Origin: an uncultured delta proteobacterium
GTDB taxonomy: Bacteria > Myxococcota_A > Polyangia > Fen-1088
DNA: 64,000 nt
Assembly (NCBI GenBank): GCA_963767925.1
Contig: CAVYGB010000008.1
Location: forward strand, 3,168,001-3,232,000
Reading direction: 5' to 3'
The position numbers and the translations under genes are program-made. Positions 1 to 64,000 of this stretch are shown here, piece by piece. The first letter of the stretch is position 1; each line of letters begins with the position of its first letter. The notes under the pieces are model-generated. The model was not told the DNA's origin. It made no database searches and saw nothing but the letters and a program-made list of their open reading frames with translations.

Positions 1-1
1 C

Positions 2-589
2 GGCGGCGACGAGGTCAGGCCCCCCACCGCGGCCGACCTCGAGACCTACACCGCCGACATCAAGGGCAAGGGGACGCTCAAGGCGATCTTCGAGACCAGC
101 ATGGGGCGCCTCAGCTGTGAGCTGTTCCCGGACAAGGCGCCGATGACGGTGGCGAACTTCGTGGGCCTGGCGCGTGGGCTCAAGCCGTTCCGCAACCCCA
201 AGAACAACCAGGTGGAGAAGCGCCCCTTCTTCGACGGGCTGGTGTTTCACCGGGTCATCCCCGACTTCATGATCCAGGGCGGCGACCCGCTCGGCGTGGG
301 CAGCGGCGACCCCGGCTACCGCTTCGGCGACGAGTTCCACCCCACCTTGCGCCACGACAAGGGGGGCATCCTCTCGATGGCCAACGCCGGCCCCGGGACC
401 AACGGCAGCCAGTTCTTCATCACCGAGCGGCCCACCCCCCACCTCGACGATCGCCACTCGATCTTCGGGGCGTGCAAGGAGGTCGACCTCATCAAGAAGA
501 TCGCCCGCGTGGAGAAGGATCCGGGCGACCCCAGCGGCAGCCGTCCCAAGACCCCCCTCGTCCTCAAGAAGGTGACCATCCGCAAGTGA
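2..589 (+). CDS. Cyclophilin-type peptidyl-prolyl cis-trans isomerase (5' end lies outside the window)
   Basis: Cyclophilin motifs [38 protein letters not shown]; the frame is open from position 2 ([16 protein letters not shown]...). Confidence 0.95.
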
Positions 590-624
590 GCGCTCCGTGC
601 GCGCCACGGTGAGCGGCAGGCCCC

Positions 625-650
625 CGGGATCCTCGCCAGCGAGGGTCCCG
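625..650. terminator. GC-rich hairpin between convergent genes, possible bidirectional terminator
   Basis: CGGGATCCTCGC-CA-GCGAGGGTCCCG inverted repeat with one G-U pair; no U-tract. Confidence 0.35.
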
Positions 651-660
651 CGGGCCCGTC

Positions 661-2892
661 TCAGCGACAATCCGGGGGGGTGAAGGGGTCGCCCTCGACG
701 ACGGCGGGCACCACGCAGCGCCCGTCCGCGCAGACCGCCGGGGCCAGGCAGGCCTGGCCCCGGGACAGGTCGCAGGGCTCGCCGGCGCCGGCGCTGGCCA
801 CGCAGACGCGGGTGGTGAAGCTGTCGCCGAAGCAGGTCGCCCCGTCGACGCAGGTGAGGACCGATCCGTCGGCGGTGAAGGTGCCACACGGTCCGCCGAT
901 CGCGACGGCGGGCGCCCAGGGGGCGCAGGTCAGGCTCAGGAGATCGCAGTGCACCCCCCGCAGGTGGTCGCACAGGTCCTCGCTGGCGCAGGAGGCGCCC
1001 CGCTCGGCGGTCCGGTCCTGGCAGCCGCGGGGCGTGCATTCGCTGCCGGGCTCGCAGGTGGCGGGCGTCGTCTTGCACGCTTCGCCCGGCTGGCGCGGGG
1101 CCAGGCAGCGGTCGTCGAAGCAGGTCGTCCCGGGCGCGCAGCCGCCCTGCCACCAGCCGCAGTCGCCGCCCGGGGGAATGGCGGGGCGGCAGGCGCCGCA
1201 GGGGCTCACCCCCGGCCGGCACAGCAGCCCCGGCCCGCACTGGCGCGACTGGAAGCAGGACGCGCCCTCGGCCAGGGTGCCGGCTGGAGGCTCGCAGGCA
1301 GCCAGCCGGTGACCGAGGACGAACGCCCGGCAGGTCTGGGCGGCCAGCGCCCCGGCGCAGGCCACCCGCGCGGCCGCGCTCTCGGCCTGGGCGGGGATCG
1401 AGAAGTCCCGGCGGCAAGCCTCCTGCACCCGGAGGCGGCAATAGATGAGGTCGCCGTACTGGTCCCGCAGCTGGTTCGGGCTGCAGGTCGACAGGCGCTC
1501 GCAGCGGCTCTCGGCGTAGCCCAGGCAGGCGCTCGCCACCGCGGGGGCGACGGGGTGAAGGAGGATGCGGGGTGAAGGCGGTGGGCCGACGCTGGCATCG
1601 GTGCCGGCGTCTTGCCCCTCGGGCGGCGGGGCTCCCCCGCCCGCGTCGCCGCAGCCGGGCGCCAGTAGCCCGCCCAGGCCCAGGCCCACCGCGAAGCCCA
1701 GCGCCAGGACCGGGGGCGGGGCCGGCCCGCGTTTCCCGCCCGACGCCCGCCCGCGCCCACGCCGCCGGCGCCAGCGAGACGCGAGCGCGAACAGCAGCGG
1801 CAGCGCGGCCGCGCCGGGACCGCCGGGGCCAGTCGGGACCGTCTGGCAGCCCCCGCCTCCGTCAGCGGCCGGCTCCCGATCGAAGGTGACCTCGACCTCC
1901 GCCGCGCCCGACGACCGCTCCCGCACCACCAGGGTCAGCCCGGCCGCCTCGTCGCGGTAGGGCTCCGCCAGCCCCAGGCGGGCGTCATCGAGGGTGGGCG
2001 TGTCGGGGGTGAGGTCGAGCAGGAACGAGCTGGCGATCTCTCCCAGGGCTCCGCCCAGCGACACGAGCACGCCCTCGGTGATCGGGTCGCCCGGAGCGAA
2101 GGCGTCGAACCCGAAAGGCTGGCGGTACTCGAGGTAATAAAACGTCGTGGCGTCCCGGCGCAGGGCGAGGAGCTGCGGCCCGGCCGCCGCCTGCTCCTGC
2201 GGCAACAGCCGGTAGCGCCCGCTGTGCGCGATGGTCGACACGTTGGCGGGCGGCAGCCAGCCGGCCTGGGCCTTGTTATAGGCGCTGGTGTGGCGGTAGC
2301 CGGAGCCCATGACGTCGAATGGGTTGCCGTATTCGACGTCGGTGCAGGCGCCGCCGAGGACCACCGGCTCGCCCTCGGCGCCCCGGCAGGTGCGCGACGA
2401 GGCGTGGGGGGTGCCGAGGTTGTGCCCCAGCTCGTGGGTGAAGGCCGACACCGAGGTCCCGTTGATCCAGCTCTGCTGGCCGGGGTGCTGGCCCTTGCCC
2501 CGGTAGGGACAGGCGTCGGTGGCGGGGAAGAAGAAGGCCAGGTGATCGTAGCCGGTAGTGTCGACGCCCGCCCGGGCGGCAGCGGCCAGGGCGGCGCTGG
2601 CCCACTCCGTCTCGGCGCACGGGCGGTTGAAGGCCTCGAGGGTGAACCAGCCGAACACGTCCCCCCCGGGGCCGGACTTGCCCACCAGATCGACGAGCCC
2701 GTAGGACTGCTCGCGGTAAAAGGCCCGGGTCGAGTCGGGGTCGAGGAAGATCTCGCGGCGGATCTCCTCGACGGACGCGGGCTGGCGATCGTCGTTGCGG
2801 AAGTTGAAGAGGAAGACGCCCAGCGTGCGGGGCGGCGGCTGGGCGACGGCCAGCGACAGGGCGGTCGCCGCCAGGAGGACCGACTGACTCAT
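661..2892 (-). CDS. Secreted zinc metallopeptidase (M11/M6-like) with internal MYXO-CTERM-like segment, fused to a Cys-rich lipoprotein-like domain
   Basis: Likely start ATG 2892 (MSQSVLLAATALSLAVA, signal peptide); HELGHNLGTPH zinc motif; EYGNPFDVMG; YYLEYRQP; C-terminal half very Cys-rich. Confidence 0.75.
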   Translation of the reverse strand: MSQSVLLAATALSLAVAQPPPRTLGVFLFNFRNDDRQPASVEEIRREIFLDPDSTRAFYREQSYGLVDLVGKSGPGGDVFGWFTLEAFNRPCAETEWASAALAAAARAGVDTTGYDHLAFFFPATDACPYRGKGQHPGQQSWINGTSVSAFTHELGHNLGTPHASSRTCRGAEGEPVVLGGACTDVEYGNPFDVMGSGYRHTSAYNKAQAGWLPPANVSTIAHSGRYRLLPQEQAAAGPQLLALRRDATTFYYLEYRQPFGFDAFAPGDPITEGVLVSLGGALGEIASSFLLDLTPDTPTLDDARLGLAEPYRDEAAGLTLVVRERSSGAAEVEVTFDREPAADGGGGCQTVPTGPGGPGAAALPLLFALASRWRRRRGRGRASGGKRGPAPPPVLALGFAVGLGLGGLLAPGCGDAGGGAPPPEGQDAGTDASVGPPPSPRILLHPVAPAVASACLGYAESRCERLSTCSPNQLRDQYGDLIYCRLRVQEACRRDFSIPAQAESAAARVACAGALAAQTCRAFVLGHRLAACEPPAGTLAEGASCFQSRQCGPGLLCRPGVSPCGACRPAIPPGGDCGWWQGGCAPGTTCFDDRCLAPRQPGEACKTTPATCEPGSECTPRGCQDRTAERGASCASEDLCDHLRGVHCDLLSLTCAPWAPAVAIGGPCGTFTADGSVLTCVDGATCFGDSFTTRVCVASAGAGEPCDLSRGQACLAPAVCADGRCVVPAVVEGDPFTPPDCR

Positions 2893-3086
2893 CGCGCGCC
2901 TGCTCCGCAGCCCAGGGTATCGCGCCGGAGGCAGGGGCCGCCGGAAATGTTCCCGGGAGAAAATGTTCCCGCCGGCCGCGCGAAGACCGCCCGCGCGGCT
3001 GACCGGCTCGGGTTGCCTGTGTACGCCGGCCACGAGCAAGGCGCGCGGGAGGCGACGCCGGCTGCTTCCTGGGGCATCATCCGGCT

Positions 3087-6000
3087 TTGACCATGGACCT
3101 TCCCCCCATGCGAGCGAAGTGGATTCCGGCATCGAGGTCGTTCCGGGCAGGCGCGCTGCTGTTGCTGCTGGTGGCTGCCACCTGCGGCCGCAAGCAGTGG
3201 CCCGACACCCCACCCCCGGCGGCCTCGCCACCCGCGCCGGCGCCCGCGAGGGCGGCGCTGCCGCCGGCCGAGCGCGACGTCGAGGAGCACACGGCCCGGC
3301 CGATCCAGACCGACTTTCCCTTCCTGAGCTCGGCCCTCACCACGCGATCGGCGGTGGGCCAGACCGTCAACAAGAGCATCGCCATCCGCCTCGGCGCCGA
3401 CATCGCGGTCAGCTTCGACACCGACCTGCTGCGCATGGGCGCCGGCTGGTCCGGCGGGTTCATCGAGGCCACCGGGGTCACCTTCGACACCACCCACGGC
3501 ACCAACCCCTCGGCGGGCGGCGATCCCCACTTCGTCACCGCGCCGGTCCCGGGCTGGGCCGACGCACGCGGCCGCTTCGCCGATCCCCGCAAGGTCCCCT
3601 TCGGCCCCCTGCCGGAGCGCTGGGGACGCTGGGACGGCCTCTACGTCGCCGGCGACGACGTCGTGCTGGCCTACACGGTCCAGGGCAGCAAGATCCACGA
3701 GCAGCCCTCGGCCGCCCAGAACGAAGACCGGATCGGGTTCGTGCGCACCTTCCGGGTCGAGCAGCGTGAGCGGCCCTTGACCCTGCTGGTGGCCGACGTC
3801 CCCGGCGCCCCCGAGCGCGGGCCGGAGCCGGCCCGCGCGACCGCCGGCGATCCCACCCTGCTCACCCTGGCGGTGACGGGCGCGCGCACCGTCGAGCCCC
3901 GGCGCAAGGGCGAGGCCGGCGCCGCCGCCGCTCCCGAGAAACCGAAGACGCCGCCCGCCCCGGCCGAGCCGATCCGCGAGGTCACCGAGGTGGCGGTGGC
4001 GGGCGCGCCCCCCGGCACGCGGCTCACCCACGCCGGCCGGGGCCGGGTGCTGCTGCAGCTCCCGCGCGGCAAGGAGACGGCCCTGTTCAAGGTCATCGTC
4101 ACGCGCGCGCCCGCCGGGAGAGCCAGCGCGCTGGACGCGCTGGTCCGGGCCTCCGGTCCGCCGGCGCTGATCGACTACCGGGCCGGTGGCCCCCGGCACT
4201 GGCCGGCCAGCATCGTCACCCGGGGCAAACGCGGGGAGGGCCCCGGCCCCTACGTCGTCGATCGCCTCACGACGCCGTACCCCGGCGTCTACGAGGGGTC
4301 GCCCAGGGGCGGCGACTGGAAGGACAACGTGTTCCGCCGGCGGATCATGATCGCCGGCTTCGACTTCTTTCCCGGGGGCACCCGGGCGGCGCTGTCGACC
4401 TGGGAGGGGGACGTCTGGATCGTCGACGGCATCGACGGCGACCTCGACAAGCTGACCTGGCACCGCTTCGCCTCCGGGCTGTTCGAGCCGCTCGGCCTGG
4501 CCATCGTCGGGGGGGTGGTCCACGCCTCGGGGCGGGACCAGATCACGCGCCTGCACGACCTCAACGGGGACGGCGAGGCCGACTACTACGAGAACTTCAA
4601 CAACCAGGCCACCAACAGCCAGGGCTTTCACGAGTTCCAGTTCGACCTGCAGACCGACGCGAAGGGGAACTTCTACACCGCCAAGGCGGCCCCGGTGCGC
4701 GCGGGCGGCCGCGGCTTCGGCGGCGGGGGCGGCAATGGCACCGTCACCCCTTTTGCCGGCACCGTCCACCGCATCTCCCCCGACGGCAAGAAGCGGGAGG
4801 TGTACGCCACCGGCCTGCGCGCGCCGAACGGGATCGGGGTGAGCCCGGGCGGCCAGGTCACCACCGGCGACAACGAGGGGACCTGGATGCCGGCCTGCCC
4901 GCTCAACTGGGTCAAGCCGGGCAGCTACCACGGGGTGGCGGACAGCGCCCACCGCAGCCCCCTGCCCCGCCCCGAGCCGCCGCTGTGCTGGATCTCGAAG
5001 ACCTACGACAACTCGGGCGGCTCGCAGGTCTGGGTGACGAGCGATCGCTGGGGCCCCTTCCAGGGTGAGCTGCTCCATCTCAGCTACGGCCGGGCGGCCA
5101 TCTACCTGGTGGTCAAGCAGGCGGTCGATTCCTTCATGCAAGGTGGGATCGTGCCGCTGCTGGGGGGACCCGACGCCGGGCAGATCACCGGCGGGCCGGT
5201 CGAGCTCACCTCCTCGGCCATGCGCGCGCGCTTCAACCTCGGCGACGGCCAGCTCTACGTGGCGGGCCTCTCGGGCTGGCAGAGCGACGCCGTGTCGCTC
5301 ACCGGCTTCGACCGGATCCGCTACACCGGCAAGGAGGTGCACACCCTGCGCGGCCTGGCCGCCACCACCGCCGGCGTCGAGCTGACCTTCAGCCATCCCC
5401 TCGACCCCACCACGGTCGACCCCGGCAGCTTCTCGGTGCAGCGCTGGAACTACCGGCGCTCGTCGGAGTACGGCTCGCCGGAGCTGTCGGTGGAGAACCC
5501 CGGCCAGCGCGGACACGACCAGATGGAGGTGCTGGAGGCCCGCCTCTCGGCCGATGGCAAGTCGGTGCTGCTCGACCTGGCCGACCTGCGCCCGGCCCAC
5601 CAGATGTTGATCCACATGCAGCTCAAGGCCCGCGATGGCGTCCCCATCCGCCAGAGCGTCATGCACACCATCCACGAGCTGCCCCGGGATCCCCGGGCCA
5701 GCGGCCGATCCCGGGTGGCCAGCGCCCGCCCCGGGGGCCAGCCCGGCCTGCTGCTCGAGCTGGCCGCCGAGGGCGCGCCCACCCACGCCGCGGTGGCGCC
5801 GGGGGTGAAGCTGCACGTGCCGTCGGGCACCGCCGCCTCGCCCTTCTTGCCGCCGGGGAGGTTCACGGCGACCTGGCAGGGCACCCTCTGGCCGGCCATG
5901 CGCGGGACCCACGTCCTGGCCGCCGACGTCAGCGGGGAGCTGCGGGTCAGCCTCGACGACAAGGTGGTCCTCAGCTCGAGCGGCGGCCGGCAGGTCCAGT

Positions 6001-7724
6001 CGCGGCCCCTCGTGCTCGATCGCAGGTCCAACAAGCTCGTCGTCAGCCTGCGGGGCGGGGCCGGCCCGGACACCTCCCTGCGGCTCTCCTGGGCCCGGCT
6101 CGCCGAGGGCGGCGAGGCCGCCCCGCTCGACCCCACCCGCTTCGAGCCCATCCCGGCCGCCGCCTTCCGCCACGAGCGCACCGCCGCCCTGGCCGCCTCG
6201 ACCGCGCTGAGCGCCGGCCGGGAGCTGTTCCTGGCCCACCGCTGCGCCGGGTGCCACCTGCCCGCGGCCGAGCGCAAGGCCAGCCCCGAGCTGAGCGCCA
6301 GCGGGCCCGACTTCCGGGGGATCGGATCGCGCCTCGACTGGCGCTGGATGCGCGACTGGGTCCTCGATCCGCAGGCCCTGCGCCCGACCGCCCACATGCC
6401 GGCGCTGCTGGCCGGGCCCCAGGCAAAGTCGGACGCCGAGGCCATCGCCGCCTACCTCGCGACCCTGCGCGATCCCGCGCTGGTGAGCGCCCGCGACGAG
6501 AACGCCCGCGCGCTCGCGAGCCTCGAGGACCGGGCCAGCGCGGGACCGGCCGAGGTGGCCCCGACCGATCCGATGGCCCGGCTGCGCTGCGGGGGCTGTC
6601 ACATCGATCAGCCGAACGCGGCCGACGACGGCCGGCTCTCGCTGCAGTCGGCGGCCCGCAAGTTCCTGCCTGGCAGCATGACCAGCTACCTGCGCGACCC
6701 GCTGGCCCACTTCCCCTGGAACCCGATGCCCCACTTCCGGCTCGACCCCGCCGAAGCGCTGCAGCTCGAGGTCACCTTGCGGCAGTGGGGGGGCGGACGG
6801 CCCGCGCCCCCGCCCCCCTCGGCGGCCCCGGTCATCGCCCGCGGCCGCGGCCTGGTGGAGAGCAGCGGCTGCCTGCACTGCCACGAGGCCCCCGGGGCGA
6901 ACCTCCAGAACCGGGCCCCGATCGCGGCGCTCGATGGTCGCGCTCCGGGCAAGGCGAGCTGCGTGCTCGGCACCGGCCCCGCCCGCCACGCCTTCGACCG
7001 GACCGAGATCGCCCAGCTCGGCAGCTTCCTCGCCCGCGGTTTGCAGCCGGCCCAGCGCCATGTCCCGGCCGAGTTCGCCGCCCGCCAGGTGCAGCAGCTC
7101 CGCTGCAACGGCTGCCACGGCAACTACGAGGGGATCCCGGAGCTCGATCTGATCGGAGAGAAGCTCCGCCCCGAGTGGGTGGCGGCGTTCCTCGCGGGCA
7201 AGGTGCCGTACAAGCCGCGCGGCGAGACCCACCCCGACGGACAGCCCTGGCTGCCGGCCCGCATGCCCGCCTTCGCCGGGCCCGCCTCCCACCTGGCCGC
7301 CGGTCTGGCGGCGCTGGCCGGGCATCCCCCGCGCACGCCCGAGGAGGGCCGGGTCGACCCGGCTCTGGCCGGCGCGGGCGCCACCCTCGTCTCGGCCGCC
7401 GGCGGGTTCTCCTGCGTGGCCTGTCACGGCGTCGCCGGCAAGCCCCCCACCCAGGTGTTCGAGGCCGAGGGGATCAACCTGCTCTATTCGGCCGACCGGC
7501 TGCGCCCCGACTTCTTCCGCCGCTGGCTGCGCGAGCCGATGCGGGTCGACCCCAGCACCCGCATGCCCAATTACTTCGACGAGACCGGCAAGAGCCCCCT
7601 CGCCGGGATCCTCGACGGCCAGGCCAGCGCCCAGATCGAGGCCATCTGGCACTACCTGCGCAAGCTGGCCCAGGAGCACGACGCCGGCGCCAGCCCCGTT
7701 ACCCTCCGCTCCCCCACCCCCTGA
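3087..7724 (+). CDS. Large lipoprotein: DUF6797-like N-terminus, sorbosone-dehydrogenase-like beta-propeller, PA14-like domain, penta-heme cytochrome c region
   Basis: Lipobox-like LLLLLVAATC; ATGLRAPNG and TDNEG-type propeller motifs; five CxxCH (CAGCH, CGGCH, CLHCH, CNGCH, CVACH); start may be 3093 or 3108. Confidence 0.8.
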   Translation: MTMDLPPMRAKWIPASRSFRAGALLLLLVAATCGRKQWPDTPPPAASPPAPAPARAALPPAERDVEEHTARPIQTDFPFLSSALTTRSAVGQTVNKSIAIRLGADIAVSFDTDLLRMGAGWSGGFIEATGVTFDTTHGTNPSAGGDPHFVTAPVPGWADARGRFADPRKVPFGPLPERWGRWDGLYVAGDDVVLAYTVQGSKIHEQPSAAQNEDRIGFVRTFRVEQRERPLTLLVADVPGAPERGPEPARATAGDPTLLTLAVTGARTVEPRRKGEAGAAAAPEKPKTPPAPAEPIREVTEVAVAGAPPGTRLTHAGRGRVLLQLPRGKETALFKVIVTRAPAGRASALDALVRASGPPALIDYRAGGPRHWPASIVTRGKRGEGPGPYVVDRLTTPYPGVYEGSPRGGDWKDNVFRRRIMIAGFDFFPGGTRAALSTWEGDVWIVDGIDGDLDKLTWHRFASGLFEPLGLAIVGGVVHASGRDQITRLHDLNGDGEADYYENFNNQATNSQGFHEFQFDLQTDAKGNFYTAKAAPVRAGGRGFGGGGGNGTVTPFAGTVHRISPDGKKREVYATGLRAPNGIGVSPGGQVTTGDNEGTWMPACPLNWVKPGSYHGVADSAHRSPLPRPEPPLCWISKTYDNSGGSQVWVTSDRWGPFQGELLHLSYGRAAIYLVVKQAVDSFMQGGIVPLLGGPDAGQITGGPVELTSSAMRARFNLGDGQLYVAGLSGWQSDAVSLTGFDRIRYTGKEVHTLRGLAATTAGVELTFSHPLDPTTVDPGSFSVQRWNYRRSSEYGSPELSVENPGQRGHDQMEVLEARLSADGKSVLLDLADLRPAHQMLIHMQLKARDGVPIRQSVMHTIHELPRDPRASGRSRVASARPGGQPGLLLELAAEGAPTHAAVAPGVKLHVPSGTAASPFLPPGRFTATWQGTLWPAMRGTHVLAADVSGELRVSLDDKVVLSSSGGRQVQSRPLVLDRRSNKLVVSLRGGAGPDTSLRLSWARLAEGGEAAPLDPTRFEPIPAAAFRHERTAALAASTALSAGRELFLAHRCAGCHLPAAERKASPELSASGPDFRGIGSRLDWRWMRDWVLDPQALRPTAHMPALLAGPQAKSDAEAIAAYLATLRDPALVSARDENARALASLEDRASAGPAEVAPTDPMARLRCGGCHIDQPNAADDGRLSLQSAARKFLPGSMTSYLRDPLAHFPWNPMPHFRLDPAEALQLEVTLRQWGGGRPAPPPPSAAPVIARGRGLVESSGCLHCHEAPGANLQNRAPIAALDGRAPGKASCVLGTGPARHAFDRTEIAQLGSFLARGLQPAQRHVPAEFAARQVQQLRCNGCHGNYEGIPELDLIGEKLRPEWVAAFLAGKVPYKPRGETHPDGQPWLPARMPAFAGPASHLAAGLAALAGHPPRTPEEGRVDPALAGAGATLVSAAGGFSCVACHGVAGKPPTQVFEAEGINLLYSADRLRPDFFRRWLREPMRVDPSTRMPNYFDETGKSPLAGILDGQASAQIEAIWHYLRKLAQEHDAGASPVTLRSPTP

Positions 7725-7736
7725 CCGCCGAACCGG

Positions 7737-9605
7737 TCAGCGGGGAGGGCGGCGGGCGTCGCGGAACCAGCTCCGGTATTGCTCCATGCGGGCGCGCTGG
7801 TCGGCGGGCGCCCGGCGCTGGCAGGTGGTCAGGTCGGAGCTGCCCTCGCCCGCGCCCCAGCGGAGCTCCACGCAGTCGTTGGGGTTGTAGGCCATCTCGA
7901 ACCCGGCCTTGCGGGCCATCAGATCGGCCACCGTCAGCTTCCGGGGCGTCCCGTCGGTGCGCTTGTATTCGATGCTGCGCTCGCCCACCCGCCGGGCGGC
8001 GAGGGCCTCGATCTCCTGGCGGGCGGCGGCCGGCTTGCGCCCCTCCAGCAGGAACAGCTCGGGCCGGCGCACGATCCGCTCGGGCAGGCCCTGCAGCACG
8101 TTCATGGCGATGATGAGCCGCATGTCGCGCGAGGGGGTGGCGAAATCCTCCCAGGGGCCCACCGTCTCGAAGATCTTGGGACCCTCGGGCATCGGCACCA
8201 CCGCGTCGCGGGTCTGCTTCATGTAGACCTCGCCGTTGTCCACCGAGCCGACCCGGGTCTCGAGCTGCTCGACCAGGGCGGCCAGCATCTCCTCGTAGGC
8301 CACCGCCGGCTCGAGCCCTCGCGGGTTGATGAGCCGGCTCATGCGCGCGTAGAACTCGTCGGGCGCCAGGTTGTGCTGCTCGAGGGAGAAGCGGGCGAAC
8401 CCCGCCGCGCCCACGTCGGGCTGCCCGAGGGTCGCGTTGGAGGCGGGCGCCGGCGCCGCCTCGCCGCGCTTGATCAGCGGCCGGAACACCTTCCAGCCGG
8501 GACCGGCGCTCTTCTCGCTGGCGAACAGGAACGTCCCCTCCCAGAAGCGCTTGCGCCCCACGCTGTTGTCGGGCTGACCGTCGACCGCCAGCAGCAGCCC
8601 TCCCTTGCCCGGACCCTGGGGCACCCACTTGACCAGCACCAGCACGTGCCCGTACGGATCGGCGTAGACCGCGCCGGGCCGCAGGGCCGCCCGGGTCAGC
8701 TCGACCGGATAGAAGTCGCTGGTCTCGTCGGCCAGGGCGGTGCGCGCGCTGCCCGAGTGGGCGGTGTTGACGAGCTTGCGGAAGAACTGCCGCACCCGGC
8801 GCAGCCCGCTGGGTGGGCGCTTGCTGGCCGTGCCGCCGGCCTTCCCCTCGACCGGGCTCTCGTTGGTGAACAGCTCCCCGCAGTGGGGCGGCGCCTGCGA
8901 GGTCCCCCGGCTGCAGTCGCGCAGCCCCATCGGCAGGCCGAGCTTCCAGGCGAAGTAGGCCCGCAGGAAATACGGCAGGTCGGCGCAGTCCGGCTCGGCG
9001 GGGAGCGCGTCCCGGTTGGCCGGATCGTCCTCGCGCAGGCCGAGGTGGTCGTACAGGAAGTTGCGGCGGGCGTCGCGCAGGGCCGGCGTCAGGGGCCGGA
9101 AGCTGACCGACTCGGCCGGGGGAGCGTCGAACAGCCCCTCCACCCAGGCGGAGAAGAAGTTCTCGGTTGTCGCGTCCCAGGCGCGCCGGCTCTTCCAGTA
9201 GCCGGCCTCCGGCCCTGGCTCCTTCGGGCGGGGCGCCGGCGGCTGGATGTCGAGGCTGCGGCAAGCCAGCACGCGCTCGCCCTGGCGCAGCTCGATCCGC
9301 ATCGGCCCGGCCACCGCGCTCGTGATCTCGGCGGCGTGGCTCCAGGGCGGCCCGCCCCGGTGGGTGGTGGCCAGCGGGGCGGGCTCCACCTTGTCCCGCA
9401 CGACGACAAGCCGGGCACCTTCGCTGGCCTCCTCGCTCACCGCCAGCAGGCGCAGGTTGTGCCCGGGCGCCGGCGCCTCGGGGGACCACCAGATGCGGAT
9501 CTTCGCCGGCTCCTCGCAGGGTGCCGCCTGCAGCGACGGGGCCCAGCAGAAAGCGGTCGCCAGCAGCCAGGACGCGAGAACGAATCGCATGCGGCGCGCG
9601 AGCAT
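7737..9605 (-). CDS. Secreted hypothetical protein with possible papain-like (NlpC/P60 or DUF4846-like) Cys-His dyad
   Basis: Signal peptide (FVLASWLLATAFCWAPSLQA); DCADLPYFLR and YGHVLVLV motifs; codon pattern typical of real genes here. Confidence 0.65.
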   Translation of the reverse strand: MLARRMRFVLASWLLATAFCWAPSLQAAPCEEPAKIRIWWSPEAPAPGHNLRLLAVSEEASEGARLVVVRDKVEPAPLATTHRGGPPWSHAAEITSAVAGPMRIELRQGERVLACRSLDIQPPAPRPKEPGPEAGYWKSRRAWDATTENFFSAWVEGLFDAPPAESVSFRPLTPALRDARRNFLYDHLGLREDDPANRDALPAEPDCADLPYFLRAYFAWKLGLPMGLRDCSRGTSQAPPHCGELFTNESPVEGKAGGTASKRPPSGLRRVRQFFRKLVNTAHSGSARTALADETSDFYPVELTRAALRPGAVYADPYGHVLVLVKWVPQGPGKGGLLLAVDGQPDNSVGRKRFWEGTFLFASEKSAGPGWKVFRPLIKRGEAAPAPASNATLGQPDVGAAGFARFSLEQHNLAPDEFYARMSRLINPRGLEPAVAYEEMLAALVEQLETRVGSVDNGEVYMKQTRDAVVPMPEGPKIFETVGPWEDFATPSRDMRLIIAMNVLQGLPERIVRRPELFLLEGRKPAAARQEIEALAARRVGERSIEYKRTDGTPRKLTVADLMARKAGFEMAYNPNDCVELRWGAGEGSSDLTTCQRRAPADQRARMEQYRSWFRDARRPPR

Positions 9606-9817
9606 ATCAGAGGCGTTTGCCGGCGCAGAATCAGGGTCGCTGCCGCTGGAATCAGGGGACCCCGGCCGCGACCGACCCTACCTGTGCGCTCAGGTACGCT
9701 CGGGGTGCGCCCGAGAGAGCCGCCTCGGGAAGTCGCCGCCGGTCGGAGCCCCCCGCGCCAAGGTTCCCGGTCCCGCGATCTTTCGCTCGACGGTCCAGTC
9801 TGGCAACATAGAGCGCG

Positions 9818-11056
9818 GTGGAAGAGTTGCCGGCGCCGTCATGGGCTCAGCAGCTGGAGGCGTTCGGGGTAGCGCTGGCGGCCTCTCGTCGAATCCTGGT
9901 CGTCGACGACGAGAGAGACAACCTCGAGGTGCTCGCCGCCCTGCTCGAGGACGAATACCAGGTGACGAAGGCCGAGAGCGGCCCCGCCGCCCTCGAGCTG
10001 GTCGAGAAGGGTCCCCCCTTCGCCGTCGTGATCAGCGACCAGCGCATGCCGGGCATGACCGGCATCGAGCTGCTCGCCGAGCTGGAAAAGCGCACGCCCC
10101 AGACGGTGCGCATGATGCTCACCGCCTATTCGGACCTCGGACCGCTCATCGCCGCGGTCAACGACGGCTGCGTGTACCGCTTCTTTCTCAAGCCCTGGAA
10201 CCCGGACGAGATGCGCTCGGCCATCTCGGACGCCATGTGGTTACACTCGGCTCAGGCCGCCCTCAGCCAGCTCGTCGACCTGCTGGGTCAGCGCAAGCGC
10301 GACCTCGAGGCCACCCTGGAGAACCTGCAGCGCGTGCAGGGCGAGCTGCTCGCCGCCGAGCGGATGACGACGGTGGGCCGCTTCTCGGCCGGCATCGCCC
10401 ACAACGTCCGCAACAGCCTGACCGTGATGATGAACCTGCTCGAGCTCGTGCAGCAGAACCCGGTCGGGTCGCGCGTGCTCGCCTCCGCCCAGCGCGCCTT
10501 CCAGACGCTCGACGCCCTCTTGCGCCTGGTCAACGACGTCAACAACCTGGCCCGCGGCCGGCTGCACGCCATCGCCCGCGTGCCGGTGGAGATGGAGCCC
10601 TACCTCGACCAGCTCCTCACCGCCTTCCACGGCGACCCCATGGGCAAAGACCGCTCGGTGGTTGTCACGCGCGACCCCTCCACCCGGGTGTTGCTCATCG
10701 ACCCCGCCCGCATCCGCCAGGCCTTGCTGGCCCTGCTGCGCAGCATCGCCCACACCACCGCCGCCGACGCGCCCATGGAGCTGCTCGTGCACCCGCTCAA
10801 AGATCGCAGCACCTGCTTCGAGGTGATGAGCCCGCCGCGCGGACTGGCCTCCCCGGCCTGGGGCGAGATCGCCACCCGCCGCCTGGCCGCCGCGGCCGCC
10901 CCCACCTTCGCCCAGATCGAGCTCGGCCTCGAGATCAGCCGGGTGGTGGCGGACGCCCACGGGGGCCGGGTGGTGGTGCGGCCTCGCCCCGACAAGCGCG
11001 AGAGCGCGGTCCAGCTCTGGATCACCCAGGCCGATCCAGAGGTCGAGACCCCATGA
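9818..11056 (+). CDS. Hybrid response regulator/histidine kinase (REC + HisKA, degenerate ATPase domain)
   Basis: ILVVDDE, VISDQRMPGMTG, LKPW receiver; H-box AGIAHNVRNSL; N/G boxes eroded. Confidence 0.85.
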   Translation: MEELPAPSWAQQLEAFGVALAASRRILVVDDERDNLEVLAALLEDEYQVTKAESGPAALELVEKGPPFAVVISDQRMPGMTGIELLAELEKRTPQTVRMMLTAYSDLGPLIAAVNDGCVYRFFLKPWNPDEMRSAISDAMWLHSAQAALSQLVDLLGQRKRDLEATLENLQRVQGELLAAERMTTVGRFSAGIAHNVRNSLTVMMNLLELVQQNPVGSRVLASAQRAFQTLDALLRLVNDVNNLARGRLHAIARVPVEMEPYLDQLLTAFHGDPMGKDRSVVVTRDPSTRVLLIDPARIRQALLALLRSIAHTTAADAPMELLVHPLKDRSTCFEVMSPPRGLASPAWGEIATRRLAAAAAPTFAQIELGLEISRVVADAHGGRVVVRPRPDKRESAVQLWITQADPEVETP

Positions 11057-12243
11057 GCCTGCCGCCCCTGCTCCCCCGCGGCGCCTCCACCGCGCCCTAT
11101 CCCCAGCCGCTGCAGATCTGCGTCGGCCCCTCGGCCGAGGGGGTGATGCGGCAGCTCCTCGCCGAAGGCGCCCTGCCCGGCGCGCGCCTCTTCACCTTCG
11201 AGAACGGGAAGGCCCCCAACCCCGGCGGCCCCGCCATCCTGGTGGTCCGACCGGCCGACCTGCGGGGGCCGGAGCGGGACAAGCTGTTCGACCTGGCCCA
11301 CGCCATCAAGCCGGGCCGCCCGATCCTCTACGGCGGCACGGGCAACCGCGACCTGCTGATGGACGCCATCAACACCTGGCGCATCTTCCGGGTGGTCCCC
11401 GAGGGTCCCCGGGCGGTGCTGCTGTCCGACGCCATCCGCAAGGCGCACGAGGCGCTCGAGCTGGCCTGCAGTCTGGAGCTGGGCGCCGCCGATCTGCGCC
11501 GCGACACCGACCGGCTCGAGCAGGCGCTCGGCGATCTGCGGGCCTCCCAGGAGAAGACCCGCCACGCCGAGCGGCTGGCCACCCTGGGCCGCATCACCAA
11601 GAGCCTCATCCCGGTCATCGCCGCCCACCTCGACGCGCTCCAGGACTTCAACGCCCTGGTGGCCGGCGACTCGGCCCGCCGCGACGCCCGCCTCGAGGAG
11701 CTGCTGGGCTACGCCTTCACCGGGATCCGCTCGCTGCACGCCATGCTCGACGAGATCCGCAGCTATGCCGAGAGCCGCCCCGAGGCCTACCAGCTCGTGA
11801 CCGCCGAGCTCGACGATCTCGTCCGCCACGCGGTCGCCTTCAGCCGCTACGATCCCCAGGCGGGTCACTGCCGCATCGTGACCCAGTTCAAGGCGCGGGC
11901 CCGGGTCGAGGTGGACGCCTTCCGCATGCACCAGGTGATCATCAACCTGGTCCGCAACGCGGTCCAGGCCACGCCCGAGGGGGGCGAAATCACGGTGCGC
12001 ACCGGCGCCGACGCCGAGAACCTCATGATCCAGGTTGAGAATAGCGGCGACCCCATCCCTCCCGAGATCCAGAGCCACCTGTTCGAGCCCTTCTTCACCA
12101 CCAGGGGCGACGCCGGGATGGGCCTGGGGCTGTCGATGTGCAAGGCGGCGGTCGAGCGCCACGGCGGCAAGATCAGCTGCGCCAGCGGCCCCGGTCAGCC
12201 CACCTGCTTCACCATCCGCCTGCCCCGGCCCTCGGTCACCTGA
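11053..12243 (+). CDS. Histidine kinase-like protein (degenerate REC, atypical H-box, intact HATPase_c)
   Basis: ATG 11053 overlaps the upstream stop (ATGA); NLVRNAVQA, LFEPFFTT, GMGLGL. Confidence 0.85.
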   Translation: MSLPPLLPRGASTAPYPQPLQICVGPSAEGVMRQLLAEGALPGARLFTFENGKAPNPGGPAILVVRPADLRGPERDKLFDLAHAIKPGRPILYGGTGNRDLLMDAINTWRIFRVVPEGPRAVLLSDAIRKAHEALELACSLELGAADLRRDTDRLEQALGDLRASQEKTRHAERLATLGRITKSLIPVIAAHLDALQDFNALVAGDSARRDARLEELLGYAFTGIRSLHAMLDEIRSYAESRPEAYQLVTAELDDLVRHAVAFSRYDPQAGHCRIVTQFKARARVEVDAFRMHQVIINLVRNAVQATPEGGEITVRTGADAENLMIQVENSGDPIPPEIQSHLFEPFFTTRGDAGMGLGLSMCKAAVERHGGKISCASGPGQPTCFTIRLPRPSVT

Positions 12244-12259
12244 GGCCACGCGGGCCGGG

Positions 12260-13639
<1,380 letters not shown>

Positions 13640-14052
13640 AGACGTAGGTCCTCCGTCTAGGTGGGACTCTGTAGTACAGCGGCGGCCGCGGTTAGGGGAA
13701 GCGAAACTCGCCCCATCCGCAGTACTGCTGTAAGGGTTATGGAACCAGGTCACCAACCCCCGTTTCACGCGGTGACCACCTGCTCCGGCCCGCCCCGTCA
13801 GATGACTTGGACCGGTGCAACCCGGAGAATAGCTCCACCCCGTCCGCCCGCCAAGACCGTAGGAACCCTCACCTAGCCGACATCGCCCTCCTACCTGGCT
13901 TCGCCTCTCTTATCCGACTCACGGATCGCGGGACCTACATCGGGCCCCCCTGAGCGAAACCCGTACGGCAACCGGCCTCCCGCCGGTCCCCGCCCGACCG
14001 GCGGCCCCAGTAATTCCGGTGATTTGCCCCTCACGGCGGCCGTCCCGAGACC

Positions 14053-14067
14053 TGGAACAGCTGTTGC
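14053..14067 (+). promoter_or_regulatory. sigma54 (-24/-12) promoter upstream of the small peptide gene
   Basis: TGGAACAGCTGTTGC = GG-N10-GC, near consensus TGGCAC-N5-TTGC, ~40 nt before the ATG and divergent from an EBP gene. Confidence 0.7.
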
Positions 14068-14106
14068 CAACGAAAGCACGCGACCCGCTTCAACAAGGAG
14101 GGACGC

Positions 14107-14229
14107 ATGCTCAAGAAGATTCTGTTCGTCGCGACTCTGGTTCTTTCGTTTGGCTCTTTCGTGCCCGCCGCCGACGCGGGTCCGTATCCGGATTGCGAGC
14201 TGGAGCCCCACGCGCCCCAATGCTGGTAG
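14107..14229 (+). CDS. Small secreted peptide precursor, 40 aa: MLKKILFVATLVLSFGSFVPAADA|GPYPDCELEPHAPQCW
   Basis: Strong RBS AAGGAGG (14095-14101); classic Sec signal (KK, hydrophobic core, A-D-A site); 16-aa mature part with two Cys; TAG 14227-14229; absent from the ORF track. Confidence 0.8.
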   Translation: MLKKILFVATLVLSFGSFVPAADAGPYPDCELEPHAPQCW

Positions 14230-14251
14230 CCACTCGGCGCTGCGGTCGCGC

Positions 14252-16720
14252 TCAGTTCTGTTTTTGCCACAGAATGGATTCTCGCCCGGAGACTGCGGTA
14301 AGAGGCGAGTCGACGGGATCTTCGATGGGACATCCGTCCGCGCCATGGACACCCACCGCCTCCGTCCGGCCGGTCGGAGTCCGGGATGAGATGTCGATCT
14401 CTGCCCAGCGCGACTCCTCCGAGTGAAAGATCCACAGTCGGTTTTCGCCCGACCAGCGCAATGCGCACCGCTTCGGTGAGATCACGCCGAGATCCACGGT
14501 GCCGCCATCCCGAAGAAGGACGACACCGAGTCGTAGCCTGGAGCCGACGAGCGAAAAAAATCCGAGTTTTTGACCGCTCGGCGAGAACCCGGCCACCCAC
14601 CATGCTCGATGGCCCAGGTTCAGCGGGCGGCAGCGCAGCTCCGGGCTCAGCTCGCAGAACCGCAGGTCTTTCGTGGCACCGTCGATGAACGCGAATGCGC
14701 GCCCATCGGGCCTGAACACCGGCTGGTGATGGCGGGGCCCATCCGTCAGGCGGCGATACAGACCACTGGGCTCGCTGTAGAGCCCGATGACGCTTCGGCC
14801 GCCAGGAAAATTCTCCTCGACCAGAACATTGCCCTCGACCGGGGCCGACATGCGCAGGAAATCTCCACTGCGAGCCAGCTCCCGCTTGGTTCCGTCGAGC
14901 CCTCGGCCGAACAGAATGCCCCAGCGACGGTGCGTCACGAACGATAATCCCCGTGCGCTCTCGGCGAGATGGGCGAAGTTCAGCTCACCCATGTGAGCCC
15001 GCCGTCGGACAGACTCATCTGCTCGCAGCTCCAGCAAGTCGGCGGGGCCCTCGGCGGGGGCGTGGATGAGCAGGAGCCCCCCTCGTTCGGCGAACTGTGC
15101 ACTCACGACGGGGGTGTTCAGCCGGTACTTCCTGGTGAGGCTCAAAGATGGAAACTCGTAGATCGTGACGAGGCCTCCGTCTGGAGCGCGATGGAGAGTG
15201 GCGATCCTGTCTCCCGCCTTGTTCACCGCAATGGACGACAGCAAGTGATCCAGCTCGGCCACCTCGGGCAACAGCGCTGAGAAGCCCTGGTCTCCAACGA
15301 CACCAACCCGACGCGAGTCATGGACATAGATGATCTCCTGTCCGGCAGGGTGCCACTGCGGCAGGTACCCACTCGTGAGGAGACGCGCCTCGCTTCCGTC
15401 CGGGTTTGGAGAAAGCATGAGTCTGACCTGGCCAACCGAGGCGCCCACACTGAAGGCCAATCTTCGTCCATCTGGCGAGGTCGCCGGGCAGGCGTAGGCG
15501 TAGGTCTCAGGCAAGATTCTCCAGGGGCGCGTCTGCCCGGTGTCGACGGACACCTCGACCGGCGAGGGCGGCGAGCCCCAGATGACCCGCAAGGTTTTTC
15601 CGTCGGAAGAAGGCGAGAGGCAGCGGACCGCTCCCGGCCACTTGATCACAGGCGTGGCCGTGTGGGTCCAGTCCTCGGGCGTGCCGACGAGGCGCGGGCG
15701 CAGCACGTCCTTCCCCGGGCGGCTCAGGTAGAAGGCCCCGGCGGTGGCCAGGCCGGCCAGGACCAGGCCGGCGGCCAGGCCCCACTTGCCGGCGCGCAGC
15801 GCCCCGAGGACGGTCACATACCGGCCGACCGAGGCGCGATCGAACTGGCGGATCACCTCCATCGCGGTCTGGGGGCGGCGGGGGGCGAGGTCGTCGAGGC
15901 AGGCGCCGCACAGGTGAGCCATCTGGCGCAGGCGGCGGGGGCTCGCGCGGTCGACGGGCGGCTTGAGGAAGCGCCCCCGCTTGGTGGTGTCCCACTCCGG
16001 CCGGCGGCTGAAGAAGATCTCGTGCAGGATCACGCCGAGCGAGAACACGTCGGAGGCCATCGAGGCGTCGCCGCCGAGCGAGACCTCCGGGGCCATGTAG
16101 GCCGGCGTTCCGACGGCGCCGCTGTAGCCGCTCACGAAGGTGCCCTGGCCGGGAGCCACCGCGAGGCCGAAGTCGGTGAGCACGAGGCGGCCGTCTTCCA
16201 TGCGGAGGACGTTGTCGGGCTTGACGTCGCGGTGAATGAGGCCGGCGGCGTGGATGGCGGCGAGGCCCTGGACCACCGCCCGGGCGTCGGCGATCCGCTC
16301 CTCGAAGGTACGATCCGGGCCGGCCTCCTTGAGGCGCTGGCGGAGCGAGCCGCCGCTGGCGTACTCCATCGAGAGGAAGCGGTAGCCGCCCGCCTCACCG
16401 GCGTCGAACACCCGGCAGACGTTGGGGTGGATGATCTGGCGGGCATGGCGCAGCTCGCTGCCGACGATCTCCTGCCAGCGATCGTCCGAGGCGATCTCCG
16501 GCTTGAAGACCTTGAGCGCCACCAGCGAGCGCGAAACCCGGTCGTCGGCCTCCAAAACCACCCCGGTGGCGCCCTTGCCGAGCACCCGGCGGATCTGGAA
16601 ACGCCCGGCCAGCACCGAGCCGGGCTCGAGCTGAACCACGCTCTCGCGCAGGAGCATCGCCCCTCCGGCGGCCGTCGCCTCGTCAGTCCCGCCCCTCGTC
16701 GACCAGTCAGACCGTGCCAA
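14252..16720 (-). CDS. Membrane Hanks-type Ser/Thr kinase with extracytoplasmic TolB/PD40-like beta-propeller
   Basis: LGKGATG, VALK, HRDVKPDN, DFG, GTPAYMAPE, DVFSLG; TM WGLAAGLVLAGLATAGAFYL; SPDG/RPDG/SPSG repeats; TTG start preceded by AGGAG. Confidence 0.93.
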   Translation of the reverse strand: MARSDWSTRGGTDEATAAGGAMLLRESVVQLEPGSVLAGRFQIRRVLGKGATGVVLEADDRVSRSLVALKVFKPEIASDDRWQEIVGSELRHARQIIHPNVCRVFDAGEAGGYRFLSMEYASGGSLRQRLKEAGPDRTFEERIADARAVVQGLAAIHAAGLIHRDVKPDNVLRMEDGRLVLTDFGLAVAPGQGTFVSGYSGAVGTPAYMAPEVSLGGDASMASDVFSLGVILHEIFFSRRPEWDTTKRGRFLKPPVDRASPRRLRQMAHLCGACLDDLAPRRPQTAMEVIRQFDRASVGRYVTVLGALRAGKWGLAAGLVLAGLATAGAFYLSRPGKDVLRPRLVGTPEDWTHTATPVIKWPGAVRCLSPSSDGKTLRVIWGSPPSPVEVSVDTGQTRPWRILPETYAYACPATSPDGRRLAFSVGASVGQVRLMLSPNPDGSEARLLTSGYLPQWHPAGQEIIYVHDSRRVGVVGDQGFSALLPEVAELDHLLSSIAVNKAGDRIATLHRAPDGGLVTIYEFPSLSLTRKYRLNTPVVSAQFAERGGLLLIHAPAEGPADLLELRADESVRRRAHMGELNFAHLAESARGLSFVTHRRWGILFGRGLDGTKRELARSGDFLRMSAPVEGNVLVEENFPGGRSVIGLYSEPSGLYRRLTDGPRHHQPVFRPDGRAFAFIDGATKDLRFCELSPELRCRPLNLGHRAWWVAGFSPSGQKLGFFSLVGSRLRLGVVLLRDGGTVDLGVISPKRCALRWSGENRLWIFHSEESRWAEIDISSRTPTGRTEAVGVHGADGCPIEDPVDSPLTAVSGRESILWQKQN

Positions 16721-16812
16721 CGCTTCTCCTCATGGGCCCCCGCTGCCCGGGCAGATTATCACGTCCCCCCGGCGGCCCGGCGAAGCGGCCCGCGCCTCGT
16801 GCGCGGGGTCGT

Positions 16813-17142
16813 TCAGGTCAACTCTGTGTTCGGAGCGACGGGCCGGTCGCCGTCCTGGAGCAGGACGAAGCGCTCGTAGCGGAGGCGGAAGGCGCCCCCC
16901 TTGAATCGCTGCAGGGCCCAGTCCATGGCGTCCTCGAGGGTGTCGAAGATGGCGATGGGGCGGGCGCGCGCCCCGGGCGTCACGTCGTCGGGGAAGATGG
17001 CGAAGCAGCAGTCGACGAGATCCTCGCCGTCGTCGGGCGCGCCCTCCACGACCGAGCGGATCGCTCGGGCCGGCTCGGACGGGGCCGGCTCGAGGGGTGG
17101 ATCGAACAGCGGCTCGGGCGGTCTCAGGCGTCGTTTGTCCAT
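16813..17142 (-). CDS. Small hypothetical protein (109 aa), co-oriented upstream of the kinase
   Basis: ATG 17142; globular-looking core (CCFAIFPDD...PIAIFDTLEDAMDWALQRF). Confidence 0.6.
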   Translation of the reverse strand: MDKRRLRPPEPLFDPPLEPAPSEPARAIRSVVEGAPDDGEDLVDCCFAIFPDDVTPGARARPIAIFDTLEDAMDWALQRFKGGAFRLRYERFVLLQDGDRPVAPNTELT

Positions 17143-17154
17143 GGGGAGGCCTTC

Positions 17155-17170
17155 AGCAAGGAACGATCCG
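17155..17170 (-). promoter_or_regulatory. Possible sigma54-type promoter for the small gene and kinase
   Basis: Minus strand CGGATCGTTCCTTGCT = GG-N10-GC; good -12 element, weak -24 element. Confidence 0.4.
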
Positions 17171-17358
17171 CCCGACAGCCCCGGACTTGCAGGGGGCGAG
17201 ACCCGGCGAGACGGCCCCGGATCCGTGACTGGGGCCGCGGGATACGTGACTCGACTCGAGGACACCCCTGGCGCCCCCGGGGTCCGAGGCCATTTTGGGT
17301 GCTAGAGTGCCGGAATGACGGTCCGCGTCCTCGAACTTCGACCGTCGCCGCGACTGTC

Positions 17359-18771
17359 ATGGAAGAGCTGACGACCCAGGACCAGGTGAGCCGCCGCCCC
17401 CCAGACCAGGTGGAGATGGCCGTCCTCCTGGTGCTCGGCCCCCTGGAGGGACCCGGGCGGGCCCTGGGGATGATCCGGCTGCCGGCCGAGCTGGAGATCG
17501 GACGGGGCGAGCCCCGGGTGGGCCCCGACCGGTGGCAGATCGACGACGGAACGGTATCCCGGCGCCACGCCGTCGTCCGGCGCGAGGCCGGCGCCTACCT
17601 CCTCGAGGACAGCGGCAGCCGCAACGGGACATGGCTGAGCGGCGTGGTGCTGCGGAACGAGCGGGCCCGCCTGGGCAACGGGGCCCTGATCGTGCTGGGC
17701 TCCGAGGTGGCGGCCTTCCGCCGGATGAACGAGGAGCAGCTGGCGGCCATCGTCGCCGAGCAGGAGCGGCCGCTGGGGCCGGTGCCGACCGCCTCCCCGG
17801 TCCTGGCGGAGGGGCTGCGCCGGCTGCGCATCCTGGCCGGGACCGACCGGCCGGTCCTCCTGGCCGGGGAGACCGGCACGGGCAAGGAGGTCTACGCCCG
17901 GGCGGTGCACGATCTAAGCGGGCGGCGCGGCCCCTTCATCGCCCTCAACTGCGCCAGCTTCAACCGGGAGCTGTTCGAGAGCCACCTGTTCGGCTACCGG
18001 CGCGGCAGCCACTCACAGGCCCGCGAGGATCACCCCGGGGTCCTGGCCAGCGCCGAGGGGGGGACGGTCTTTCTCGACGAGATCGGCGAGATGGAGCCCA
18101 CTCTGCAGACCAAGCTGCTCCGCTTCCTGCAGGACAAGACCTTCCTCGGCCTCGGCTTCACCCGGCCCCGCCAGGCCGACGTGCGGATCATCGCCGCCAC
18201 CCAGTCGCCGCAGACAACCTTGCGCGGGGACATCCTGGGCCGGCTCGGCGCCGACCCCGTGGTGTTGCCCGCGCTCCGGCGCCGGCGCGAGGACATCCCC
18301 GCCCTCTGCCGCCACTTCCTGCGCTGCCGGCCCGGCGGCGGCGACGTCCGGAGCGTCGACCGGGCCGCCTGCTTCGCCCTGTGCCTGTACGCCTGGCCCC
18401 GCAACATCCGCGAGCTGGAGGCCACCCTGGGCGAGGGGGCCCTGTCGGCCGCCGAACGCGGCGCCACCCGGATCGAGCTGCCGGATCTGCCCATGCGCAT
18501 CCGGGAGCTGGTCCGGCGGGGTCCCGACGCCGACGAGGAGACCGAGCCGGCCGGGCGTGCGCCCGCCCCCACGGACACGCCCCCCGCCACCCGCCGCGAG
18601 CGGCCCACCCGGGCCGAGCTGGAGGAGCTTTTGCGCCAGCACCACGGCCACGTGCCGGCGGTGGCCCGCCAGCTCGAACGGCGGCGCGAGCTGGTCTGGC
18701 GATGGTGTCGCCTCGACGGCCTCGACCCGAACGCCTTCAAGGACATCCGATCCGCCCTGAGGCCCCGCTGA
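17359..18771 (+). CDS. Second FHA-domain sigma54-type AAA+ enhancer-binding protein (EBP2)
   Basis: ATG 17359; FHA (IGR, VSRRHA, GSRNGT); GETGTGKE, TVFLDEIG, WPRNIREL; HTH; GAFTGA loop reads GSHSQA. Confidence 0.9.
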   Translation: MEELTTQDQVSRRPPDQVEMAVLLVLGPLEGPGRALGMIRLPAELEIGRGEPRVGPDRWQIDDGTVSRRHAVVRREAGAYLLEDSGSRNGTWLSGVVLRNERARLGNGALIVLGSEVAAFRRMNEEQLAAIVAEQERPLGPVPTASPVLAEGLRRLRILAGTDRPVLLAGETGTGKEVYARAVHDLSGRRGPFIALNCASFNRELFESHLFGYRRGSHSQAREDHPGVLASAEGGTVFLDEIGEMEPTLQTKLLRFLQDKTFLGLGFTRPRQADVRIIAATQSPQTTLRGDILGRLGADPVVLPALRRRREDIPALCRHFLRCRPGGGDVRSVDRAACFALCLYAWPRNIRELEATLGEGALSAAERGATRIELPDLPMRIRELVRRGPDADEETEPAGRAPAPTDTPPATRRERPTRAELEELLRQHHGHVPAVARQLERRRELVWRWCRLDGLDPNAFKDIRSALRPR

Positions 18772-18932
18772 CTGCCAGCCGGTCGGGCGCACGAGCTAGC
18801 ACGACGCGCGTGTGACAGCGCTGCCGCGATGACCGCCTGTTTTCCGTCGCTCCGGGAGACGAGATCGCGGCCACCCCGACGGAGAGCGTTGGCTCCCGGT
18901 TTGCTTTGTGCGCTGGGCTGGAGGTGGAGGAG

Positions 18933-19457
18933 ATGCTCGTTTCCAGCCCCGACCCCGTCCCCGTCGACTTCGCCGCGGCGGTGTTGTCGCTCGCCAGGCC
19001 ACTTTATTCGCGTGCGATGTCACTGGAGCGCTCGGCGGAGGACGCCGAGGACCTGACCCAGGACACGTTCGAGCGGGCCTTGCGGAACCTTCACCAGTTC
19101 CAGCCGGGCACCAACCTCCGGATGTGGCTTTTCCGCATCATGTACAACCTGTTCGTCGACAGGCGCCGCCGGCGCCAGGCCGAGGCCCGCAACGACAGCC
19201 TCGACGCCGCCGACCTGGCTGCGCCGGAGCCGGATTCCCTCGAGCCCTGGGAGCAGATCGACCACGACAAGGTGGCAGCCACCCTGGCCGGGCTCGACCC
19301 GCAGTTCCGGGACGTGCTGGAGCTGCACCTGGTCCCCCACACCTACCGTGAGATCGGCGCCACACTCGGGATCCCGCCGGGCACGGTGGGGACCCGCCTG
19401 CTGCGGGCCCGGCACAAGCTCCGCAGCATCCTGGCCCCGATGGCCGCCGTCATGTGA
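18933..19457 (+). CDS. ECF sigma-70 factor
   Basis: GGAGG RBS; DAEDLTQDTF, WLFRIMYNLF, YREIG, GTVGTRLLRAR. Confidence 0.92.
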   Translation: MLVSSPDPVPVDFAAAVLSLARPLYSRAMSLERSAEDAEDLTQDTFERALRNLHQFQPGTNLRMWLFRIMYNLFVDRRRRRQAEARNDSLDAADLAAPEPDSLEPWEQIDHDKVAATLAGLDPQFRDVLELHLVPHTYREIGATLGIPPGTVGTRLLRARHKLRSILAPMAAVM

Positions 19458-19492
19458 GGCGACGGCGGCCCGGGGCCCGCCGGGCTGGTGCT

Positions 19493-21220
19493 CTACGGCG
19501 CCAGGTATTCGTCGGCGCCGCAGTCGCTGCGGGTGCCGTTGGGCGGGCGGGCCTCGCCGTCGATGTCGTCGGCCGGCATGTCGGAGCTCGACATCGCGTC
19601 CTGGCAGGGCGCGCCCTCGGTGAGGTGGTAGGCCCGGGTGGTGGAGAAGCGTGGATCCACGCCCTCTCTCCCGCTGGGCTCCATGCAGTTGAAGGAGTTG
19701 AGCCCGAGGTTGTTGAACAGCAACACGCCGATCAGGCTCTGGTTGGTCGAGTTGCAGACCACCCCCGCCTCGTTGTTGTCGACGACCGTGTTGGCTCGAA
19801 AACGTCCGTTGCGCCCGCCGCCGGGCGTACCCAGGAAGACGCCGCCGAAGCGGGTGGGGCCCACCGAGCCGAGCCCGTTCTTGGCGAACACGCTGTTGGT
19901 GATGTCGAAGGTGGCGCCGTTGGCGATGCGGAGCCCGCCCTCCCGGTTGAGCTCGACGATCACGCGGTTGAGCTGAACCGTCGACCCGCCGTCGACGACG
20001 ATCCCGGTCTGGTTGCCGGTGACCTTGAGGCCGCGGATGTGGAGGTTGCCCGAGCCGATCTGGACTCCTATCTCGGAGGGCGAGGTGATGGTCGCGCCCT
20101 CCTGGCCAACGATTGTGATCTGGGCGCCCGAGGCCTCGATCTCCAGCTCCGACAGGGGCTGCGGTCCCCGGAGGCGGATCATGCGGCGGTTGGCCGCCAC
20201 GGCGCCCAGGGCGGCCTGCGGCTCGCAGAAGGGCATCGCGAAGCGCCCCTCGCCCCCGTTCATCGAGCAGGGGGTGGCGTTCTGCACGTAGATGGTCTCG
20301 TCGTCGCGCGCGCAGCGGCCGTCCCGGGGGAACAGGCAGATGCCCGGCTTGTCCCCGTCCCGCTCCTTGCACTCGGCGTCCCGGGTGCAGCCGACACATT
20401 CGTTGTCCTCGCAGATGGGGCTGCTGTCCGCCTTGCAGTCGGTGCTGACCCCGCACTGGACGCAGCTTCCGCCCGGCAAGCAGATCGGCAGGGCGTTGCT
20501 CGTCTTCTGGGCGCAGGCGGCGTTGCCGCCCCCCTCGTCGCAGGCCACGCAGGCGCCCGCGGCGCACAGGGGCTGATCGGCGGACTTGCAATCGCCGTGG
20601 CCCTGGCACTCGACGCACACGTTGTCCGTCGTGCAAAACGGTCGGGCGGTGGGGCAATCAACGGCCGCCAGGCACTCCACGCAGGTCCGGGCCTCGGTGC
20701 ACCGGCGCTTCTCGCTCGGGCAATGCATGTCCACCGTGCAGGCCACGCAGGTGTTCTCGAAGCACTGCGAGGTGCTGCCCGCGCAGTGGCTGTTCTCCGA
20801 GCAGGTCCCGGGCGCGTCGGGGGGCGTGTCGGGGGGCGCATCCGGGCCGGGGACGGGGATGCCCGGGTCGCCGGGGTCGACGGCGGCGTCCCCGTCCCCG
20901 CTGCCGCTGCCGTTGCCGTTGCCGTTGCCCGGCGGGTTCGCGCCGCCGTCGCCGGCCGGCATGCCCCCGGTGCCGTCGATGCGAGGGCCTCCCTCGGGCG
21001 AGGAGCCAGGTCCGCCCGGCATCCGCTCGCACTTGTGCCGAGCCATGTTGCAGGAATAGCCGGCGCCGCACTCGACGCTGGCCACGCAGGTGCTCGGATC
21101 GTCCCGGGTCCCGCAGGCCAGCGAGAGCAGCAGGGCCCAGCCGACGGCCGTCGCTGTCGCGGTCCAGGCCGGGCGAGCGGTGACGTGCGGAGCATCGGAT
21201 CGCGGTCCTGGTTGAGCCAT
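19493..21220 (-). CDS. Cys-rich surface lipoprotein with right-handed beta-helix C-terminus
   Basis: LLLSLAC lipobox; repeated CVxCxxxxxC units; N/G-rich beta-helix; ends DIDGEARP...DCGADEY; start uncertain. Confidence 0.75.
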   Translation of the reverse strand: MAQPGPRSDAPHVTARPAWTATATAVGWALLLSLACGTRDDPSTCVASVECGAGYSCNMARHKCERMPGGPGSSPEGGPRIDGTGGMPAGDGGANPPGNGNGNGSGSGDGDAAVDPGDPGIPVPGPDAPPDTPPDAPGTCSENSHCAGSTSQCFENTCVACTVDMHCPSEKRRCTEARTCVECLAAVDCPTARPFCTTDNVCVECQGHGDCKSADQPLCAAGACVACDEGGGNAACAQKTSNALPICLPGGSCVQCGVSTDCKADSSPICEDNECVGCTRDAECKERDGDKPGICLFPRDGRCARDDETIYVQNATPCSMNGGEGRFAMPFCEPQAALGAVAANRRMIRLRGPQPLSELEIEASGAQITIVGQEGATITSPSEIGVQIGSGNLHIRGLKVTGNQTGIVVDGGSTVQLNRVIVELNREGGLRIANGATFDITNSVFAKNGLGSVGPTRFGGVFLGTPGGGRNGRFRANTVVDNNEAGVVCNSTNQSLIGVLLFNNLGLNSFNCMEPSGREGVDPRFSTTRAYHLTEGAPCQDAMSSSDMPADDIDGEARPPNGTRSDCGADEYLAP

Positions 21221-21809
21221 GGCGGCCGAATCATGACGCGATTCGCTCCCGCGGCCAAGACCCCATTGGCTCTGTCGTCGACGCACTGGGCTCCGTCCGC
21301 TCTGGCGCCACAAAAGAAACGGCCGACGCCTGGATCGACGTCGGCCGCAACCCCGAGATCGGCTTTTTTCGACGACCTTGCCCGCCTCGCCACCCTCCCC
21401 GCCGCCGCCTCGTGACCTCCCACCGACCCGGAGCTCGAGACATTTCGCGGGAGCCCCGCTGAACGCCATCGCCTCCCACCCTCCCCGCCGCCCACCCCAT
21501 GACCTGCTCCCGGGAGGGGCCCTGACCCGCCCTCGCCGCTATCTGGCTGCCCCTGTCTTTGCCTGTCTCTGTCGCCTGCCTCGGTTCCTGTCTCGAGCAG
21601 GCCCGTCTCGTTACCCATCCACCCCGCCGTGCCCGCCCTCTCCCGCCACCGTGCCCACCATCGTATCTAGCGGAGCTCCCGCGACGGGGGGGTTAAACTT
21701 GGGTAATCCTCCGGTTAACCGAGGGGTTCGGGCGCGGTACGCCGGGGCTAGCTACACTTGGAGGAGCGTCTGTCGATGGCCGGCGCTGTCACGTGACAAC
21801 TCGTGCTGG

Positions 21810-21827
21810 TGTCACCTATCCGTCGCT
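21810..21827 (+). promoter_or_regulatory. Putative Pho box upstream of ppk1
   Basis: GTCAC (21811) and GTCGC (21822) 11 bp apart; another GTCAC at 21788. Confidence 0.55.
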
Positions 21828-21876
21828 CAAGCGACACATTTCAGGCAAACCCCGAAGCTAGGATGCGAGCGCCTAC

Positions 21877-24132
21877 ATGTCCCCTCGGAAGGAGAACGCG
21901 GCTTCTGCCCCCATTCAGGCGCGACGGGACTCCGGCGCCAACCTGTTTCTGAACCGTGAGCTTTCCTGGCTGGAGTTCAACGGCCGCGTTTTCGAGGAGG
22001 CCGCCGACCCGGGGGTACCGCTCGGTGAACGCCTGAAGTTCCAGTCGATCGTCGCCTCGAACCTCGACGAGTTTTTCATGGTCCGGGTGGCCGGCCTCAA
22101 GCAGCTCGTCGCCAGCCGGAGCAACGAGGCGGGCGCCGACGGGATGCCGCCCGAGGAGCAGCTCACCGCGATCAGCGAGCGGGCGCACGCCATGGTGGCC
22201 GCCCTGTACGCCAACTGGAAAGATGCCATCGAGCCGGGGTTGCGCGAGCGGGCGGGCCTCACCATCCTCCGCCCCAGCCAGCTCAGCTCGACCCAGCGTG
22301 CCAAGCTGCAGGCCCACTTCAGCAAGGACGTCTGGGCGGTGTTGACCCCCCTGGCGGTCGACCAGGGGCATCCGTTTCCGGCGTTGCGAAACCGCAGCTT
22401 GAACCTCGCCATCCTGTTGCACAAGGAGCGGCAGCGGGTGGCCCGGCGGTCGTCGATCGTCGCGGTCGTGCAGGTCCCCTCGGTGTTGCCCCGCCTGGTG
22501 GAGGTGCCGGCCGAGGCCCCCCACCGCGCCGCCTTCGTGCTGCTCGAGGACCTCATCACCCTGCACGTGGGCGGGTTGTTCCCCGGCTTCCGGGTGGTGA
22601 GCTGCAGCGCCTTCCGGGTGACCCGCAACTCCGACCTCACCATCGACGAGGACGAGGCAGACGACCTGCTGAAGACCATCCAGAAGGAGCTGCGCCGCCG
22701 CGACCGGGGCCACGCCGTGCGCCTGGAGCTCGCCGAGGGCACGCCCGCCGACGTCCAGAAGTTCCTGCGCCAGGCCTTGCGGCTCGAGAAGGACGACGTC
22801 TACTCCATCCCCGGGCCGCTCAACCTGTCCGACCTGACCCCCCTGCACGGCCACGAACAGCTCCGCGAGCTGCGCGACGAGCCCTTCGTGCCTCAGGAGG
22901 CGCCCGCGCTGCGCGACACCGAGGACCTGTTCCGGGCGGTGTCCGAGCGGGACGTCCTGCTCCACCACCCCTACGAGACCTTCGACCACGTCGTCGAGTT
23001 CGTGGCCCAGGCGGCCGACGATCCCAACGTGCTGGCCATCAAGCAGACCCTCTACCGCACGAACGCCGACTCGCCCATCATCCGGGCCCTGGTGCGGGCG
23101 GCGGAGAACGGCAAGCAGGTGACGGCGGTGGTCGAGCTGAAAGCCCGCTTCGACGAGGGGCACAACATCGCCTGGGCCCGCACGCTGGAGGAGGCGGGGG
23201 TCCACGTCGTGTACGGCCTGCCGGGGTTCAAGACCCACTGCAAGCTGTCGCTGGTGGTGCGCCGGCAAGAGGGCCACATCGCCCGATACGTCCACATGTC
23301 GACCGGAAACTACAACCCCTCGACGGCCCGCCTGTACGGGGACATCTCTTACATGACCGCCCGGGAGGAGTTCGCCGACGACGCCGGGGCCCTGTTCAAC
23401 CTGCTGACCGGTTACTCGTCGCCCCCGGCCTGGAAGCGGTTCTCGGTGGCCCCGATCGGGCTGGCCGAGCGGATCATCGAGCTGTGCGAGCGCGAGCGCG
23501 GCTTCGGGGCCCAGGGGCACATCATCGCCAAGATGAACGCCCTGGTCGATCCGGAGGTCATCCGGGCCCTGTACCGGGCCTCGCAGGCGGGGGTGAAGAT
23601 CGATCTGCTGGTGCGGGGGATCTGCTGCCTGCGCCCGGGGATCCCCGGCGTCAGCGAGAACATCCAGGTCCTCAGCGTCGTCGACCGGTTCCTCGAGCAC
23701 GCGCGCATCTTCTACTTCCAGGCCGGCGGCAAGAAGGAGGTCTACCTGGGGTCGGCCGACTGGATGCCCCGCAACTTCATCCGCCGGGTGGAGGTGATGT
23801 TCCCGGTCGAAGATCCGGCGCTGCGCGACCGCATGCTCGACGAGATCCTGAGGCCCGCCCTGGCCGACAACGTCAAGGCCCGGCGCCTGCGCAGCGACGG
23901 CAGCTACGAGCGGCTGCACCCGCCCGCCGGCGATCCGGCGGCGGCGGTCCGCAGCCAGCAGCGCTTCATGGAGCTGGCCCGCACCCGGGCGGCCGGCGCC
24001 GCCGTGACCCCGCTGTCCTCGGGCGGGTTCCTCGGACCGGTCACCGGGGAATCCGGCGGGACGCGCAACCCGCCCGGCGCCCATGCCCCGGCCTCCTCCC
24101 CCCGGCGGGTGGTCTCCGACCTCGCCTCCTGA
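21877..24132 (+). CDS. ppk1: Polyphosphate kinase 1
   Basis: NRELSWLEFN, SNLDEFFMVRVAG, LHHPYE, IKQTLYRT, KARFDE, RFLEHAR, SADWMPRN. Confidence 0.98.
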   Translation: MSPRKENAASAPIQARRDSGANLFLNRELSWLEFNGRVFEEAADPGVPLGERLKFQSIVASNLDEFFMVRVAGLKQLVASRSNEAGADGMPPEEQLTAISERAHAMVAALYANWKDAIEPGLRERAGLTILRPSQLSSTQRAKLQAHFSKDVWAVLTPLAVDQGHPFPALRNRSLNLAILLHKERQRVARRSSIVAVVQVPSVLPRLVEVPAEAPHRAAFVLLEDLITLHVGGLFPGFRVVSCSAFRVTRNSDLTIDEDEADDLLKTIQKELRRRDRGHAVRLELAEGTPADVQKFLRQALRLEKDDVYSIPGPLNLSDLTPLHGHEQLRELRDEPFVPQEAPALRDTEDLFRAVSERDVLLHHPYETFDHVVEFVAQAADDPNVLAIKQTLYRTNADSPIIRALVRAAENGKQVTAVVELKARFDEGHNIAWARTLEEAGVHVVYGLPGFKTHCKLSLVVRRQEGHIARYVHMSTGNYNPSTARLYGDISYMTAREEFADDAGALFNLLTGYSSPPAWKRFSVAPIGLAERIIELCERERGFGAQGHIIAKMNALVDPEVIRALYRASQAGVKIDLLVRGICCLRPGIPGVSENIQVLSVVDRFLEHARIFYFQAGGKKEVYLGSADWMPRNFIRRVEVMFPVEDPALRDRMLDEILRPALADNVKARRLRSDGSYERLHPPAGDPAAAVRSQQRFMELARTRAAGAAVTPLSSGGFLGPVTGESGGTRNPPGAHAPASSPRRVVSDLAS

Positions 24133-24157
24133 TTCCTGACTGAAAGGAGCGTCGCTC

Positions 24158-24661
24158 TTGGCCAAACCAGCTCGCGGCGAAGGCCTCATCTACCTCATCC
24201 GGCACGGACGCGCCGAGGACAGCCACCCCCAGGGGGACGAGGCGCGCGGGTTGACCGCCGATGGCCGAAGGGCCTTCCGCGAGCTCGCCCACGAGGTCGG
24301 CAAGAAGGTCGGGCTGCGCGGGATCGCCACCAGCCCGCTGGTGCGGGCGGTGCAGACCGCCGAGCTGCTGGCCGAGGCCGCTGGCATCGAGGAGGTGCAG
24401 GTGCGCGGCCCCCTGGCCTACGACAAGGCCTCGGGGACGAGCGTGCTCACTCTGGCCCGGGCGCTGGGGCCGGGCTGGGCCCTCGTCGGCCACAACCCCT
24501 CGATGGGCGAAGCCCTGGCCCAGGCGCTGGGCCTGGCCGGCGAGGCGGCCCGCTTTCGCAAGGGCGCCATCGCGGCCTTGCAGCCGGGGCCCGGCGAGAG
24601 CAGCCCCTGGCGCCTCGAGTGGATCATCTCCCCCGGCCGGGACTTCGAGACCGAGGTCTGA
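24158..24661 (+). CDS. sixA: SixA-like histidine phosphatase
   Basis: LIRHGRAE, TSPLVRAVQTA, LVGHNP. Confidence 0.88.
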   Translation: MAKPARGEGLIYLIRHGRAEDSHPQGDEARGLTADGRRAFRELAHEVGKKVGLRGIATSPLVRAVQTAELLAEAAGIEEVQVRGPLAYDKASGTSVLTLARALGPGWALVGHNPSMGEALAQALGLAGEAARFRKGAIAALQPGPGESSPWRLEWIISPGRDFETEV

Positions 24662-24808
24662 TGGATCGCGGGCCAGCAGCTCGGCGTGCCGGGCGCGCAG
24701 GGCCTGCTCCAGCGTCTGCTGGCGGGCCGGGTCGCTCCGGGCCGGCCCGTGCCCACAGGCGGTGGTGAAGGCGAGCAGGACGGGAAACAGAAGCCGGAGC
24801 AGGAGCAC

Positions 24809-25597
24809 TCAGCCGAACCGGCCCGTGATGTACTCCTCGGTGCGGCGCTGCTTGGGCCGGGTGAATAGCTCGTCGGTCTCGGCGAACTCGACCAGGTCGC
24901 CGAGGTAAAAGAAGGCGGTGTAGTCGGAGACCCGGGCCGCCTGCTGCATGTTGTGGGTCACGATGACCACCGTGTAGTGATCGGACAGCTCGTTGATGAG
25001 CTCCTCGATGTGGGCGGTGGCGATGGGATCCAGGGCCGACGCCGGCTCGTCCATCAGCAGGACCTCCGGCTCGACGGCGAGGGCCCGGGCGATGCAGAGG
25101 CGCTGCTGCTGCCCGCCCGACATCCCCATGGCGCTCTCGTTCAAGCGATCCTTGACCTCGTCCCAGAGCGCCGCCCGCTTGAGGGCCCGCTCCACCCGCC
25201 CGGCGATCTCGCCGCTGTTGCGCACGCCCCCGATGCGCAACCCGTAGGCCACGTTCTCGAAGATCGACTTCGGGAAGGGGTTCGAGCGCTGGAAGACCAT
25301 GCCGATGCGCCGGCGCACCACAACCGCGTCGATCCCGGGGCCGTAGATCGGCTGGTGCTCGAGCTTGACGTCCCCTTCCACCCGGCAGCCGGGGATGAGC
25401 TCGTTCATCCGGTTGAGGGCCCGCAAGAAGGTCGACTTGCCACACCCGGACGGCCCGATGAGGGCGGTCACGTGTTTGGCGGGCATGTCGAGCGTCACCG
25501 GGCCGAGGGCCTTCTTGGTCCCGTAATAGACGCTGAGGTTGCGTACCGTGATCTTGTTGGGCGGCCGGACGGGCCGCTCCTCGGCGATGGCGGTCAT
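24809..25597 (-). CDS. pstB: Phosphate ABC transporter ATPase
   Basis: [53 protein letters not shown]. Confidence 0.97.
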
Positions 25598-26577
25598 CCG
25601 TGCCCCCTGGCCATGCTCCGGCGCATGCGCGCCCGCACGACGATGGCCACCGCGTTGAGCATGAAGGTCAAGACCAGCAAGACCACCACGGTGGCGTAGA
25701 GAATTGGTTTTGTCGCGTCGACGTCGGGTGACTGCGTGGACATGACGTACACGTGGTACCCGAGCTCCATGAACTGATCGTAGAGGCGGCCGGGCAGCAC
25801 CGGCAGGAAGTAGGCCGCCCCCGTGAAGAGGATGGGCGCCACCTCCCCCGCCCCCCGGCTGACCGCCAGGATGGTGCCGGTGAGGATGCCGGGGAAAGCC
25901 TGGGGGACCACCACCCGGAAGACGGTCTGGAACTTGGTGGCCCCGAGGGCCAGCGAGGCCTCGCGGGTCTCGCGGGGAATGGCCCGCAGCGCTTCCTCGG
26001 TGGCCACGATGACCACCGGCAGGGTCAACACCGCCAGGGTCAAGGAGGCCCAGATCAGCGCGGGCTGCCCGTAGACCTTGGCTCCCCCGAAGAAGATCCG
26101 GTCGACGTTGGTCCCCACGAACTGCACGAAGAACCCCAGCCCGAACAGCCCGAACACGATGGAGGGGACGCCGGCCAGGTTGGAGATGGCGATGCGGACC
26201 GCCCGGGTGATGCGGGACTGGGGGGGGGCGTATTCGTGCAGGTAGAGCGCGGTGGCCACCCCCACCGGCACCACCGCGATGGTCATCAGGATGACCAGGG
26301 CGACGGTGCCGAAGATGGCGGGGAAGATGCCCCCCGCGGTCATGCCGTGGCTGGGGGCGTTGACGAGAAAGCCGATCGAGAGCGCGGGCGCGCCGTGGAT
26401 GACGATGTCGATCAGGATGACCGCCAGGATGATGACCACCAGGGTGGTGGCCAGCCCGGTGGCGAGGGCCAGGGCGAAGTCGGACAGCCGGTGGCGCAGC
26501 GGCCGCCGCAAGGTGGCCTTTGCCAGAACAACCCCATCTGGCAACAACGCGAGCTCCCCTCCCTGTGCGCTGCTCAT
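25594..26577 (-). CDS. pstA: Phosphate ABC transporter permease
   Basis: ATG 26577 overlapping the pstC stop; [33 protein letters not shown]. Confidence 0.95.
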
Positions 26578-27599
26578 GACACCGTCCCCAATCGCCGCTT
26601 CATGCGGTGGATGGCCTGCTCGCCAATCAGGTTGATCACGAAGGTCGTGAGAAACAGCAAGGTGCCGAGATAAAACAGCACCGTGTAGTGGGCCCCGCCC
26701 ACAACCACCTCGGCCAGCTCGGCGGCGATGGTGGCGGCCAGGGTGCGGATCGAATCGTCGAAGCGCACCGAGAGGATGGCGGCGTTGCCCGAGGCCATCA
26801 GCACGATCATGGTCTCGCCCACCGCCCGGCCCAGGCCCAGCGCCACGCCCGCGGCCAGCCCCGGGCTGGCGGCGGGGATCAGCACCCGCAAGACAGTCTG
26901 CCAGCGGGCCGCCCCCAGCGCGGTGGAGGCCTCGATGTAGCTGCGGGGAACCGCGCCCAGGGCCTCCTCGCTGATGGTGAAGATGATGGGGATGATGGCG
27001 AACGAGAGCGCCACCCCCGCCACGATGGCGTTGAGGCGCGACTCGAGCCCGAACCAGTCCTGGAACCAGCTCGCCATCACCAGCAGGGCGAAGAAGCCGA
27101 GCACGACCGAGGGGATGCCGGCCAGCAGCTCGACCACCGGCTTGATCACCTCCCGCACGCGGGGAGGGGCGTATTGCGAGACGTAGACCGCCGAGCCGAT
27201 GGCCAGCGGCACCGCGAAGATGATGGAGATGAGGACGACCTTGAGGGTGCCCACGATGAGCGGCCAGAGGGCGTATTTGGGGATGTCCGAGACCGGCTGC
27301 CAGATGTGCTCGGGCTTGTCGTACCCGTCCCAGTGCTGGGCGAGCCACATCTGGCTGGGGGTGACCTCGCTGCGCACTTCGTGGTCGTAGAAGATGGGCA
27401 GCGCCTGCTTGGCCACGAACAAGAAGATGAGGGCGATGGCGAGGACGGCGGAGAAGGCCCACACCCGCAGCAACATCTCACCCGCCTTGTGCCACCGCGG
27501 CGGGGGGGCCAGGACCAATCGGGAGAATGGTCCGGACGCCCCCTCCGTCCGGGGGGTCACGCTGGGCGCCTGAGGCTCAGGAAGAGAGGTGGGCGGCAC
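26574..27599 (-). CDS. pstC: Phosphate ABC transporter permease
   Basis: [27 protein letters not shown]. Confidence 0.95.
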
Positions 27600-27621
27600 G
27601 CGCGAAGTAAACCAGGTCCAG

Positions 27622-27659
27622 GTGACCGCTTGGTGGCAGGTTCGTGACAGCTGTTTGAC
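27622..27659 (-). promoter_or_regulatory. Putative four-unit Pho box array between pstS and pstC
   Basis: Plus-strand GTGAC 27622, GTGGC 27633, GTGAC 27644, TTGAC 27655, at exact 11-bp spacing. Confidence 0.75.
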
Positions 27660-27682
27660 GACGAGTTGTCGACGCTGCGACG

Positions 27683-28510
27683 CTACTTGATCGGGTAGTA
27701 GCCAACCTTGTTGACCACCGCCTGCCCCTCCGGCGAGAGCACCCAGTCGACGAAGCCCTTGATGTCACCACTCGGCTGGTTGCGCACGTAGAAGAACAGC
27801 GGGCGAGCCAGGGCGTAGGTCCCCGAGGCCACCGACTGCAGGTCGGGCGCGATGGCGGGGCTGTCCGCGTCCTTCTTGAGCTTGAGGATCTTCAGCCCCT
27901 TGGCGAACGCCGCGCCGCCGTAGCCGATCCCGAACTTCTCCTTGGTCACCGCGTTGACCACCGAGGCGGTGCCCGGCATGGTCTGGGCGCGGGGCGTGAA
28001 GTCGCGGCCGGCGAGGACGTTGTCCTTGAAGAACACGTAGGTGCCCGAGCTGTTTTCACGGGAGTACACGATGATGCGGGCGTCGGGGCCGCCCAGGTCC
28101 TTCCAGTTTGTCACCTTGCCCAGGAAGACGTCGCGGAGCTGGGGCAGCGAGATCTCGGTGAGCGGGTTCGAGCTGTGCACGTAGACCGACAGGCCATCCC
28201 GCGCCACCGCGATCTCGACCCCCGTGGTGTTGTAGCGATCGCGCAGCTTGCCCTTCTCCGGCGCCTTCATGGCCCGGGACGACATGCAGATGTCGGTGGT
28301 CCCGTTGATGAGCGCGCTGATCCCGGTGCCCGATCCGCCGCCGGTGACCTGGATCTGCGAGTCGGGAGACTTGTGCATGAACTCCTCGGCCCAGCGCTGG
28401 CCGAGGATGACCATGGTGTCCGATCCCTTGATGGTGACGGGGGCGGCCTGGACGACGGCGGCTGGCGTCAGGACGGCGAACGCCAGCAAAACACGATTCA
28501 AAATGCGCAT
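27683..28510 (-). CDS. pstS: Phosphate ABC transporter substrate-binding protein
   Basis: Signal peptide; IKGSDT, GGGSGTG, SRENSSGT, YALARPLF. Confidence 0.95.
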   Translation of the reverse strand: MRILNRVLLAFAVLTPAAVVQAAPVTIKGSDTMVILGQRWAEEFMHKSPDSQIQVTGGGSGTGISALINGTTDICMSSRAMKAPEKGKLRDRYNTTGVEIAVARDGLSVYVHSSNPLTEISLPQLRDVFLGKVTNWKDLGGPDARIIVYSRENSSGTYVFFKDNVLAGRDFTPRAQTMPGTASVVNAVTKEKFGIGYGGAAFAKGLKILKLKKDADSPAIAPDLQSVASGTYALARPLFFYVRNQPSGDIKGFVDWVLSPEGQAVVNKVGYYPIK

Positions 28511-28560
28511 GTGAATGACTCCTCTCGTTTGAAATCTGCAGCCCGAGCGGCGGGTGTCGC

Positions 28561-29952
28561 TCAGAACTTCGCCTGCATCTGCAAGGTGAGGGCGTCGTTG
28601 CCCTTGGCATTCGCCTGCTCGCCGAAGTGGTCGTAGGCCAGGGTGAGCTTGAGGTTGCCGGAGACGTAGCCGAGCAGCGCGATCCCGAAGTTGCTCACCC
28701 GGTCGGCCTGGCCGGCGTCGCGGGCGGCCATGGCGCAGGCGTCGGCCAGGCCCGTGTTGGGGTCGTATTGATCGAAGCGGAAGGCGACGCCGAAGTTGTC
28801 CCCGATGTTCTGGACCACCGTGGCGTACCAGCCGAAGCGGGTGGCGTCCTTGCAGCCCTCGGCGTCGGCCGCGACGCCGCCGAAGTCCATCTGGCCGTCT
28901 TTGGCCCAGATCGCCTCGGCCCGCAGGGTGAAGCCGCCGAGCGAGGGCAGGTCGTAGTAGACCTGCGCGTCAGCCCCCACCCGCGAACGGGCGTAGCGCT
29001 CGTACCCCGCGATGGGCATCATCGCCGTGGCCGGGCGAACCGTCCGCAGGAAGCGGCCGAAGTGCCCCGAGACCCCGAAGACGTAGTGCCCGAGGTCGAC
29101 GCCCAGACGGCCCACGAAGTCCTTCCAGCTGCTCTGGTCGAAGGTCGTGTGGACGGCGTCGTTGGTGAAGGTGCCGTTGATGATGGCGGCCATCAGGCGA
29201 AACTGGCTGTAGCTGTATTGCAGGCGCAGGCCCCGGTCGCGCTCACCGGGGAACAACGCCCGGATGACCGAGGTGCGCTCGGGCAGCTCGCGATCGCTGG
29301 AGGACTGCAGCACCTCGAAGCCGAAGGGGATCTTGAACTGACCCAGGGTCAGCTTGAGCTCCCACTCGGTGGCGCTGGGGAACCAGACGTTCTCGTTGGT
29401 GATGTAAAAGCTCGCCTCGGCGTCGCGCAGCACCACCCCGTCGCCGGTGGCGTCGAACTGGAGGACGTACTCCGAGAGGGTGCCGACGTAGGTGGTCTTG
29501 AGCCGGCCGCGCCGCACGTAGAAGCGGTTCGTCCCGCGCTGCGAAGGGCTCTTGCTGGAGTCGACGCCGTAGTCGGCGTCGTCGTGCCACTCGTAGCGGC
29601 CCTGGACGTAGCCGCTGAACTTGAGCCGCTTGAGCGCGGCGATGTCCGACTGGATGGCCGGGAACGGCTCGAGCACGCCCTCGAGCTGCCCTTCCAGGTT
29701 GCTGATGCGGTCTTCGAGGGGGCTGCCGCCGCTCTCGGGGGGAGGCGGCTCGGCGGGGGGCGGGGGCTCGGCCGGCGGGGCCGGCTCGGCGGGAGGGGCG
29801 GGCGGAGCCGGCTCGGCCTGCGGCGCGGGTTGCTCCGGAGCCGGCTGGGCCGGCTCGACGGGGGGTGTAGGCTGGGCGGCCGCCGGAGCGGCCAGCAGGA
29901 CGACCAGGCACAGGGACAGTCCTGGGCCAATCAGGGCGGATCGGGTTTGCAT
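28561..29952 (-). CDS. Outer-membrane porin, probably phosphate-selective (OprO/OprP-like)
   Basis: Signal peptide, Pro-rich linker, FSGYVQGRY, VRRGRLK, GQFKIPFG, RDRG, C-terminal Phe; directly upstream of pstS. Confidence 0.82.
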   Translation of the reverse strand: MQTRSALIGPGLSLCLVVLLAAPAAAQPTPPVEPAQPAPEQPAPQAEPAPPAPPAEPAPPAEPPPPAEPPPPESGGSPLEDRISNLEGQLEGVLEPFPAIQSDIAALKRLKFSGYVQGRYEWHDDADYGVDSSKSPSQRGTNRFYVRRGRLKTTYVGTLSEYVLQFDATGDGVVLRDAEASFYITNENVWFPSATEWELKLTLGQFKIPFGFEVLQSSSDRELPERTSVIRALFPGERDRGLRLQYSYSQFRLMAAIINGTFTNDAVHTTFDQSSWKDFVGRLGVDLGHYVFGVSGHFGRFLRTVRPATAMMPIAGYERYARSRVGADAQVYYDLPSLGGFTLRAEAIWAKDGQMDFGGVAADAEGCKDATRFGWYATVVQNIGDNFGVAFRFDQYDPNTGLADACAMAARDAGQADRVSNFGIALLGYVSGNLKLTLAYDHFGEQANAKGNDALTLQMQAKF

Positions 29953-30030
29953 GGCGGCCAAAAAATGCCGGGTTCGGGTGTCACCCTGACGGCGCGATTG
30001 CAACACTACGGAAAACCATCGGCGGCTTTC

Positions 30031-30047
30031 TGTCACTGCCCCGTCAC
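30031..30047 (+). promoter_or_regulatory. Putative Pho box in the porin/phoB divergent region
   Basis: GTCAC 30032 and GTCAC 30043. Confidence 0.65.
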
Positions 30048-30087
30048 AGAGCGCTCGCCGAAGCGGGGCCGCCACATCCCCGGAAAC

Positions 30088-30115
30088 TGTCGCAGCCTGG
30101 TCACCTGTTTGTCAC
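30088..30115 (+). promoter_or_regulatory. Putative three-unit Pho box upstream of phoB
   Basis: GTCGC 30089, GTCAC 30100, GTCAC 30111. Confidence 0.7.
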
Positions 30116-30141
30116 GGGCTGCCGCTAGTGTGGCGCGCGTG

Positions 30142-30867
30142 ATGGTTTCCCCTTCCCGATCCGGAAAACGCCGTGTCCTCGTCGTCGAGGATGAAGCCGA
30201 CATCCGGGACATGCTCGCCTACAACCTCCGTCAGGAAGGCTACGACGTGGCCAGCGCCGAGACCGGCACGATGGCGCTCGACGAGGTGACCCAGTTCGGC
30301 CCCGACCTCATCATCCTCGATCTGATGTTGCCGGACATCTCCGGCGTCGAGGTGTGCCGGCGCATCCGGGGCCGCGATCGGCCCCAGCCCGCCGTCATCA
30401 TGTTGACCGCCAAGGCCGAGGAGATCGATCGAGTGGTCGGGTTCGAGGTGGGCGCCGACGACTACGTGGTCAAGCCGTTCAGCGTGCGCGAGCTGCTGCT
30501 GCGGGTGCGGGCCCGGCTGCACGAGGCCTCCAGCCGCACCGGCACGCCCGGCGCGCCCGAGGAGAACCCGGGACCGCGCCGCTTCGCGGTCGGCTCGCTC
30601 GCCATCGACGCCGACAGCCACCGGGTCAGCGTCGACGGCAAGGAGATCCCGGTCAGCTTGCTCGAGATGCAGCTCCTGCTGCACCTGGCCCAGGCCCAGG
30701 GCACGGTCTGCTCGCGGCGCGATCTGCTCACCCGGGTCTGGAAATACAGCCCCGGCGTCACCTCGCGCACGGTCGACACCCACGTCAAGCGCCTGCGCGA
30801 CAAGCTGGGCTCGGCCGGCCACCTCATCCGCACCATCCGGGGCATCGGCTACCGCCTCTCCTCCTGA
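30142..30867 (+). CDS. phoB: OmpR/PhoB-family response regulator
   Basis: VLVVEDE, LDLMLPD, GADDYVVKPF, RTVDTHVKRLRDKL, TIRGIGY; sits within the pst/phoU cluster. Confidence 0.9.
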   Translation: MVSPSRSGKRRVLVVEDEADIRDMLAYNLRQEGYDVASAETGTMALDEVTQFGPDLIILDLMLPDISGVEVCRRIRGRDRPQPAVIMLTAKAEEIDRVVGFEVGADDYVVKPFSVRELLLRVRARLHEASSRTGTPGAPEENPGPRRFAVGSLAIDADSHRVSVDGKEIPVSLLEMQLLLHLAQAQGTVCSRRDLLTRVWKYSPGVTSRTVDTHVKRLRDKLGSAGHLIRTIRGIGYRLSS

Positions 30868-30946
30868 CGGCGGCCGGCGAGGTCGGGAGCGCCGCTCCGG
30901 AGGCAACCGGGAGACGGTCCGCCCGGCGGCGAAGCCGCCAGCCCGG

Positions 30947-31648
30947 CTACTCGGCGAGCTTGCCGGGGTGGCGGACGTCTTTGCCGCGGACGTAGAAGAT
31001 CACCATCTCGGCCACGTTGGTGGCGTGATCGCCGATGCGCTCGAGGTATTTGGCGATCGACTGCAGGCGGGTGGCGCGGGCGATGTTGCGCGCGTCCTCC
31101 ATCATGTACGTCAGCAGCTCGCGGAAGATCTGCATGTAATAGGCGTCGACGATGGTGTCCTGCTTGATGACCTCGTCGGCCTTGTCGGCGTCGCCCTCCA
31201 CGAAGGCGTCGAGGGCGTTGTGCACCATCTGCTGCGCCTCCTCGGCCATGCGGGGCAGGTCGACGTAGGGCTTGAGGGGAGGCTCCTCGTTGAGCTCGAC
31301 CACCCGCTCCGACAGGTTGACCGCCTGGTCGCCGATGCGCTCCAGGTCGGTGACCAGCTTCATGGCGATGGTGATGAAGCGCAGGTCGGAGGCGACCGGC
31401 TGGCGGCGCGCCAGGATCTGCAGGCACATCTGGTCGATGGCCACCTCGAGCTGGTTGATGCGTCGATCGGCCTGGATCATGCGCTTGGCCAGGTCGCTGT
31501 CCCGCTCCAGCAGAGCCTGCATGCTGCCCTTGATGATCTCCTCGACCTTGGCTCCCATCAGGAGCAGCCGATCGCGCAGCTTCTGCAGCTCGGCCTCGTA
31601 CTCCCGACTCGTGTGTGTTCTCGCCACCGCGACGACTCTAGGAGTCAC
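30947..31648 (-). CDS. phoU: Phosphate signalling protein PhoU
   Basis: QPVASDLR, DLERIGDQA, YLERIGDHATNVAE. Confidence 0.97.
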   Translation of the reverse strand: MTPRVVAVARTHTSREYEAELQKLRDRLLLMGAKVEEIIKGSMQALLERDSDLAKRMIQADRRINQLEVAIDQMCLQILARRQPVASDLRFITIAMKLVTDLERIGDQAVNLSERVVELNEEPPLKPYVDLPRMAEEAQQMVHNALDAFVEGDADKADEVIKQDTIVDAYYMQIFRELLTYMMEDARNIARATRLQSIAKYLERIGDHATNVAEMVIFYVRGKDVRHPGKLAE

Positions 31649-31661
31649 CCGGAACGTCCAG

Positions 31662-31677
31662 GTGACGTTCCCGTGAC
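31662..31677 (-). promoter_or_regulatory. Putative Pho box upstream of phoU
   Basis: GTGAC 31662 and 31673 (11 bp apart). Confidence 0.65.
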
Positions 31678-31693
31678 AAAGGCGTCAACCTTT

Positions 31694-32473
31694 TCACATA
31701 TGGAAGGCGTCGACCTGCAAGCCGAAGCTGATGTCGGCCATCGCCGCCGGATCGGGCAGGCCCAGCATGCCGCGCACCTCGCCCACCACGCTCAACCCCT
31801 CGAACAGCGGGAAGATGATCCCGCCGATGGGCCCCACCACCGCCGGGCCCCCGCGCACGGTGTCGCTGGTCGAGAGCGTGCGGCTGGGCGCCGCCTCAAC
31901 CCGGAAGCGAAAGCCTTCGCCGAGGCCGATCACGCCCCCGGTGTAGAGCTGGAAGCGCGGGTGGATGTCGCGGAACAGGTAGGTCGCGCGGCCGAGCAGG
32001 GTGTGAGCCCATTGCTGGGAGGAGTCGATCTGGGTGGGGTCGGTGATCTGCCGCGGGATCACCTGGTGCCGGGTCTGCAGCGACAGGGCGATCCGATCGC
32101 GCCACTGGTAGCCGATCTCCGGGCCGAAGTGACCGAGGTGCCCCGCGCTGAAGGCGCCGTCGATCTCGAGATCCTCGCGTCGCTCCAGGCGGCGGCGGGG
32201 GTGGTAGCCGTAGCCGCTGCCGAAGGTCCAGCCCAGCCAGACCGCGCGCAGGGCCCGGGGCGGCGGCGGCGGCCGCGGCTGGTCGGGCACCGCGACCCGG
32301 GCGACCTCGAGCGGCGGCGCCGTCCGGTTGGGGCCGTCAATCGGGCTGGGCGGGGGCATGTCGTTGATGGGCGGCGTGGGCAACCGGGGTGGAGGCACCT
32401 GGGCGGCCGCCGGCACCGCCAGCAGAAGGCCGCAAAAACCCAGGAAATAGCGCAGGAAATCAGGCTTATTCAC
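31694..32473 (-). CDS. Hypothetical exported protein, probable small beta-barrel
   Basis: GTG 32473; signal peptide (FLGFCGLLLAVPAAA), Pro-rich linker, alternating amphipathic strands. Confidence 0.6.
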   Translation of the reverse strand: MNKPDFLRYFLGFCGLLLAVPAAAQVPPPRLPTPPINDMPPPSPIDGPNRTAPPLEVARVAVPDQPRPPPPPRALRAVWLGWTFGSGYGYHPRRRLERREDLEIDGAFSAGHLGHFGPEIGYQWRDRIALSLQTRHQVIPRQITDPTQIDSSQQWAHTLLGRATYLFRDIHPRFQLYTGGVIGLGEGFRFRVEAAPSRTLSTSDTVRGGPAVVGPIGGIIFPLFEGLSVVGEVRGMLGLPDPAAMADISFGLQVDAFHM

Positions 32474-32550
32474 GAGGGGGCCATCATACCCCTTCGCCTC
32501 CCGCTCACAAGCGCGCCGGGCGGCCAGCCGCGTCGGGGAGGAGCGCCCGG

Positions 32551-33255
32551 TCACCCGCTGGGTCGGGCCGCCTCGAAGCGATCGCCAACCAGCGAGCGGG
32601 TCTGGATCATGACGTCGAGATACAGGCGCGCGTTTGTCGCAATCTCGTTGCTGCGCCCCCCGCGGAGGGCGTCGAGATCGACGAGGTCGCTCTCCACCTC
32701 GAGCGCGGCGGCCCCGGCGGTCATGAACTCCGGCGCGGTCTGCAAGGTCACGCCCCCCGCGGGGATCAGCGGCACGTCGGGCAGCGGCGTGCGCAAGCAG
32801 CGCAGGTAGGTCGGCCCACCGAGGGCGCCGCAAGGATAGACCCGCACCATGTCGGCCCCCGCGCGATAGGCGCTCCAGACCTCGGTGGGGGTGAAGGCGC
32901 CCGCCACCACCGCCACCCCTGCCTCGTTGCAGCGGCCGATGGTCGGCAGATCGACGATGGGGCTCACGATGAACCGCGCCCCCGCCCGGACGCAGGCCTC
33001 GGCGGACTTCGAATCGAGCACCGTGCCCGCGCAGACCAGCACCCGATCGCCGGCGCTGTGCTTCAGCTCGGTGATCACCTCGAGCGCGCCGGGCACCGTG
33101 AGCGGGACCTGGATGCAGGTGATGCCGGCGTCGATCAGCACCTCGGCCATCTCCAGCGCGTCGTCCGCCGACGGCATCCGCAACATGGCGATGATGACCC
33201 GATCGCGAATCATCGCCAGCACCTCGACCTTCGACCAGGCTTCCGCTTCCCCCAC
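32551..33255 (-). CDS. KDPG/KHG aldolase (Eda) homolog with catalytic residues substituted
   Basis: AGTVLD, GARFIVSP, GAFTPTEV, PAGGV; expected E reads Q (IQVP) and expected K reads R (VRVYP). Confidence 0.85.
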   Translation of the reverse strand: MGEAEAWSKVEVLAMIRDRVIIAMLRMPSADDALEMAEVLIDAGITCIQVPLTVPGALEVITELKHSAGDRVLVCAGTVLDSKSAEACVRAGARFIVSPIVDLPTIGRCNEAGVAVVAGAFTPTEVWSAYRAGADMVRVYPCGALGGPTYLRCLRTPLPDVPLIPAGGVTLQTAPEFMTAGAAALEVESDLVDLDALRGGRSNEIATNARLYLDVMIQTRSLVGDRFEAARPSG

Positions 33256-33461
33256 GGAGGGTTTTTACCACGTCAACGCGGCGCTCGTCGCCCTGCGCCC
33301 GAGGCCTCGCCTTTTTCGGGACCGTGACTTCGGGGGAATGGGGGAGACCGTCCCTGGGGTAGGGTCGTCCGGTGGGCGAAGGGCCGAGCAGGATGAGTCA
33401 CGGGGAGTTGCCTCTGCGGGGGCATCCGGTACGAGGTCGTGGGGCCTTTCGGGACAGCGGC

Positions 33462-33809
33462 TCATCGCCCGAGGACCACGTCGATGCCAGAAAGAACGAG
33501 CTCCAACTTCGCTCGGGAGAGCTTGCCGACACGCTCTGCCAGCTCGGCCTTGTCGACCGTCACGATCTGGGACACATTCGCCACCGAGTCTTTCGGGAGT
33601 CCCGTGACCGAAGCCGGAAGCGCGACGTTCCCCGGTGCTGCTGACCACTTCAAGTTGCTCGTCAAGGCCACGCAGACGACGGTGGCGATTCGGCTTCGAT
33701 TGAGCGGATCGCCCTGAACCACCACGACGGGCCGTCGAAAGCCTGGCTGGGAGCCCGCAGGCTCTCCGAGATCAGCCCAGCAGACATCTCCCTGACTGAC
33801 GCTCACCAC
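33462..33809 (-). CDS. mazF: MazF/PemK-family toxin
   Basis: QGDVCWADL, GSQPGFRRPVVVVQ, LTSN, DSVANVSQIVTVDK. Confidence 0.93.
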   Translation of the reverse strand: MVSVSQGDVCWADLGEPAGSQPGFRRPVVVVQGDPLNRSRIATVVCVALTSNLKWSAAPGNVALPASVTGLPKDSVANVSQIVTVDKAELAERVGKLSRAKLELVLSGIDVVLGR

Positions 33810-34039
33810 TCCGTTCGCCTCAACGCGCGCCGGCCAGCGACAGAAGCGAACTCGTCGGTTGGCTCCGCGAGCTCCTTCAAGACCCTGTCCATCTCTTCGG
33901 TAACCTCATCGGGAGCGTGGCGAGCTAAGTACTCTGCTAGCGCCCGGCTGTAGACCTCACTACGTGACTGCTTGAGCCGCTTCGCCAGACGCTCCGCTTC
34001 CTCGAAGATCTCGTCAGGTATGGAGACTGCCGTCTTCAT
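33803..34039 (-). CDS. Ribbon-helix-helix antitoxin
   Basis: MKTAVSIPDEIFEEAERLAKRLKQSRSEVY; overlaps the toxin start. Confidence 0.88.
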   Translation of the reverse strand: MKTAVSIPDEIFEEAERLAKRLKQSRSEVYSRALAEYLARHAPDEVTEEMDRVLKELAEPTDEFASVAGRRALRRTEW

Positions 34040-34052
34040 ACCGAAAGTATGA
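34036..34052. promoter_or_regulatory. Palindromic operator over the antitoxin start
   Basis: TCATAC-CGAAA-GTATGA. Confidence 0.55.
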
Positions 34053-34219
34053 CCTGGTATAACCACCAGTCAAACTACCTGCACGGCCAGAACGTCCCCT
34101 ACGTCCCGACCCTCGTGCGCCTGGTCGAGCTTCGCCGCCGGCGAGGAGATTCGGCCCCACATGACATCGTGGGCGAGGGTATCACCAGATTTGTTCGGTA
34201 ATACCCGATACATTTATCA

Positions 34220-35366
34220 ATGAGACAACACCTCCGGTTCACCAGTCTCCTGGTCGGTCTGCTGGCCTGTGGCCCGGTGCCTTCGACGGATGTGGACGGG
34301 GCAGCGCCATTTCGCGGCTATTGACGCCGTGAACAACTTCTTCGTTAGCCGCGCCACGAACGCGCGCAGCAAGGTCACCCGCCTCTACGACACCGTGCGG
34401 GGGTTCTTCGGCGACGTCGAGAGCTCGATCTCGCCCCCGAGCGAACCTGCGCAGGGGGTCCTCGTGCGCGCGGGCGTACCCGTGGACCTTGACAGGATCG
34501 ATCTCGAGACCACCGAGGTCGAAGGGCCGGACGGCGCGCCGCTGCCGATCGCGCTGCTCCGGCGCGGAGGGCAGCTGCTGCTGGAGGCGCGGAGCGAGGT
34601 GAGGCAGAGGATTTTCCGGGAGGTGCGCTTCCGGATCCAGCGCGCGGAGTTCGCCACCCAGTACGCCGCGGCGTACCTGTCCATCCAGCCGATCTGCCTG
34701 CAGGAAGGGACTCTCCTCGGCGGCTGCGTGCAGGCCGTTGTCGTGACCCCCCCGGAGCGGCAGGTCGCCGTGGGCGATGGGTTGACGCTCACCGCGACCT
34801 TACTCGACGCCGGGGGCAACGAACTCACCGGGCGGACGGTACGCTGGACCTCGGACGCGCCCGAGGTCGTCTCCGTCGTCGCCATCGGGACGGGGTCGAC
34901 CGCCCAGGTCACCGGCTTGAAGGCGGGAGGACCGGTGACGATCACCGCCGCCGCGGGTAGCCCCACAGCCACGCGACAAGACACGGCCCGCATCACCGTC
35001 TCCGCGCCCGATGAGACCGAACTCTACGAGGCCGCGGTAATTGGGCACTGGACCGCGACCATTGCGGAGGACGGAACGACTCGTAAGTTCGAACTGTTCC
35101 CCGGCGGGACGGGCGTCTACCGCATCCCCCTGCCGCCCCCCCATACCCAGTGTTCCGCAAGCGTGTATGTCGACGGTTTCTGCGAAGCCCCCATCCGCTG
35201 GACGGTCTCGCGCGGAGCCGACGGAAAATATAGGATGCGGGAGACCGGTTACTGGCACAGCGCTTTCGATGGAGGCGAGGTCGAACCGCTCTCGCTGCCC
35301 ATCACGACCTTCCGGACATATTCGGCATTCGACCCCGGGATGGTCACGCGCATCTACGCCCGTTGA
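34220..35366 (+). pseudogene. Disrupted lipoprotein with Big_2-like Ig domain
   Basis: Signal/lipobox ORF 34220-34324 (MRQHLRFTSLLVGLLAC...) is out of frame with the downstream ORF carrying VGDGLTLTATLLDAGGNELTGRTVRWTSDAPEV. Confidence 0.5.
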
Positions 35367-35694
35367 CCAGCGTCTCGCCCGGGCGCTGACCAAGTCCCCA
35401 TCACCATTTCTGGAGCCGAGACCATCCCGGCCCCGCGCCCCCCTCCGTCAGCGGCGCGAACTACATCACGCCTGCCGCCCGCCTCCAAGCCCCCTCTCCG
35501 ATGGCCCGCCCATCAGCCCGGGCTCACGGCCATCGGGAAGCTGGTGCATGCAGGTCAAGCTGAAGGCCACCGATTCCGCGCCGGCCCACGCCTTGAGCCT
35601 GCGCTTTCCGGTCTCCGCGCCTGCGGACTAGAGCCGAAGTCGGTCCAACGATTGCGCTTGATGCGGATCCGAGTGTTCGCTGACCGGTGATCGC

Positions 35695-36075
35695 GTGCGG
35701 CGCCTGATGACGGCCGCGCGGCTGCTGGCCCGGTTTCCGGTGCTGGCCGATTATCTGGCCGATGGGCGACTGAACCTCACGACCCTCGTCGAGCTCCGTG
35801 ATGTGCTCGACAAGGCAGATCTCGTGGAAATCCTGGATCGTGCCGCCGGGCGAACGGAGGACCAGGTCAAGGAGCTCGTGGCCAGCCTGCGGCCGCAGCC
35901 CGCCCCCGCCGACCTCCTGCGTAGGCTGCCAAGTCCCCGCGATGATTCGGGTGGTTCCGGCCCGGCACCGGCTGCAACCAACGGCCCGAGCGCGGCGCTC
36001 GCGTCCCCGCCGGCCTCCTTGCCGCCGCCCGTCTGGAAACGCCAAGTCCTCGTGCTGCCGCGGTTTCTGCAGTGA
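35695..36075 (+). pseudogene. Fragment of a DUF222/HNH-endonuclease-type repeat-element protein
   Basis: AARLLARFPVLADYLADGRLNLTTL...AAGRTEDQVKELVA resembles the N-terminal part of these proteins; no HNH domain follows. Confidence 0.55.
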
Positions 36076-36155
36076 TTACGGGGGGAACAGACTACTCAAG
36101 GGTCCCGCGCCCCCCGCGAAGCTACCCGCGACTTGGCGTCCACGGCCTTGGTAAG

Positions 36156-37883
36156 ATGTGGTCCGCTGTGCCCAAGGTCGGTGTTTTCCTCCCGGCAGCG
36201 CTGGCCGCTGCCCTCGCCCTGGCGTGTGGCCCGGTCGACAGCGCCCCCGCTCCGGCCGGAGGCCCGCCGGGTTACGTACCGACGCCCGAGGCGCCCGAGC
36301 CTCCGCCCGAGGGACGCACGCCGCGCCGGCTGCGCCGCCTCACCAGCGGAGAGATGCAGGCGGTGATCGGCGATCTGCTGGGTGAGCCCGGGCCTGGCCT
36401 CGCCGGCGTCTACCTGCCCGATCCGCGGGTCGAGGGCTACGACAACGACGCCGTCGCCCTCGGCGTGTCGGAGAGCAAGATCGAGGAGATCGTCATGGCC
36501 GCCGAGCGGGTGGCCGCCCACCTGATCGCGGGAGACCGCCTCGACCGCCAGGCCCCTTGCCCCCCCGGCGAGGCGCCGGCCGCTTGCGCGCGGGCCTTCG
36601 CCCGGCGCGCCGCCACCCTGGCCTGGGGCCGTCCCCCTTCCGACGAGGAGCTCGACCGACTGGCCGGTGTCTACCAGATCGGGCAGCAGGGGGAAGGCGA
36701 AGGGCACCGCGGGGGCCTGGCCCTCGTGACCCAGGCGCTCTTGACCTCGCCTAACTTCCTGTACCGCAGCGAGCTCGGCGCGGACGTGGACGTCGTCGGG
36801 GGCGAGGACCTGGGCGCCGCCTCCGGCGCGGCGCCGGCTGGCTCCGTCTCCCTCACCGCCTTCGAGACCGCCTCCGCCCTCTCCTTCCTCCTGCGCGGAT
36901 CGCGCCCCGATGCGCCGCTGCTGGAGGCGGCCGAGCGCGGCGAGCTGGCCGGTCCCCAGGGACGCGAGCAGCAGGCCCGCCGGCTGCTCACCTCGACAAC
37001 CGGGCGGCGCCAGGTCGAGCGCTTCCTCCGGGGCTGGCTGGGCCTCGACGACGTCGCCATGATCAACAAGGACGTCGGCATGTACCCGTTCTTTTCCCCC
37101 CGCGCCCGGCGGGCCCTCGATCGAGAGCTGAGCACCTTCGTCGATCACGTGCTGGGGGCGGGCAGCGGCCAGCTCGACGAGCTGTTGCTGGCCGACTACA
37201 CCTTCCCCGCCCCCGAGCTGGCCCCGTTTTACGGGCCCGAGCTGCTCGGGCCACCGGGTGACTTCGAGCGGCGGCCCCTCGACGGCGAGCGCCGGCGCGG
37301 CCTGCTCTCCTCACCGGCTTTCCTGGCGGCCCACGCCCTCATCGACCACACCAACCCGGTCGAGCGGGGGCTGATGGTCCGGGGGCGGATGTTCTGCCAG
37401 GACGTCGCCCCCCCGCCGCCCGACGTGCTGGCCGAGACCCCGCGGGGGCCCGAGCTGACAACCCGCCAGCGCTACGAGGCCCACGTGCGCGATCCCCGCT
37501 GCCGGACCTGCCACCAGCTCATCGACGGGCTGGGCTTCGGCTTCGAGCAGTTCGACGCCGCCGGCCGCTTCCGGACCCACGAGAACGGCGTGGAGGTCGA
37601 CGCCCGGGGCGAGATCGTGGGGACCGACGTCGACGGCCCCTTTCGCGGGCCGGTGGAGCTGTCCCGCCGCCTGCTGCGGAGCGCGCAGTTCCGCCGCTGC
37701 TTCGTCGAGCAGCTCTTCCGCTACAGCGAGGGCCGGGCGGTCGAGGCGGCCGACGCCCCCGAGATCGATCACCTGGCGAGCCTGTTCGAGAGGAGCGAAC
37801 GCCGCATCGACGAGCTGTTCGTCCGCCTGGTGCGGCGGCCCGGGTTCGTGCTGCGCCGGTCGCTCCCGGAGCAGACGCCATGA
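36156..37883 (+). CDS. DUF1587/1595/1592/1588/1585 (PSD/PSCyt-type) lipoprotein
   Basis: ALALAC lipobox; LRRLT, LLTSPNFLYRSE, PVERG, CRTCH, GFEQFDAAGRFR. Confidence 0.9.
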   Translation: MWSAVPKVGVFLPAALAAALALACGPVDSAPAPAGGPPGYVPTPEAPEPPPEGRTPRRLRRLTSGEMQAVIGDLLGEPGPGLAGVYLPDPRVEGYDNDAVALGVSESKIEEIVMAAERVAAHLIAGDRLDRQAPCPPGEAPAACARAFARRAATLAWGRPPSDEELDRLAGVYQIGQQGEGEGHRGGLALVTQALLTSPNFLYRSELGADVDVVGGEDLGAASGAAPAGSVSLTAFETASALSFLLRGSRPDAPLLEAAERGELAGPQGREQQARRLLTSTTGRRQVERFLRGWLGLDDVAMINKDVGMYPFFSPRARRALDRELSTFVDHVLGAGSGQLDELLLADYTFPAPELAPFYGPELLGPPGDFERRPLDGERRRGLLSSPAFLAAHALIDHTNPVERGLMVRGRMFCQDVAPPPPDVLAETPRGPELTTRQRYEAHVRDPRCRTCHQLIDGLGFGFEQFDAAGRFRTHENGVEVDARGEIVGTDVDGPFRGPVELSRRLLRSAQFRRCFVEQLFRYSEGRAVEAADAPEIDHLASLFERSERRIDELFVRLVRRPGFVLRRSLPEQTP

Positions 37884-39289
37884 GACCCATCGGCAAGGGC
37901 GGGCTGTCCCGGCGGGAGCTCCTGCGCACCACCGGCGCGGCCGGGTTGCTCTTCCCCTTTTTGCGCCCGGGCTCCGCCTCGGCGGCGCCGCCCACCCCCC
38001 GCCTGGTGTTGCTGATGCAGTCCAACGGGACCTTCCAGCCGGACTTCTGGCCCCTGGTGCCGCCGGCGCTCGGCGCGGCGCCGCCGGTCGGGCCCCACCG
38101 CCTGGGTCCGGGCGGCCTCAGCTCGCGCATCCTCGAGCCCCTGCTGTCCGAGGCGTCCCTCGCCGCCCGGACCACGCTGGTCAAGGGCGTCGCCAACACG
38201 GCGGGGGGCGCGGGCAACGGCCACGACCATGGCTTCTCCGGGCTCTACTCGGGCTACAAGAGCATCGGAACCTTCACCGACCCCTGGGGCGCCGGCATCT
38301 CGATCGATCAGACCCTGCGGCAGACCCTCAGCTTTCACGAGCCCTACCCCACCCTCAACTGCGGGGTGCTCGCCTCGGACACGCCCCCCTTCAAGGCCCA
38401 CCGCCGTTCGTTCAGCTACCTCGGCCCCCGGCAGCAGGTCCCCACCGAGGTCGACCCCTACCGCCTGTACGCCCGCTTCTTCGCGGTGGACGCGCGGCTC
38501 GACCCCGGCCGCGATCCCGTCGAGGCGGCCCGGCACCGCCTGCGGCGCAAGCAGACCGTGCTCGACCACGCCCGGGGGGACCTCGCCCGCCTGCGCCCCC
38601 GCCTGGGCCGCCTCGACCGGGACAAGCTGGCGGCGCACGAGACCGCCCTGCGCGACATGGAGACGCGGCTGGGGGCCACCCTGGAGCCCCAGCCCGACCG
38701 TCCGCCCCACTGCACCGCCGTCGGCGGGCCGGACCCGGGCCTGGCCGGCCTCGACGTGCGCAGCGAGGACAACGCGCCCCAGCTCGTGACGCTGATGACC
38801 GACTTCCTGGCGCTGGCCATCTCCTGTCAGCTCACGCGCATCGTGACCTTCCAGTTCGGGCACGGCGGCGAGAAGTGGTACTTCCGCTGGCTGGGCATCA
38901 ACCAGAACAGCCACGACGAGATCGCCCACAAGGACGACGGCAGCGATCCGGCGGTCAGCGACAAGCTGTTCCGGATCAACCGCTGGTACGCCGAGCAGGT
39001 CGCCGGGCTGGCCCGCGCGCTCGATCGCTTCCCCGAGGGAGAAGGGACGGTGCTCGACAACACCCTGGTGGTGTGGGGCAACGAGATCGCCACCGGCCCC
39101 CACGGCATGAACGACCTCCCCCTGGTGCTGCTGGGGGGGGCGGCCGGGCGCCTCCGCCAGACCGGCGTGCTGATCGACGCCGGTGCCCAGGACTATCACC
39201 GCCTGGGCACCAGCCTCCTGCACGTCATGGGCGTCCCCGCCCTGGGCTTCGGCGAGGAGCCCACCTGCGGGCCCCTCGTCGGGATCTAG
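37880..39289 (+). CDS. DUF1552 (HXXSHH) family protein, Tat-exported
   Basis: SRRELL twin-arginine signal; ISIDQ, GTVLDNTLV, H-x4-P-x-VLLGG; ATGA-coupled to the DUF1592 gene. Confidence 0.9.
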   Translation: MRPIGKGGLSRRELLRTTGAAGLLFPFLRPGSASAAPPTPRLVLLMQSNGTFQPDFWPLVPPALGAAPPVGPHRLGPGGLSSRILEPLLSEASLAARTTLVKGVANTAGGAGNGHDHGFSGLYSGYKSIGTFTDPWGAGISIDQTLRQTLSFHEPYPTLNCGVLASDTPPFKAHRRSFSYLGPRQQVPTEVDPYRLYARFFAVDARLDPGRDPVEAARHRLRRKQTVLDHARGDLARLRPRLGRLDRDKLAAHETALRDMETRLGATLEPQPDRPPHCTAVGGPDPGLAGLDVRSEDNAPQLVTLMTDFLALAISCQLTRIVTFQFGHGGEKWYFRWLGINQNSHDEIAHKDDGSDPAVSDKLFRINRWYAEQVAGLARALDRFPEGEGTVLDNTLVVWGNEIATGPHGMNDLPLVLLGGAAGRLRQTGVLIDAGAQDYHRLGTSLLHVMGVPALGFGEEPTCGPLVGI

Positions 39290-39291
39290 AG

Positions 39292-41007
39292 TTAGCGGCG
39301 CTTGCGCGACCGCCGGAACAAGAAGCCCAGCAGGAGGGCGGCGGCGGCGCTGGCCAGGCCCAGGCGCTCGCTGTCGCGACCGGGGGCGAAGCGGCAGCCG
39401 AAGAGCCCACCCTCGTCGGCGGCGGGCGCCGGGATGGCGAGCTGCTGCGGCAGGGGGAGGGCGCAGGAGGCCACCGGCTGGCAGGCGCTCCACTGGTTGC
39501 CGGTGCAGCGGCGCTCGGCCGCGCAGCCGAGGTAGCTGCAGGCCTCCTTGGTCCCCTCCTCGCAGCCGGGGGCGCAGGGGATGCCGAGGGCGGTGATCTG
39601 CTCCTGCACCGACTTGATGCGGGCCGGGATCCAGTCGCGCAGCCGCTTGTATTCGGAGCCGACGCTCTTGGAGACCGGGCCCAGGGGATCGTTGCCCTGC
39701 CAGACCAGGTCCTTCTCCAGCGGGACGATGGGCGAGATGGTGTTGTAGACCTCGTCCCACAGCTTCACCACCGAGTCGGCGGCGAGGCTTCCCTTGGTGA
39801 GCTGGCACATGGTCTTGAGGTACCGCTGCTTGATCTCCTGCGGCTCCTCCGGCTTCACGCAGATGGTGCGCTTGCCGATCGCCGACAGGCTGTCGGGACA
39901 CCAGCGGAACAGGGGCTCGGCGGGCGAGCACATCAACATCGCGCTGCCGGCGCTGGCCACGCCGGCCGGCGGGGGCGCGCAGTTGCCGTGCTGCTGGCCG
40001 AAGGTGAGGTCGACGTCCCAGGGCATGAACTGGCGCTTGCCCCGCTTGGGGTCGAAGGTGAAGTAGTTGAGGCCCTCGTTCTGGCGGTTGGCCGCCGTCA
40101 GGATGGTGTCGTCGCCGTTGACCAGGATCTCGCGGATGGCCTCCTGGCGCAGGAGGGTCTCGAGGTCCACCCCCTTCTCGACCTCGGCCATCCAGGCGCC
40201 GGGCGCGGGAAAGTCGGCCGGGTTCTTGGCCAGCAGCTCGCTCCAGGCGGCGGCCGCCTCGTTGGGCGGGCCGTCGTCGTATTCGACCTCGTTGTTGCAG
40301 TTGTCCTTCGTCGACTTGATGAGGCGGCCGTCGTTGTCCCCGAAGTAGCGCTTGACCGCCGCCCGGTCGATGTCCTCGGCGATCATGTACAGGCCCCGGT
40401 ACTGGCCCTGCTCGGCCCCGTCGAGGTGCAGGTACATCTTTGCGTAGGCGGTGCCGGGGGTGGAGGGGATCTCCCGCTTGAGCAGCCGCAGGGCCACGTG
40501 TTCGGTCATCAGCACCGGCAACATCAGGTTGTCCATCCGGCTGGGCGGCTTGTTGCCCTGGCCGTTGGCCAGCGTGAGCTTGCGGTAGCCGAGGTCGCCG
40601 AAGGAGGCCGGCCAGCTCTGGTTGCGAGCCTCGGGCACCGCGCCCATGAAGTCCTGGTTGAAGTCGATCTTGAGCGGCGGCTTCTGGGGCGCCTCGTTGC
40701 CCCGCTCCTGCCCGCGCTTCTTGCGCAGCGAGACCTTCAGCCAGGCACCGGAGTCGCCGCAGCGGAACTCGGCCTTGTACTGCTGGTACTTGTACATGCA
40801 CTGGGCCGGGGCGAAGAGATCGCCGTCGGGGTTGGCCTTGCTGGCGTCCTCGTCGAGGATCGCCTGCCAGTCCGCCTTGCTCACCCGGACGTGGAAGTCG
40901 AGGACCTTGGTCGGGTCCGCGAACGGGTTGTTACAGTCGGCGCGGGCCTCGGTGTGCGCGAAAACGATTACAGCGAGTCCAGTCAGCAGGCAACGTGTCC
41001 ACGTCAT
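39292..41007 (-). CDS. CotH-kinase-like secreted protein with MYXO-CTERM anchor
   Basis: KKRG, KPPLKIDF, KLTLAN, GLYMIAEDID, N-D (NGDD), NYF, PWDVDLTFG; C-terminal GGLFGC...LLLGFLFRRSRKRR. Confidence 0.8.
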   Translation of the reverse strand: MTWTRCLLTGLAVIVFAHTEARADCNNPFADPTKVLDFHVRVSKADWQAILDEDASKANPDGDLFAPAQCMYKYQQYKAEFRCGDSGAWLKVSLRKKRGQERGNEAPQKPPLKIDFNQDFMGAVPEARNQSWPASFGDLGYRKLTLANGQGNKPPSRMDNLMLPVLMTEHVALRLLKREIPSTPGTAYAKMYLHLDGAEQGQYRGLYMIAEDIDRAAVKRYFGDNDGRLIKSTKDNCNNEVEYDDGPPNEAAAAWSELLAKNPADFPAPGAWMAEVEKGVDLETLLRQEAIREILVNGDDTILTAANRQNEGLNYFTFDPKRGKRQFMPWDVDLTFGQQHGNCAPPPAGVASAGSAMLMCSPAEPLFRWCPDSLSAIGKRTICVKPEEPQEIKQRYLKTMCQLTKGSLAADSVVKLWDEVYNTISPIVPLEKDLVWQGNDPLGPVSKSVGSEYKRLRDWIPARIKSVQEQITALGIPCAPGCEEGTKEACSYLGCAAERRCTGNQWSACQPVASCALPLPQQLAIPAPAADEGGLFGCRFAPGRDSERLGLASAAAALLLGFLFRRSRKRR

Positions 41008-41109
41008 GGGCGCTCTCCTTGCACGGGGTGGGGGGTGGACGGCGCGGGAGAACGTTTCGGCCTCGCCGGCTCAGCCCCTCCGGTGGCAAGCGCCCCGACC
41101 GTACTCCCC

Positions 41110-41127
41110 GTGACACGGATGTGACAC
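41110..41127 (-). promoter_or_regulatory. Putative Pho box upstream of the CotH-like gene
   Basis: GTGACAC-GGAT-GTGACAC, a perfect 7-bp direct repeat with 11-bp period, oriented with the gene. Confidence 0.6.
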
Positions 41128-41269
41128 TCCCCACCGGGGCGGTGTCAAGGACTACCCAAGTCCGCGTCAATAGTGGAGTTGCGCCGGCCCCCTCACGCAG
41201 GACGCCGAGCTGGTTCAGGAGCGGAATCCCGCGCGAGCCGGTGCCCGCCTGCACCGTCTTCGAACTACC

Positions 41270-41433
41270 CTAGTCCCCTGGAAAGTGAAGTCTTGCATAT
41301 GTCGGCGAGGCATCTTCGTTCCTGGCAAGGCGCGAGGAGGGCGAATACCCGGCGTATTTAACCGACGAGCAACGCAGCCAGGGTCGAAGAGGACCGGCGA
41401 GATAGGCAAGAAATCACCTTTCCAGGGGACTAG
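41270..41433. mobile_element. ~165-bp hairpin MITE-like element, copy 1
   Basis: Terminal inverted repeats CTAGTCCCCTGGAA...TTCCAGGGGACTAG; near-identical inverted copy at 53637-53801. Confidence 0.85.
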
Positions 41434-42704
41434 CTGGCCCAGGCCATCAGCACGGCGACAACGCCGCCCACCAGCGACATGAAGCTCAACCCGAAGAAGG
41501 TATACGCTCGGAACGAGCCGGCCCCGGTTACCACCGCCACAAGCGACTTGAACAGGTTGTTGCTGGCGCAGGCGATGACGATCCCGCCGGTGGCCTGGGC
41601 GATGGTCTCGGGGCGAGCGCCCCGGGCCAGCGCGATCGAGACGGCGTCGACGTCGATGAAGCCCGACAGCAGGGCGGCGATCAGGGTGCCGTTGCTCCCG
41701 AAGGCGGCCTCGCAAGCGCGCACCAGCAGCAGGGCGCCCGCGAAGACCGCCCCGAAGGCGATGGCCGAGCGCAGGCTGAAGGGGTTGTTCAACGTCTTCT
41801 TCGGCTCGCGAGGGGCCGCGCTCTCCGGGTTCCCGCCCGTGCCCCGCCGGAGCAGCAGCGACAGGATCACGCCGGTCACCGCCATGGCCCCCACCGCCGG
41901 GGCCACCCCCGGCAGGAGCATGGGACCGGCCGCCGCCACCAGCACCAGCAGGCGGCCGCACATCACGCTGGTGCCGAGGAGCGCCCCGGCGGCGATGGCC
42001 CGCCCGGCCTCCGGCGCCTCGCGCGAGCGCTCGGCCATCGCCATCGTGACCGCGGTGCTCGAGACCAGGCCGCCGAGGCCGGCGGCCCAGAACAGCCCGC
42101 CGTGTTCGCCTCGCCAGCGAACGGCGATGAAGCCGGCGAAGGAGACCGCCGAGACCAGCACCACCACCATCCAGATCCGGAAGGGGTTGAGCACGCCCCA
42201 GGGGCCGTAGCCGTGATCGGGGACCAGCGGCAGCACGATGGCCGAGATCACCGCCAGCTCGAGCACCGCCGAGATCTCCGGCTCGCTGAGGGCGCGGGAC
42301 AGCCGCTCGAGGCTGGGCTTGACCGCCAGCAGGACCGCCACCGCCACCCCCGCCGCGCCCGCCACCACGAGCTGGCCGACGCCCGCCATGGCTCCCAGGG
42401 CGAAGGCCCCCAGCGCCGCCACCTCGGTCGTGGCGCCCATGTCCCCCTCCCCCGCCCCGCGCGCGTAGGAGACCAGGGAGATCCCGGCGATGGCCAGGAA
42501 CCCGGCCAGCAGCGGCCAGGGGCCGAGCTCGCTGCGCAGCAGGGTGAGGGCCGCGCCCAGCAGGGCGATGAGGGGGAAGGTGCGGATGCCGGCGAAGAGC
42601 TGGCGCTGCTTGCGCACCTCCGCCCGCTCCCGATCGAGGCCGATCAACAGGCCCACCAGCAGCGCCACCGCCAGGCTCTGCAGCGACTCGGAGGTGGTGG
42701 GCAT
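41430..42704 (-). CDS. MgtC/SapB-DUF4010 membrane protein
   Basis: GLLIGLDRE, AGIRTFPLIAL, GGLVSSTAVT, DVDA. Confidence 0.9.
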   Translation of the reverse strand: MPTTSESLQSLAVALLVGLLIGLDRERAEVRKQRQLFAGIRTFPLIALLGAALTLLRSELGPWPLLAGFLAIAGISLVSYARGAGEGDMGATTEVAALGAFALGAMAGVGQLVVAGAAGVAVAVLLAVKPSLERLSRALSEPEISAVLELAVISAIVLPLVPDHGYGPWGVLNPFRIWMVVVLVSAVSFAGFIAVRWRGEHGGLFWAAGLGGLVSSTAVTMAMAERSREAPEAGRAIAAGALLGTSVMCGRLLVLVAAAGPMLLPGVAPAVGAMAVTGVILSLLLRRGTGGNPESAAPREPKKTLNNPFSLRSAIAFGAVFAGALLLVRACEAAFGSNGTLIAALLSGFIDVDAVSIALARGARPETIAQATGGIVIACASNNLFKSLVAVVTGAGSFRAYTFFGLSFMSLVGGVVAVLMAWAS

Positions 42705-43699
42705 CAGGCCTCCGGGTGCCCGGGCCGATCGAGGCGACCGCCGGCGTAGCGTTCGCGCACGAGGTAGGTCGAGACGTTCGAGGCCTCGTGGTAGGTGCGC
42801 ATCGTGATCTCGGCCAGCACCCCCAGCAGGATCGAGATGCCGCCGATGAGGAAAAACATCACCACCAGCAGGGGCAAAGGCGTCTCCACGAAGGTCTTGC
42901 CCCCCCAGAACTTGAACCAGATCATCGCCCCGAACAGCACCAGCGAGGAAAACAGGCTGAACAGGCCGAACTTGCCGAACACGTGCATCGGCTTGGTCCC
43001 ATATTTCCAGAGGAACTGCACCAGCAGCAGATCGAGCAGCACGTTGGGGACGCGGCCCAGCCCGTATTTGCTGCGCCCGTGGCGGCGGGGGTTGTGGCCC
43101 ACCACCAGCTCGGCCACCCGGGCGCCCCGCTGGGCGGCGTAGATGGGGATCAACCGGTGCATCTCGCCATAAAGCCGGATCCCGCTCAGCACCTCGCGCC
43201 GGTAGGCCTTGAGGGTGCAGCCGAAGTCGTGAAGGCGGACGCCCGAGACCCGGGAGATGAGCCAGTTGGCCAGCCAGGAGGGCAGCCGCCGCGACAGGGC
43301 CCGGTCCTGGCGCTGCCGGCGCCAGCCCGAGACGACGTCGTAGCCCTCGTCGAGCTTGTCGAGCAGGCCGGGCAGGTCGGCCGGGTCGTTCTGCAGGTCG
43401 GCGTCGAGGGCGATCACCACCTCACCCCGGGCCGCCTCGAAGCCGGCCTGCATGGCCGCGGTCTGCCCGAAGTTGCGCACCAGGCGCAGGACCCGCAGGT
43501 AGGGGCGCCCGCCTGTCGCTTCACGCAGCAGGGCGGCCGAGCCGTCGGTGCTGCCGTCGTCCACCACGATCATCTCCACCTCCAGCCCCCGGCCTTGCAG
43601 CGTGGGGATCACCTTGTCGACGGCAGCCAGCAGGTCGGGAAGGGACTCCGCCTCGTTGAAGGCCGAGGCCACCAGGCTCACCGAGCGACGCTCGCCCAT
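42704..43699 (-). CDS. GT2 polyprenol-phosphate glycosyltransferase (ArnC-like)
   Basis: VDDGSTD, RNFGQTAA, DADLQNDP, HDFGCTLKAYR, two C-terminal TM helices. Confidence 0.92.
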   Translation of the reverse strand: MGERRSVSLVASAFNEAESLPDLLAAVDKVIPTLQGRGLEVEMIVVDDGSTDGSAALLREATGGRPYLRVLRLVRNFGQTAAMQAGFEAARGEVVIALDADLQNDPADLPGLLDKLDEGYDVVSGWRRQRQDRALSRRLPSWLANWLISRVSGVRLHDFGCTLKAYRREVLSGIRLYGEMHRLIPIYAAQRGARVAELVVGHNPRRHGRSKYGLGRVPNVLLDLLLVQFLWKYGTKPMHVFGKFGLFSLFSSLVLFGAMIWFKFWGGKTFVETPLPLLVVMFFLIGGISILLGVLAEITMRTYHEASNVSTYLVRERYAGGRLDRPGHPEA

Positions 43700-43714
43700 G
43701 TTGCTGGACGATAC

Positions 43715-44695
43715 CTACCACCGACGGTCGAAACGAAGCTCTTTCTTGTAGACGATGCGGATGGGGTGGCAAAAGGGCCGGGGCGATCCGCTCACCAGGC
43801 GCGGGCGATAGCGCCAGGAGCGGATCGCATTGATCAGGAAGCCGTCGGTGTCGTTGCCCGCGCTCTGGCGAACCACGACGTCGTTCACCGTGCCCCGCTC
43901 GGTGACGCAGACCTCGACCATCACCGTGTTGGTGGTCTTGCCCGGAGGCCAGCAGACCTCGGGCAGGGAGGGGAAGCTCTCGTAGGTGCGCAGGTAGGCC
44001 GCGTAATCCATCGAGACGCGAGAGGGCCGGCCGGGCAGCGGCACGCCCACCACCTGGACGTCGTCGGTTCCGAAGGCCTCCTCGAGCGACGCGGTCCCCT
44101 CGTCCTCCACGACCTTCGGCTCCTTCGGGCGGGACTTGGTGCGGGGCTCGCGCGCGGCCAGCACGCCCTCCCCGCCCGGCCCATGCCCGTCGCCGCCCGG
44201 TCCCCCGCTGCCGATCCCGGTGCCGTCGCCCGAGACCCCGCCCAGGCCGTTGCCGCCGGGACCGTGGTGGGCGGCGTCGTCCTCGACGTGCTCCTCGGGA
44301 CCGATGGCGGTCGGCTTGACCGCCAGCACGGTCTGCGACTTGCTCTCGCTCGGCAGGGCCAGCGGCCGGCGGGAGCGCCGCTTGACCGGGCCGGAGGCAC
44401 CCCGCCGCTCGCGGCCCGAGCCGCCGGCGGTGGCCGATCCCCCACCCGAGCCCGGGGCGGAGAGCCCCGGGAAATACGAGTCCATGTGCACCGGCACCCG
44501 GTACAGCAGGGCCTCCTTCTGGGGGCTGGCCAGGTCGTAGCTTCCGCCTCCCAGCAGCAGGGCCTGGGTCAGCCAGCTCACAACGAAGGCGGTGGCCGGC
44601 GGCGCGTGCACGCTCAACGACACGAAGTAGCCAAAGATGCGCAGGCCGAGTGGCCTCGCCCGCGTGTCGTTTAGGAACGCCTGGAACGGCAACAT
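43715..44695 (-). CDS. TonB C-terminal domain protein
   Basis: N-terminal hydrophobic SLSVH anchor, Gly-rich linker, VEVCVTERGTV...IRSWRYRP; start uncertain. Confidence 0.7.
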   Translation of the reverse strand: MLPFQAFLNDTRARPLGLRIFGYFVSLSVHAPPATAFVVSWLTQALLLGGGSYDLASPQKEALLYRVPVHMDSYFPGLSAPGSGGGSATAGGSGRERRGASGPVKRRSRRPLALPSESKSQTVLAVKPTAIGPEEHVEDDAAHHGPGGNGLGGVSGDGTGIGSGGPGGDGHGPGGEGVLAAREPRTKSRPKEPKVVEDEGTASLEEAFGTDDVQVVGVPLPGRPSRVSMDYAAYLRTYESFPSLPEVCWPPGKTTNTVMVEVCVTERGTVNDVVVRQSAGNDTDGFLINAIRSWRYRPRLVSGSPRPFCHPIRIVYKKELRFDRRW

Positions 44696-44856
44696 CTGGT
44701 CCCGATGGTCCCAACGCGCGGCCCGCAGATGGGGTTTCGATTCTACACCTCGGTCCCGGAAAAGCGCCGCGACTTGTGGCGATCTCGAATCCAATTCGTT
44801 GCCTCCCAGGTCGCCCCCCGCCCGATGAAGCCCTGCGGCATGCAGCCGCTGCCGCC

Positions 44857-46521
44857 TCAGCGAGCGAACATCGACTCGATGGGACGGACGGTGGTGGCGT
44901 CGGCCGACACGGCGAGCGGGAGGCGCTCGATGATCGCGTCTTCGCGGAGGATCTCCGGCGGCGTCCCGGCGGTGTCGTACACGATGGGGCTGGGCCCGCC
45001 GGCGAGCAGCCGGTCCCGGACCTCCCCGGCGCGCGACGTGACCAGCGCTGCCGCCCATTGGCGCGCCGACAGGTGCTTGCGCACGGCGCGGTCGACGTCC
45101 GCCTTCTTCATCTTCGGCAGTCGGCGGGCCAGCTCGGCGATCAGCTCCTTGCCGTAGACGAGGCCGTCGATGGCGTAGCCCAGGCGGCGGGAGGCGTCCT
45201 GGGTCCACAGCTTCGAGTAGTTGAGCAGGAACCGCCGGGTCTCCTCGAAGGCCTGCTCCGGGATCCCCTCGCGCAGCAGCCGCTCGGTCTCGAAGAGGGC
45301 CTGGCGGAGGGCGAAGATCGCGTTGTCCGGCTGGACCGGGCGGATCCAGATCTCGAAGTGCTGCTGGCGGCGGGGCACGTTGGGCACGGGAAAGGTGGAC
45401 CAGCCGTCCTGGATGAAGTTCTCCACGTAGGCGTAGTCGCCGTAGTTCAGGCCCCGCAGGCCCCGCATCCGCTGCATGAGGACCCCGTTGAAGGTCCGGT
45501 GCTCGCCCAGGTAGGAGCGGGCCACCGTGAGCGGATAGAAGTCGGGGTCGGCCCGGGTGATGGCGAGGGGATGGCCGATCGAGATGGCGGTGGCGGCCGC
45601 GTCCTTCTCCACCAGCAGCACCTCCGGGCCCGAACGGGTGGGCGGCGGCGGCAGGTCGGGGAGCGCCGGATCGCCGGCCGGGAGCCGGGCCAGGCGTCGC
45701 AGGAAGCGCCCGGGGAAATCGCGGGGAAAGCCGCCGGCGATCCCGACGATCAGGCGGCCGCGGGTGAAGTGCTGCCGGTAGAAGGCCTGCACGTCGGGCA
45801 GGGTGATGGCCGCCAGGCCCGCCTCGGTCCCCTCGGGCGGATGGCCGTAGGGGTGGCCGCGGTACAGGACGGCGGCGAGCGCCTCCTTGCCGAGGGCCTC
45901 GTCGTCGTTGCCGCGCAGGCTCTTGCCGATGTGGTCGAGGGCGACCTGGTGGTTGCGCTGGAAGTCGTCCCGGGAGAACCGCGGCTCGAGGATCTGGTCG
46001 GCCAGGAGCTCGGCGAACCGCTCGAGGTTGTCCCGGTGGATCATCCCCTGGAACACCACCGAGTCGCGGTCGCCGTAAAAGCCGATCCGGGCCGCCAGCG
46101 GGTAGAGCGCCTCGAGCAGCTCGGCGTAGCTGCGCGCGCGGGAGCCGCCCTGGCCCAGCATCGCCGCGGTGAGGGCCGCCAGCCCCTCCTGGCCCGGCGG
46201 ATCGAGGGCCGAGCCCACCGGAAAGTAGAGGCGCAGGGCCACCAGGGGGTTGTTCCGGGAGGGCAGGAGCACGGTGCGGATCGCCTGCCCCGGCTGGCGG
46301 GCGCCGCGGGCCCGGGCGGCGATCTTGCCGCCCGCCCTGCCGGTCGGGCGGGCAGCGCGCTTCGCCTTCGCCGTGGGCTGCTTCTTTGCCTTCAGCGGGG
46401 CCGGCTTCTTCCCCTTGGCCTTCGCTTTCGGCGCGGCTCGCCTCTTCGCCTTGGGCGGGGCCTTCCCCTTCTTGGTCCTGGCCGCTGGCTTCGCCACCTT
46501 GGTGGGTCGCCGGGCGCTCAC
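44857..46521 (-). CDS. M16B peptidase, non-catalytic subunit, with Lys/Ala-rich N-tail
   Basis: GSALDPPGQEGLAALTA (no HxxEH), HPYGHP, RGLNYG. Confidence 0.88.
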   Translation of the reverse strand: MSARRPTKVAKPAARTKKGKAPPKAKRRAAPKAKAKGKKPAPLKAKKQPTAKAKRAARPTGRAGGKIAARARGARQPGQAIRTVLLPSRNNPLVALRLYFPVGSALDPPGQEGLAALTAAMLGQGGSRARSYAELLEALYPLAARIGFYGDRDSVVFQGMIHRDNLERFAELLADQILEPRFSRDDFQRNHQVALDHIGKSLRGNDDEALGKEALAAVLYRGHPYGHPPEGTEAGLAAITLPDVQAFYRQHFTRGRLIVGIAGGFPRDFPGRFLRRLARLPAGDPALPDLPPPPTRSGPEVLLVEKDAAATAISIGHPLAITRADPDFYPLTVARSYLGEHRTFNGVLMQRMRGLRGLNYGDYAYVENFIQDGWSTFPVPNVPRRQQHFEIWIRPVQPDNAIFALRQALFETERLLREGIPEQAFEETRRFLLNYSKLWTQDASRRLGYAIDGLVYGKELIAELARRLPKMKKADVDRAVRKHLSARQWAAALVTSRAGEVRDRLLAGGPSPIVYDTAGTPPEILREDAIIERLPLAVSADATTVRPIESMFAR

Positions 46522-47858
46522 GAGGGCCGCCCCGCGAGGGTGACGAGGGTGCGGTTGTCCGGAACGAAGTAGGTGCGGGCCACCCGCCGCACGTCCTCCG
46601 CGGTCACCCGGGGGTACTGGGCGTGGTAGGCGTTGACCGAGGGGAGGTCGCCGGCGAGCGCGATGAAGTGCGCCCCGATGCCAGCCACCTTGTCGGCGGT
46701 GGTCAGGCCGTGGGCGAAGGAGTAGCGGATGCTGGACAGCACCTCTTGCAGCGTGCGGTCGTCCACCCCCTCCTCGGCGATGCGGGCGATCTCTCCGTCG
46801 ATCGCCGCCTCCACCTCGGGCAAGTGCTCGGGGCGCCTGACCCGGGCCAGCACGGAGAAGAGGTTGGGGTCGACGTGCAGGTCGTTCGAGCCCGAGAGGC
46901 TGTCGACCTTCTGCTCGTCGATCACCAGGCGCCGGAACAGCGGCGCCCGCTCGGAGAAGAGCAGCTCGGCCAGCACGTCGAGCGCCTGCAGGTCGAGGTT
47001 GCTGGTGGAGAAGGCGGGCGTGTGCCAGCCCTCGAGCAGCAGGGGCAAGGTGGGACCGGGCCAGTCCAGGGTCACCCGCTTCTCCTCGGTCTGGGGCGGC
47101 TCGACCGGGATGACCGGCCGCTCGGGGCCGGCGCCCCAGTCGCCGTAACCCTGCTCGACAAGCGGCCGCACCTCGTCCATCGTCGTGTCGCCCACCGCCA
47201 GCAGCACGACGTTGTCGGGGCGGTAGTAGCGATCGAAGAACTGCCGGGAGAAGTCGAACTGGTTGGGCATGTCGACGATGTCCCGGAGAAACCCCATGGT
47301 CGTGTGCTGGTAGGGGTGGGTGGAGAAGGCGTTTTCCATCAGGGCCTCGAACAGCTTCTGCAGGGGGTTGGAGGCGCCCTTGTTGTATTCGCCCAGCACC
47401 GCCCGGGCCTCCTTCTGGAACTCCGGCTCGCGGTAGGCCAGGTGGCGGAAGCGGTCGGCCTCCAGCTCGACGATGCGGGGCAGGGCCGTCTTGCCGGCGA
47501 GGATGTGGTACACGGTCAGATCGTTCGAGGTGAAGGCGTTCGAGTCGGCCCCCATCTTCTTGATCTCGTCGTTGTACGCCTCCTGCGAGTAGCGCTCGGT
47601 CCCCCGGAACATCATGTGCTCGAAGAAGTGGGCGAACCCGGACTTGCCCGGCTCGACCTCGTTCCGGCTGCCGGTGCGGACGACCGAATAGAAGGCCACC
47701 AGCCCGGGCGAATCGAAGGGCACGACGTAGACGCGCAGGCCGCTGGCCAGCGCCTCCTCGTGCACGGGAAACGGGAAAGCGGCGGCGCTGGCCGGGGCCG
47801 CGGCTGACGTCGCCCGCGGCCGGCGCTGCGGGGGAACCTTCTTGCGGGAGCTCTTCAT
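46518..47858 (-). CDS. M16B zinc peptidase, catalytic subunit
   Basis: GSRNE, GFAHFFEHMMFRGT (HxxEH), NAFT, YYRPDN. Confidence 0.93.
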   Translation of the reverse strand: MKSSRKKVPPQRRPRATSAAAPASAAAFPFPVHEEALASGLRVYVVPFDSPGLVAFYSVVRTGSRNEVEPGKSGFAHFFEHMMFRGTERYSQEAYNDEIKKMGADSNAFTSNDLTVYHILAGKTALPRIVELEADRFRHLAYREPEFQKEARAVLGEYNKGASNPLQKLFEALMENAFSTHPYQHTTMGFLRDIVDMPNQFDFSRQFFDRYYRPDNVVLLAVGDTTMDEVRPLVEQGYGDWGAGPERPVIPVEPPQTEEKRVTLDWPGPTLPLLLEGWHTPAFSTSNLDLQALDVLAELLFSERAPLFRRLVIDEQKVDSLSGSNDLHVDPNLFSVLARVRRPEHLPEVEAAIDGEIARIAEEGVDDRTLQEVLSSIRYSFAHGLTTADKVAGIGAHFIALAGDLPSVNAYHAQYPRVTAEDVRRVARTYFVPDNRTLVTLAGRPS

Positions 47859-47936
47859 GGCGGGCCCCGCATCTTAGCGGAGCCGCCCGCGCCCTCCGAC
47901 GGAGAAAGGCGCTCGCTCAACCGGGGACCGGCGGGG

Positions 47937-48545
47937 TCAGCGCCGGACGGGCTTGACGGTGCGGGGCTTCTCGCGCAGGTAGCCCGGGAGGGTGATCCCG
48001 CTCTTGTCGCCGTCGTCCTTGCCGTCTTTGCCCTCGATCTTGGCCTCGAGCTTGGCCCCGTCCTTGGGCGCCAGGAGCACCGGCCGGCGGCGCGGCTGCT
48101 GGCGCGCGCGCACGCGGTGGCCGCTGCGCGGATCGATCGACTCCACCCACACGCCCCCTTCACCGGCCGGGAACTCGCCGGCGCGCGGGAGCATCGAGGC
48201 CTCGAGGAAGTCGTCGACCAGGGCGGCGGCGTCGGCGAAGGCCGGGCGCCAGTCGTCTTCCTGGGTGAAGCGGAGGCGGATGGCGTCGGCCTCGGCGGCG
48301 AAGTGCGACCGCCACAGCACGACCGCCCGGTCCCGCAGGTCGGCGCGCGTGCGCACCTCGGGGATGAAGCGCGCGAGCACCTGCCGCTCCGTCAGCCGCA
48401 AGGTGTACGCGGGGGGGCGATCGCCGCCGCTGGCCGCGTGGGCCGCGGCGACCACGGCCTGTCCCTGCGCTCGGGCTGCCTGCAACGGGCCCACGAAGAC
48501 GGCCACGCCAACCAACCCACCCAGGCAAAGGTAAGGGTGTCGCAT
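47937..48545 (-). CDS. Hypothetical exported protein
   Basis: Signal-like N-terminus (LCLGGLVGVAVFVGPLQAARA); fills the gap between co-oriented genes. Confidence 0.55.
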   Translation of the reverse strand: MRHPYLCLGGLVGVAVFVGPLQAARAQGQAVVAAAHAASGGDRPPAYTLRLTERQVLARFIPEVRTRADLRDRAVVLWRSHFAAEADAIRLRFTQEDDWRPAFADAAALVDDFLEASMLPRAGEFPAGEGGVWVESIDPRSGHRVRARQQPRRRPVLLAPKDGAKLEAKIEGKDGKDDGDKSGITLPGYLREKPRTVKPVRR

Positions 48546-48674
48546 GGGTCCAATTGTACCCCCGCCTCCGGCCGATCGACAAAGATCTAAACGCAGTGCG
48601 ATGGACACGTACCGGTGCGGAGAGTGACCCTGGTCGCGTCGTGCCGAGGGTCGCTACTGAGGCCTGTTTCGGCT

Positions 48675-49109
48675 TTATTTCGAGGTTTTCGAGTTCTTGC
48701 CGCGCCTGGCTCGGGCGGCCTTCGTCGGGGGCGGGCCGCCGGCGCCGCTGGCCTCCTGGGCGCGGGCCCGGGCGCGGGCCAGGACGTCGTCCCAGTCCAT
48801 TTCCCCGGGGGTCAGCGCCCGGCGGGTCGGCTCGGAGGGCGGAGCGGCCGGCAGCTCCGAGGCGGGCGGCTTGAGCGGCTCGGAGGTGGGGCCGAGGATG
48901 ATGATCCCGCTGTCGGTGATGACGATGCCACTCTCGGATTCGGCCCAGGCGTCGGCGGGCAGGGGCGGCGGCGTGGGCGAGTCGTCCAGCGCGCGGAGTC
49001 CGGTCCCGACCAGGGGAGAGGCGGGAAGCGGCAGCACGTGGCCAGCCTGCGGAGCCGCCAGGTCGCTCTGCCGCCTCCACCGCAGCCGCGCGAACAGCTT
49101 CTCCAACAT
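48675..49109 (-). CDS. Hypothetical Pro-rich protein
   Basis: AGGAGG RBS before ATG; EMDWDDVLARAR motif. Confidence 0.55.
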   Translation of the reverse strand: MLEKLFARLRWRRQSDLAAPQAGHVLPLPASPLVGTGLRALDDSPTPPPLPADAWAESESGIVITDSGIIILGPTSEPLKPPASELPAAPPSEPTRRALTPGEMDWDDVLARARARAQEASGAGGPPPTKAARARRGKNSKTSK

Positions 49110-49231
49110 GGTAGGGGGCCTCCTGCTGACTAGACGTTTACCGGATCCAAGTTAGCACCGCCTGCGAAAAAGAGTAGCCATCCGGGGCACCCACAGCGGG
49201 CCGGCCGGCGCACCCGACGGCCGTTCGGCCG

Positions 49232-50395
49232 TCATTCGAGCGCGCCCGAGCCGGTGATCTCGCGGCCGACGATGAGGGTGTGGATGTCGTGCGTCCCCTC
49301 GTAGGTGTCGACGGTCTCGAGGTTGAGCATGTGGCGAATGGCGTGGTGCTCGAGCGAGACGCCCGCCGCGCCCAGGATCTCCCGGGCCGCGCGCGCCGCG
49401 GTCAGCGCCGCCCGGACGTTGTCCCGCTTGGCCAGGCTGACCTGGGTGGGCCGGAGCGTACCTTCGTCCTTGAGCCGCCCCAGCCGCCAGGCGACGAGCA
49501 ACCCGCGGGTGTGATCCGAGACCATCCGGACCAGCTTGTCCTGCACGAGTTGACGGGCCGCGATGGGCCGCCCGAACGTGGTTCGACCACGCGCGAAGTC
49601 GAGGGCCTCGGTATATACGGCCTCCAGCGCGCCGAGCGCGCCCCAGGCGATGCCGTAGCGGGCCTGGGTCAGGCAAGCCAGCGCCGTCTTGAGCCCCACC
49701 GCACCCGGCAGGACCGCGTCGGCCGGCAAGTGGACGTCCTCGAGCAGCAGCTCGCTGGTCACCGAGGCGCGCAGGCTGACCTTGCGCTCGATCTCGCGGG
49801 CGGAGAAGCCCCGGGTGTCCCGGGGGACCAGGAACCCGCGGATCTGCCCGGCGTCGTCCTTGGCCCAGATCACGGCGACGTCGGCGATGCCGCCGTTGGT
49901 GATCCAGAGCTTGTTGCCCGAGAGCACCCAGCCGTCGCCGTCGCGGCGGGCCCGGGTCTTCATGTTGCCTTCCGGATCGCTGCCGCCGTCGCTCTCGGTG
50001 AGCCCGAAGCAGCCGACCAGGCGGCCCCGCCCCAGCTCGGGCAGGTAGCGGCGCTGCTGCTCGGGCGAGCCATAGCGGGCGATGGGGTACATCACCAGCG
50101 AGGACTGCACGCTGGCGAAGCTGCGCAGGCCCGAGTCGATCCGCTCGAGCTCGTACATGACGAGGCCGTAGGCGACGTTCGAGACGCCCGCTCCGCCCTG
50201 CTCGACCGGGAGGCTGGCCCCCAGCATGCCCTGCGACCCGAGGCCGGTGACGAGGTGGCGGGGAAACTCCCCTTTTTCCCAGGCCTGGCGGATCCCCGGC
50301 AGCGCCTCGGCCTCGAGGAAGGCCCGGCTGGCCCGCTGGATCTCGCGCTCCTCGGGGCGAAAGAGATCGGCCACGCCGAGAAAGTCGAGCGTCAT
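49232..50395 (-). CDS. gcdH: Acyl-CoA dehydrogenase, glutaryl-CoA dehydrogenase-like
   Basis: ELERIDSGLRSFASVQSSLVM, CFGLTE, QARYGIAWG, TYEGTHDIH. Confidence 0.85.
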   Translation of the reverse strand: MTLDFLGVADLFRPEEREIQRASRAFLEAEALPGIRQAWEKGEFPRHLVTGLGSQGMLGASLPVEQGGAGVSNVAYGLVMYELERIDSGLRSFASVQSSLVMYPIARYGSPEQQRRYLPELGRGRLVGCFGLTESDGGSDPEGNMKTRARRDGDGWVLSGNKLWITNGGIADVAVIWAKDDAGQIRGFLVPRDTRGFSAREIERKVSLRASVTSELLLEDVHLPADAVLPGAVGLKTALACLTQARYGIAWGALGALEAVYTEALDFARGRTTFGRPIAARQLVQDKLVRMVSDHTRGLLVAWRLGRLKDEGTLRPTQVSLAKRDNVRAALTAARAAREILGAAGVSLEHHAIRHMLNLETVDTYEGTHDIHTLIVGREITGSGALE

Positions 50396-50408
50396 GACAG
50401 AGCCTCCG

Positions 50409-51653
50409 TCAGGTGTGCGAGAGGCGGCGGCCCCGCAGGCGCACGCCGGCGTGAAGGGCCAGGCCGGCGGCCAGGCCGAGCCAGAGCGGCAGGAAGAAGG
50501 CGATGAGGGGGCCGTTGTCCTGACTGAACAGCCCCACCGCCTTGCCGATCAGGCCGAGCAACGAAGCGGCCGCCGCGGCGGCGGCGAGGAAATAGGCCCT
50601 GCGGGCCCCGGCCGCCCGGCCGCGGGCGACCTGCACGCCGTAGCCGGCCAGCAGCAGCGCCCAGGGAGCCGTCTGCAAGATGTTCGCGTTGGCGTGGGTG
50701 GCCCGGTGATCGGTCACCGCCCAGAGGAAGACGAGCACGGTCCCGAGCAGGCCCAGCACGAGCCCCAGGACGGCGCTGACGCCCCCGAGGCCGAGGCGGG
50801 CCCAGCGCTGGCTGCGGGCCAGCCAGCCGAGCACGACCGCGAGACCGCCCGCGAGGACGCCGGCCAGCAGGAAGTAGCCCAGGCGCTGGGGCGGGGTGGC
50901 CGGCAGATCGGCGCGGGTGGATCGATAGACCACCCGCTCGGACTTGACCAGCGGCAGCCCGGCGCCGTCCGCTCCCGGGGGCAGGATCACCTGGCGGAGC
51001 TGATCGCGGAGCTCCATGGGCACGAACCCCTCTTCCCAGAGGGTCATGGGCCGGTCGGCCACCTGCCCGAGGGCGTAGTAGAGGGCGAGGTACAGCCAGG
51101 GCGCGTCGGCGGTGAGGGCCAGGGCGTGGCTGCGGTAGGTGCTGGCGGTGGGCGTACGGGTGGCGGCCCGCAGGCGACCGCCGGTGCTGGCGTCGATGGC
51201 GTCGCGCACCCGGGTCGAGCAGTTGTCGTAGAAGTAGTCGTAGAGGTAATAGCGGTTCTGGGGGAGGGCGTTGTGCTCGAGCCGCTGGTACAGCGCCCAG
51301 CGCTGGGCGGGCGTCAGGTTCAGCTCCTGCAGCTCGACCGTGCGGTTCTCCTCGACGTAGTGGGCGATGGTGGCGTCGCGCTCGGTGCGCGCGAGCCAGT
51401 ACATGTAGCGGCCCAGCAGGAACTTCGGCAGCAGCGCGGGCGAGCCGAAGTTGAACATGCCGAAGTTGTAGATGATGTTCCGCCCCTCGGCGTTTTCGAC
51501 CAGGATGGCGTTGTGCCCGAACTTGTAAAACGGGTGTAGCCCCGCGCCGAAGGTGATCATCGAGACGCGAAGATCCTCGCCGGATCCCTGGGCCAGCGCC
51601 GGTTCCGGGGAGGAGGCGGCGAAGAAGGCGGCAAGGGAGACGGCGGCGAGCAA
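50409..51653 (-). CDS. DUF4105 (Lnb-like) membrane protein
   Basis: FGHNAI, YNFGMF, YDYFYDNCSTR; several C-terminal TM helices. Confidence 0.85.
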   Translation of the reverse strand: MLAAVSLAAFFAASSPEPALAQGSGEDLRVSMITFGAGLHPFYKFGHNAILVENAEGRNIIYNFGMFNFGSPALLPKFLLGRYMYWLARTERDATIAHYVEENRTVELQELNLTPAQRWALYQRLEHNALPQNRYYLYDYFYDNCSTRVRDAIDASTGGRLRAATRTPTASTYRSHALALTADAPWLYLALYYALGQVADRPMTLWEEGFVPMELRDQLRQVILPPGADGAGLPLVKSERVVYRSTRADLPATPPQRLGYFLLAGVLAGGLAVVLGWLARSQRWARLGLGGVSAVLGLVLGLLGTVLVFLWAVTDHRATHANANILQTAPWALLLAGYGVQVARGRAAGARRAYFLAAAAAAASLLGLIGKAVGLFSQDNGPLIAFFLPLWLGLAAGLALHAGVRLRGRRLSHT

Positions 51654-51730
51654 CGAAGCGCGAGAGGCGGTACGCAGAGCCCGTTCAGGCTGATTGGCTT
51701 GCCCGCCCCTGTCAAGACCAGCGTTGCCGG

Positions 51731-52357
51731 TCAGGCCGGCTCGATGCCGTGGTGGAGGACGGCGATGACGAGGTCGTGGTCGGGCTCGGCGCGGTAGTCG
51801 TGGACGGTGCCCGCGTCGCGGACGATCCGGCTGCCGGGGCCGAAGCCGCTCTCGCCGTCGCGCAGCGTCCCTTCCAGGACGAAGGTCGTCTCGGACCCGC
51901 CCACGTGCCGGTGGCGGAAGAATGTCACGCCGGCGCGCAGGCGCACCAGCCCCGCCTCCACCCCGGCGGCGCCGGCCAGGCGCGGTCCGGGCGCGAAGTG
52001 CTGGTATTCGATGCCGGGAGCGTAGGTCTGCCAGGTGGCCGACTGATCGATGCGCTCGAGCAGGGCGCGGATCGCCTCGACCTGGAGGTCGAAGATGCGG
52101 CTCAGCTCGGCCAGGAAGGGGAAGGGAAAGGACCGGGTGGGCAGGCCAACCGAGGCGAGGATCCGCGCGCGCAGCGCGAACGATGGCGACACCGGACGCA
52201 GGCTGGCGGCGGCGACCGCCAGGGCCTCGGTCAAGGCCGCCACCTCCCGCCGCAGAGCGGGCGACGCGGCCACCAGGGCCTCCATCTCCCGCATCTCGGC
52301 GGGTGGGAGGATGCCGAGGACGAACTCGGGCAGCCGTTCCGGCACGTCGTCGCTCAC
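51731..52357 (-). CDS. ChrR-like anti-sigma factor with cupin domain
   Basis: GTG overlaps the sigma stop; FVLGIL anti-sigma-like N-terminus; HRH...E..VLEG...H cupin. Confidence 0.82.
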   Translation of the reverse strand: MSDDVPERLPEFVLGILPPAEMREMEALVAASPALRREVAALTEALAVAAASLRPVSPSFALRARILASVGLPTRSFPFPFLAELSRIFDLQVEAIRALLERIDQSATWQTYAPGIEYQHFAPGPRLAGAAGVEAGLVRLRAGVTFFRHRHVGGSETTFVLEGTLRDGESGFGPGSRIVRDAGTVHDYRAEPDHDLVIAVLHHGIEPA

Positions 52358-52938
52358 GACGGGTCTCCGCCCGCGCCGAGGCCCTGCCGCAGGCTCGCCA
52401 GCGCGCGGGCCAGGCGGGATTTCACCGTACCGGTGGGGATGCCGAGGTGATCGGCGATCCCGGTGCACGATAGACCTTCGAAGTAGGCGAGCTCGACGAC
52501 CTGCCCCAGCTCCTCGGGCAGCTCCGCGATCCGTCCGCGCAGACGCTGGCCGTCGAGCCCCTCGGGCTGACCTGGGGAAGGCGCGTCGGCCTCCTGCGCC
52601 AGCCGCCGATCGCCCTGAGCCTGGCGGGCAGCCGCCGCCCGGCGGTCGAGGCAGCGCGAGCGCATGCGGGTCGAGAGCCAGGCCCGCGCGGTCCCCCGGG
52701 CCGGATCGAAGTCGCGGGCGTGGTGCCAGGCCTCGACGAACGTGTCGTGCAGGACGTCCTCCGCGGCGGACCGGGAGCCCAGGATGCGCAGGCCCAGGGC
52801 CAGCAGCAGGGGGGCATGGCGATCGTAGAGCGCCGCCAGCGCCTCGCGGTCACCGCGGGCGAGCGCCAGACAGAGCGCACTGTCGTCGGGGGCCGACCCC
52901 GCCGCCGACCTGCCGTCGCTCCTCGGCTCCCCCTGCAT
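52354..52938 (-). CDS. ECF sigma-70 factor (SigK/RpoE-like)
   Basis: GDREALAALYDRH, AEDVLHDTF, FDPARG, LAYFEGLS, GTVKSRLARA. Confidence 0.92.
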   Translation of the reverse strand: MQGEPRSDGRSAAGSAPDDSALCLALARGDREALAALYDRHAPLLLALGLRILGSRSAAEDVLHDTFVEAWHHARDFDPARGTARAWLSTRMRSRCLDRRAAAARQAQGDRRLAQEADAPSPGQPEGLDGQRLRGRIAELPEELGQVVELAYFEGLSCTGIADHLGIPTGTVKSRLARALASLRQGLGAGGDPS

Positions 52939-53034
52939 GGGCCGCAATCTACCAGGGCGGAGGCGCACCCGGCCGGCAAAAACCCCGAGCGGGCCGGCGA
53001 CGGGCGGATCACAGCGGGTAAACTGCAGGTAGCC

Positions 53035-53640
53035 ATGAGCGCCACCGATCCCGTCGCCCTCGACCCCCTCGCCCTGTTCCGCGCCTGGTTCGACGGGGCG
53101 GTCGCCGCCGGGGTTGTCGAGCCGGAGGCGATGGCCCTGGCCAGCGCCACCAGCGCGGGTCGGCCCAGCGTGCGTTACGTCCTTTATCGAGGGGTGAGCG
53201 GCGGGGGGATCCGGTTCTTCACCAACCTCGAGAGCCGCAAGGGCGGCGAGCTGCTGAGCAACCCCCAGGCCGCCGCCGTCTTCCTCTGGAACGCGCCCGG
53301 CCTGCGGGAGCAGATCCGGCTCGAGGGGCGGGTCGAGCGCCTGTCGGCCGCCGAGGACGACGCCTACTTCCTCTCGCGTCCGCGCGGGCACCGCCTGGCC
53401 GCTCTGGCTTCGCCCCAGAGCCGGCCCATCGCCCACGCCGACCTGCTCGCGCGCTACGCCGAGCTCGAGCGGGCGCACGCCGGCCAGGAGGTGCCCCGGC
53501 CCGACAACTGGGGGGGCTTTCGCCTCATCCCCTCGGTCGTCGAACGCTGGATCGCGCAGGACAACCGCCTGCACCGGCGCACCCGCTACCGCCGCCCCGA
53601 CCCCGCGGGCCCCTGGCAGGTCGAGGAACTGGGTCCCTAG
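53035..53640 (+). CDS. pdxH: Pyridoxamine 5'-phosphate oxidase
   Basis: EPEAMALAS, PSVRYVL, FFTNLESRKG, YFLSRPR, SPQS, WGGFR, NRLHRR. Confidence 0.95.
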   Translation: MSATDPVALDPLALFRAWFDGAVAAGVVEPEAMALASATSAGRPSVRYVLYRGVSGGGIRFFTNLESRKGGELLSNPQAAAVFLWNAPGLREQIRLEGRVERLSAAEDDAYFLSRPRGHRLAALASPQSRPIAHADLLARYAELERAHAGQEVPRPDNWGGFRLIPSVVERWIAQDNRLHRRTRYRRPDPAGPWQVEELGP

Positions 53641-53801
53641 TCCCCTGGAACGGTGATTTCTTGCATATCTCGCCGGTCCTCTTCGTCCCTGGCTGCGTTG
53701 CTCGTCGGTTAAATACGCCCGGTATTCGCCCTCCTCGCGCCTTGCCAGGAACGAAGATGCCTCGCCGACATATGCAAGCCTTCACCGTTCCAGGGGACTA
53801 G
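53637..53801. mobile_element. ~165-bp hairpin MITE-like element, copy 2 (inverted relative to copy 1)
   Basis: Same CTAGTCCCCTGGAA termini and core as 41270-41433. Confidence 0.85.
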
Positions 53802-53902
53802 CGCACCGCAGTCGAAATAGCACTGGGGACTGTTTTCGAAGTGGTCGGGCTCCCTCGCTTGGCTCGGGCCCGACCGGGCAGCGCCGGACGGCCCGGCGGT
53901 GG

Positions 53903-54481
53903 CTACTTGATCACGGTGGCGAGGCGGAGGAGGTCGCTGCTGAAGGAGGCGCCTTCGGTCTTCGAGGCGGGGAGGTTGATCATGATGGTGGGGCGCGAGT
54001 TGATCAGGAAGACCCCCAGCGAGGCGCCCTTCCTGACGTAGTCCTCGCGGCTGCCCACCGTCACGACCTTGCCCTTGCGGGTCAGCTCCAGGATCTCGCT
54101 CAGGTTCGACTCCAGCCCCGGGCAGACGTAGAGGACGTCGACCGCCTCGGAGCCGGATCCGATGCTGGGCCCGAGGGAGGCGGCGTCCTTGAAGTCCAGC
54201 GCGATCACCCGCAGCGGCAGCCCGGCCAGCTTCAGGTTCCCCACCCCTTTCCAGGCCTTCAGCATGGCGGCGGCGCTCGCCTCGGAGGCGGCGTTGCCCG
54301 GCCTGGACAGGATGGCGATGCGCACCTCGGCGCCGACCCGCTCCTTGAAGTTGTCGTCGTAGACCAGCGCGCGCGAGAGGATGAGCACCTGCTGGTCGGC
54401 GAGGACGTCGTCGGCGGACCGAGCCTCCGGGGAAACCCCGCTGGCGCAGAAGAACGCCAGAGACCAGGCCAGCAAGCGCAC
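53903..54481 (-). CDS. YfiR/DUF4154-like periplasmic protein
   Basis: Signal peptide; C-terminal INLPASKTEGASFSSDLLRLATVI; start uncertain (54481 or 54565). Confidence 0.75.
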   Translation of the reverse strand: MRLLAWSLAFFCASGVSPEARSADDVLADQQVLILSRALVYDDNFKERVGAEVRIAILSRPGNAASEASAAAMLKAWKGVGNLKLAGLPLRVIALDFKDAASLGPSIGSGSEAVDVLYVCPGLESNLSEILELTRKGKVVTVGSREDYVRKGASLGVFLINSRPTIMINLPASKTEGASFSSDLLRLATVIK

Positions 54482-54715
54482 GAAAAAGCGGGTAGGTGCG
54501 GCGCCGTGACCACCGTTTCGCCTACGCAGGCTCCGGGCCAGCGACCAGTCAGACCGCGCTCGCACTTCCGCTTTCCATCACCTTGCGCAGCAGATTAATA
54601 GTAATACGCATCGACCCCCGTGGCCCTCCACAGGGACGCGCGACCAGGAGGATTTGCTCAAACGCCACGGCAGGGGTAGCCGCTTGTGGACAGCGGTGGC
54701 AGGCGACGCCCGCGC

Positions 54716-56572
54716 TCAGGGCAGCGTCACGCCGGCGAGGACCAGGTTGGCGCTGTAGAGGATGTCGGGCTCGGTTGTGGTCCACCACCCGACCTCGTAG
54801 CTCCCCTCGGGCAGGAAACCACCGTCCCAGAGGTCGCTCTGACGCCAGTGCCACAGGGAGTGGGGGGGAAGGCCCGAGCGCAGCGGGCTGGGGTTGTCCC
54901 ACAGCAGCGCCTTGGCCGGCGCTCCCGGCGCGAGAAAGCCCATGTCACGGGCGTTGGGTCCGCCGATGAGGAAGCCGGGCGGCGGCGGCTCGCGGGCGCC
55001 CCACTCGAGGTGGTAGATGCGCGTGGGACCGCGCCCCACACCCGTCACCATCGAGCAGCCGCTCGGGTTGCGCCCGAGCACCCAGTGCCACTGATCGCGG
55101 GCCGCCTCGGCCAGCCAGCTCTCCTCGGGGTGCAGGCGGGCGGCGGTGGCGAGCACGTGGGCCTTCTCCATGAGGTTGGAGTTGTGGCCCCAGTAGTAGT
55201 CGTCGGCGGTGGAGGCGCAGCGGTAGCCGTCGCCCCGCTCGATCTGGCCGCGCATCGACAGGGCCATCTCGAGCAGCCGACCGGCGCTCTCACGGCGCAG
55301 GTCGGCCGGGGTCCCGGCGTCGAGCGCCAGGCCCTGCAGCCCCCAGCGGCTGAGGTTGGCCCAGGCGCCGCGCAGGCAGGCCTCCGATCCGGTCTCGTCG
55401 CCGAGCTGGACGCGTTGCCGGGCGAAGGCAAGCGCCTCGGGATCGCGGAAGGTGCGCCAGACCTCGACGGCCGCCACGAAGCGGGCCCCGAGATCGTTGA
55501 AGGCAGGCTCGTCGTCCCACAGGGGCTGGGCCCCGCCGGCGCGGCGGTCGGCCCGGATCTGCTCGGGGTGCTGGCGCAAGAAGGCCCAGCCCCGGCGGGC
55601 GGCCCCCGCGGCCCGGCGGGCGAACGCCGGATCCCAGTCGGCATACAGGCGGGCCGCCAGGGCCAGCGCGCTCACCGCCTTGGCGCTGGCGGCGGTGCTG
55701 ATGCCGGCCACCCAGCGCACGCTGCTGTCCTGATCGGCGGGCCCCTCGGGCGAGGTGTCGGTCACCGACTCGCGGTGGCGGAAGGCGCCGCCCGGCTCCT
55801 GCATCGAGAGCACCCAGCGCAGGCCCCACTTCACCTCGTCGAGCAGGTCGGGGACGCCGTTGCCCGATTCGGGGATGCCGAGCAGGTGATCGGCGAAACG
55901 TTCGGGCGCCCACTCGTAGGCCATCAGCAAAGCAGAGGCGGCGGGCGCCAGCGAGGGGACGTATATGTCGAAGTTGCCGGCGTCGTGCCAGCCGGCCTCG
56001 AGGGCGAACCGCCGGCGCTTGGCGGGATAGTCGTTGAGATCCCAGCCCACCTCTTCGTGATCGTGGCTGGCGTGCTCGCGCAGGTAGGCCCGTCCCTCCC
56101 AGACCGCGTGGGGCGCCGCCAGCGAGGTGCGGGTGCGCTGGAAATAGAAGCTCTTCTGGGCGGCCAGCAAGCCGCGCTCGTACACGTCGGGCGCCACCTC
56201 GAAGGGCGCGCTCTCGCTGCCGCCACAGGTGAGGACGTAGCGGCCCGGTCGCTGCAGGGCGGAGAAGTCGAGCTGCCAGACCCGCTCGCCCGAGGCGCGA
56301 TCGAGGCCGAAGGCCAGCACCCGGGAGGGGTCCAGGATCAGCGCGGGCGTCGGCTCGAGGGTGATGCGACCGCGCAGGTTGGTGGGGCCGGCGATGCGCC
56401 AGATGGCGGCGTCGGTCGGCTCGACGCTGGCGACGGCGATCTTCCGCCAGGTAGGCGGATAACCGACCGTGTTGACCTTGACCGCAGGGATCTGCTCGCC
56501 CGACCCGGGGAGAGTGGGCGCGCGCTGCGGCCCGTAGCGGCGCAGATCGAGGGCTGCCTGGGGGGCCTTCAT
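54716..56572 (-). CDS. Glycoside hydrolase family 9 with N-terminal Ig-like module
   Basis: VNTVGY, LDFS, PGRY, FYFQR, GWHDAGN, PDLLDEVKW, LGRNP, TTEPDI. Confidence 0.88.
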   Translation of the reverse strand: MKAPQAALDLRRYGPQRAPTLPGSGEQIPAVKVNTVGYPPTWRKIAVASVEPTDAAIWRIAGPTNLRGRITLEPTPALILDPSRVLAFGLDRASGERVWQLDFSALQRPGRYVLTCGGSESAPFEVAPDVYERGLLAAQKSFYFQRTRTSLAAPHAVWEGRAYLREHASHDHEEVGWDLNDYPAKRRRFALEAGWHDAGNFDIYVPSLAPAASALLMAYEWAPERFADHLLGIPESGNGVPDLLDEVKWGLRWVLSMQEPGGAFRHRESVTDTSPEGPADQDSSVRWVAGISTAASAKAVSALALAARLYADWDPAFARRAAGAARRGWAFLRQHPEQIRADRRAGGAQPLWDDEPAFNDLGARFVAAVEVWRTFRDPEALAFARQRVQLGDETGSEACLRGAWANLSRWGLQGLALDAGTPADLRRESAGRLLEMALSMRGQIERGDGYRCASTADDYYWGHNSNLMEKAHVLATAARLHPEESWLAEAARDQWHWVLGRNPSGCSMVTGVGRGPTRIYHLEWGAREPPPPGFLIGGPNARDMGFLAPGAPAKALLWDNPSPLRSGLPPHSLWHWRQSDLWDGGFLPEGSYEVGWWTTTEPDILYSANLVLAGVTLP

Positions 56573-56749
56573 CGCGCCACCGTCCTTGTGATGACGGATC
56601 GGCGGCCCGTTTCAGGTATCAAAATGGCTGAAAGCCACCCTCGCTTTCAGCGTCGCGCGCGTCGAGATCGCCGCCGGATTTTTCTCGGCAGCGTCGACGG
56701 TGACGCGACTGCCGGAAGCGACGGCGCGCGGGCGCCAGTCCGCTCGGGA

Positions 56750-58576
56750 TCAGCTCTGCGCGTGCCGGAGTGTGTAGAAACGGCGGTATTCGCCGGGGGT
56801 CTGCCCCACCACCTTCTTGAACGAGCGCAGCAGGTGGTGCTGCGACTGGAAGCCGCAGCTCTGGGCGATCTGCTCGGTGGTGAGGGCCGAGGAGGAGAGC
56901 AGCCGCTTGGCGTGCTCGACCCGCAGCGACCGCACGTAAGAGAGGAAGGAGGTGCCGGTGGCTTGCTTGAAGGCCCGCGTGAACACCGGGACCGAGAAGC
57001 CAGCCCGCCGGGCCACCTCGGGCAGGCGCAGCGGCTCGGCGAAGTTCTCCCGCAGGTACTGCAGGGTGGCCTCCAGGCGCAGCACCTTGGGACCGTGCAG
57101 GGCCGAGGTGGAGACCAGGCTCAGGCGAGCGAGCGCTTCCTTGAAGCCCTCGATGACCTGGTACAGCGACTGGGCCTCCTCGAGCTTGCCGACCAGGTCG
57201 TTGGCGAACCGATCGCGGGCCTCGGCCCGGATCGGGTAGCGGCGCTCGATCCCGGTCAGGAGCTGGAACAGCACCGACAGGAACTGGCTGCGGGTCACCT
57301 CGATCCGTCCAGCCGAATAGCTCAGCACGAGCTGGACGTATTTGTCGCTCGCCAGCCGGATGGCCACGTCGCTCTCCCGCTCGAAGGCCTCGACGAGGGC
57401 GTCGACCGCCAGGTGCAGCTCGGCGTAGCGGAGGGTCGAGCCGCTGGCGTGCTCGTCGTAGAACAGCACGTCCTTCTCGAGCTGGGCGCACATGTGCAGG
57501 GCCAGGATGGCCTCGCGGTGGGACGGGTGCAGGGCGGCGCCCGGAGCCAGCGTGCGGCCGATGCCGACGATGGAGCGGACGTGGAACCGCTCCTTTACGA
57601 AGCCCTGGAACCGCTGGGCCCGCTCGCGCAGCTCGAGGCGGGCGCGGGCGGCGTTGCGCCCGGGCTCGGTCGAGGTGACGAGGGAGACGCCGTAGTCCTG
57701 CAGCCGGGTGGCGGCGGTCTCGGGCATCGAGCGGGCGAAGGCGATGAGGGCCCGCTGGATCTGGGCGTTGCGGACCAGGGTGCGCATGGGCTCGACCGCC
57801 TCGTCGGGCGGGTCGATCGGCATGAGGGTGATGGCGGTGGTGGGCAGCCGTTCGATGCCCAGCCCCTCTTTCATCCACTCGGTGAGCCGCCCCTCGTGGT
57901 GCCAGGGGGTGAGCTGGAACTTGTCCGAGCTGAGGGCAGCCCCGATCCAGTCCTCGATGGGCCAGAGGTTGGAGAAGTAGTCGCGGTTGAGGCGGTCGAC
58001 CGACTCCTGGATGCGGGGGCCGTCGTCGGCGTAACGGTTGGTGAGGAAGGAGGCGTAGAGCCGGATGAACGACTTGACCGCCTCGAGCAGGGGCTCCTCG
58101 AGCACCGGCAACGAGAGGGCCATGCGCACGAAGGCCGAGAAGTCCGGGTTGGCGCTGGCCGGCTCCAGGCCCGACAGCTCTCGCCACTGGGCGGTCAGGC
58201 CGTCCCAGTCGGGCGGGACCCGGTAGAACTGGCCGGTGTAGATGAAGGTCCGGCGCTCGTCATCCTCGGGGACGGCGTAGAATAGATCCCAGAAGCCGAG
58301 GATCTCCTTGAGGACCAGGCCCTCGCTGGCCCGCGCCTCCTCGAGCGCCGTCAGGTAGTGCTGGTCGCGCAGCTTGTCCTTGCCGAAGTAGATCTCGAAG
58401 TGAAACGGTTTGGCCCGCTGGCTGGGATCGGTGAGCTCCATCCAGTCGAGCGCGCCGTCGGCCGCTTGCCGGATCACCCAGAAGGGCAGCTCCGGACGGA
58501 GGGCGACGATGTTGTGGATGGCGTACGCGTCCTGAAGAGCGCCCAACCAATCGCGGAGGAGACGCTCGCGAGCCAT
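56750..58576 (-). CDS. AraC-family regulator with large (PocR-like) sensory N-terminus
   Basis: C-terminal double HTH (FTRAFKQATG, AKRLL, CGFQSQHHLLRSFKK..G.TP.EYR). Confidence 0.88.
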   Translation of the reverse strand: MARERLLRDWLGALQDAYAIHNIVALRPELPFWVIRQAADGALDWMELTDPSQRAKPFHFEIYFGKDKLRDQHYLTALEEARASEGLVLKEILGFWDLFYAVPEDDERRTFIYTGQFYRVPPDWDGLTAQWRELSGLEPASANPDFSAFVRMALSLPVLEEPLLEAVKSFIRLYASFLTNRYADDGPRIQESVDRLNRDYFSNLWPIEDWIGAALSSDKFQLTPWHHEGRLTEWMKEGLGIERLPTTAITLMPIDPPDEAVEPMRTLVRNAQIQRALIAFARSMPETAATRLQDYGVSLVTSTEPGRNAARARLELRERAQRFQGFVKERFHVRSIVGIGRTLAPGAALHPSHREAILALHMCAQLEKDVLFYDEHASGSTLRYAELHLAVDALVEAFERESDVAIRLASDKYVQLVLSYSAGRIEVTRSQFLSVLFQLLTGIERRYPIRAEARDRFANDLVGKLEEAQSLYQVIEGFKEALARLSLVSTSALHGPKVLRLEATLQYLRENFAEPLRLPEVARRAGFSVPVFTRAFKQATGTSFLSYVRSLRVEHAKRLLSSSALTTEQIAQSCGFQSQHHLLRSFKKVVGQTPGEYRRFYTLRHAQS

Positions 58577-58731
58577 TGGATGGAATTACATGCGGGCGGC
58601 GCCCGGTTTTCAACTGCTACCTGCGTCGATGCGGCGATTCGACCGGTTTCCTCCCGGCCGACACGGGACAATAACGCGTCGTGAGTGTAACGGCTCGACG
58701 GCGGGCAGTGTCCTGGGAGGGGAGAAACGAC

Positions 58732-59523
58732 ATGACCAGACCAGCCAAAGCAGCCATTATGACCGCCCTTCCTTTCGGCCTGCTCCTCGGTCTCGCCGGC
58801 GCGCCGAGCGTCGCGAGCGCCCAGATGCGCGGCGGAGGGATGCCGGCGACGCCGGTGGGCCTGCCCCTCGACAAGGTGCCGGTGGGCACCTGGGCCGAAT
58901 ACAGCCTCAAGCGAGGCGATGGACCGGTCCGGACCCTGCGACAGGCCCTCGTCGCCCGCGACAAAGGGACCCACGTCATCGAGACCCGGACGCAAAATCA
59001 GCGCGGGGAGAAGGTCCTCACCCGCAGCATCGTGACGTCCGACCCGACCCAGGAAGGCGGGGTCAAGAAGCACATCGTCCAGATGGGCGACACCGACCCG
59101 ATGGAGATGCCGGTCGCCGGGGGCGGCGGTCCGGGCGGCGGCGGCGGCGAGGGCCGCGGCGGCGGACGGGGCGCCCGCTTCATCAAGCCCGACGCCAAGT
59201 CGCTGGTCGGCAAGGAGACGGTCAAGGTCGCGGCCGGCAGCTTCCAGACCGAGCACTACCGCACCGAGGGCCGGCGCGGCGGCACCATCGACTACTGGAT
59301 CGCCCGCGAGCCGGGCAAGGACGCCGGACCCTTCGGGCTCGTGAAGCTGGAGATGGACCGCCCGGGCGGCGCCGATGGCGACGACGGCGGCAAGCTGGTA
59401 GTGGAGCTGTCGGCGAAGGGCAAAGACGCCAAGCCCGAGCTCACCAAGGCAGCCAAGCCCTTCGACGCCGAAGCCATGCGGGCCCGCTTCGGCGGCGGCA
59501 ACCGCGGCGGCGGCGGCCAGTAA
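58732..59523 (+). CDS. Hypothetical secreted protein
   Basis: GGAG RBS; signal peptide ending ASA; VGTWAEY and ETVKVAAGSF motifs. Confidence 0.75.
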   Translation: MTRPAKAAIMTALPFGLLLGLAGAPSVASAQMRGGGMPATPVGLPLDKVPVGTWAEYSLKRGDGPVRTLRQALVARDKGTHVIETRTQNQRGEKVLTRSIVTSDPTQEGGVKKHIVQMGDTDPMEMPVAGGGGPGGGGGEGRGGGRGARFIKPDAKSLVGKETVKVAAGSFQTEHYRTEGRRGGTIDYWIAREPGKDAGPFGLVKLEMDRPGGADGDDGGKLVVELSAKGKDAKPELTKAAKPFDAEAMRARFGGGNRGGGGQ

Positions 59524-59590
59524 CCCCGGCGCCCGGGGCGCGGTAGCGATCGGCGGGGCGGCCGGCGGCGCCTCCCCTCCTCGGTTGGTC

Positions 59591-61420
59591 TCAGGGTGGG
59601 GCGACGGGGAGCTCCACCCGGAAGGTCGAGCCCCGGCCGGGATGGCTCTCGACCGACACCGTGCCCCCCATGGCGTCGCACAGGTGCTTCACGATGGCCA
59701 GCCCGAGCCCGGTGCCCCCCTGCTCGCGCGAGCGCCCGGGATCGACCCGGTAGAAGCGCTCGAACAGGCGGGGCAGGTGCTTGCTCGCGATGCCGGGGCC
59801 GGTGTCGTTGACCAGGATGTGGACGGTGCTGCCTTCGCCCTCGCCCACCTGGCAACCGCTCACCGTGACCGCGCCCCCCTCGTCGCAGTACTTGACCGCG
59901 TTCTCCACCAGGTTGGTGAGCACCTGCACCAGGCCCTCCCAGTCGGCCAGCACCGGCGGCAGGTCCTCGGGGAAATCGGAGGAGAGCTGCAGGCGGCGGC
60001 GCTCGGCCGGCTCGCGGAACACCGCCAGCACCTCCTCGGCCACCTCGCCCGCCGCCACCGGGCCGATCTCGAGGGGAAGCTGCCCCGACTCGACCCGCGA
60101 CAGGTCGAGGAGATCCCGCACCAGGGTGGTCAAGCGCACGGCGTGCCGGTCGGCGATGGCCAGGAAGCGATCCGCTTCCCCGGGGTCGTGGGTCAAAATG
60201 GTCCGGGCCGTCTCGACCGCCGTGCGCACCGCCGTGAGGGGGGTGCGCAGCTCGTGGGAGACGTTGGCCACGAAGTCCTTGCGGACCGCCTCCAGGCGCC
60301 GGATCTCGGTGACGTCGACCAGCACCACCACCGCCCCGGAGCCCTTCCCGGCCAGGGGCGCGGCGTGGACGAGCAGCCGGCGGGCGCGGGGCCTGTCGAT
60401 CCCCACCTCGCCCGAGGCAGGCCGCTGCCGCAGCAGGGTCTCGTCGACGATGGCGTCCAGGTCGGCGCTGCGGACCGCCTCCAGCAAGGAGCGACCCTCG
60501 AGGCGGGCCCCGGCGTGGATCCGGCGGGCGTCGGCGTCGGTCGAGGACTGGGCCCCCGACAGCAGCAGGACCCGGGCGGCCGGGTTGGCCATCAGGATGG
60601 CCCGGTCGTTGCCTACCGTGAGCACACCCTCCTCCATCGCCTCGAGGATCCGCTCGAGCCGGTCGCGCTCGTCGCGCAGGGCACGCAGGGTGGCGCTCAG
60701 GCTGTCGGCGAGCTGGTCCAGGGTGGCGGCGAGCTGGCCGATCTCGTCCTTCGTCTCGGGGCGGATGCGCACGTCGAGGTTGCCCTGGGCGATCTGGCGG
60801 GCGACGCCGGCGATCGACTGCAACGAACGCCCGATCATCTGGGTGGTGAAGGTGGACAGCGCCACCGCCACCACGAGGGCCAGCAGCGAGCCGCCCAGCA
60901 GCAGCCAGCGCAGGCGGGAGACGGCCTCCTCGACCTCGGTGAGGGGCAGGGCCGCCCGCACCACGAAGGGGGTCCCGCCGACCGTGCTGGTACGCCGGGC
61001 CAGGTACAACATCTCCCGCTTCACGGTGGCGCTGACCCGGGTGCTCGAGCCGTCCCCCTGGGACAGGGCGGTCGCCACCTCCTCCCGGCCGGCGTGGTTG
61101 TCCACCCGGGGCAGCTCGGCGAGGGGGACGCCCGAGTCCCCCACCACCCGCCCGTCCTGATCGACGAAGGTGACCCGGGCGGCGGCCCGGCTCCCCAGCT
61201 CGTCGGCCAGACGATCCCAGCCGGCCAGATCCCCGGGCGGCGGGGGGTGGGCCCTGGCCCAGCCCTCGATCAGCTCCAGCCGCCGGCCCAGATCCTCGCG
61301 CACCCGGCGGGTGTGGTCGCGCTCGAGGGCCCGCTCCAGGAACAGGTCGGCGCTCACCAGCGCGGCGGCGATCAGGCAAGTGGTGACGAGCACCAGCTTG
61401 CTGCGAAGGCCCCAGCGCAT
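59591..61420 (-). CDS. phoR: PhoR-like sensor histidine kinase (TM-HAMP-PAS-HisKA-HATPase)
   Basis: [49 protein letters not shown]; follows pstB genes. Confidence 0.92.
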
Positions 61421-61465
61421 GGACCGGATCAGCCCCTCAGGGCGCGGGCCGGGCCTCGGTCGTCG

Positions 61466-62291
61466 TCATCCGTAGCGGCCTTCGATGTATTCGGCGGTCC
61501 GCGGGTCGCCGGGGTTGAGGAACAGCTTCTCGGTGCGGCTGTGCTCGATCAGCTCGCCCATCAGCATGAAGATGCATTCGTCGCTGGCCCGGCGGGCCTG
61601 GGCCATGTTGTGGGTGACGATGACGATGGTGTAGCGCCCGCGCAGGGCCCACATCAGCTCCTCGATGGCCCGGGTCCCCTCGACGTCGAGGGCCGAGCAG
61701 GGCTCGTCCATCAGGATGATCTCGGGCTTGAGCGGCAGCAGCCGGGCGATGCACAGCTTCTGCTGCTGCTCGAGCTGCAGGCCGATGGCCCTCGTGTCGA
61801 GCCGGTCCTTGAGGTCGGTCCAGAGCCCCACCTCGGTGAGGGCCTTCTCCACCGCCTCGTCGAGGACGGCCCGCTTGAGCTGCTTGCGCTCGTGGTGCAG
61901 GCGCACGCCGAACACCACGTTTTCGTAGACGGAGAGGGGCAGCGGGTTGGGGCGCTGGAAGACCATGCCCACCGACTTGCGCAGCTCGATGCAGCGAGAC
62001 GTCGGCGTCGTAGATGTTCTTGCCGAGGATCTTGATCTCCCCGGTGGTCGTCACGTAGCCGTAGCGCTCGTTGACCCGGTTGAAGCAGCGGAGCAGCGTG
62101 GTCTTGCCGCAGCCCGAGGGGCCGATCAGCGAGGTGATGATCCCCTTCTTGATGGCGACGCTGACCTTGTGCAGCGCCTGAAACTTGCCGTACCAGAGGT
62201 TGAGATCGCGGGTGGCGATGCTCAGCTCGGTGGGCAAGGGCTGCGAGGAGGAGTAGCGGGCGCTGGTGGTGGCGGAAGACTCGGGGTTCAT
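61466..62291 (-). CDS. pstB: PstB-like ATPase of the second operon (apparent frameshift near 61990)
   Basis: GPSGCGKT, MVFQRPNPLP, ILMDEPCSALD, VTHNMAQA, YIEGRYG; signature reads LQLEQ. Confidence 0.85.
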
Positions 62292-63073
62292 CCGAAGATC
62301 CCGTTCACGTATTCGTAGGTCTGCCGGTTGGCGGGCGTGTCCGAGAAGATGACCTCGTTGCGGTCGTTCTCGACGATGTCGCCGTTCCACAGGAACATGG
62401 TGCTGGCTGGCCAGGCGGCGGGCCTGCTGCACCAGGTTGGTGACCAGGATGATCGTCATCTCCTTCTTGCAGCTCCTTGAGCACATCCTCGATGCGCATG
62501 GTGGTGACGGGATCGATGGCGATGGAGAACTCGTCGAGGCAGAGGATCTCCGGCTGGTGGGAGAGCGCGCGGGCGATGGTGAGCCGCTGCTGCTGGCCGC
62601 CCGAGAGCTTGGTGCCCAGGCTGTCGAGGCGGTCCTTGACCTCGTCCCAGAGGGCGGACTGGCGCAGGCAGCGCTCGACGAGGACGTCGAGGTCGGCCTT
62701 GTCGCGCATGCCGGCGGCCCGCGGGGCGAAGGCGACGTTGTCGTAGATGGACAGCGGCAGCCCGACCGGCAGGGGGGCCACCATGCCGACCTTGCGCCGC
62801 AGCTCGTAGACGTTCTCGCATCCGGTCGACGTCCTCGCCGTCGATGCGGATCGAGCCGCTGCACCCGGGCGCCGGCGGTGAACTCGATGGTGCGGTTGAT
62901 GCAGCGGAGCAGCGAGGTCTTGCCCGACTGGGCCGGGCCGATGATGCGCGAAGATCTCGTTGGCGGAGACGTCGAAGGAGATCCCGTGGATGACCTCCTT
63001 GCCCGCCGTAAGCCAGGCGCAGGTCCCGCACCTCGATCTTGGGCCGTTCGGCCCCGGGGGAGCTGGTCACCAC
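62288..63073 (-). CDS. Divergent PstB-like ATPase (several apparent frameshifts)
   Basis: Reconstructed across frames: [52 protein letters not shown]. Confidence 0.75.
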
Positions 63074-63077
63074 GGGC

Positions 63078-63968
63078 TCACCACTTCTTCCGGGAGCGCA
63101 GGTAGAGCCGCACGCCGATGGCGGTGGCGTTGACCAGCAGCACCGCCCCCAGCAGCACGACGGCGGTGGCGTAGGGCAGCGCCCGGGGCGCGTCGGTCAC
63201 CTGGGTGGTGATGGTGAACAGGTGCATCGACAGGGCCATGCACTGATCCCAGATGCTGTAGGCGAAGGGATCGCCCTCCGGGATGCGGCTGGAACAGCAC
63301 CGCCCCGGTGAACATGATGGGCGCGGTCTCGCCGGCGGTGCGCGAGACCTGCAGGATGACCCCGGTCAGGATGCCGCTGATCGAGTTGGGCAGGACGATG
63401 CCCCGGATGGTCTGCCAGCGGCGTGGCCCCCACGTTCCAGCAGGCCTCGCGGAAGGACTGCGGGACGGCGGCCAGCGCCTCCTTGGTGCTGGCGATGATG
63501 ACCGGCAGGGTCATGATGGCCAGGGTGAGCGAGGCGGCCAGGATGGAGCGGCCCATGCCGGCGAAGAGCACGAAGGCGCCCGAGCCCGAACAGGGCGTGC
63601 ACGATGCTGGGCACGCCCGCCAGGTTGACCACCGCCAGGTTGATGATGCGGGTGAACCAGCTCTCGCGGGCGTATTCGTTCAGGTAGACCGCGGCCAGCA
63701 CGCCGATGGGGGCGGCGATGAGCAGCGAGATGCCGACCAGGTAGATGGTCCCCAGCAGGGCCGACCAGATGCCGCCCCGGCGCATGCCCCCGGCCGGGTT
63801 GGTGGTGAGAAAGTCCCAGGAGAGCAGCGGGCGCCGCCTCCTAGACCAGCAGTAGCCGATGATGAGCAGCAGCGGCACCACGATGGCCAGCGACATGAGG
63901 CCGAAGATCCCCTTCGCCATCAGCTCGCGCCGACGATTGCTCTTCCCGAGCTTGGTCTCGGTGAACAT
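63078..63968 (-). CDS. pstA: Second PstA permease (several apparent frameshifts)
   Basis: [46 protein letters not shown] across frames; ends RSRKKW. Confidence 0.8.
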
Positions 63969-64000
63969 GGATCGACCGGGTCGTTACTTCTGGCGGATGC

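Follow-up and report, generated by a model that had tools for sequence, protein, structure and literature searches.

A GC-poor block spanning a small peptide gene and the sensor of a receptor kinase: a candidate ligand-and-pocket module in Polyangia

Why should a small peptide gene and the sensor-coding part of the kinase gene converging on it share a composition that sets them apart from their surroundings? This question is raised by a locus within a 64,000-nucleotide stretch of DNA from an uncultured delta proteobacterium of the Polyangia, referred to here as the window. According to the original prediction, peptide gene and sensor form a low-GC block serving as a swappable specificity cassette, whose two parts are exchanged or diversify together in the manner of agr or com specificity groups. 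The prediction started from five hand counts of GC in 60-nt lines (30, 34, 34, 48, and 45), all of which were matched exactly on recount. The features needed for a closer analysis are the following:

14107..14229, + strand: peptide precursor gene, an ORF of 40 residues, MLKKILFVATLVLSFGSFVPAADAGPYPDCELEPHAPQCW
14252..16720, - strand: receptor Ser/Thr kinase gene, 822 codons, TTG start
15983..16597, - strand: cytoplasmic Hanks-type kinase domain, residues 42-246, Pfam PF00069 (Pkinase), E 1.5e-40
15722..15784, - strand: single membrane helix, residues 313-333, hydropathy maximum
14255..15688, - strand: predicted periplasmic all-beta sensor of beta-propeller architecture with six Cys, residues 345-822, AlphaFold2

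Composition of the low-GC block

Total GC was 0.62-0.66 over approximately 13600-15600 and 0.72-0.76 on either side, the genome mean being 0.712. Sliding GC3 analysis of the kinase ORF (14252..16720, - strand) revealed a clear step, with values of 0.88-0.98 for codons 1-400 and of 0.66-0.82 for codons 401-822; the best single split, at codon 418, separates 0.93 from 0.73 (z = 7.7). With a GC3 of about 0.75 in the sensor and of 0.75 in the peptide gene, compared to about 0.94 in the kinase domain, both parts of the block are indeed low in GC. The shift also lies inside one ORF as assumed, but not at the boundary between membrane helix and sensor: the helix occupies codons 313-333, whereas the GC3 step is found near codon 400 (window positions of about 15500-15550), approximately 70-80 codons into the sensor.

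All 16 amino acids represented by a sufficient number of codons show the GC3 drop, and in three conservation classes GC3 was 0.73, 0.74, and 0.76 for the propeller and 0.93, 0.96, and 0.94 for the kinase domain, which argues for a regional effect and not for one of amino-acid make-up. Among the 44 Ser/Thr kinases of this genome that have a C-terminal region of at least 250 codons, the GC3 difference has a median of 0.01 and a 95th percentile of 0.095; the gene examined here shows the maximum (0.204) and is the only one to reach 0.18. When all long open frames of the genome were ranked, the step took place 109 of 1605 and is therefore clear, not extreme, on a scale that is crude even after trimming of the called frames, the comparison among the kinases being the cleaner control.

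The same GC3 deficit is present in 32 of 34 orthologs and also in tandem paralogs without a peptide gene of their own, and seven dispersed paralogs of the same architecture have no step (-0.04 to +0.01). In the genome from the same genus, the propeller is even poorer in GC3 (0.62) than that of the window. Codons 313-400 are hyperdivergent yet rich in GC3 (0.88-0.98), so that the boundary of composition (near codon 400) and that of divergence (codon 313) are about 250 nt apart. This offset, together with the deficit in nearly all orthologs, implies that the low GC3 does not stem from a single recent import. Gene conversion from a paralog was considered as a cause of the high GC3 of the kinase domain and rejected, as the best in-genome paralog reaches at most 36% identity in the kinase part.

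Receptor, peptide and neighbouring activators

The kinase carries the motifs of Hanks-type Ser/Thr kinases, namely VALKVFK at residue 67, HRDVKPDN at 163, DFG at 183, and APE at 210; in the public gene call of the same protein an ATG 21 codons later serves as start, resulting in 801 aa. The AlphaFold2 model of its sensor is all-beta with a mean pLDDT of 84.4. The model could be aligned with WD40 propellers (Z 19.9, rmsd 2.9, 238 residues aligned) and, over its residues 3-246, with TolB (Z 19.1, rmsd 3.3, 233 residues aligned), a weak Pfam match was obtained to PD40, and Foldseek returned loose matches only, to double propellers (TM 0.26-0.37). Six Cys of the sensor are invariant in 12 sequences; in a set of 39 sequences, invariance holds for five, the sixth being conserved in at least 90%. 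The Cys, Trp, and Gly positions that define the propeller fold are likewise invariant. Such conserved Cys would fit a periplasmic, disulfide-bonded domain.

The peptide precursor appears to start with a Sec signal peptide (residues 1-24) ending in Ala-Asp-Ala, where the signal-peptidase site was placed by eye following the Ala-x-Ala rule. The predicted mature peptide of 16 residues contains two Cys, spaced by eight residues, and ends in Trp; no Pfam family is matched. That this gene is real, convergent and contiguous with the sensor is supported by the orthologous kinases (defined by a propeller HMM score of at least 369): next to each of the 39 lies a convergent ORF that shares the MLKK-type signal peptide and the two C-terminal Cys, its end falling -27 to +53 nt from the kinase stop. 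The same pattern search found no such ORF beside 31 paralogs, five of which have less than 400 nt of downstream sequence. In public databases, 111 relatives of the peptide, annotated as hypothetical proteins only, keep the signal peptide and the C-terminal Cys pair around loops of 2-8 residues with variable sequence. Within this family the peptide of the window is atypical, with 40 residues, no Ala/Pro-rich linker and a C-x8-C-W end. A search of the protein database with it retrieved only itself, and a profile of the peptides of the other orthologs recovered no 40-residue peptide of the window type. The sequencing runs examined included one soil DNA run with short contigs identical to the window; in the other two, the matches were conserved motifs of other organisms.

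The surroundings of the peptide gene contain these further elements:

14053..14068, + strand: putative sigma-54 type -24/-12 promoter element, TGGAACAGCTGTTGCC, 54 nt before the peptide start codon
14095..14102, + strand: Shine-Dalgarno sequence of the peptide gene, AAGGAGGG; purine-rich GGAG/GGGG boxes occur at the same place in orthologous loci
12260..13768, - strand: FHA-domain sigma-54 activator (AAA+), Pfam FHA 3.2e-15, Sigma54_activat 1.3e-52
17347..18771, + strand: second FHA-domain sigma-54 activator by Pfam, start codon uncertain, divergent from the kinase gene

Sigma-54 promoters are characterized by GG at -24 and GC at -12 in the spacing TGGCAC-N5-TTGC. Judged by its letters, TGGAACAGCTGTTGCC agrees with this consensus, and of 38 orthologous loci, 35 have TGG-N8-TTGC ahead of the peptide gene on its own strand, compared to a mean of 0.54 loci (maximum 5) in shuffled controls and 4 of 38 on the opposite strand. 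RpoN is encoded in the genome, and no sigma-70-like promoter was found. A terminator-like hairpin following the peptide stop (14236-14252) was dismissed, being at chance level (1 found, 0.7 expected). Pfam scans of six ORFs between 12260 and 21469 yielded no known RiPP modifying enzyme, and inspection of ORFs and Pfam matches between 9000 and 21500 did not reveal a gene for a dedicated exporter or outer-membrane channel.

The activator at 12260..13768 and the peptide gene are divergently transcribed; an ortholog of this activator occupies the corresponding position in 37 of 39 loci, the remaining two lacking the flank; the second activator occurs upstream in some orthologous loci only. Both contain the domain of sigma-54 enhancer-binding proteins (PF00158, E 1.3e-52 and 1.6e-45). 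The activator at 12260..13768 is likely to read the phospho-threonine signal of the kinase. The module of propeller kinase, convergent Cys-loop peptide and FHA sigma-54 activator is conserved in one Polyangia family, the only group in which the propeller family was found.

In sigma-54 activators, the GAFTGA loop contacts sigma-54. The activators of the locus carry GAHSEA (12260..13768) and GSHSQA instead, and the orthologs GAHS[QET]A; loops of the GAHS[EQT]A type account for four of 45 such motifs in the genome, 34 other activators having the FTG form. The replacement of GAFTGA in both activators counts against a feedback model involving sigma-54.

Co-divergence, predicted binding and competing explanations

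Comparison with the syntenic locus of the same genus delimits the divergent part of the module:

14129..15774, no strand: hyperdivergent block without blastn similarity to the syntenic same-genus locus, both flanks of which align

The block extends from just past the first signal-sequence codons (14129) to the start of the membrane helix (15774) and thereby spans both the mature peptide and the sensor. By blastn, DNA identity amounts to 84% from the activator outward, to 76% within the kinase domain, and to 70% over the promoter and initial codons of the peptide gene. At the protein level, the kinase domains are 85% and the propellers 37% identical; along the kinase, identity is 0.83-1.0 for residues 16-255 and 0.10-0.60 for residues 316-810. 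In each of 73 close ortholog pairs, the propeller has diverged more quickly than the kinase domain (median path ratio 3.8), and the ratio of 9.5 for the window and its same-genus relative is the highest, synonymous sites being saturated at the distances compared. Similarly, ten window-type proteins have kinase domains with 84-97% and propellers with 35-73% identity (e.g., 97 vs. 66 and 95 vs. 51), at a median path ratio of 6.8. A metagenome scan for strain-level relatives with the kinase domain returned only distant kinases of at most 46% identity.

The assumption that peptide and sensor diversify together is supported by the extent of this block and by the data for genus g2 (12 pairs), in which peptide-core distance follows propeller distance when kinase distance is given (r 0.49, p 0.01) but not kinase distance when propeller distance is given (r -0.12, p 0.69). 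Physical linkage alone could be the source of this signal. The covariation held within g2 but was not specific for the propeller in partial Mantel tests over 34 orthologs, where the peptide core correlates with kinase distance (r 0.24, p 0.006) as well as with propeller distance (r 0.25, p 0.02), a pattern expected from shared ancestry alone.

For the idea that the block is exchanged as a unit, the comparison of kinase and propeller trees was only suggestive. Rates clearly differ between the two domains. A significant conflict was seen in the tandem paralogs, whose within-genome pair is incompatible with the propeller data (p 6e-22) and whose cross-genome pairs are rejected on the basis of the kinase data (p 2e-5 and 3e-4). 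The conflict is weaker in the clade of the window, in which propeller data reject the pair P0114+P0117 of the kinase tree (p 0.007) and kinase data nearly reject the propeller clade holding the window (p 0.055); these clades were picked after the trees had been seen. Incongruence was not detected for one ortholog trio (p 0.35), and the window and its same-genus relative come out as sisters in both domain trees (100 SH-aLRT for the propellers).

A possible contact between the two products was predicted by modeling the propeller of one ortholog, G009, with its mature peptide. This orthologous pair, which stands in for that of the window, reached a score of 0.63 (runs 0.63, 0.65, and 0.60), the best control scoring 0.00; by counts that apply only roughly, since our own alignments were used, this mark is attained by 116 of 157 solved complexes and by 2 of 215 mismatched pairs. 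The runs share at least 44% of contacts at a partner pLDDT of at least 40, a value of about 40 meaning that the fold of the partner itself is uncertain. The confident contacts involve peptide residues 47 and 49-55, i.e., the Cys loop. Variability is higher at the 23 predicted contact positions than elsewhere in propeller residues 140-410 (entropy 2.86 vs. 2.33, reached by 0.0008 of random sets), an excess that weighs less as support since surface positions are more variable in general. Binding of the peptide to the propeller is a prediction of this model.

With moderate confidence, we interpret the GC-poor block as that part of a lineage-specific module of peptide and receptor kinase which encodes ligand and pocket. 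The sigma-54 promoter would drive a small precursor, from which Sec export and signal peptidase would release a short peptide with a C-terminal two-Cys loop probably closed by a disulfide in the periplasm. This loop may bind the beta-propeller ectodomain of the adjoining Hanks-type Ser/Thr kinase, the kinase would phosphorylate a threonine read by the FHA-domain AAA+ activator, and the activator might in turn act on the sigma-54 promoter of the peptide gene, closing a feedback loop whose direction is presumed. As peptide core and pocket are adjacent on the DNA and have to stay matched, they would co-diverge, far faster than the kinase domain, giving rise to specificity variants among close relatives similar to agr or com pherotypes, with low GC3 as a regional companion of this turnover.

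An explanation by weak constraint, in which ectodomain and small ORF drift fast, AT-biased mutation lowers GC3 wherever selection is weak and the peptide is an output of the kinase-activator pathway or an unrelated periplasmic product and not the ligand, seems unlikely to us. It would account for the higher rate of the propeller in every pair, for a GC3 deficit extending to nearly all orthologs and to tandem paralogs lacking the peptide gene, and for the family-wide Mantel result. Yet the positions defining the fold are invariant, and GC3 is as low at conserved as at variable propeller positions, a pattern at odds with site-wise relaxation of selection; the step is absent from dispersed paralogs of this architecture, the peptide gene is retained in all 39 loci and its promoter in 35 of 38, and the predicted complex passes its controls. 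Even less probable appears a horizontal swap, in which the segment from membrane helix to mature peptide was imported from a lower-GC relative, with homologous recombination taking place in the conserved kinase domain at one end and in signal peptide and promoter at the other, the low GC3 being the signature of the donor. Although conserved sequence does border the divergent block at both ends, related alleles poorer in GC3 exist, and kinase and sensor histories are in conflict in the tandem paralogs and in the clade of the window, the sister relationships of both domains, the trio without incongruence and the choice of all clades after inspection of the trees speak against it. So do the offset between the two boundaries and the GC3-rich codons 313-400; moreover, a donor was not found, and the conflict among paralogs may equally be due to gene conversion of kinase domains.

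It is also conceivable, if somewhat unlikely, that the peptide binds the propeller within the periplasm of the cell that makes it and serves as cell-autonomous feedback, braking or latching the kinase instead of diffusing as a signal between cells. In a host with two membranes, a Sec-exported peptide of 16-31 residues stays periplasmic unless it is carried out. Delivery to the periplasm and the lack of an exporter or channel gene in the inspected region are in accordance with such a role, and the binding model is silent on the origin of the peptide. However, an internal ligand would give no obvious reason for fast co-diversification among close relatives, which in known systems goes with discrimination between cells.

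Relation to known systems

Specificity groups of this kind are known from agr (AgrD/AgrC; a system described in PMC6213207) in staphylococci and from the ComC/ComD and ComQXP pherotypes. An agr-type system comprises an AgrB-type processing protein, a thiolactone peptide, a histidine-kinase receptor and a LytTR regulator. The locus described here instead combines a Ser/Thr kinase receptor, neighbouring FHA activators and a precursor with a Sec signal peptide and is not of the agr type. The comparison with agr and com made at the outset proved apt as a way of working and extends to layout only: the peptide gene adjoins its membrane receptor kinase, the hypervariable stretch consists of peptide core and sensor part next to a conserved catalytic part, and the circuit appears to drive its own peptide gene. 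Where these systems have polytopic histidine kinases, the receptor found here belongs to the Hanks-type Ser/Thr kinases and has one membrane helix and a beta-propeller ectodomain, and the relay would run from an FHA-domain AAA+ activator to sigma-54, not through a response regulator, in a two-membraned host. Unlike in agr, there is neither AgrB-type processing nor a thiolactone; the precursor instead carries a Sec signal peptide and probably forms a disulfide loop.

In its architecture of kinase domain, single membrane helix and extracytoplasmic beta-propeller, with a topology deduced from the conserved Cys, the predicted receptor resembles PknD of Mycobacterium tuberculosis, likewise a receptor Ser/Thr kinase, whose sensor is a beta-propeller of six blades (Good et al., 2004; PMC6213207). 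The sensor described here, with approximately 478 residues, is longer than one six-bladed propeller, and a candidate ligand is encoded next door, whereas the passages on PknD considered from the 2018 review name no ligand for its propeller (PMC6213207). As for a short peptide held on a beta-propeller, as seen in the predicted complex, a likeness exists at the level of the fold (8-16% identity) to TolB and WDR5. The structural matches include PDB 3iax, 9uk4, and 2o9k, which we take to represent TolB with a colicin TolB-box peptide and WDR5 with short peptides.

On the side of the activators, FHA-domain sigma-54 enhancer-binding proteins of Myxococcus xanthus were reportedly described by Jelsbak, Givskov and Kaiser in 2005. 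As in those proteins, the FHA domain takes the place of the receiver domain, suggesting input from a Ser/Thr kinase; here, however, kinase, activator, target promoter and product make up one conserved cluster, and GAHS[EQT]A replaces GAFTGA. Full-text literature searches found no description of such a system of peptide and receptor kinase, and the block looks like a so far undescribed peptide-and-receptor signaling pair.

To our knowledge, hardly any ligands of bacterial receptor Ser/Thr kinases are established, apart from cell-wall fragments for PASTA domains. The locus offers a genetically linked candidate ligand together with a predicted contact surface, and its natural series of alleles, with a changing sensor next to an almost invariant kinase domain, makes binding and specificity directly testable. 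We tentatively put forward the possibility that in soil myxobacteria of one Polyangia family a Sec-exported disulfide-loop peptide is the cognate ligand of the eukaryote-like receptor Ser/Thr kinase, signaling through an FHA activator to sigma-54, and that peptide loop and propeller pocket fall into mutually incompatible groups by which cells separate kin from non-kin. If true, this would represent a bacterial counterpart of plant peptide/receptor-kinase signaling and a pherotype system outside two-component signaling. Should the pairs turn out to be specific, two-membraned bacteria would possess a peptide pherotype system that relies on Ser/Thr phosphorylation, FHA domains and sigma-54, a finding with a bearing on kin recognition in social myxobacteria.

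Gene layout and composition of the locus

The host genome measures 9.3 Mb with a GC content of 71%. Positions 12260-18771 of the window hold four genes:

12260..13768, minus strand, FHA-domain sigma-54 activator
14107..14229, plus strand, peptide ORF of 40 codons
14252..16720, minus strand, Ser/Thr kinase of 822 codons, convergent with the small ORF
about 17347..18771, plus strand, second FHA sigma-54 activator

Only 22 nt separate the stop codons of the peptide ORF and the kinase gene. The small ORF, which is preceded by a strong Shine-Dalgarno box, encodes MLKKILFVATLVLSFGSFVPAADAGPYPDCELEPHAPQCW, in which a Sec signal peptide of typical form, terminating in Ala-Asp-Ala, is followed by 16 residues with two Cys. 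The kinase contains a Pfam kinase domain (residues 42-246) with all catalytic motifs intact, one membrane helix (residues 313-333) and, at its C-terminus, an all-beta domain some 478 residues long (AlphaFold2 mean pLDDT 84.4). The model of this sensor domain resembles WD40 propellers (Z 19.9, rmsd 2.9, 238 residues aligned), and its first half resembles TolB (Z 19.1, rmsd 3.3, 233 residues aligned). Response-regulator and histidine-kinase genes at 9775-12243, downstream of the activator, are syntenic with the only other genome of the same genus compared (84% DNA identity) and may share the regulatory neighbourhood of the peptide locus. At the other end, an ECF sigma factor gene (18906..19457) adjoins a gene (19493..21469, minus strand) for a secreted, Cys-rich right-handed beta-helix protein of 658 residues.

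The five spot GC counts of the original prediction were all reproduced exactly. Total GC amounts to 0.62-0.66 from about 13600 to 15600 and to 0.72-0.76 on both flanks. Within the kinase ORF, GC3 is 0.88-0.98 up to codon 400 and 0.66-0.82 thereafter; the step is real, with the best split at codon 418 (z 7.7; 0.93 vs. 0.73 on the two sides), and the peptide gene has a GC3 of 0.75. The shift had been placed near the boundary between membrane helix and sensor, but the GC3 step actually lies 70-80 codons inside the sensor. It is present in all 16 comparable amino acids, and propeller GC3 is alike across classes of conserved and variable positions (0.73, 0.74, and 0.76; kinase domain 0.93-0.96 throughout), which makes it a regional property and contradicts protein composition or site-by-site codon selection as its source. 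Among 44 Ser/Thr kinases of the genome with long C-terminal regions, the median GC3 difference is 0.01 and the window gene shows the maximum (0.204). Since it ranks 109th among all 1605 long open frames of the genome, as delimited by a crude caller, the step is marked, but not unique.

A conserved peptide-kinase-activator module

Searches of relatives, first with the full-length kinase and subsequently with an alignment of propellers, yielded 70 distinct kinase-propeller genes at loci L001-L079. All 39 genes with a propeller HMM score of at least 369, referred to as orthologs, are accompanied by an ORF in convergent orientation that encodes an MLKK-type signal peptide and ends between -27 and +53 nt from the kinase stop. 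The same pattern search found a peptide ORF in none of the 31 lower-scoring paralogs, five of which have too little downstream sequence. In 37 of the 39 loci, an FHA activator is encoded on the same strand as the kinase, 420-600 nt past its stop, the remaining two loci being without flank. Upstream of the peptide gene and on the same strand, the element TGG-N8-TTGC is found in 35 of 38 loci, as compared with a mean of 0.54 loci (maximum 5) in shuffles and 4 on the opposite strand; the window copy is TGGAACAGCTGTTGCC (14053-14068, peptide-gene strand). The small ORF is a genuine gene conserved among relatives, and together with its neighbours it forms a module. The genome also contains rpoN. 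At G000:C8:278763-279240 in this genome, a match to the sigma-54 DNA-binding domain is spread over two open frames that overlap (166 and 55 aa), which may reflect a frameshift or assembly error in rpoN.

The peptide is usually 43-61 residues long; its signal peptide is followed by a linker rich in Ala, Pro and Lys, then by a Gly-aromatic position that is conserved, and at the C-terminus by a Cys-x(2-8)-Cys loop of varying sequence. Peptides with seven and four Cys instead of two occur at L003 (G019:C44, 3958-4140) and L013 (G001:C857, 3467-3646), respectively, and the propellers of these loci are also among the most divergent. A peptide profile search of public data returned 111 small proteins, all annotated as hypothetical and none belonging to a Pfam family; where organism names are given, they are Polyangia, Myxococcales or Deltaproteobacteria. 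Within the host's family, 49 of 89 genomes, representing 9 of 19 genera, contain the propeller family, which was not found in 31 other families of the class (255 genomes searched). One match, G095:C2:629172-630464, contains four in-frame stops (3 TGA, 1 TAG) and is probably a decayed copy.

Divergence and domain histories of the sensor block

Aligned with the syntenic contig of the same-genus genome, the activator and the genes beyond show 84% DNA identity, the kinase domain 76%, and the peptide promoter and first codons 70%. Between 14129 and 15774, a stretch spanning the membrane helix, the propeller and the mature peptide, blastn against this contig found no similarity. The GC-poor block of peptide gene and sensor half is also a hyperdivergent block. 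At the protein level, the kinase domains are 85% and the propellers 37% identical, with the drop at residues 256-330, and the two peptides have only the start of the signal peptide in common, the relative's mature peptide containing four Cys. Other same-genus pairs in the family show 84% vs. 67% and 77% vs. 52% identity for kinase domain and propeller. In maximum-likelihood trees, the window pair has a propeller/kinase path ratio of 9.5, which exceeds that of every other close ortholog pair (73 pairs in all, median 3.8). Eight closer relatives from a large protein database (P0113-P0120) are 85-90% identical to the window protein in the kinase domain and 40-61% in the propeller. Across ten proteins of the window type, kinase domains are 84-97% and propellers 35-73% identical (for example 97 vs. 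66 and 95 vs. 51), with a median path ratio of 6.8 (range 3.6-16.4, 45 pairs).

Of 34 peptide-linked orthologs, 32 have a lower GC3 in the propeller than in the kinase domain (mean difference 0.107), and tandem paralogs beside orthologs are likewise GC3-poorer in the propeller. Seven dispersed paralogs of the same architecture, including one in the window's genome, show no such deficit (-0.04 to +0.01). The latter (L014, G000:C10:1518412-1520826; 855 aa, 32% identity over residues 29-786) has no downstream peptide gene and no GC3 step (0.93 vs. 0.95). A single recent import as the source of low GC3 is contradicted by the recurrence of the deficit in these 32 orthologs and by the offset of about 250 nt between the composition and divergence boundaries; a persistent, locus-bound process fits better. 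Candidate causes are AT-biased mutation outrunning whatever holds GC3 high elsewhere, or loss of GC-biased repair where alleles have become too unlike to recombine. Low GC3 recurs with the locus and does not prove import.

The original prediction had suggested a swappable specificity cassette whose peptide and sensor are exchanged or diversify together. Across the 34 orthologs for which peptide, propeller and kinase domain are all available, distances between peptide cores correlate with those between propellers once the kinase is controlled for (r 0.25, p 0.02) and equally with those between kinase domains once the propeller is controlled for (r 0.24, p 0.006), which reflects no more than shared ancestry. 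Within genus g2 (12 genes), peptide-core distances track those of the propeller (r 0.49, p 0.01) and show no association with those of the kinase domain (r -0.12, p 0.69). Physical linkage would lead to the same pattern, since the peptide gene adjoins the 3′ end of the kinase gene.

Members of g2 carry up to three tandem kinase-propeller genes, only the last copy, adjoining the peptide gene, being the ortholog; arrays are found at L053 (G093:C3:172300-182200), L069 (G082:C507:1900-11300), L015, L062, L063, and L070. Kinase domains of these paralogs cluster within genomes, propellers across genomes. The kinase grouping is rejected by the propeller data (p 6e-22) and the propeller grouping by the kinase data (p 2e-5 and 3e-4), p-values that, like the others for tree groups given here, are generous because all groups were chosen after the trees had been seen. 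Two paralogs in one genome (G082) are separated by 0.024 substitutions per site in the kinase path and 1.0 in the propeller path. The tandem copies undergo concerted evolution of the kinase part only, and their conflicting domain histories mark the kinase/sensor junction as a boundary of recombination or conversion within the family. For the window and its same-genus relative, sisters in both trees, the histories of the two domains agree and rates alone differ. An apparently incongruent trio of orthologs was not rejected by the test (p-AU 0.35). Within the window clade, P0114 groups with P0117 in the kinase tree (98/94) and joins the window protein, P0113 and P0115 in the propeller tree (99/97). 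The former grouping is rejected by the propeller data (p 0.007), and the latter comes close to rejection by the kinase data (p 0.055), so that incongruence here is suggestive. Of the cassette, joint diversification of peptide and sensor as a linked pair is supported, while actual swapping of the block is suggestive at best.

Predicted peptide-propeller contact and a possible feedback circuit

Complex prediction was performed with propeller and mature peptide of the G009 ortholog instead of the window's own atypical peptide, because this mature peptide reaches the 30-residue minimum and its relatives give usable alignments. The model scored 0.63 (runs 0.63, 0.65, and 0.60; best of three controls 0.00); the score mark is attained in 116 of 157 complexes of solved structure, as against 2 of 215 mismatched pairs, counts that serve as a rough guide only, since custom alignments were used. 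At least 44% of the contacts are common to the runs, and the partner's pLDDT of about 40 makes its own fold uncertain. Confident contacts are made by residues 47 and 49-55 of the peptide, which coincide exactly with its Cys loop at the C-terminus, and by propeller residues spread from 148 to 407. The 23 contact positions of the propeller are more variable than the rest of the region in the 39 orthologs (entropy 2.86 vs. 2.33; reached by a fraction of 0.0008 of random position sets), evidence limited by the generally higher variability of surface positions. The model supports a putative binding of the peptide to the propeller in the G009 ortholog.

The most economical reading of the locus, which starts from the observed gene order, promoter and conservation and for which we infer every biochemical step, is a feedback circuit. 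A sigma-54 promoter would drive the gene of a secreted Cys-loop peptide, which would meet the propeller of the receptor kinase; the kinase would signal through phospho-threonine to an FHA activator, which in turn would act back on the sigma-54 promoter of the peptide gene. The GAFTGA loop of such activators contacts sigma-54. Both locus activators (12260-13768 and 17347-18771) and their orthologs in L001-L079 carry GAHS[EQT]A at the expected site, a form seen in 4 of 45 such motifs in the window's genome, 34 being canonical. FHA-bearing sigma-54 activators are reportedly known in Myxococcus xanthus. In a bacterium with two membranes, Sec export leaves a peptide in the periplasm unless it is carried out; as no exporter for the peptide was seen at the locus, the loop may be cell-autonomous.

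Similar to the agr and com pherotype loci, the peptide gene adjoins the receptor gene, and putative ligand and sensor are variable while the catalytic part is conserved. Receptor class, peptide processing and relay all differ, so the locus is not a member of these families. The same receptor architecture is found in PknD, for whose propeller no ligand is named in an extract of a 2018 review (PMC6213207). A full-text literature search did not turn up any comparable peptide-sensing Hanks kinase, and the pairing of peptide and sensor merits experimental follow-up.
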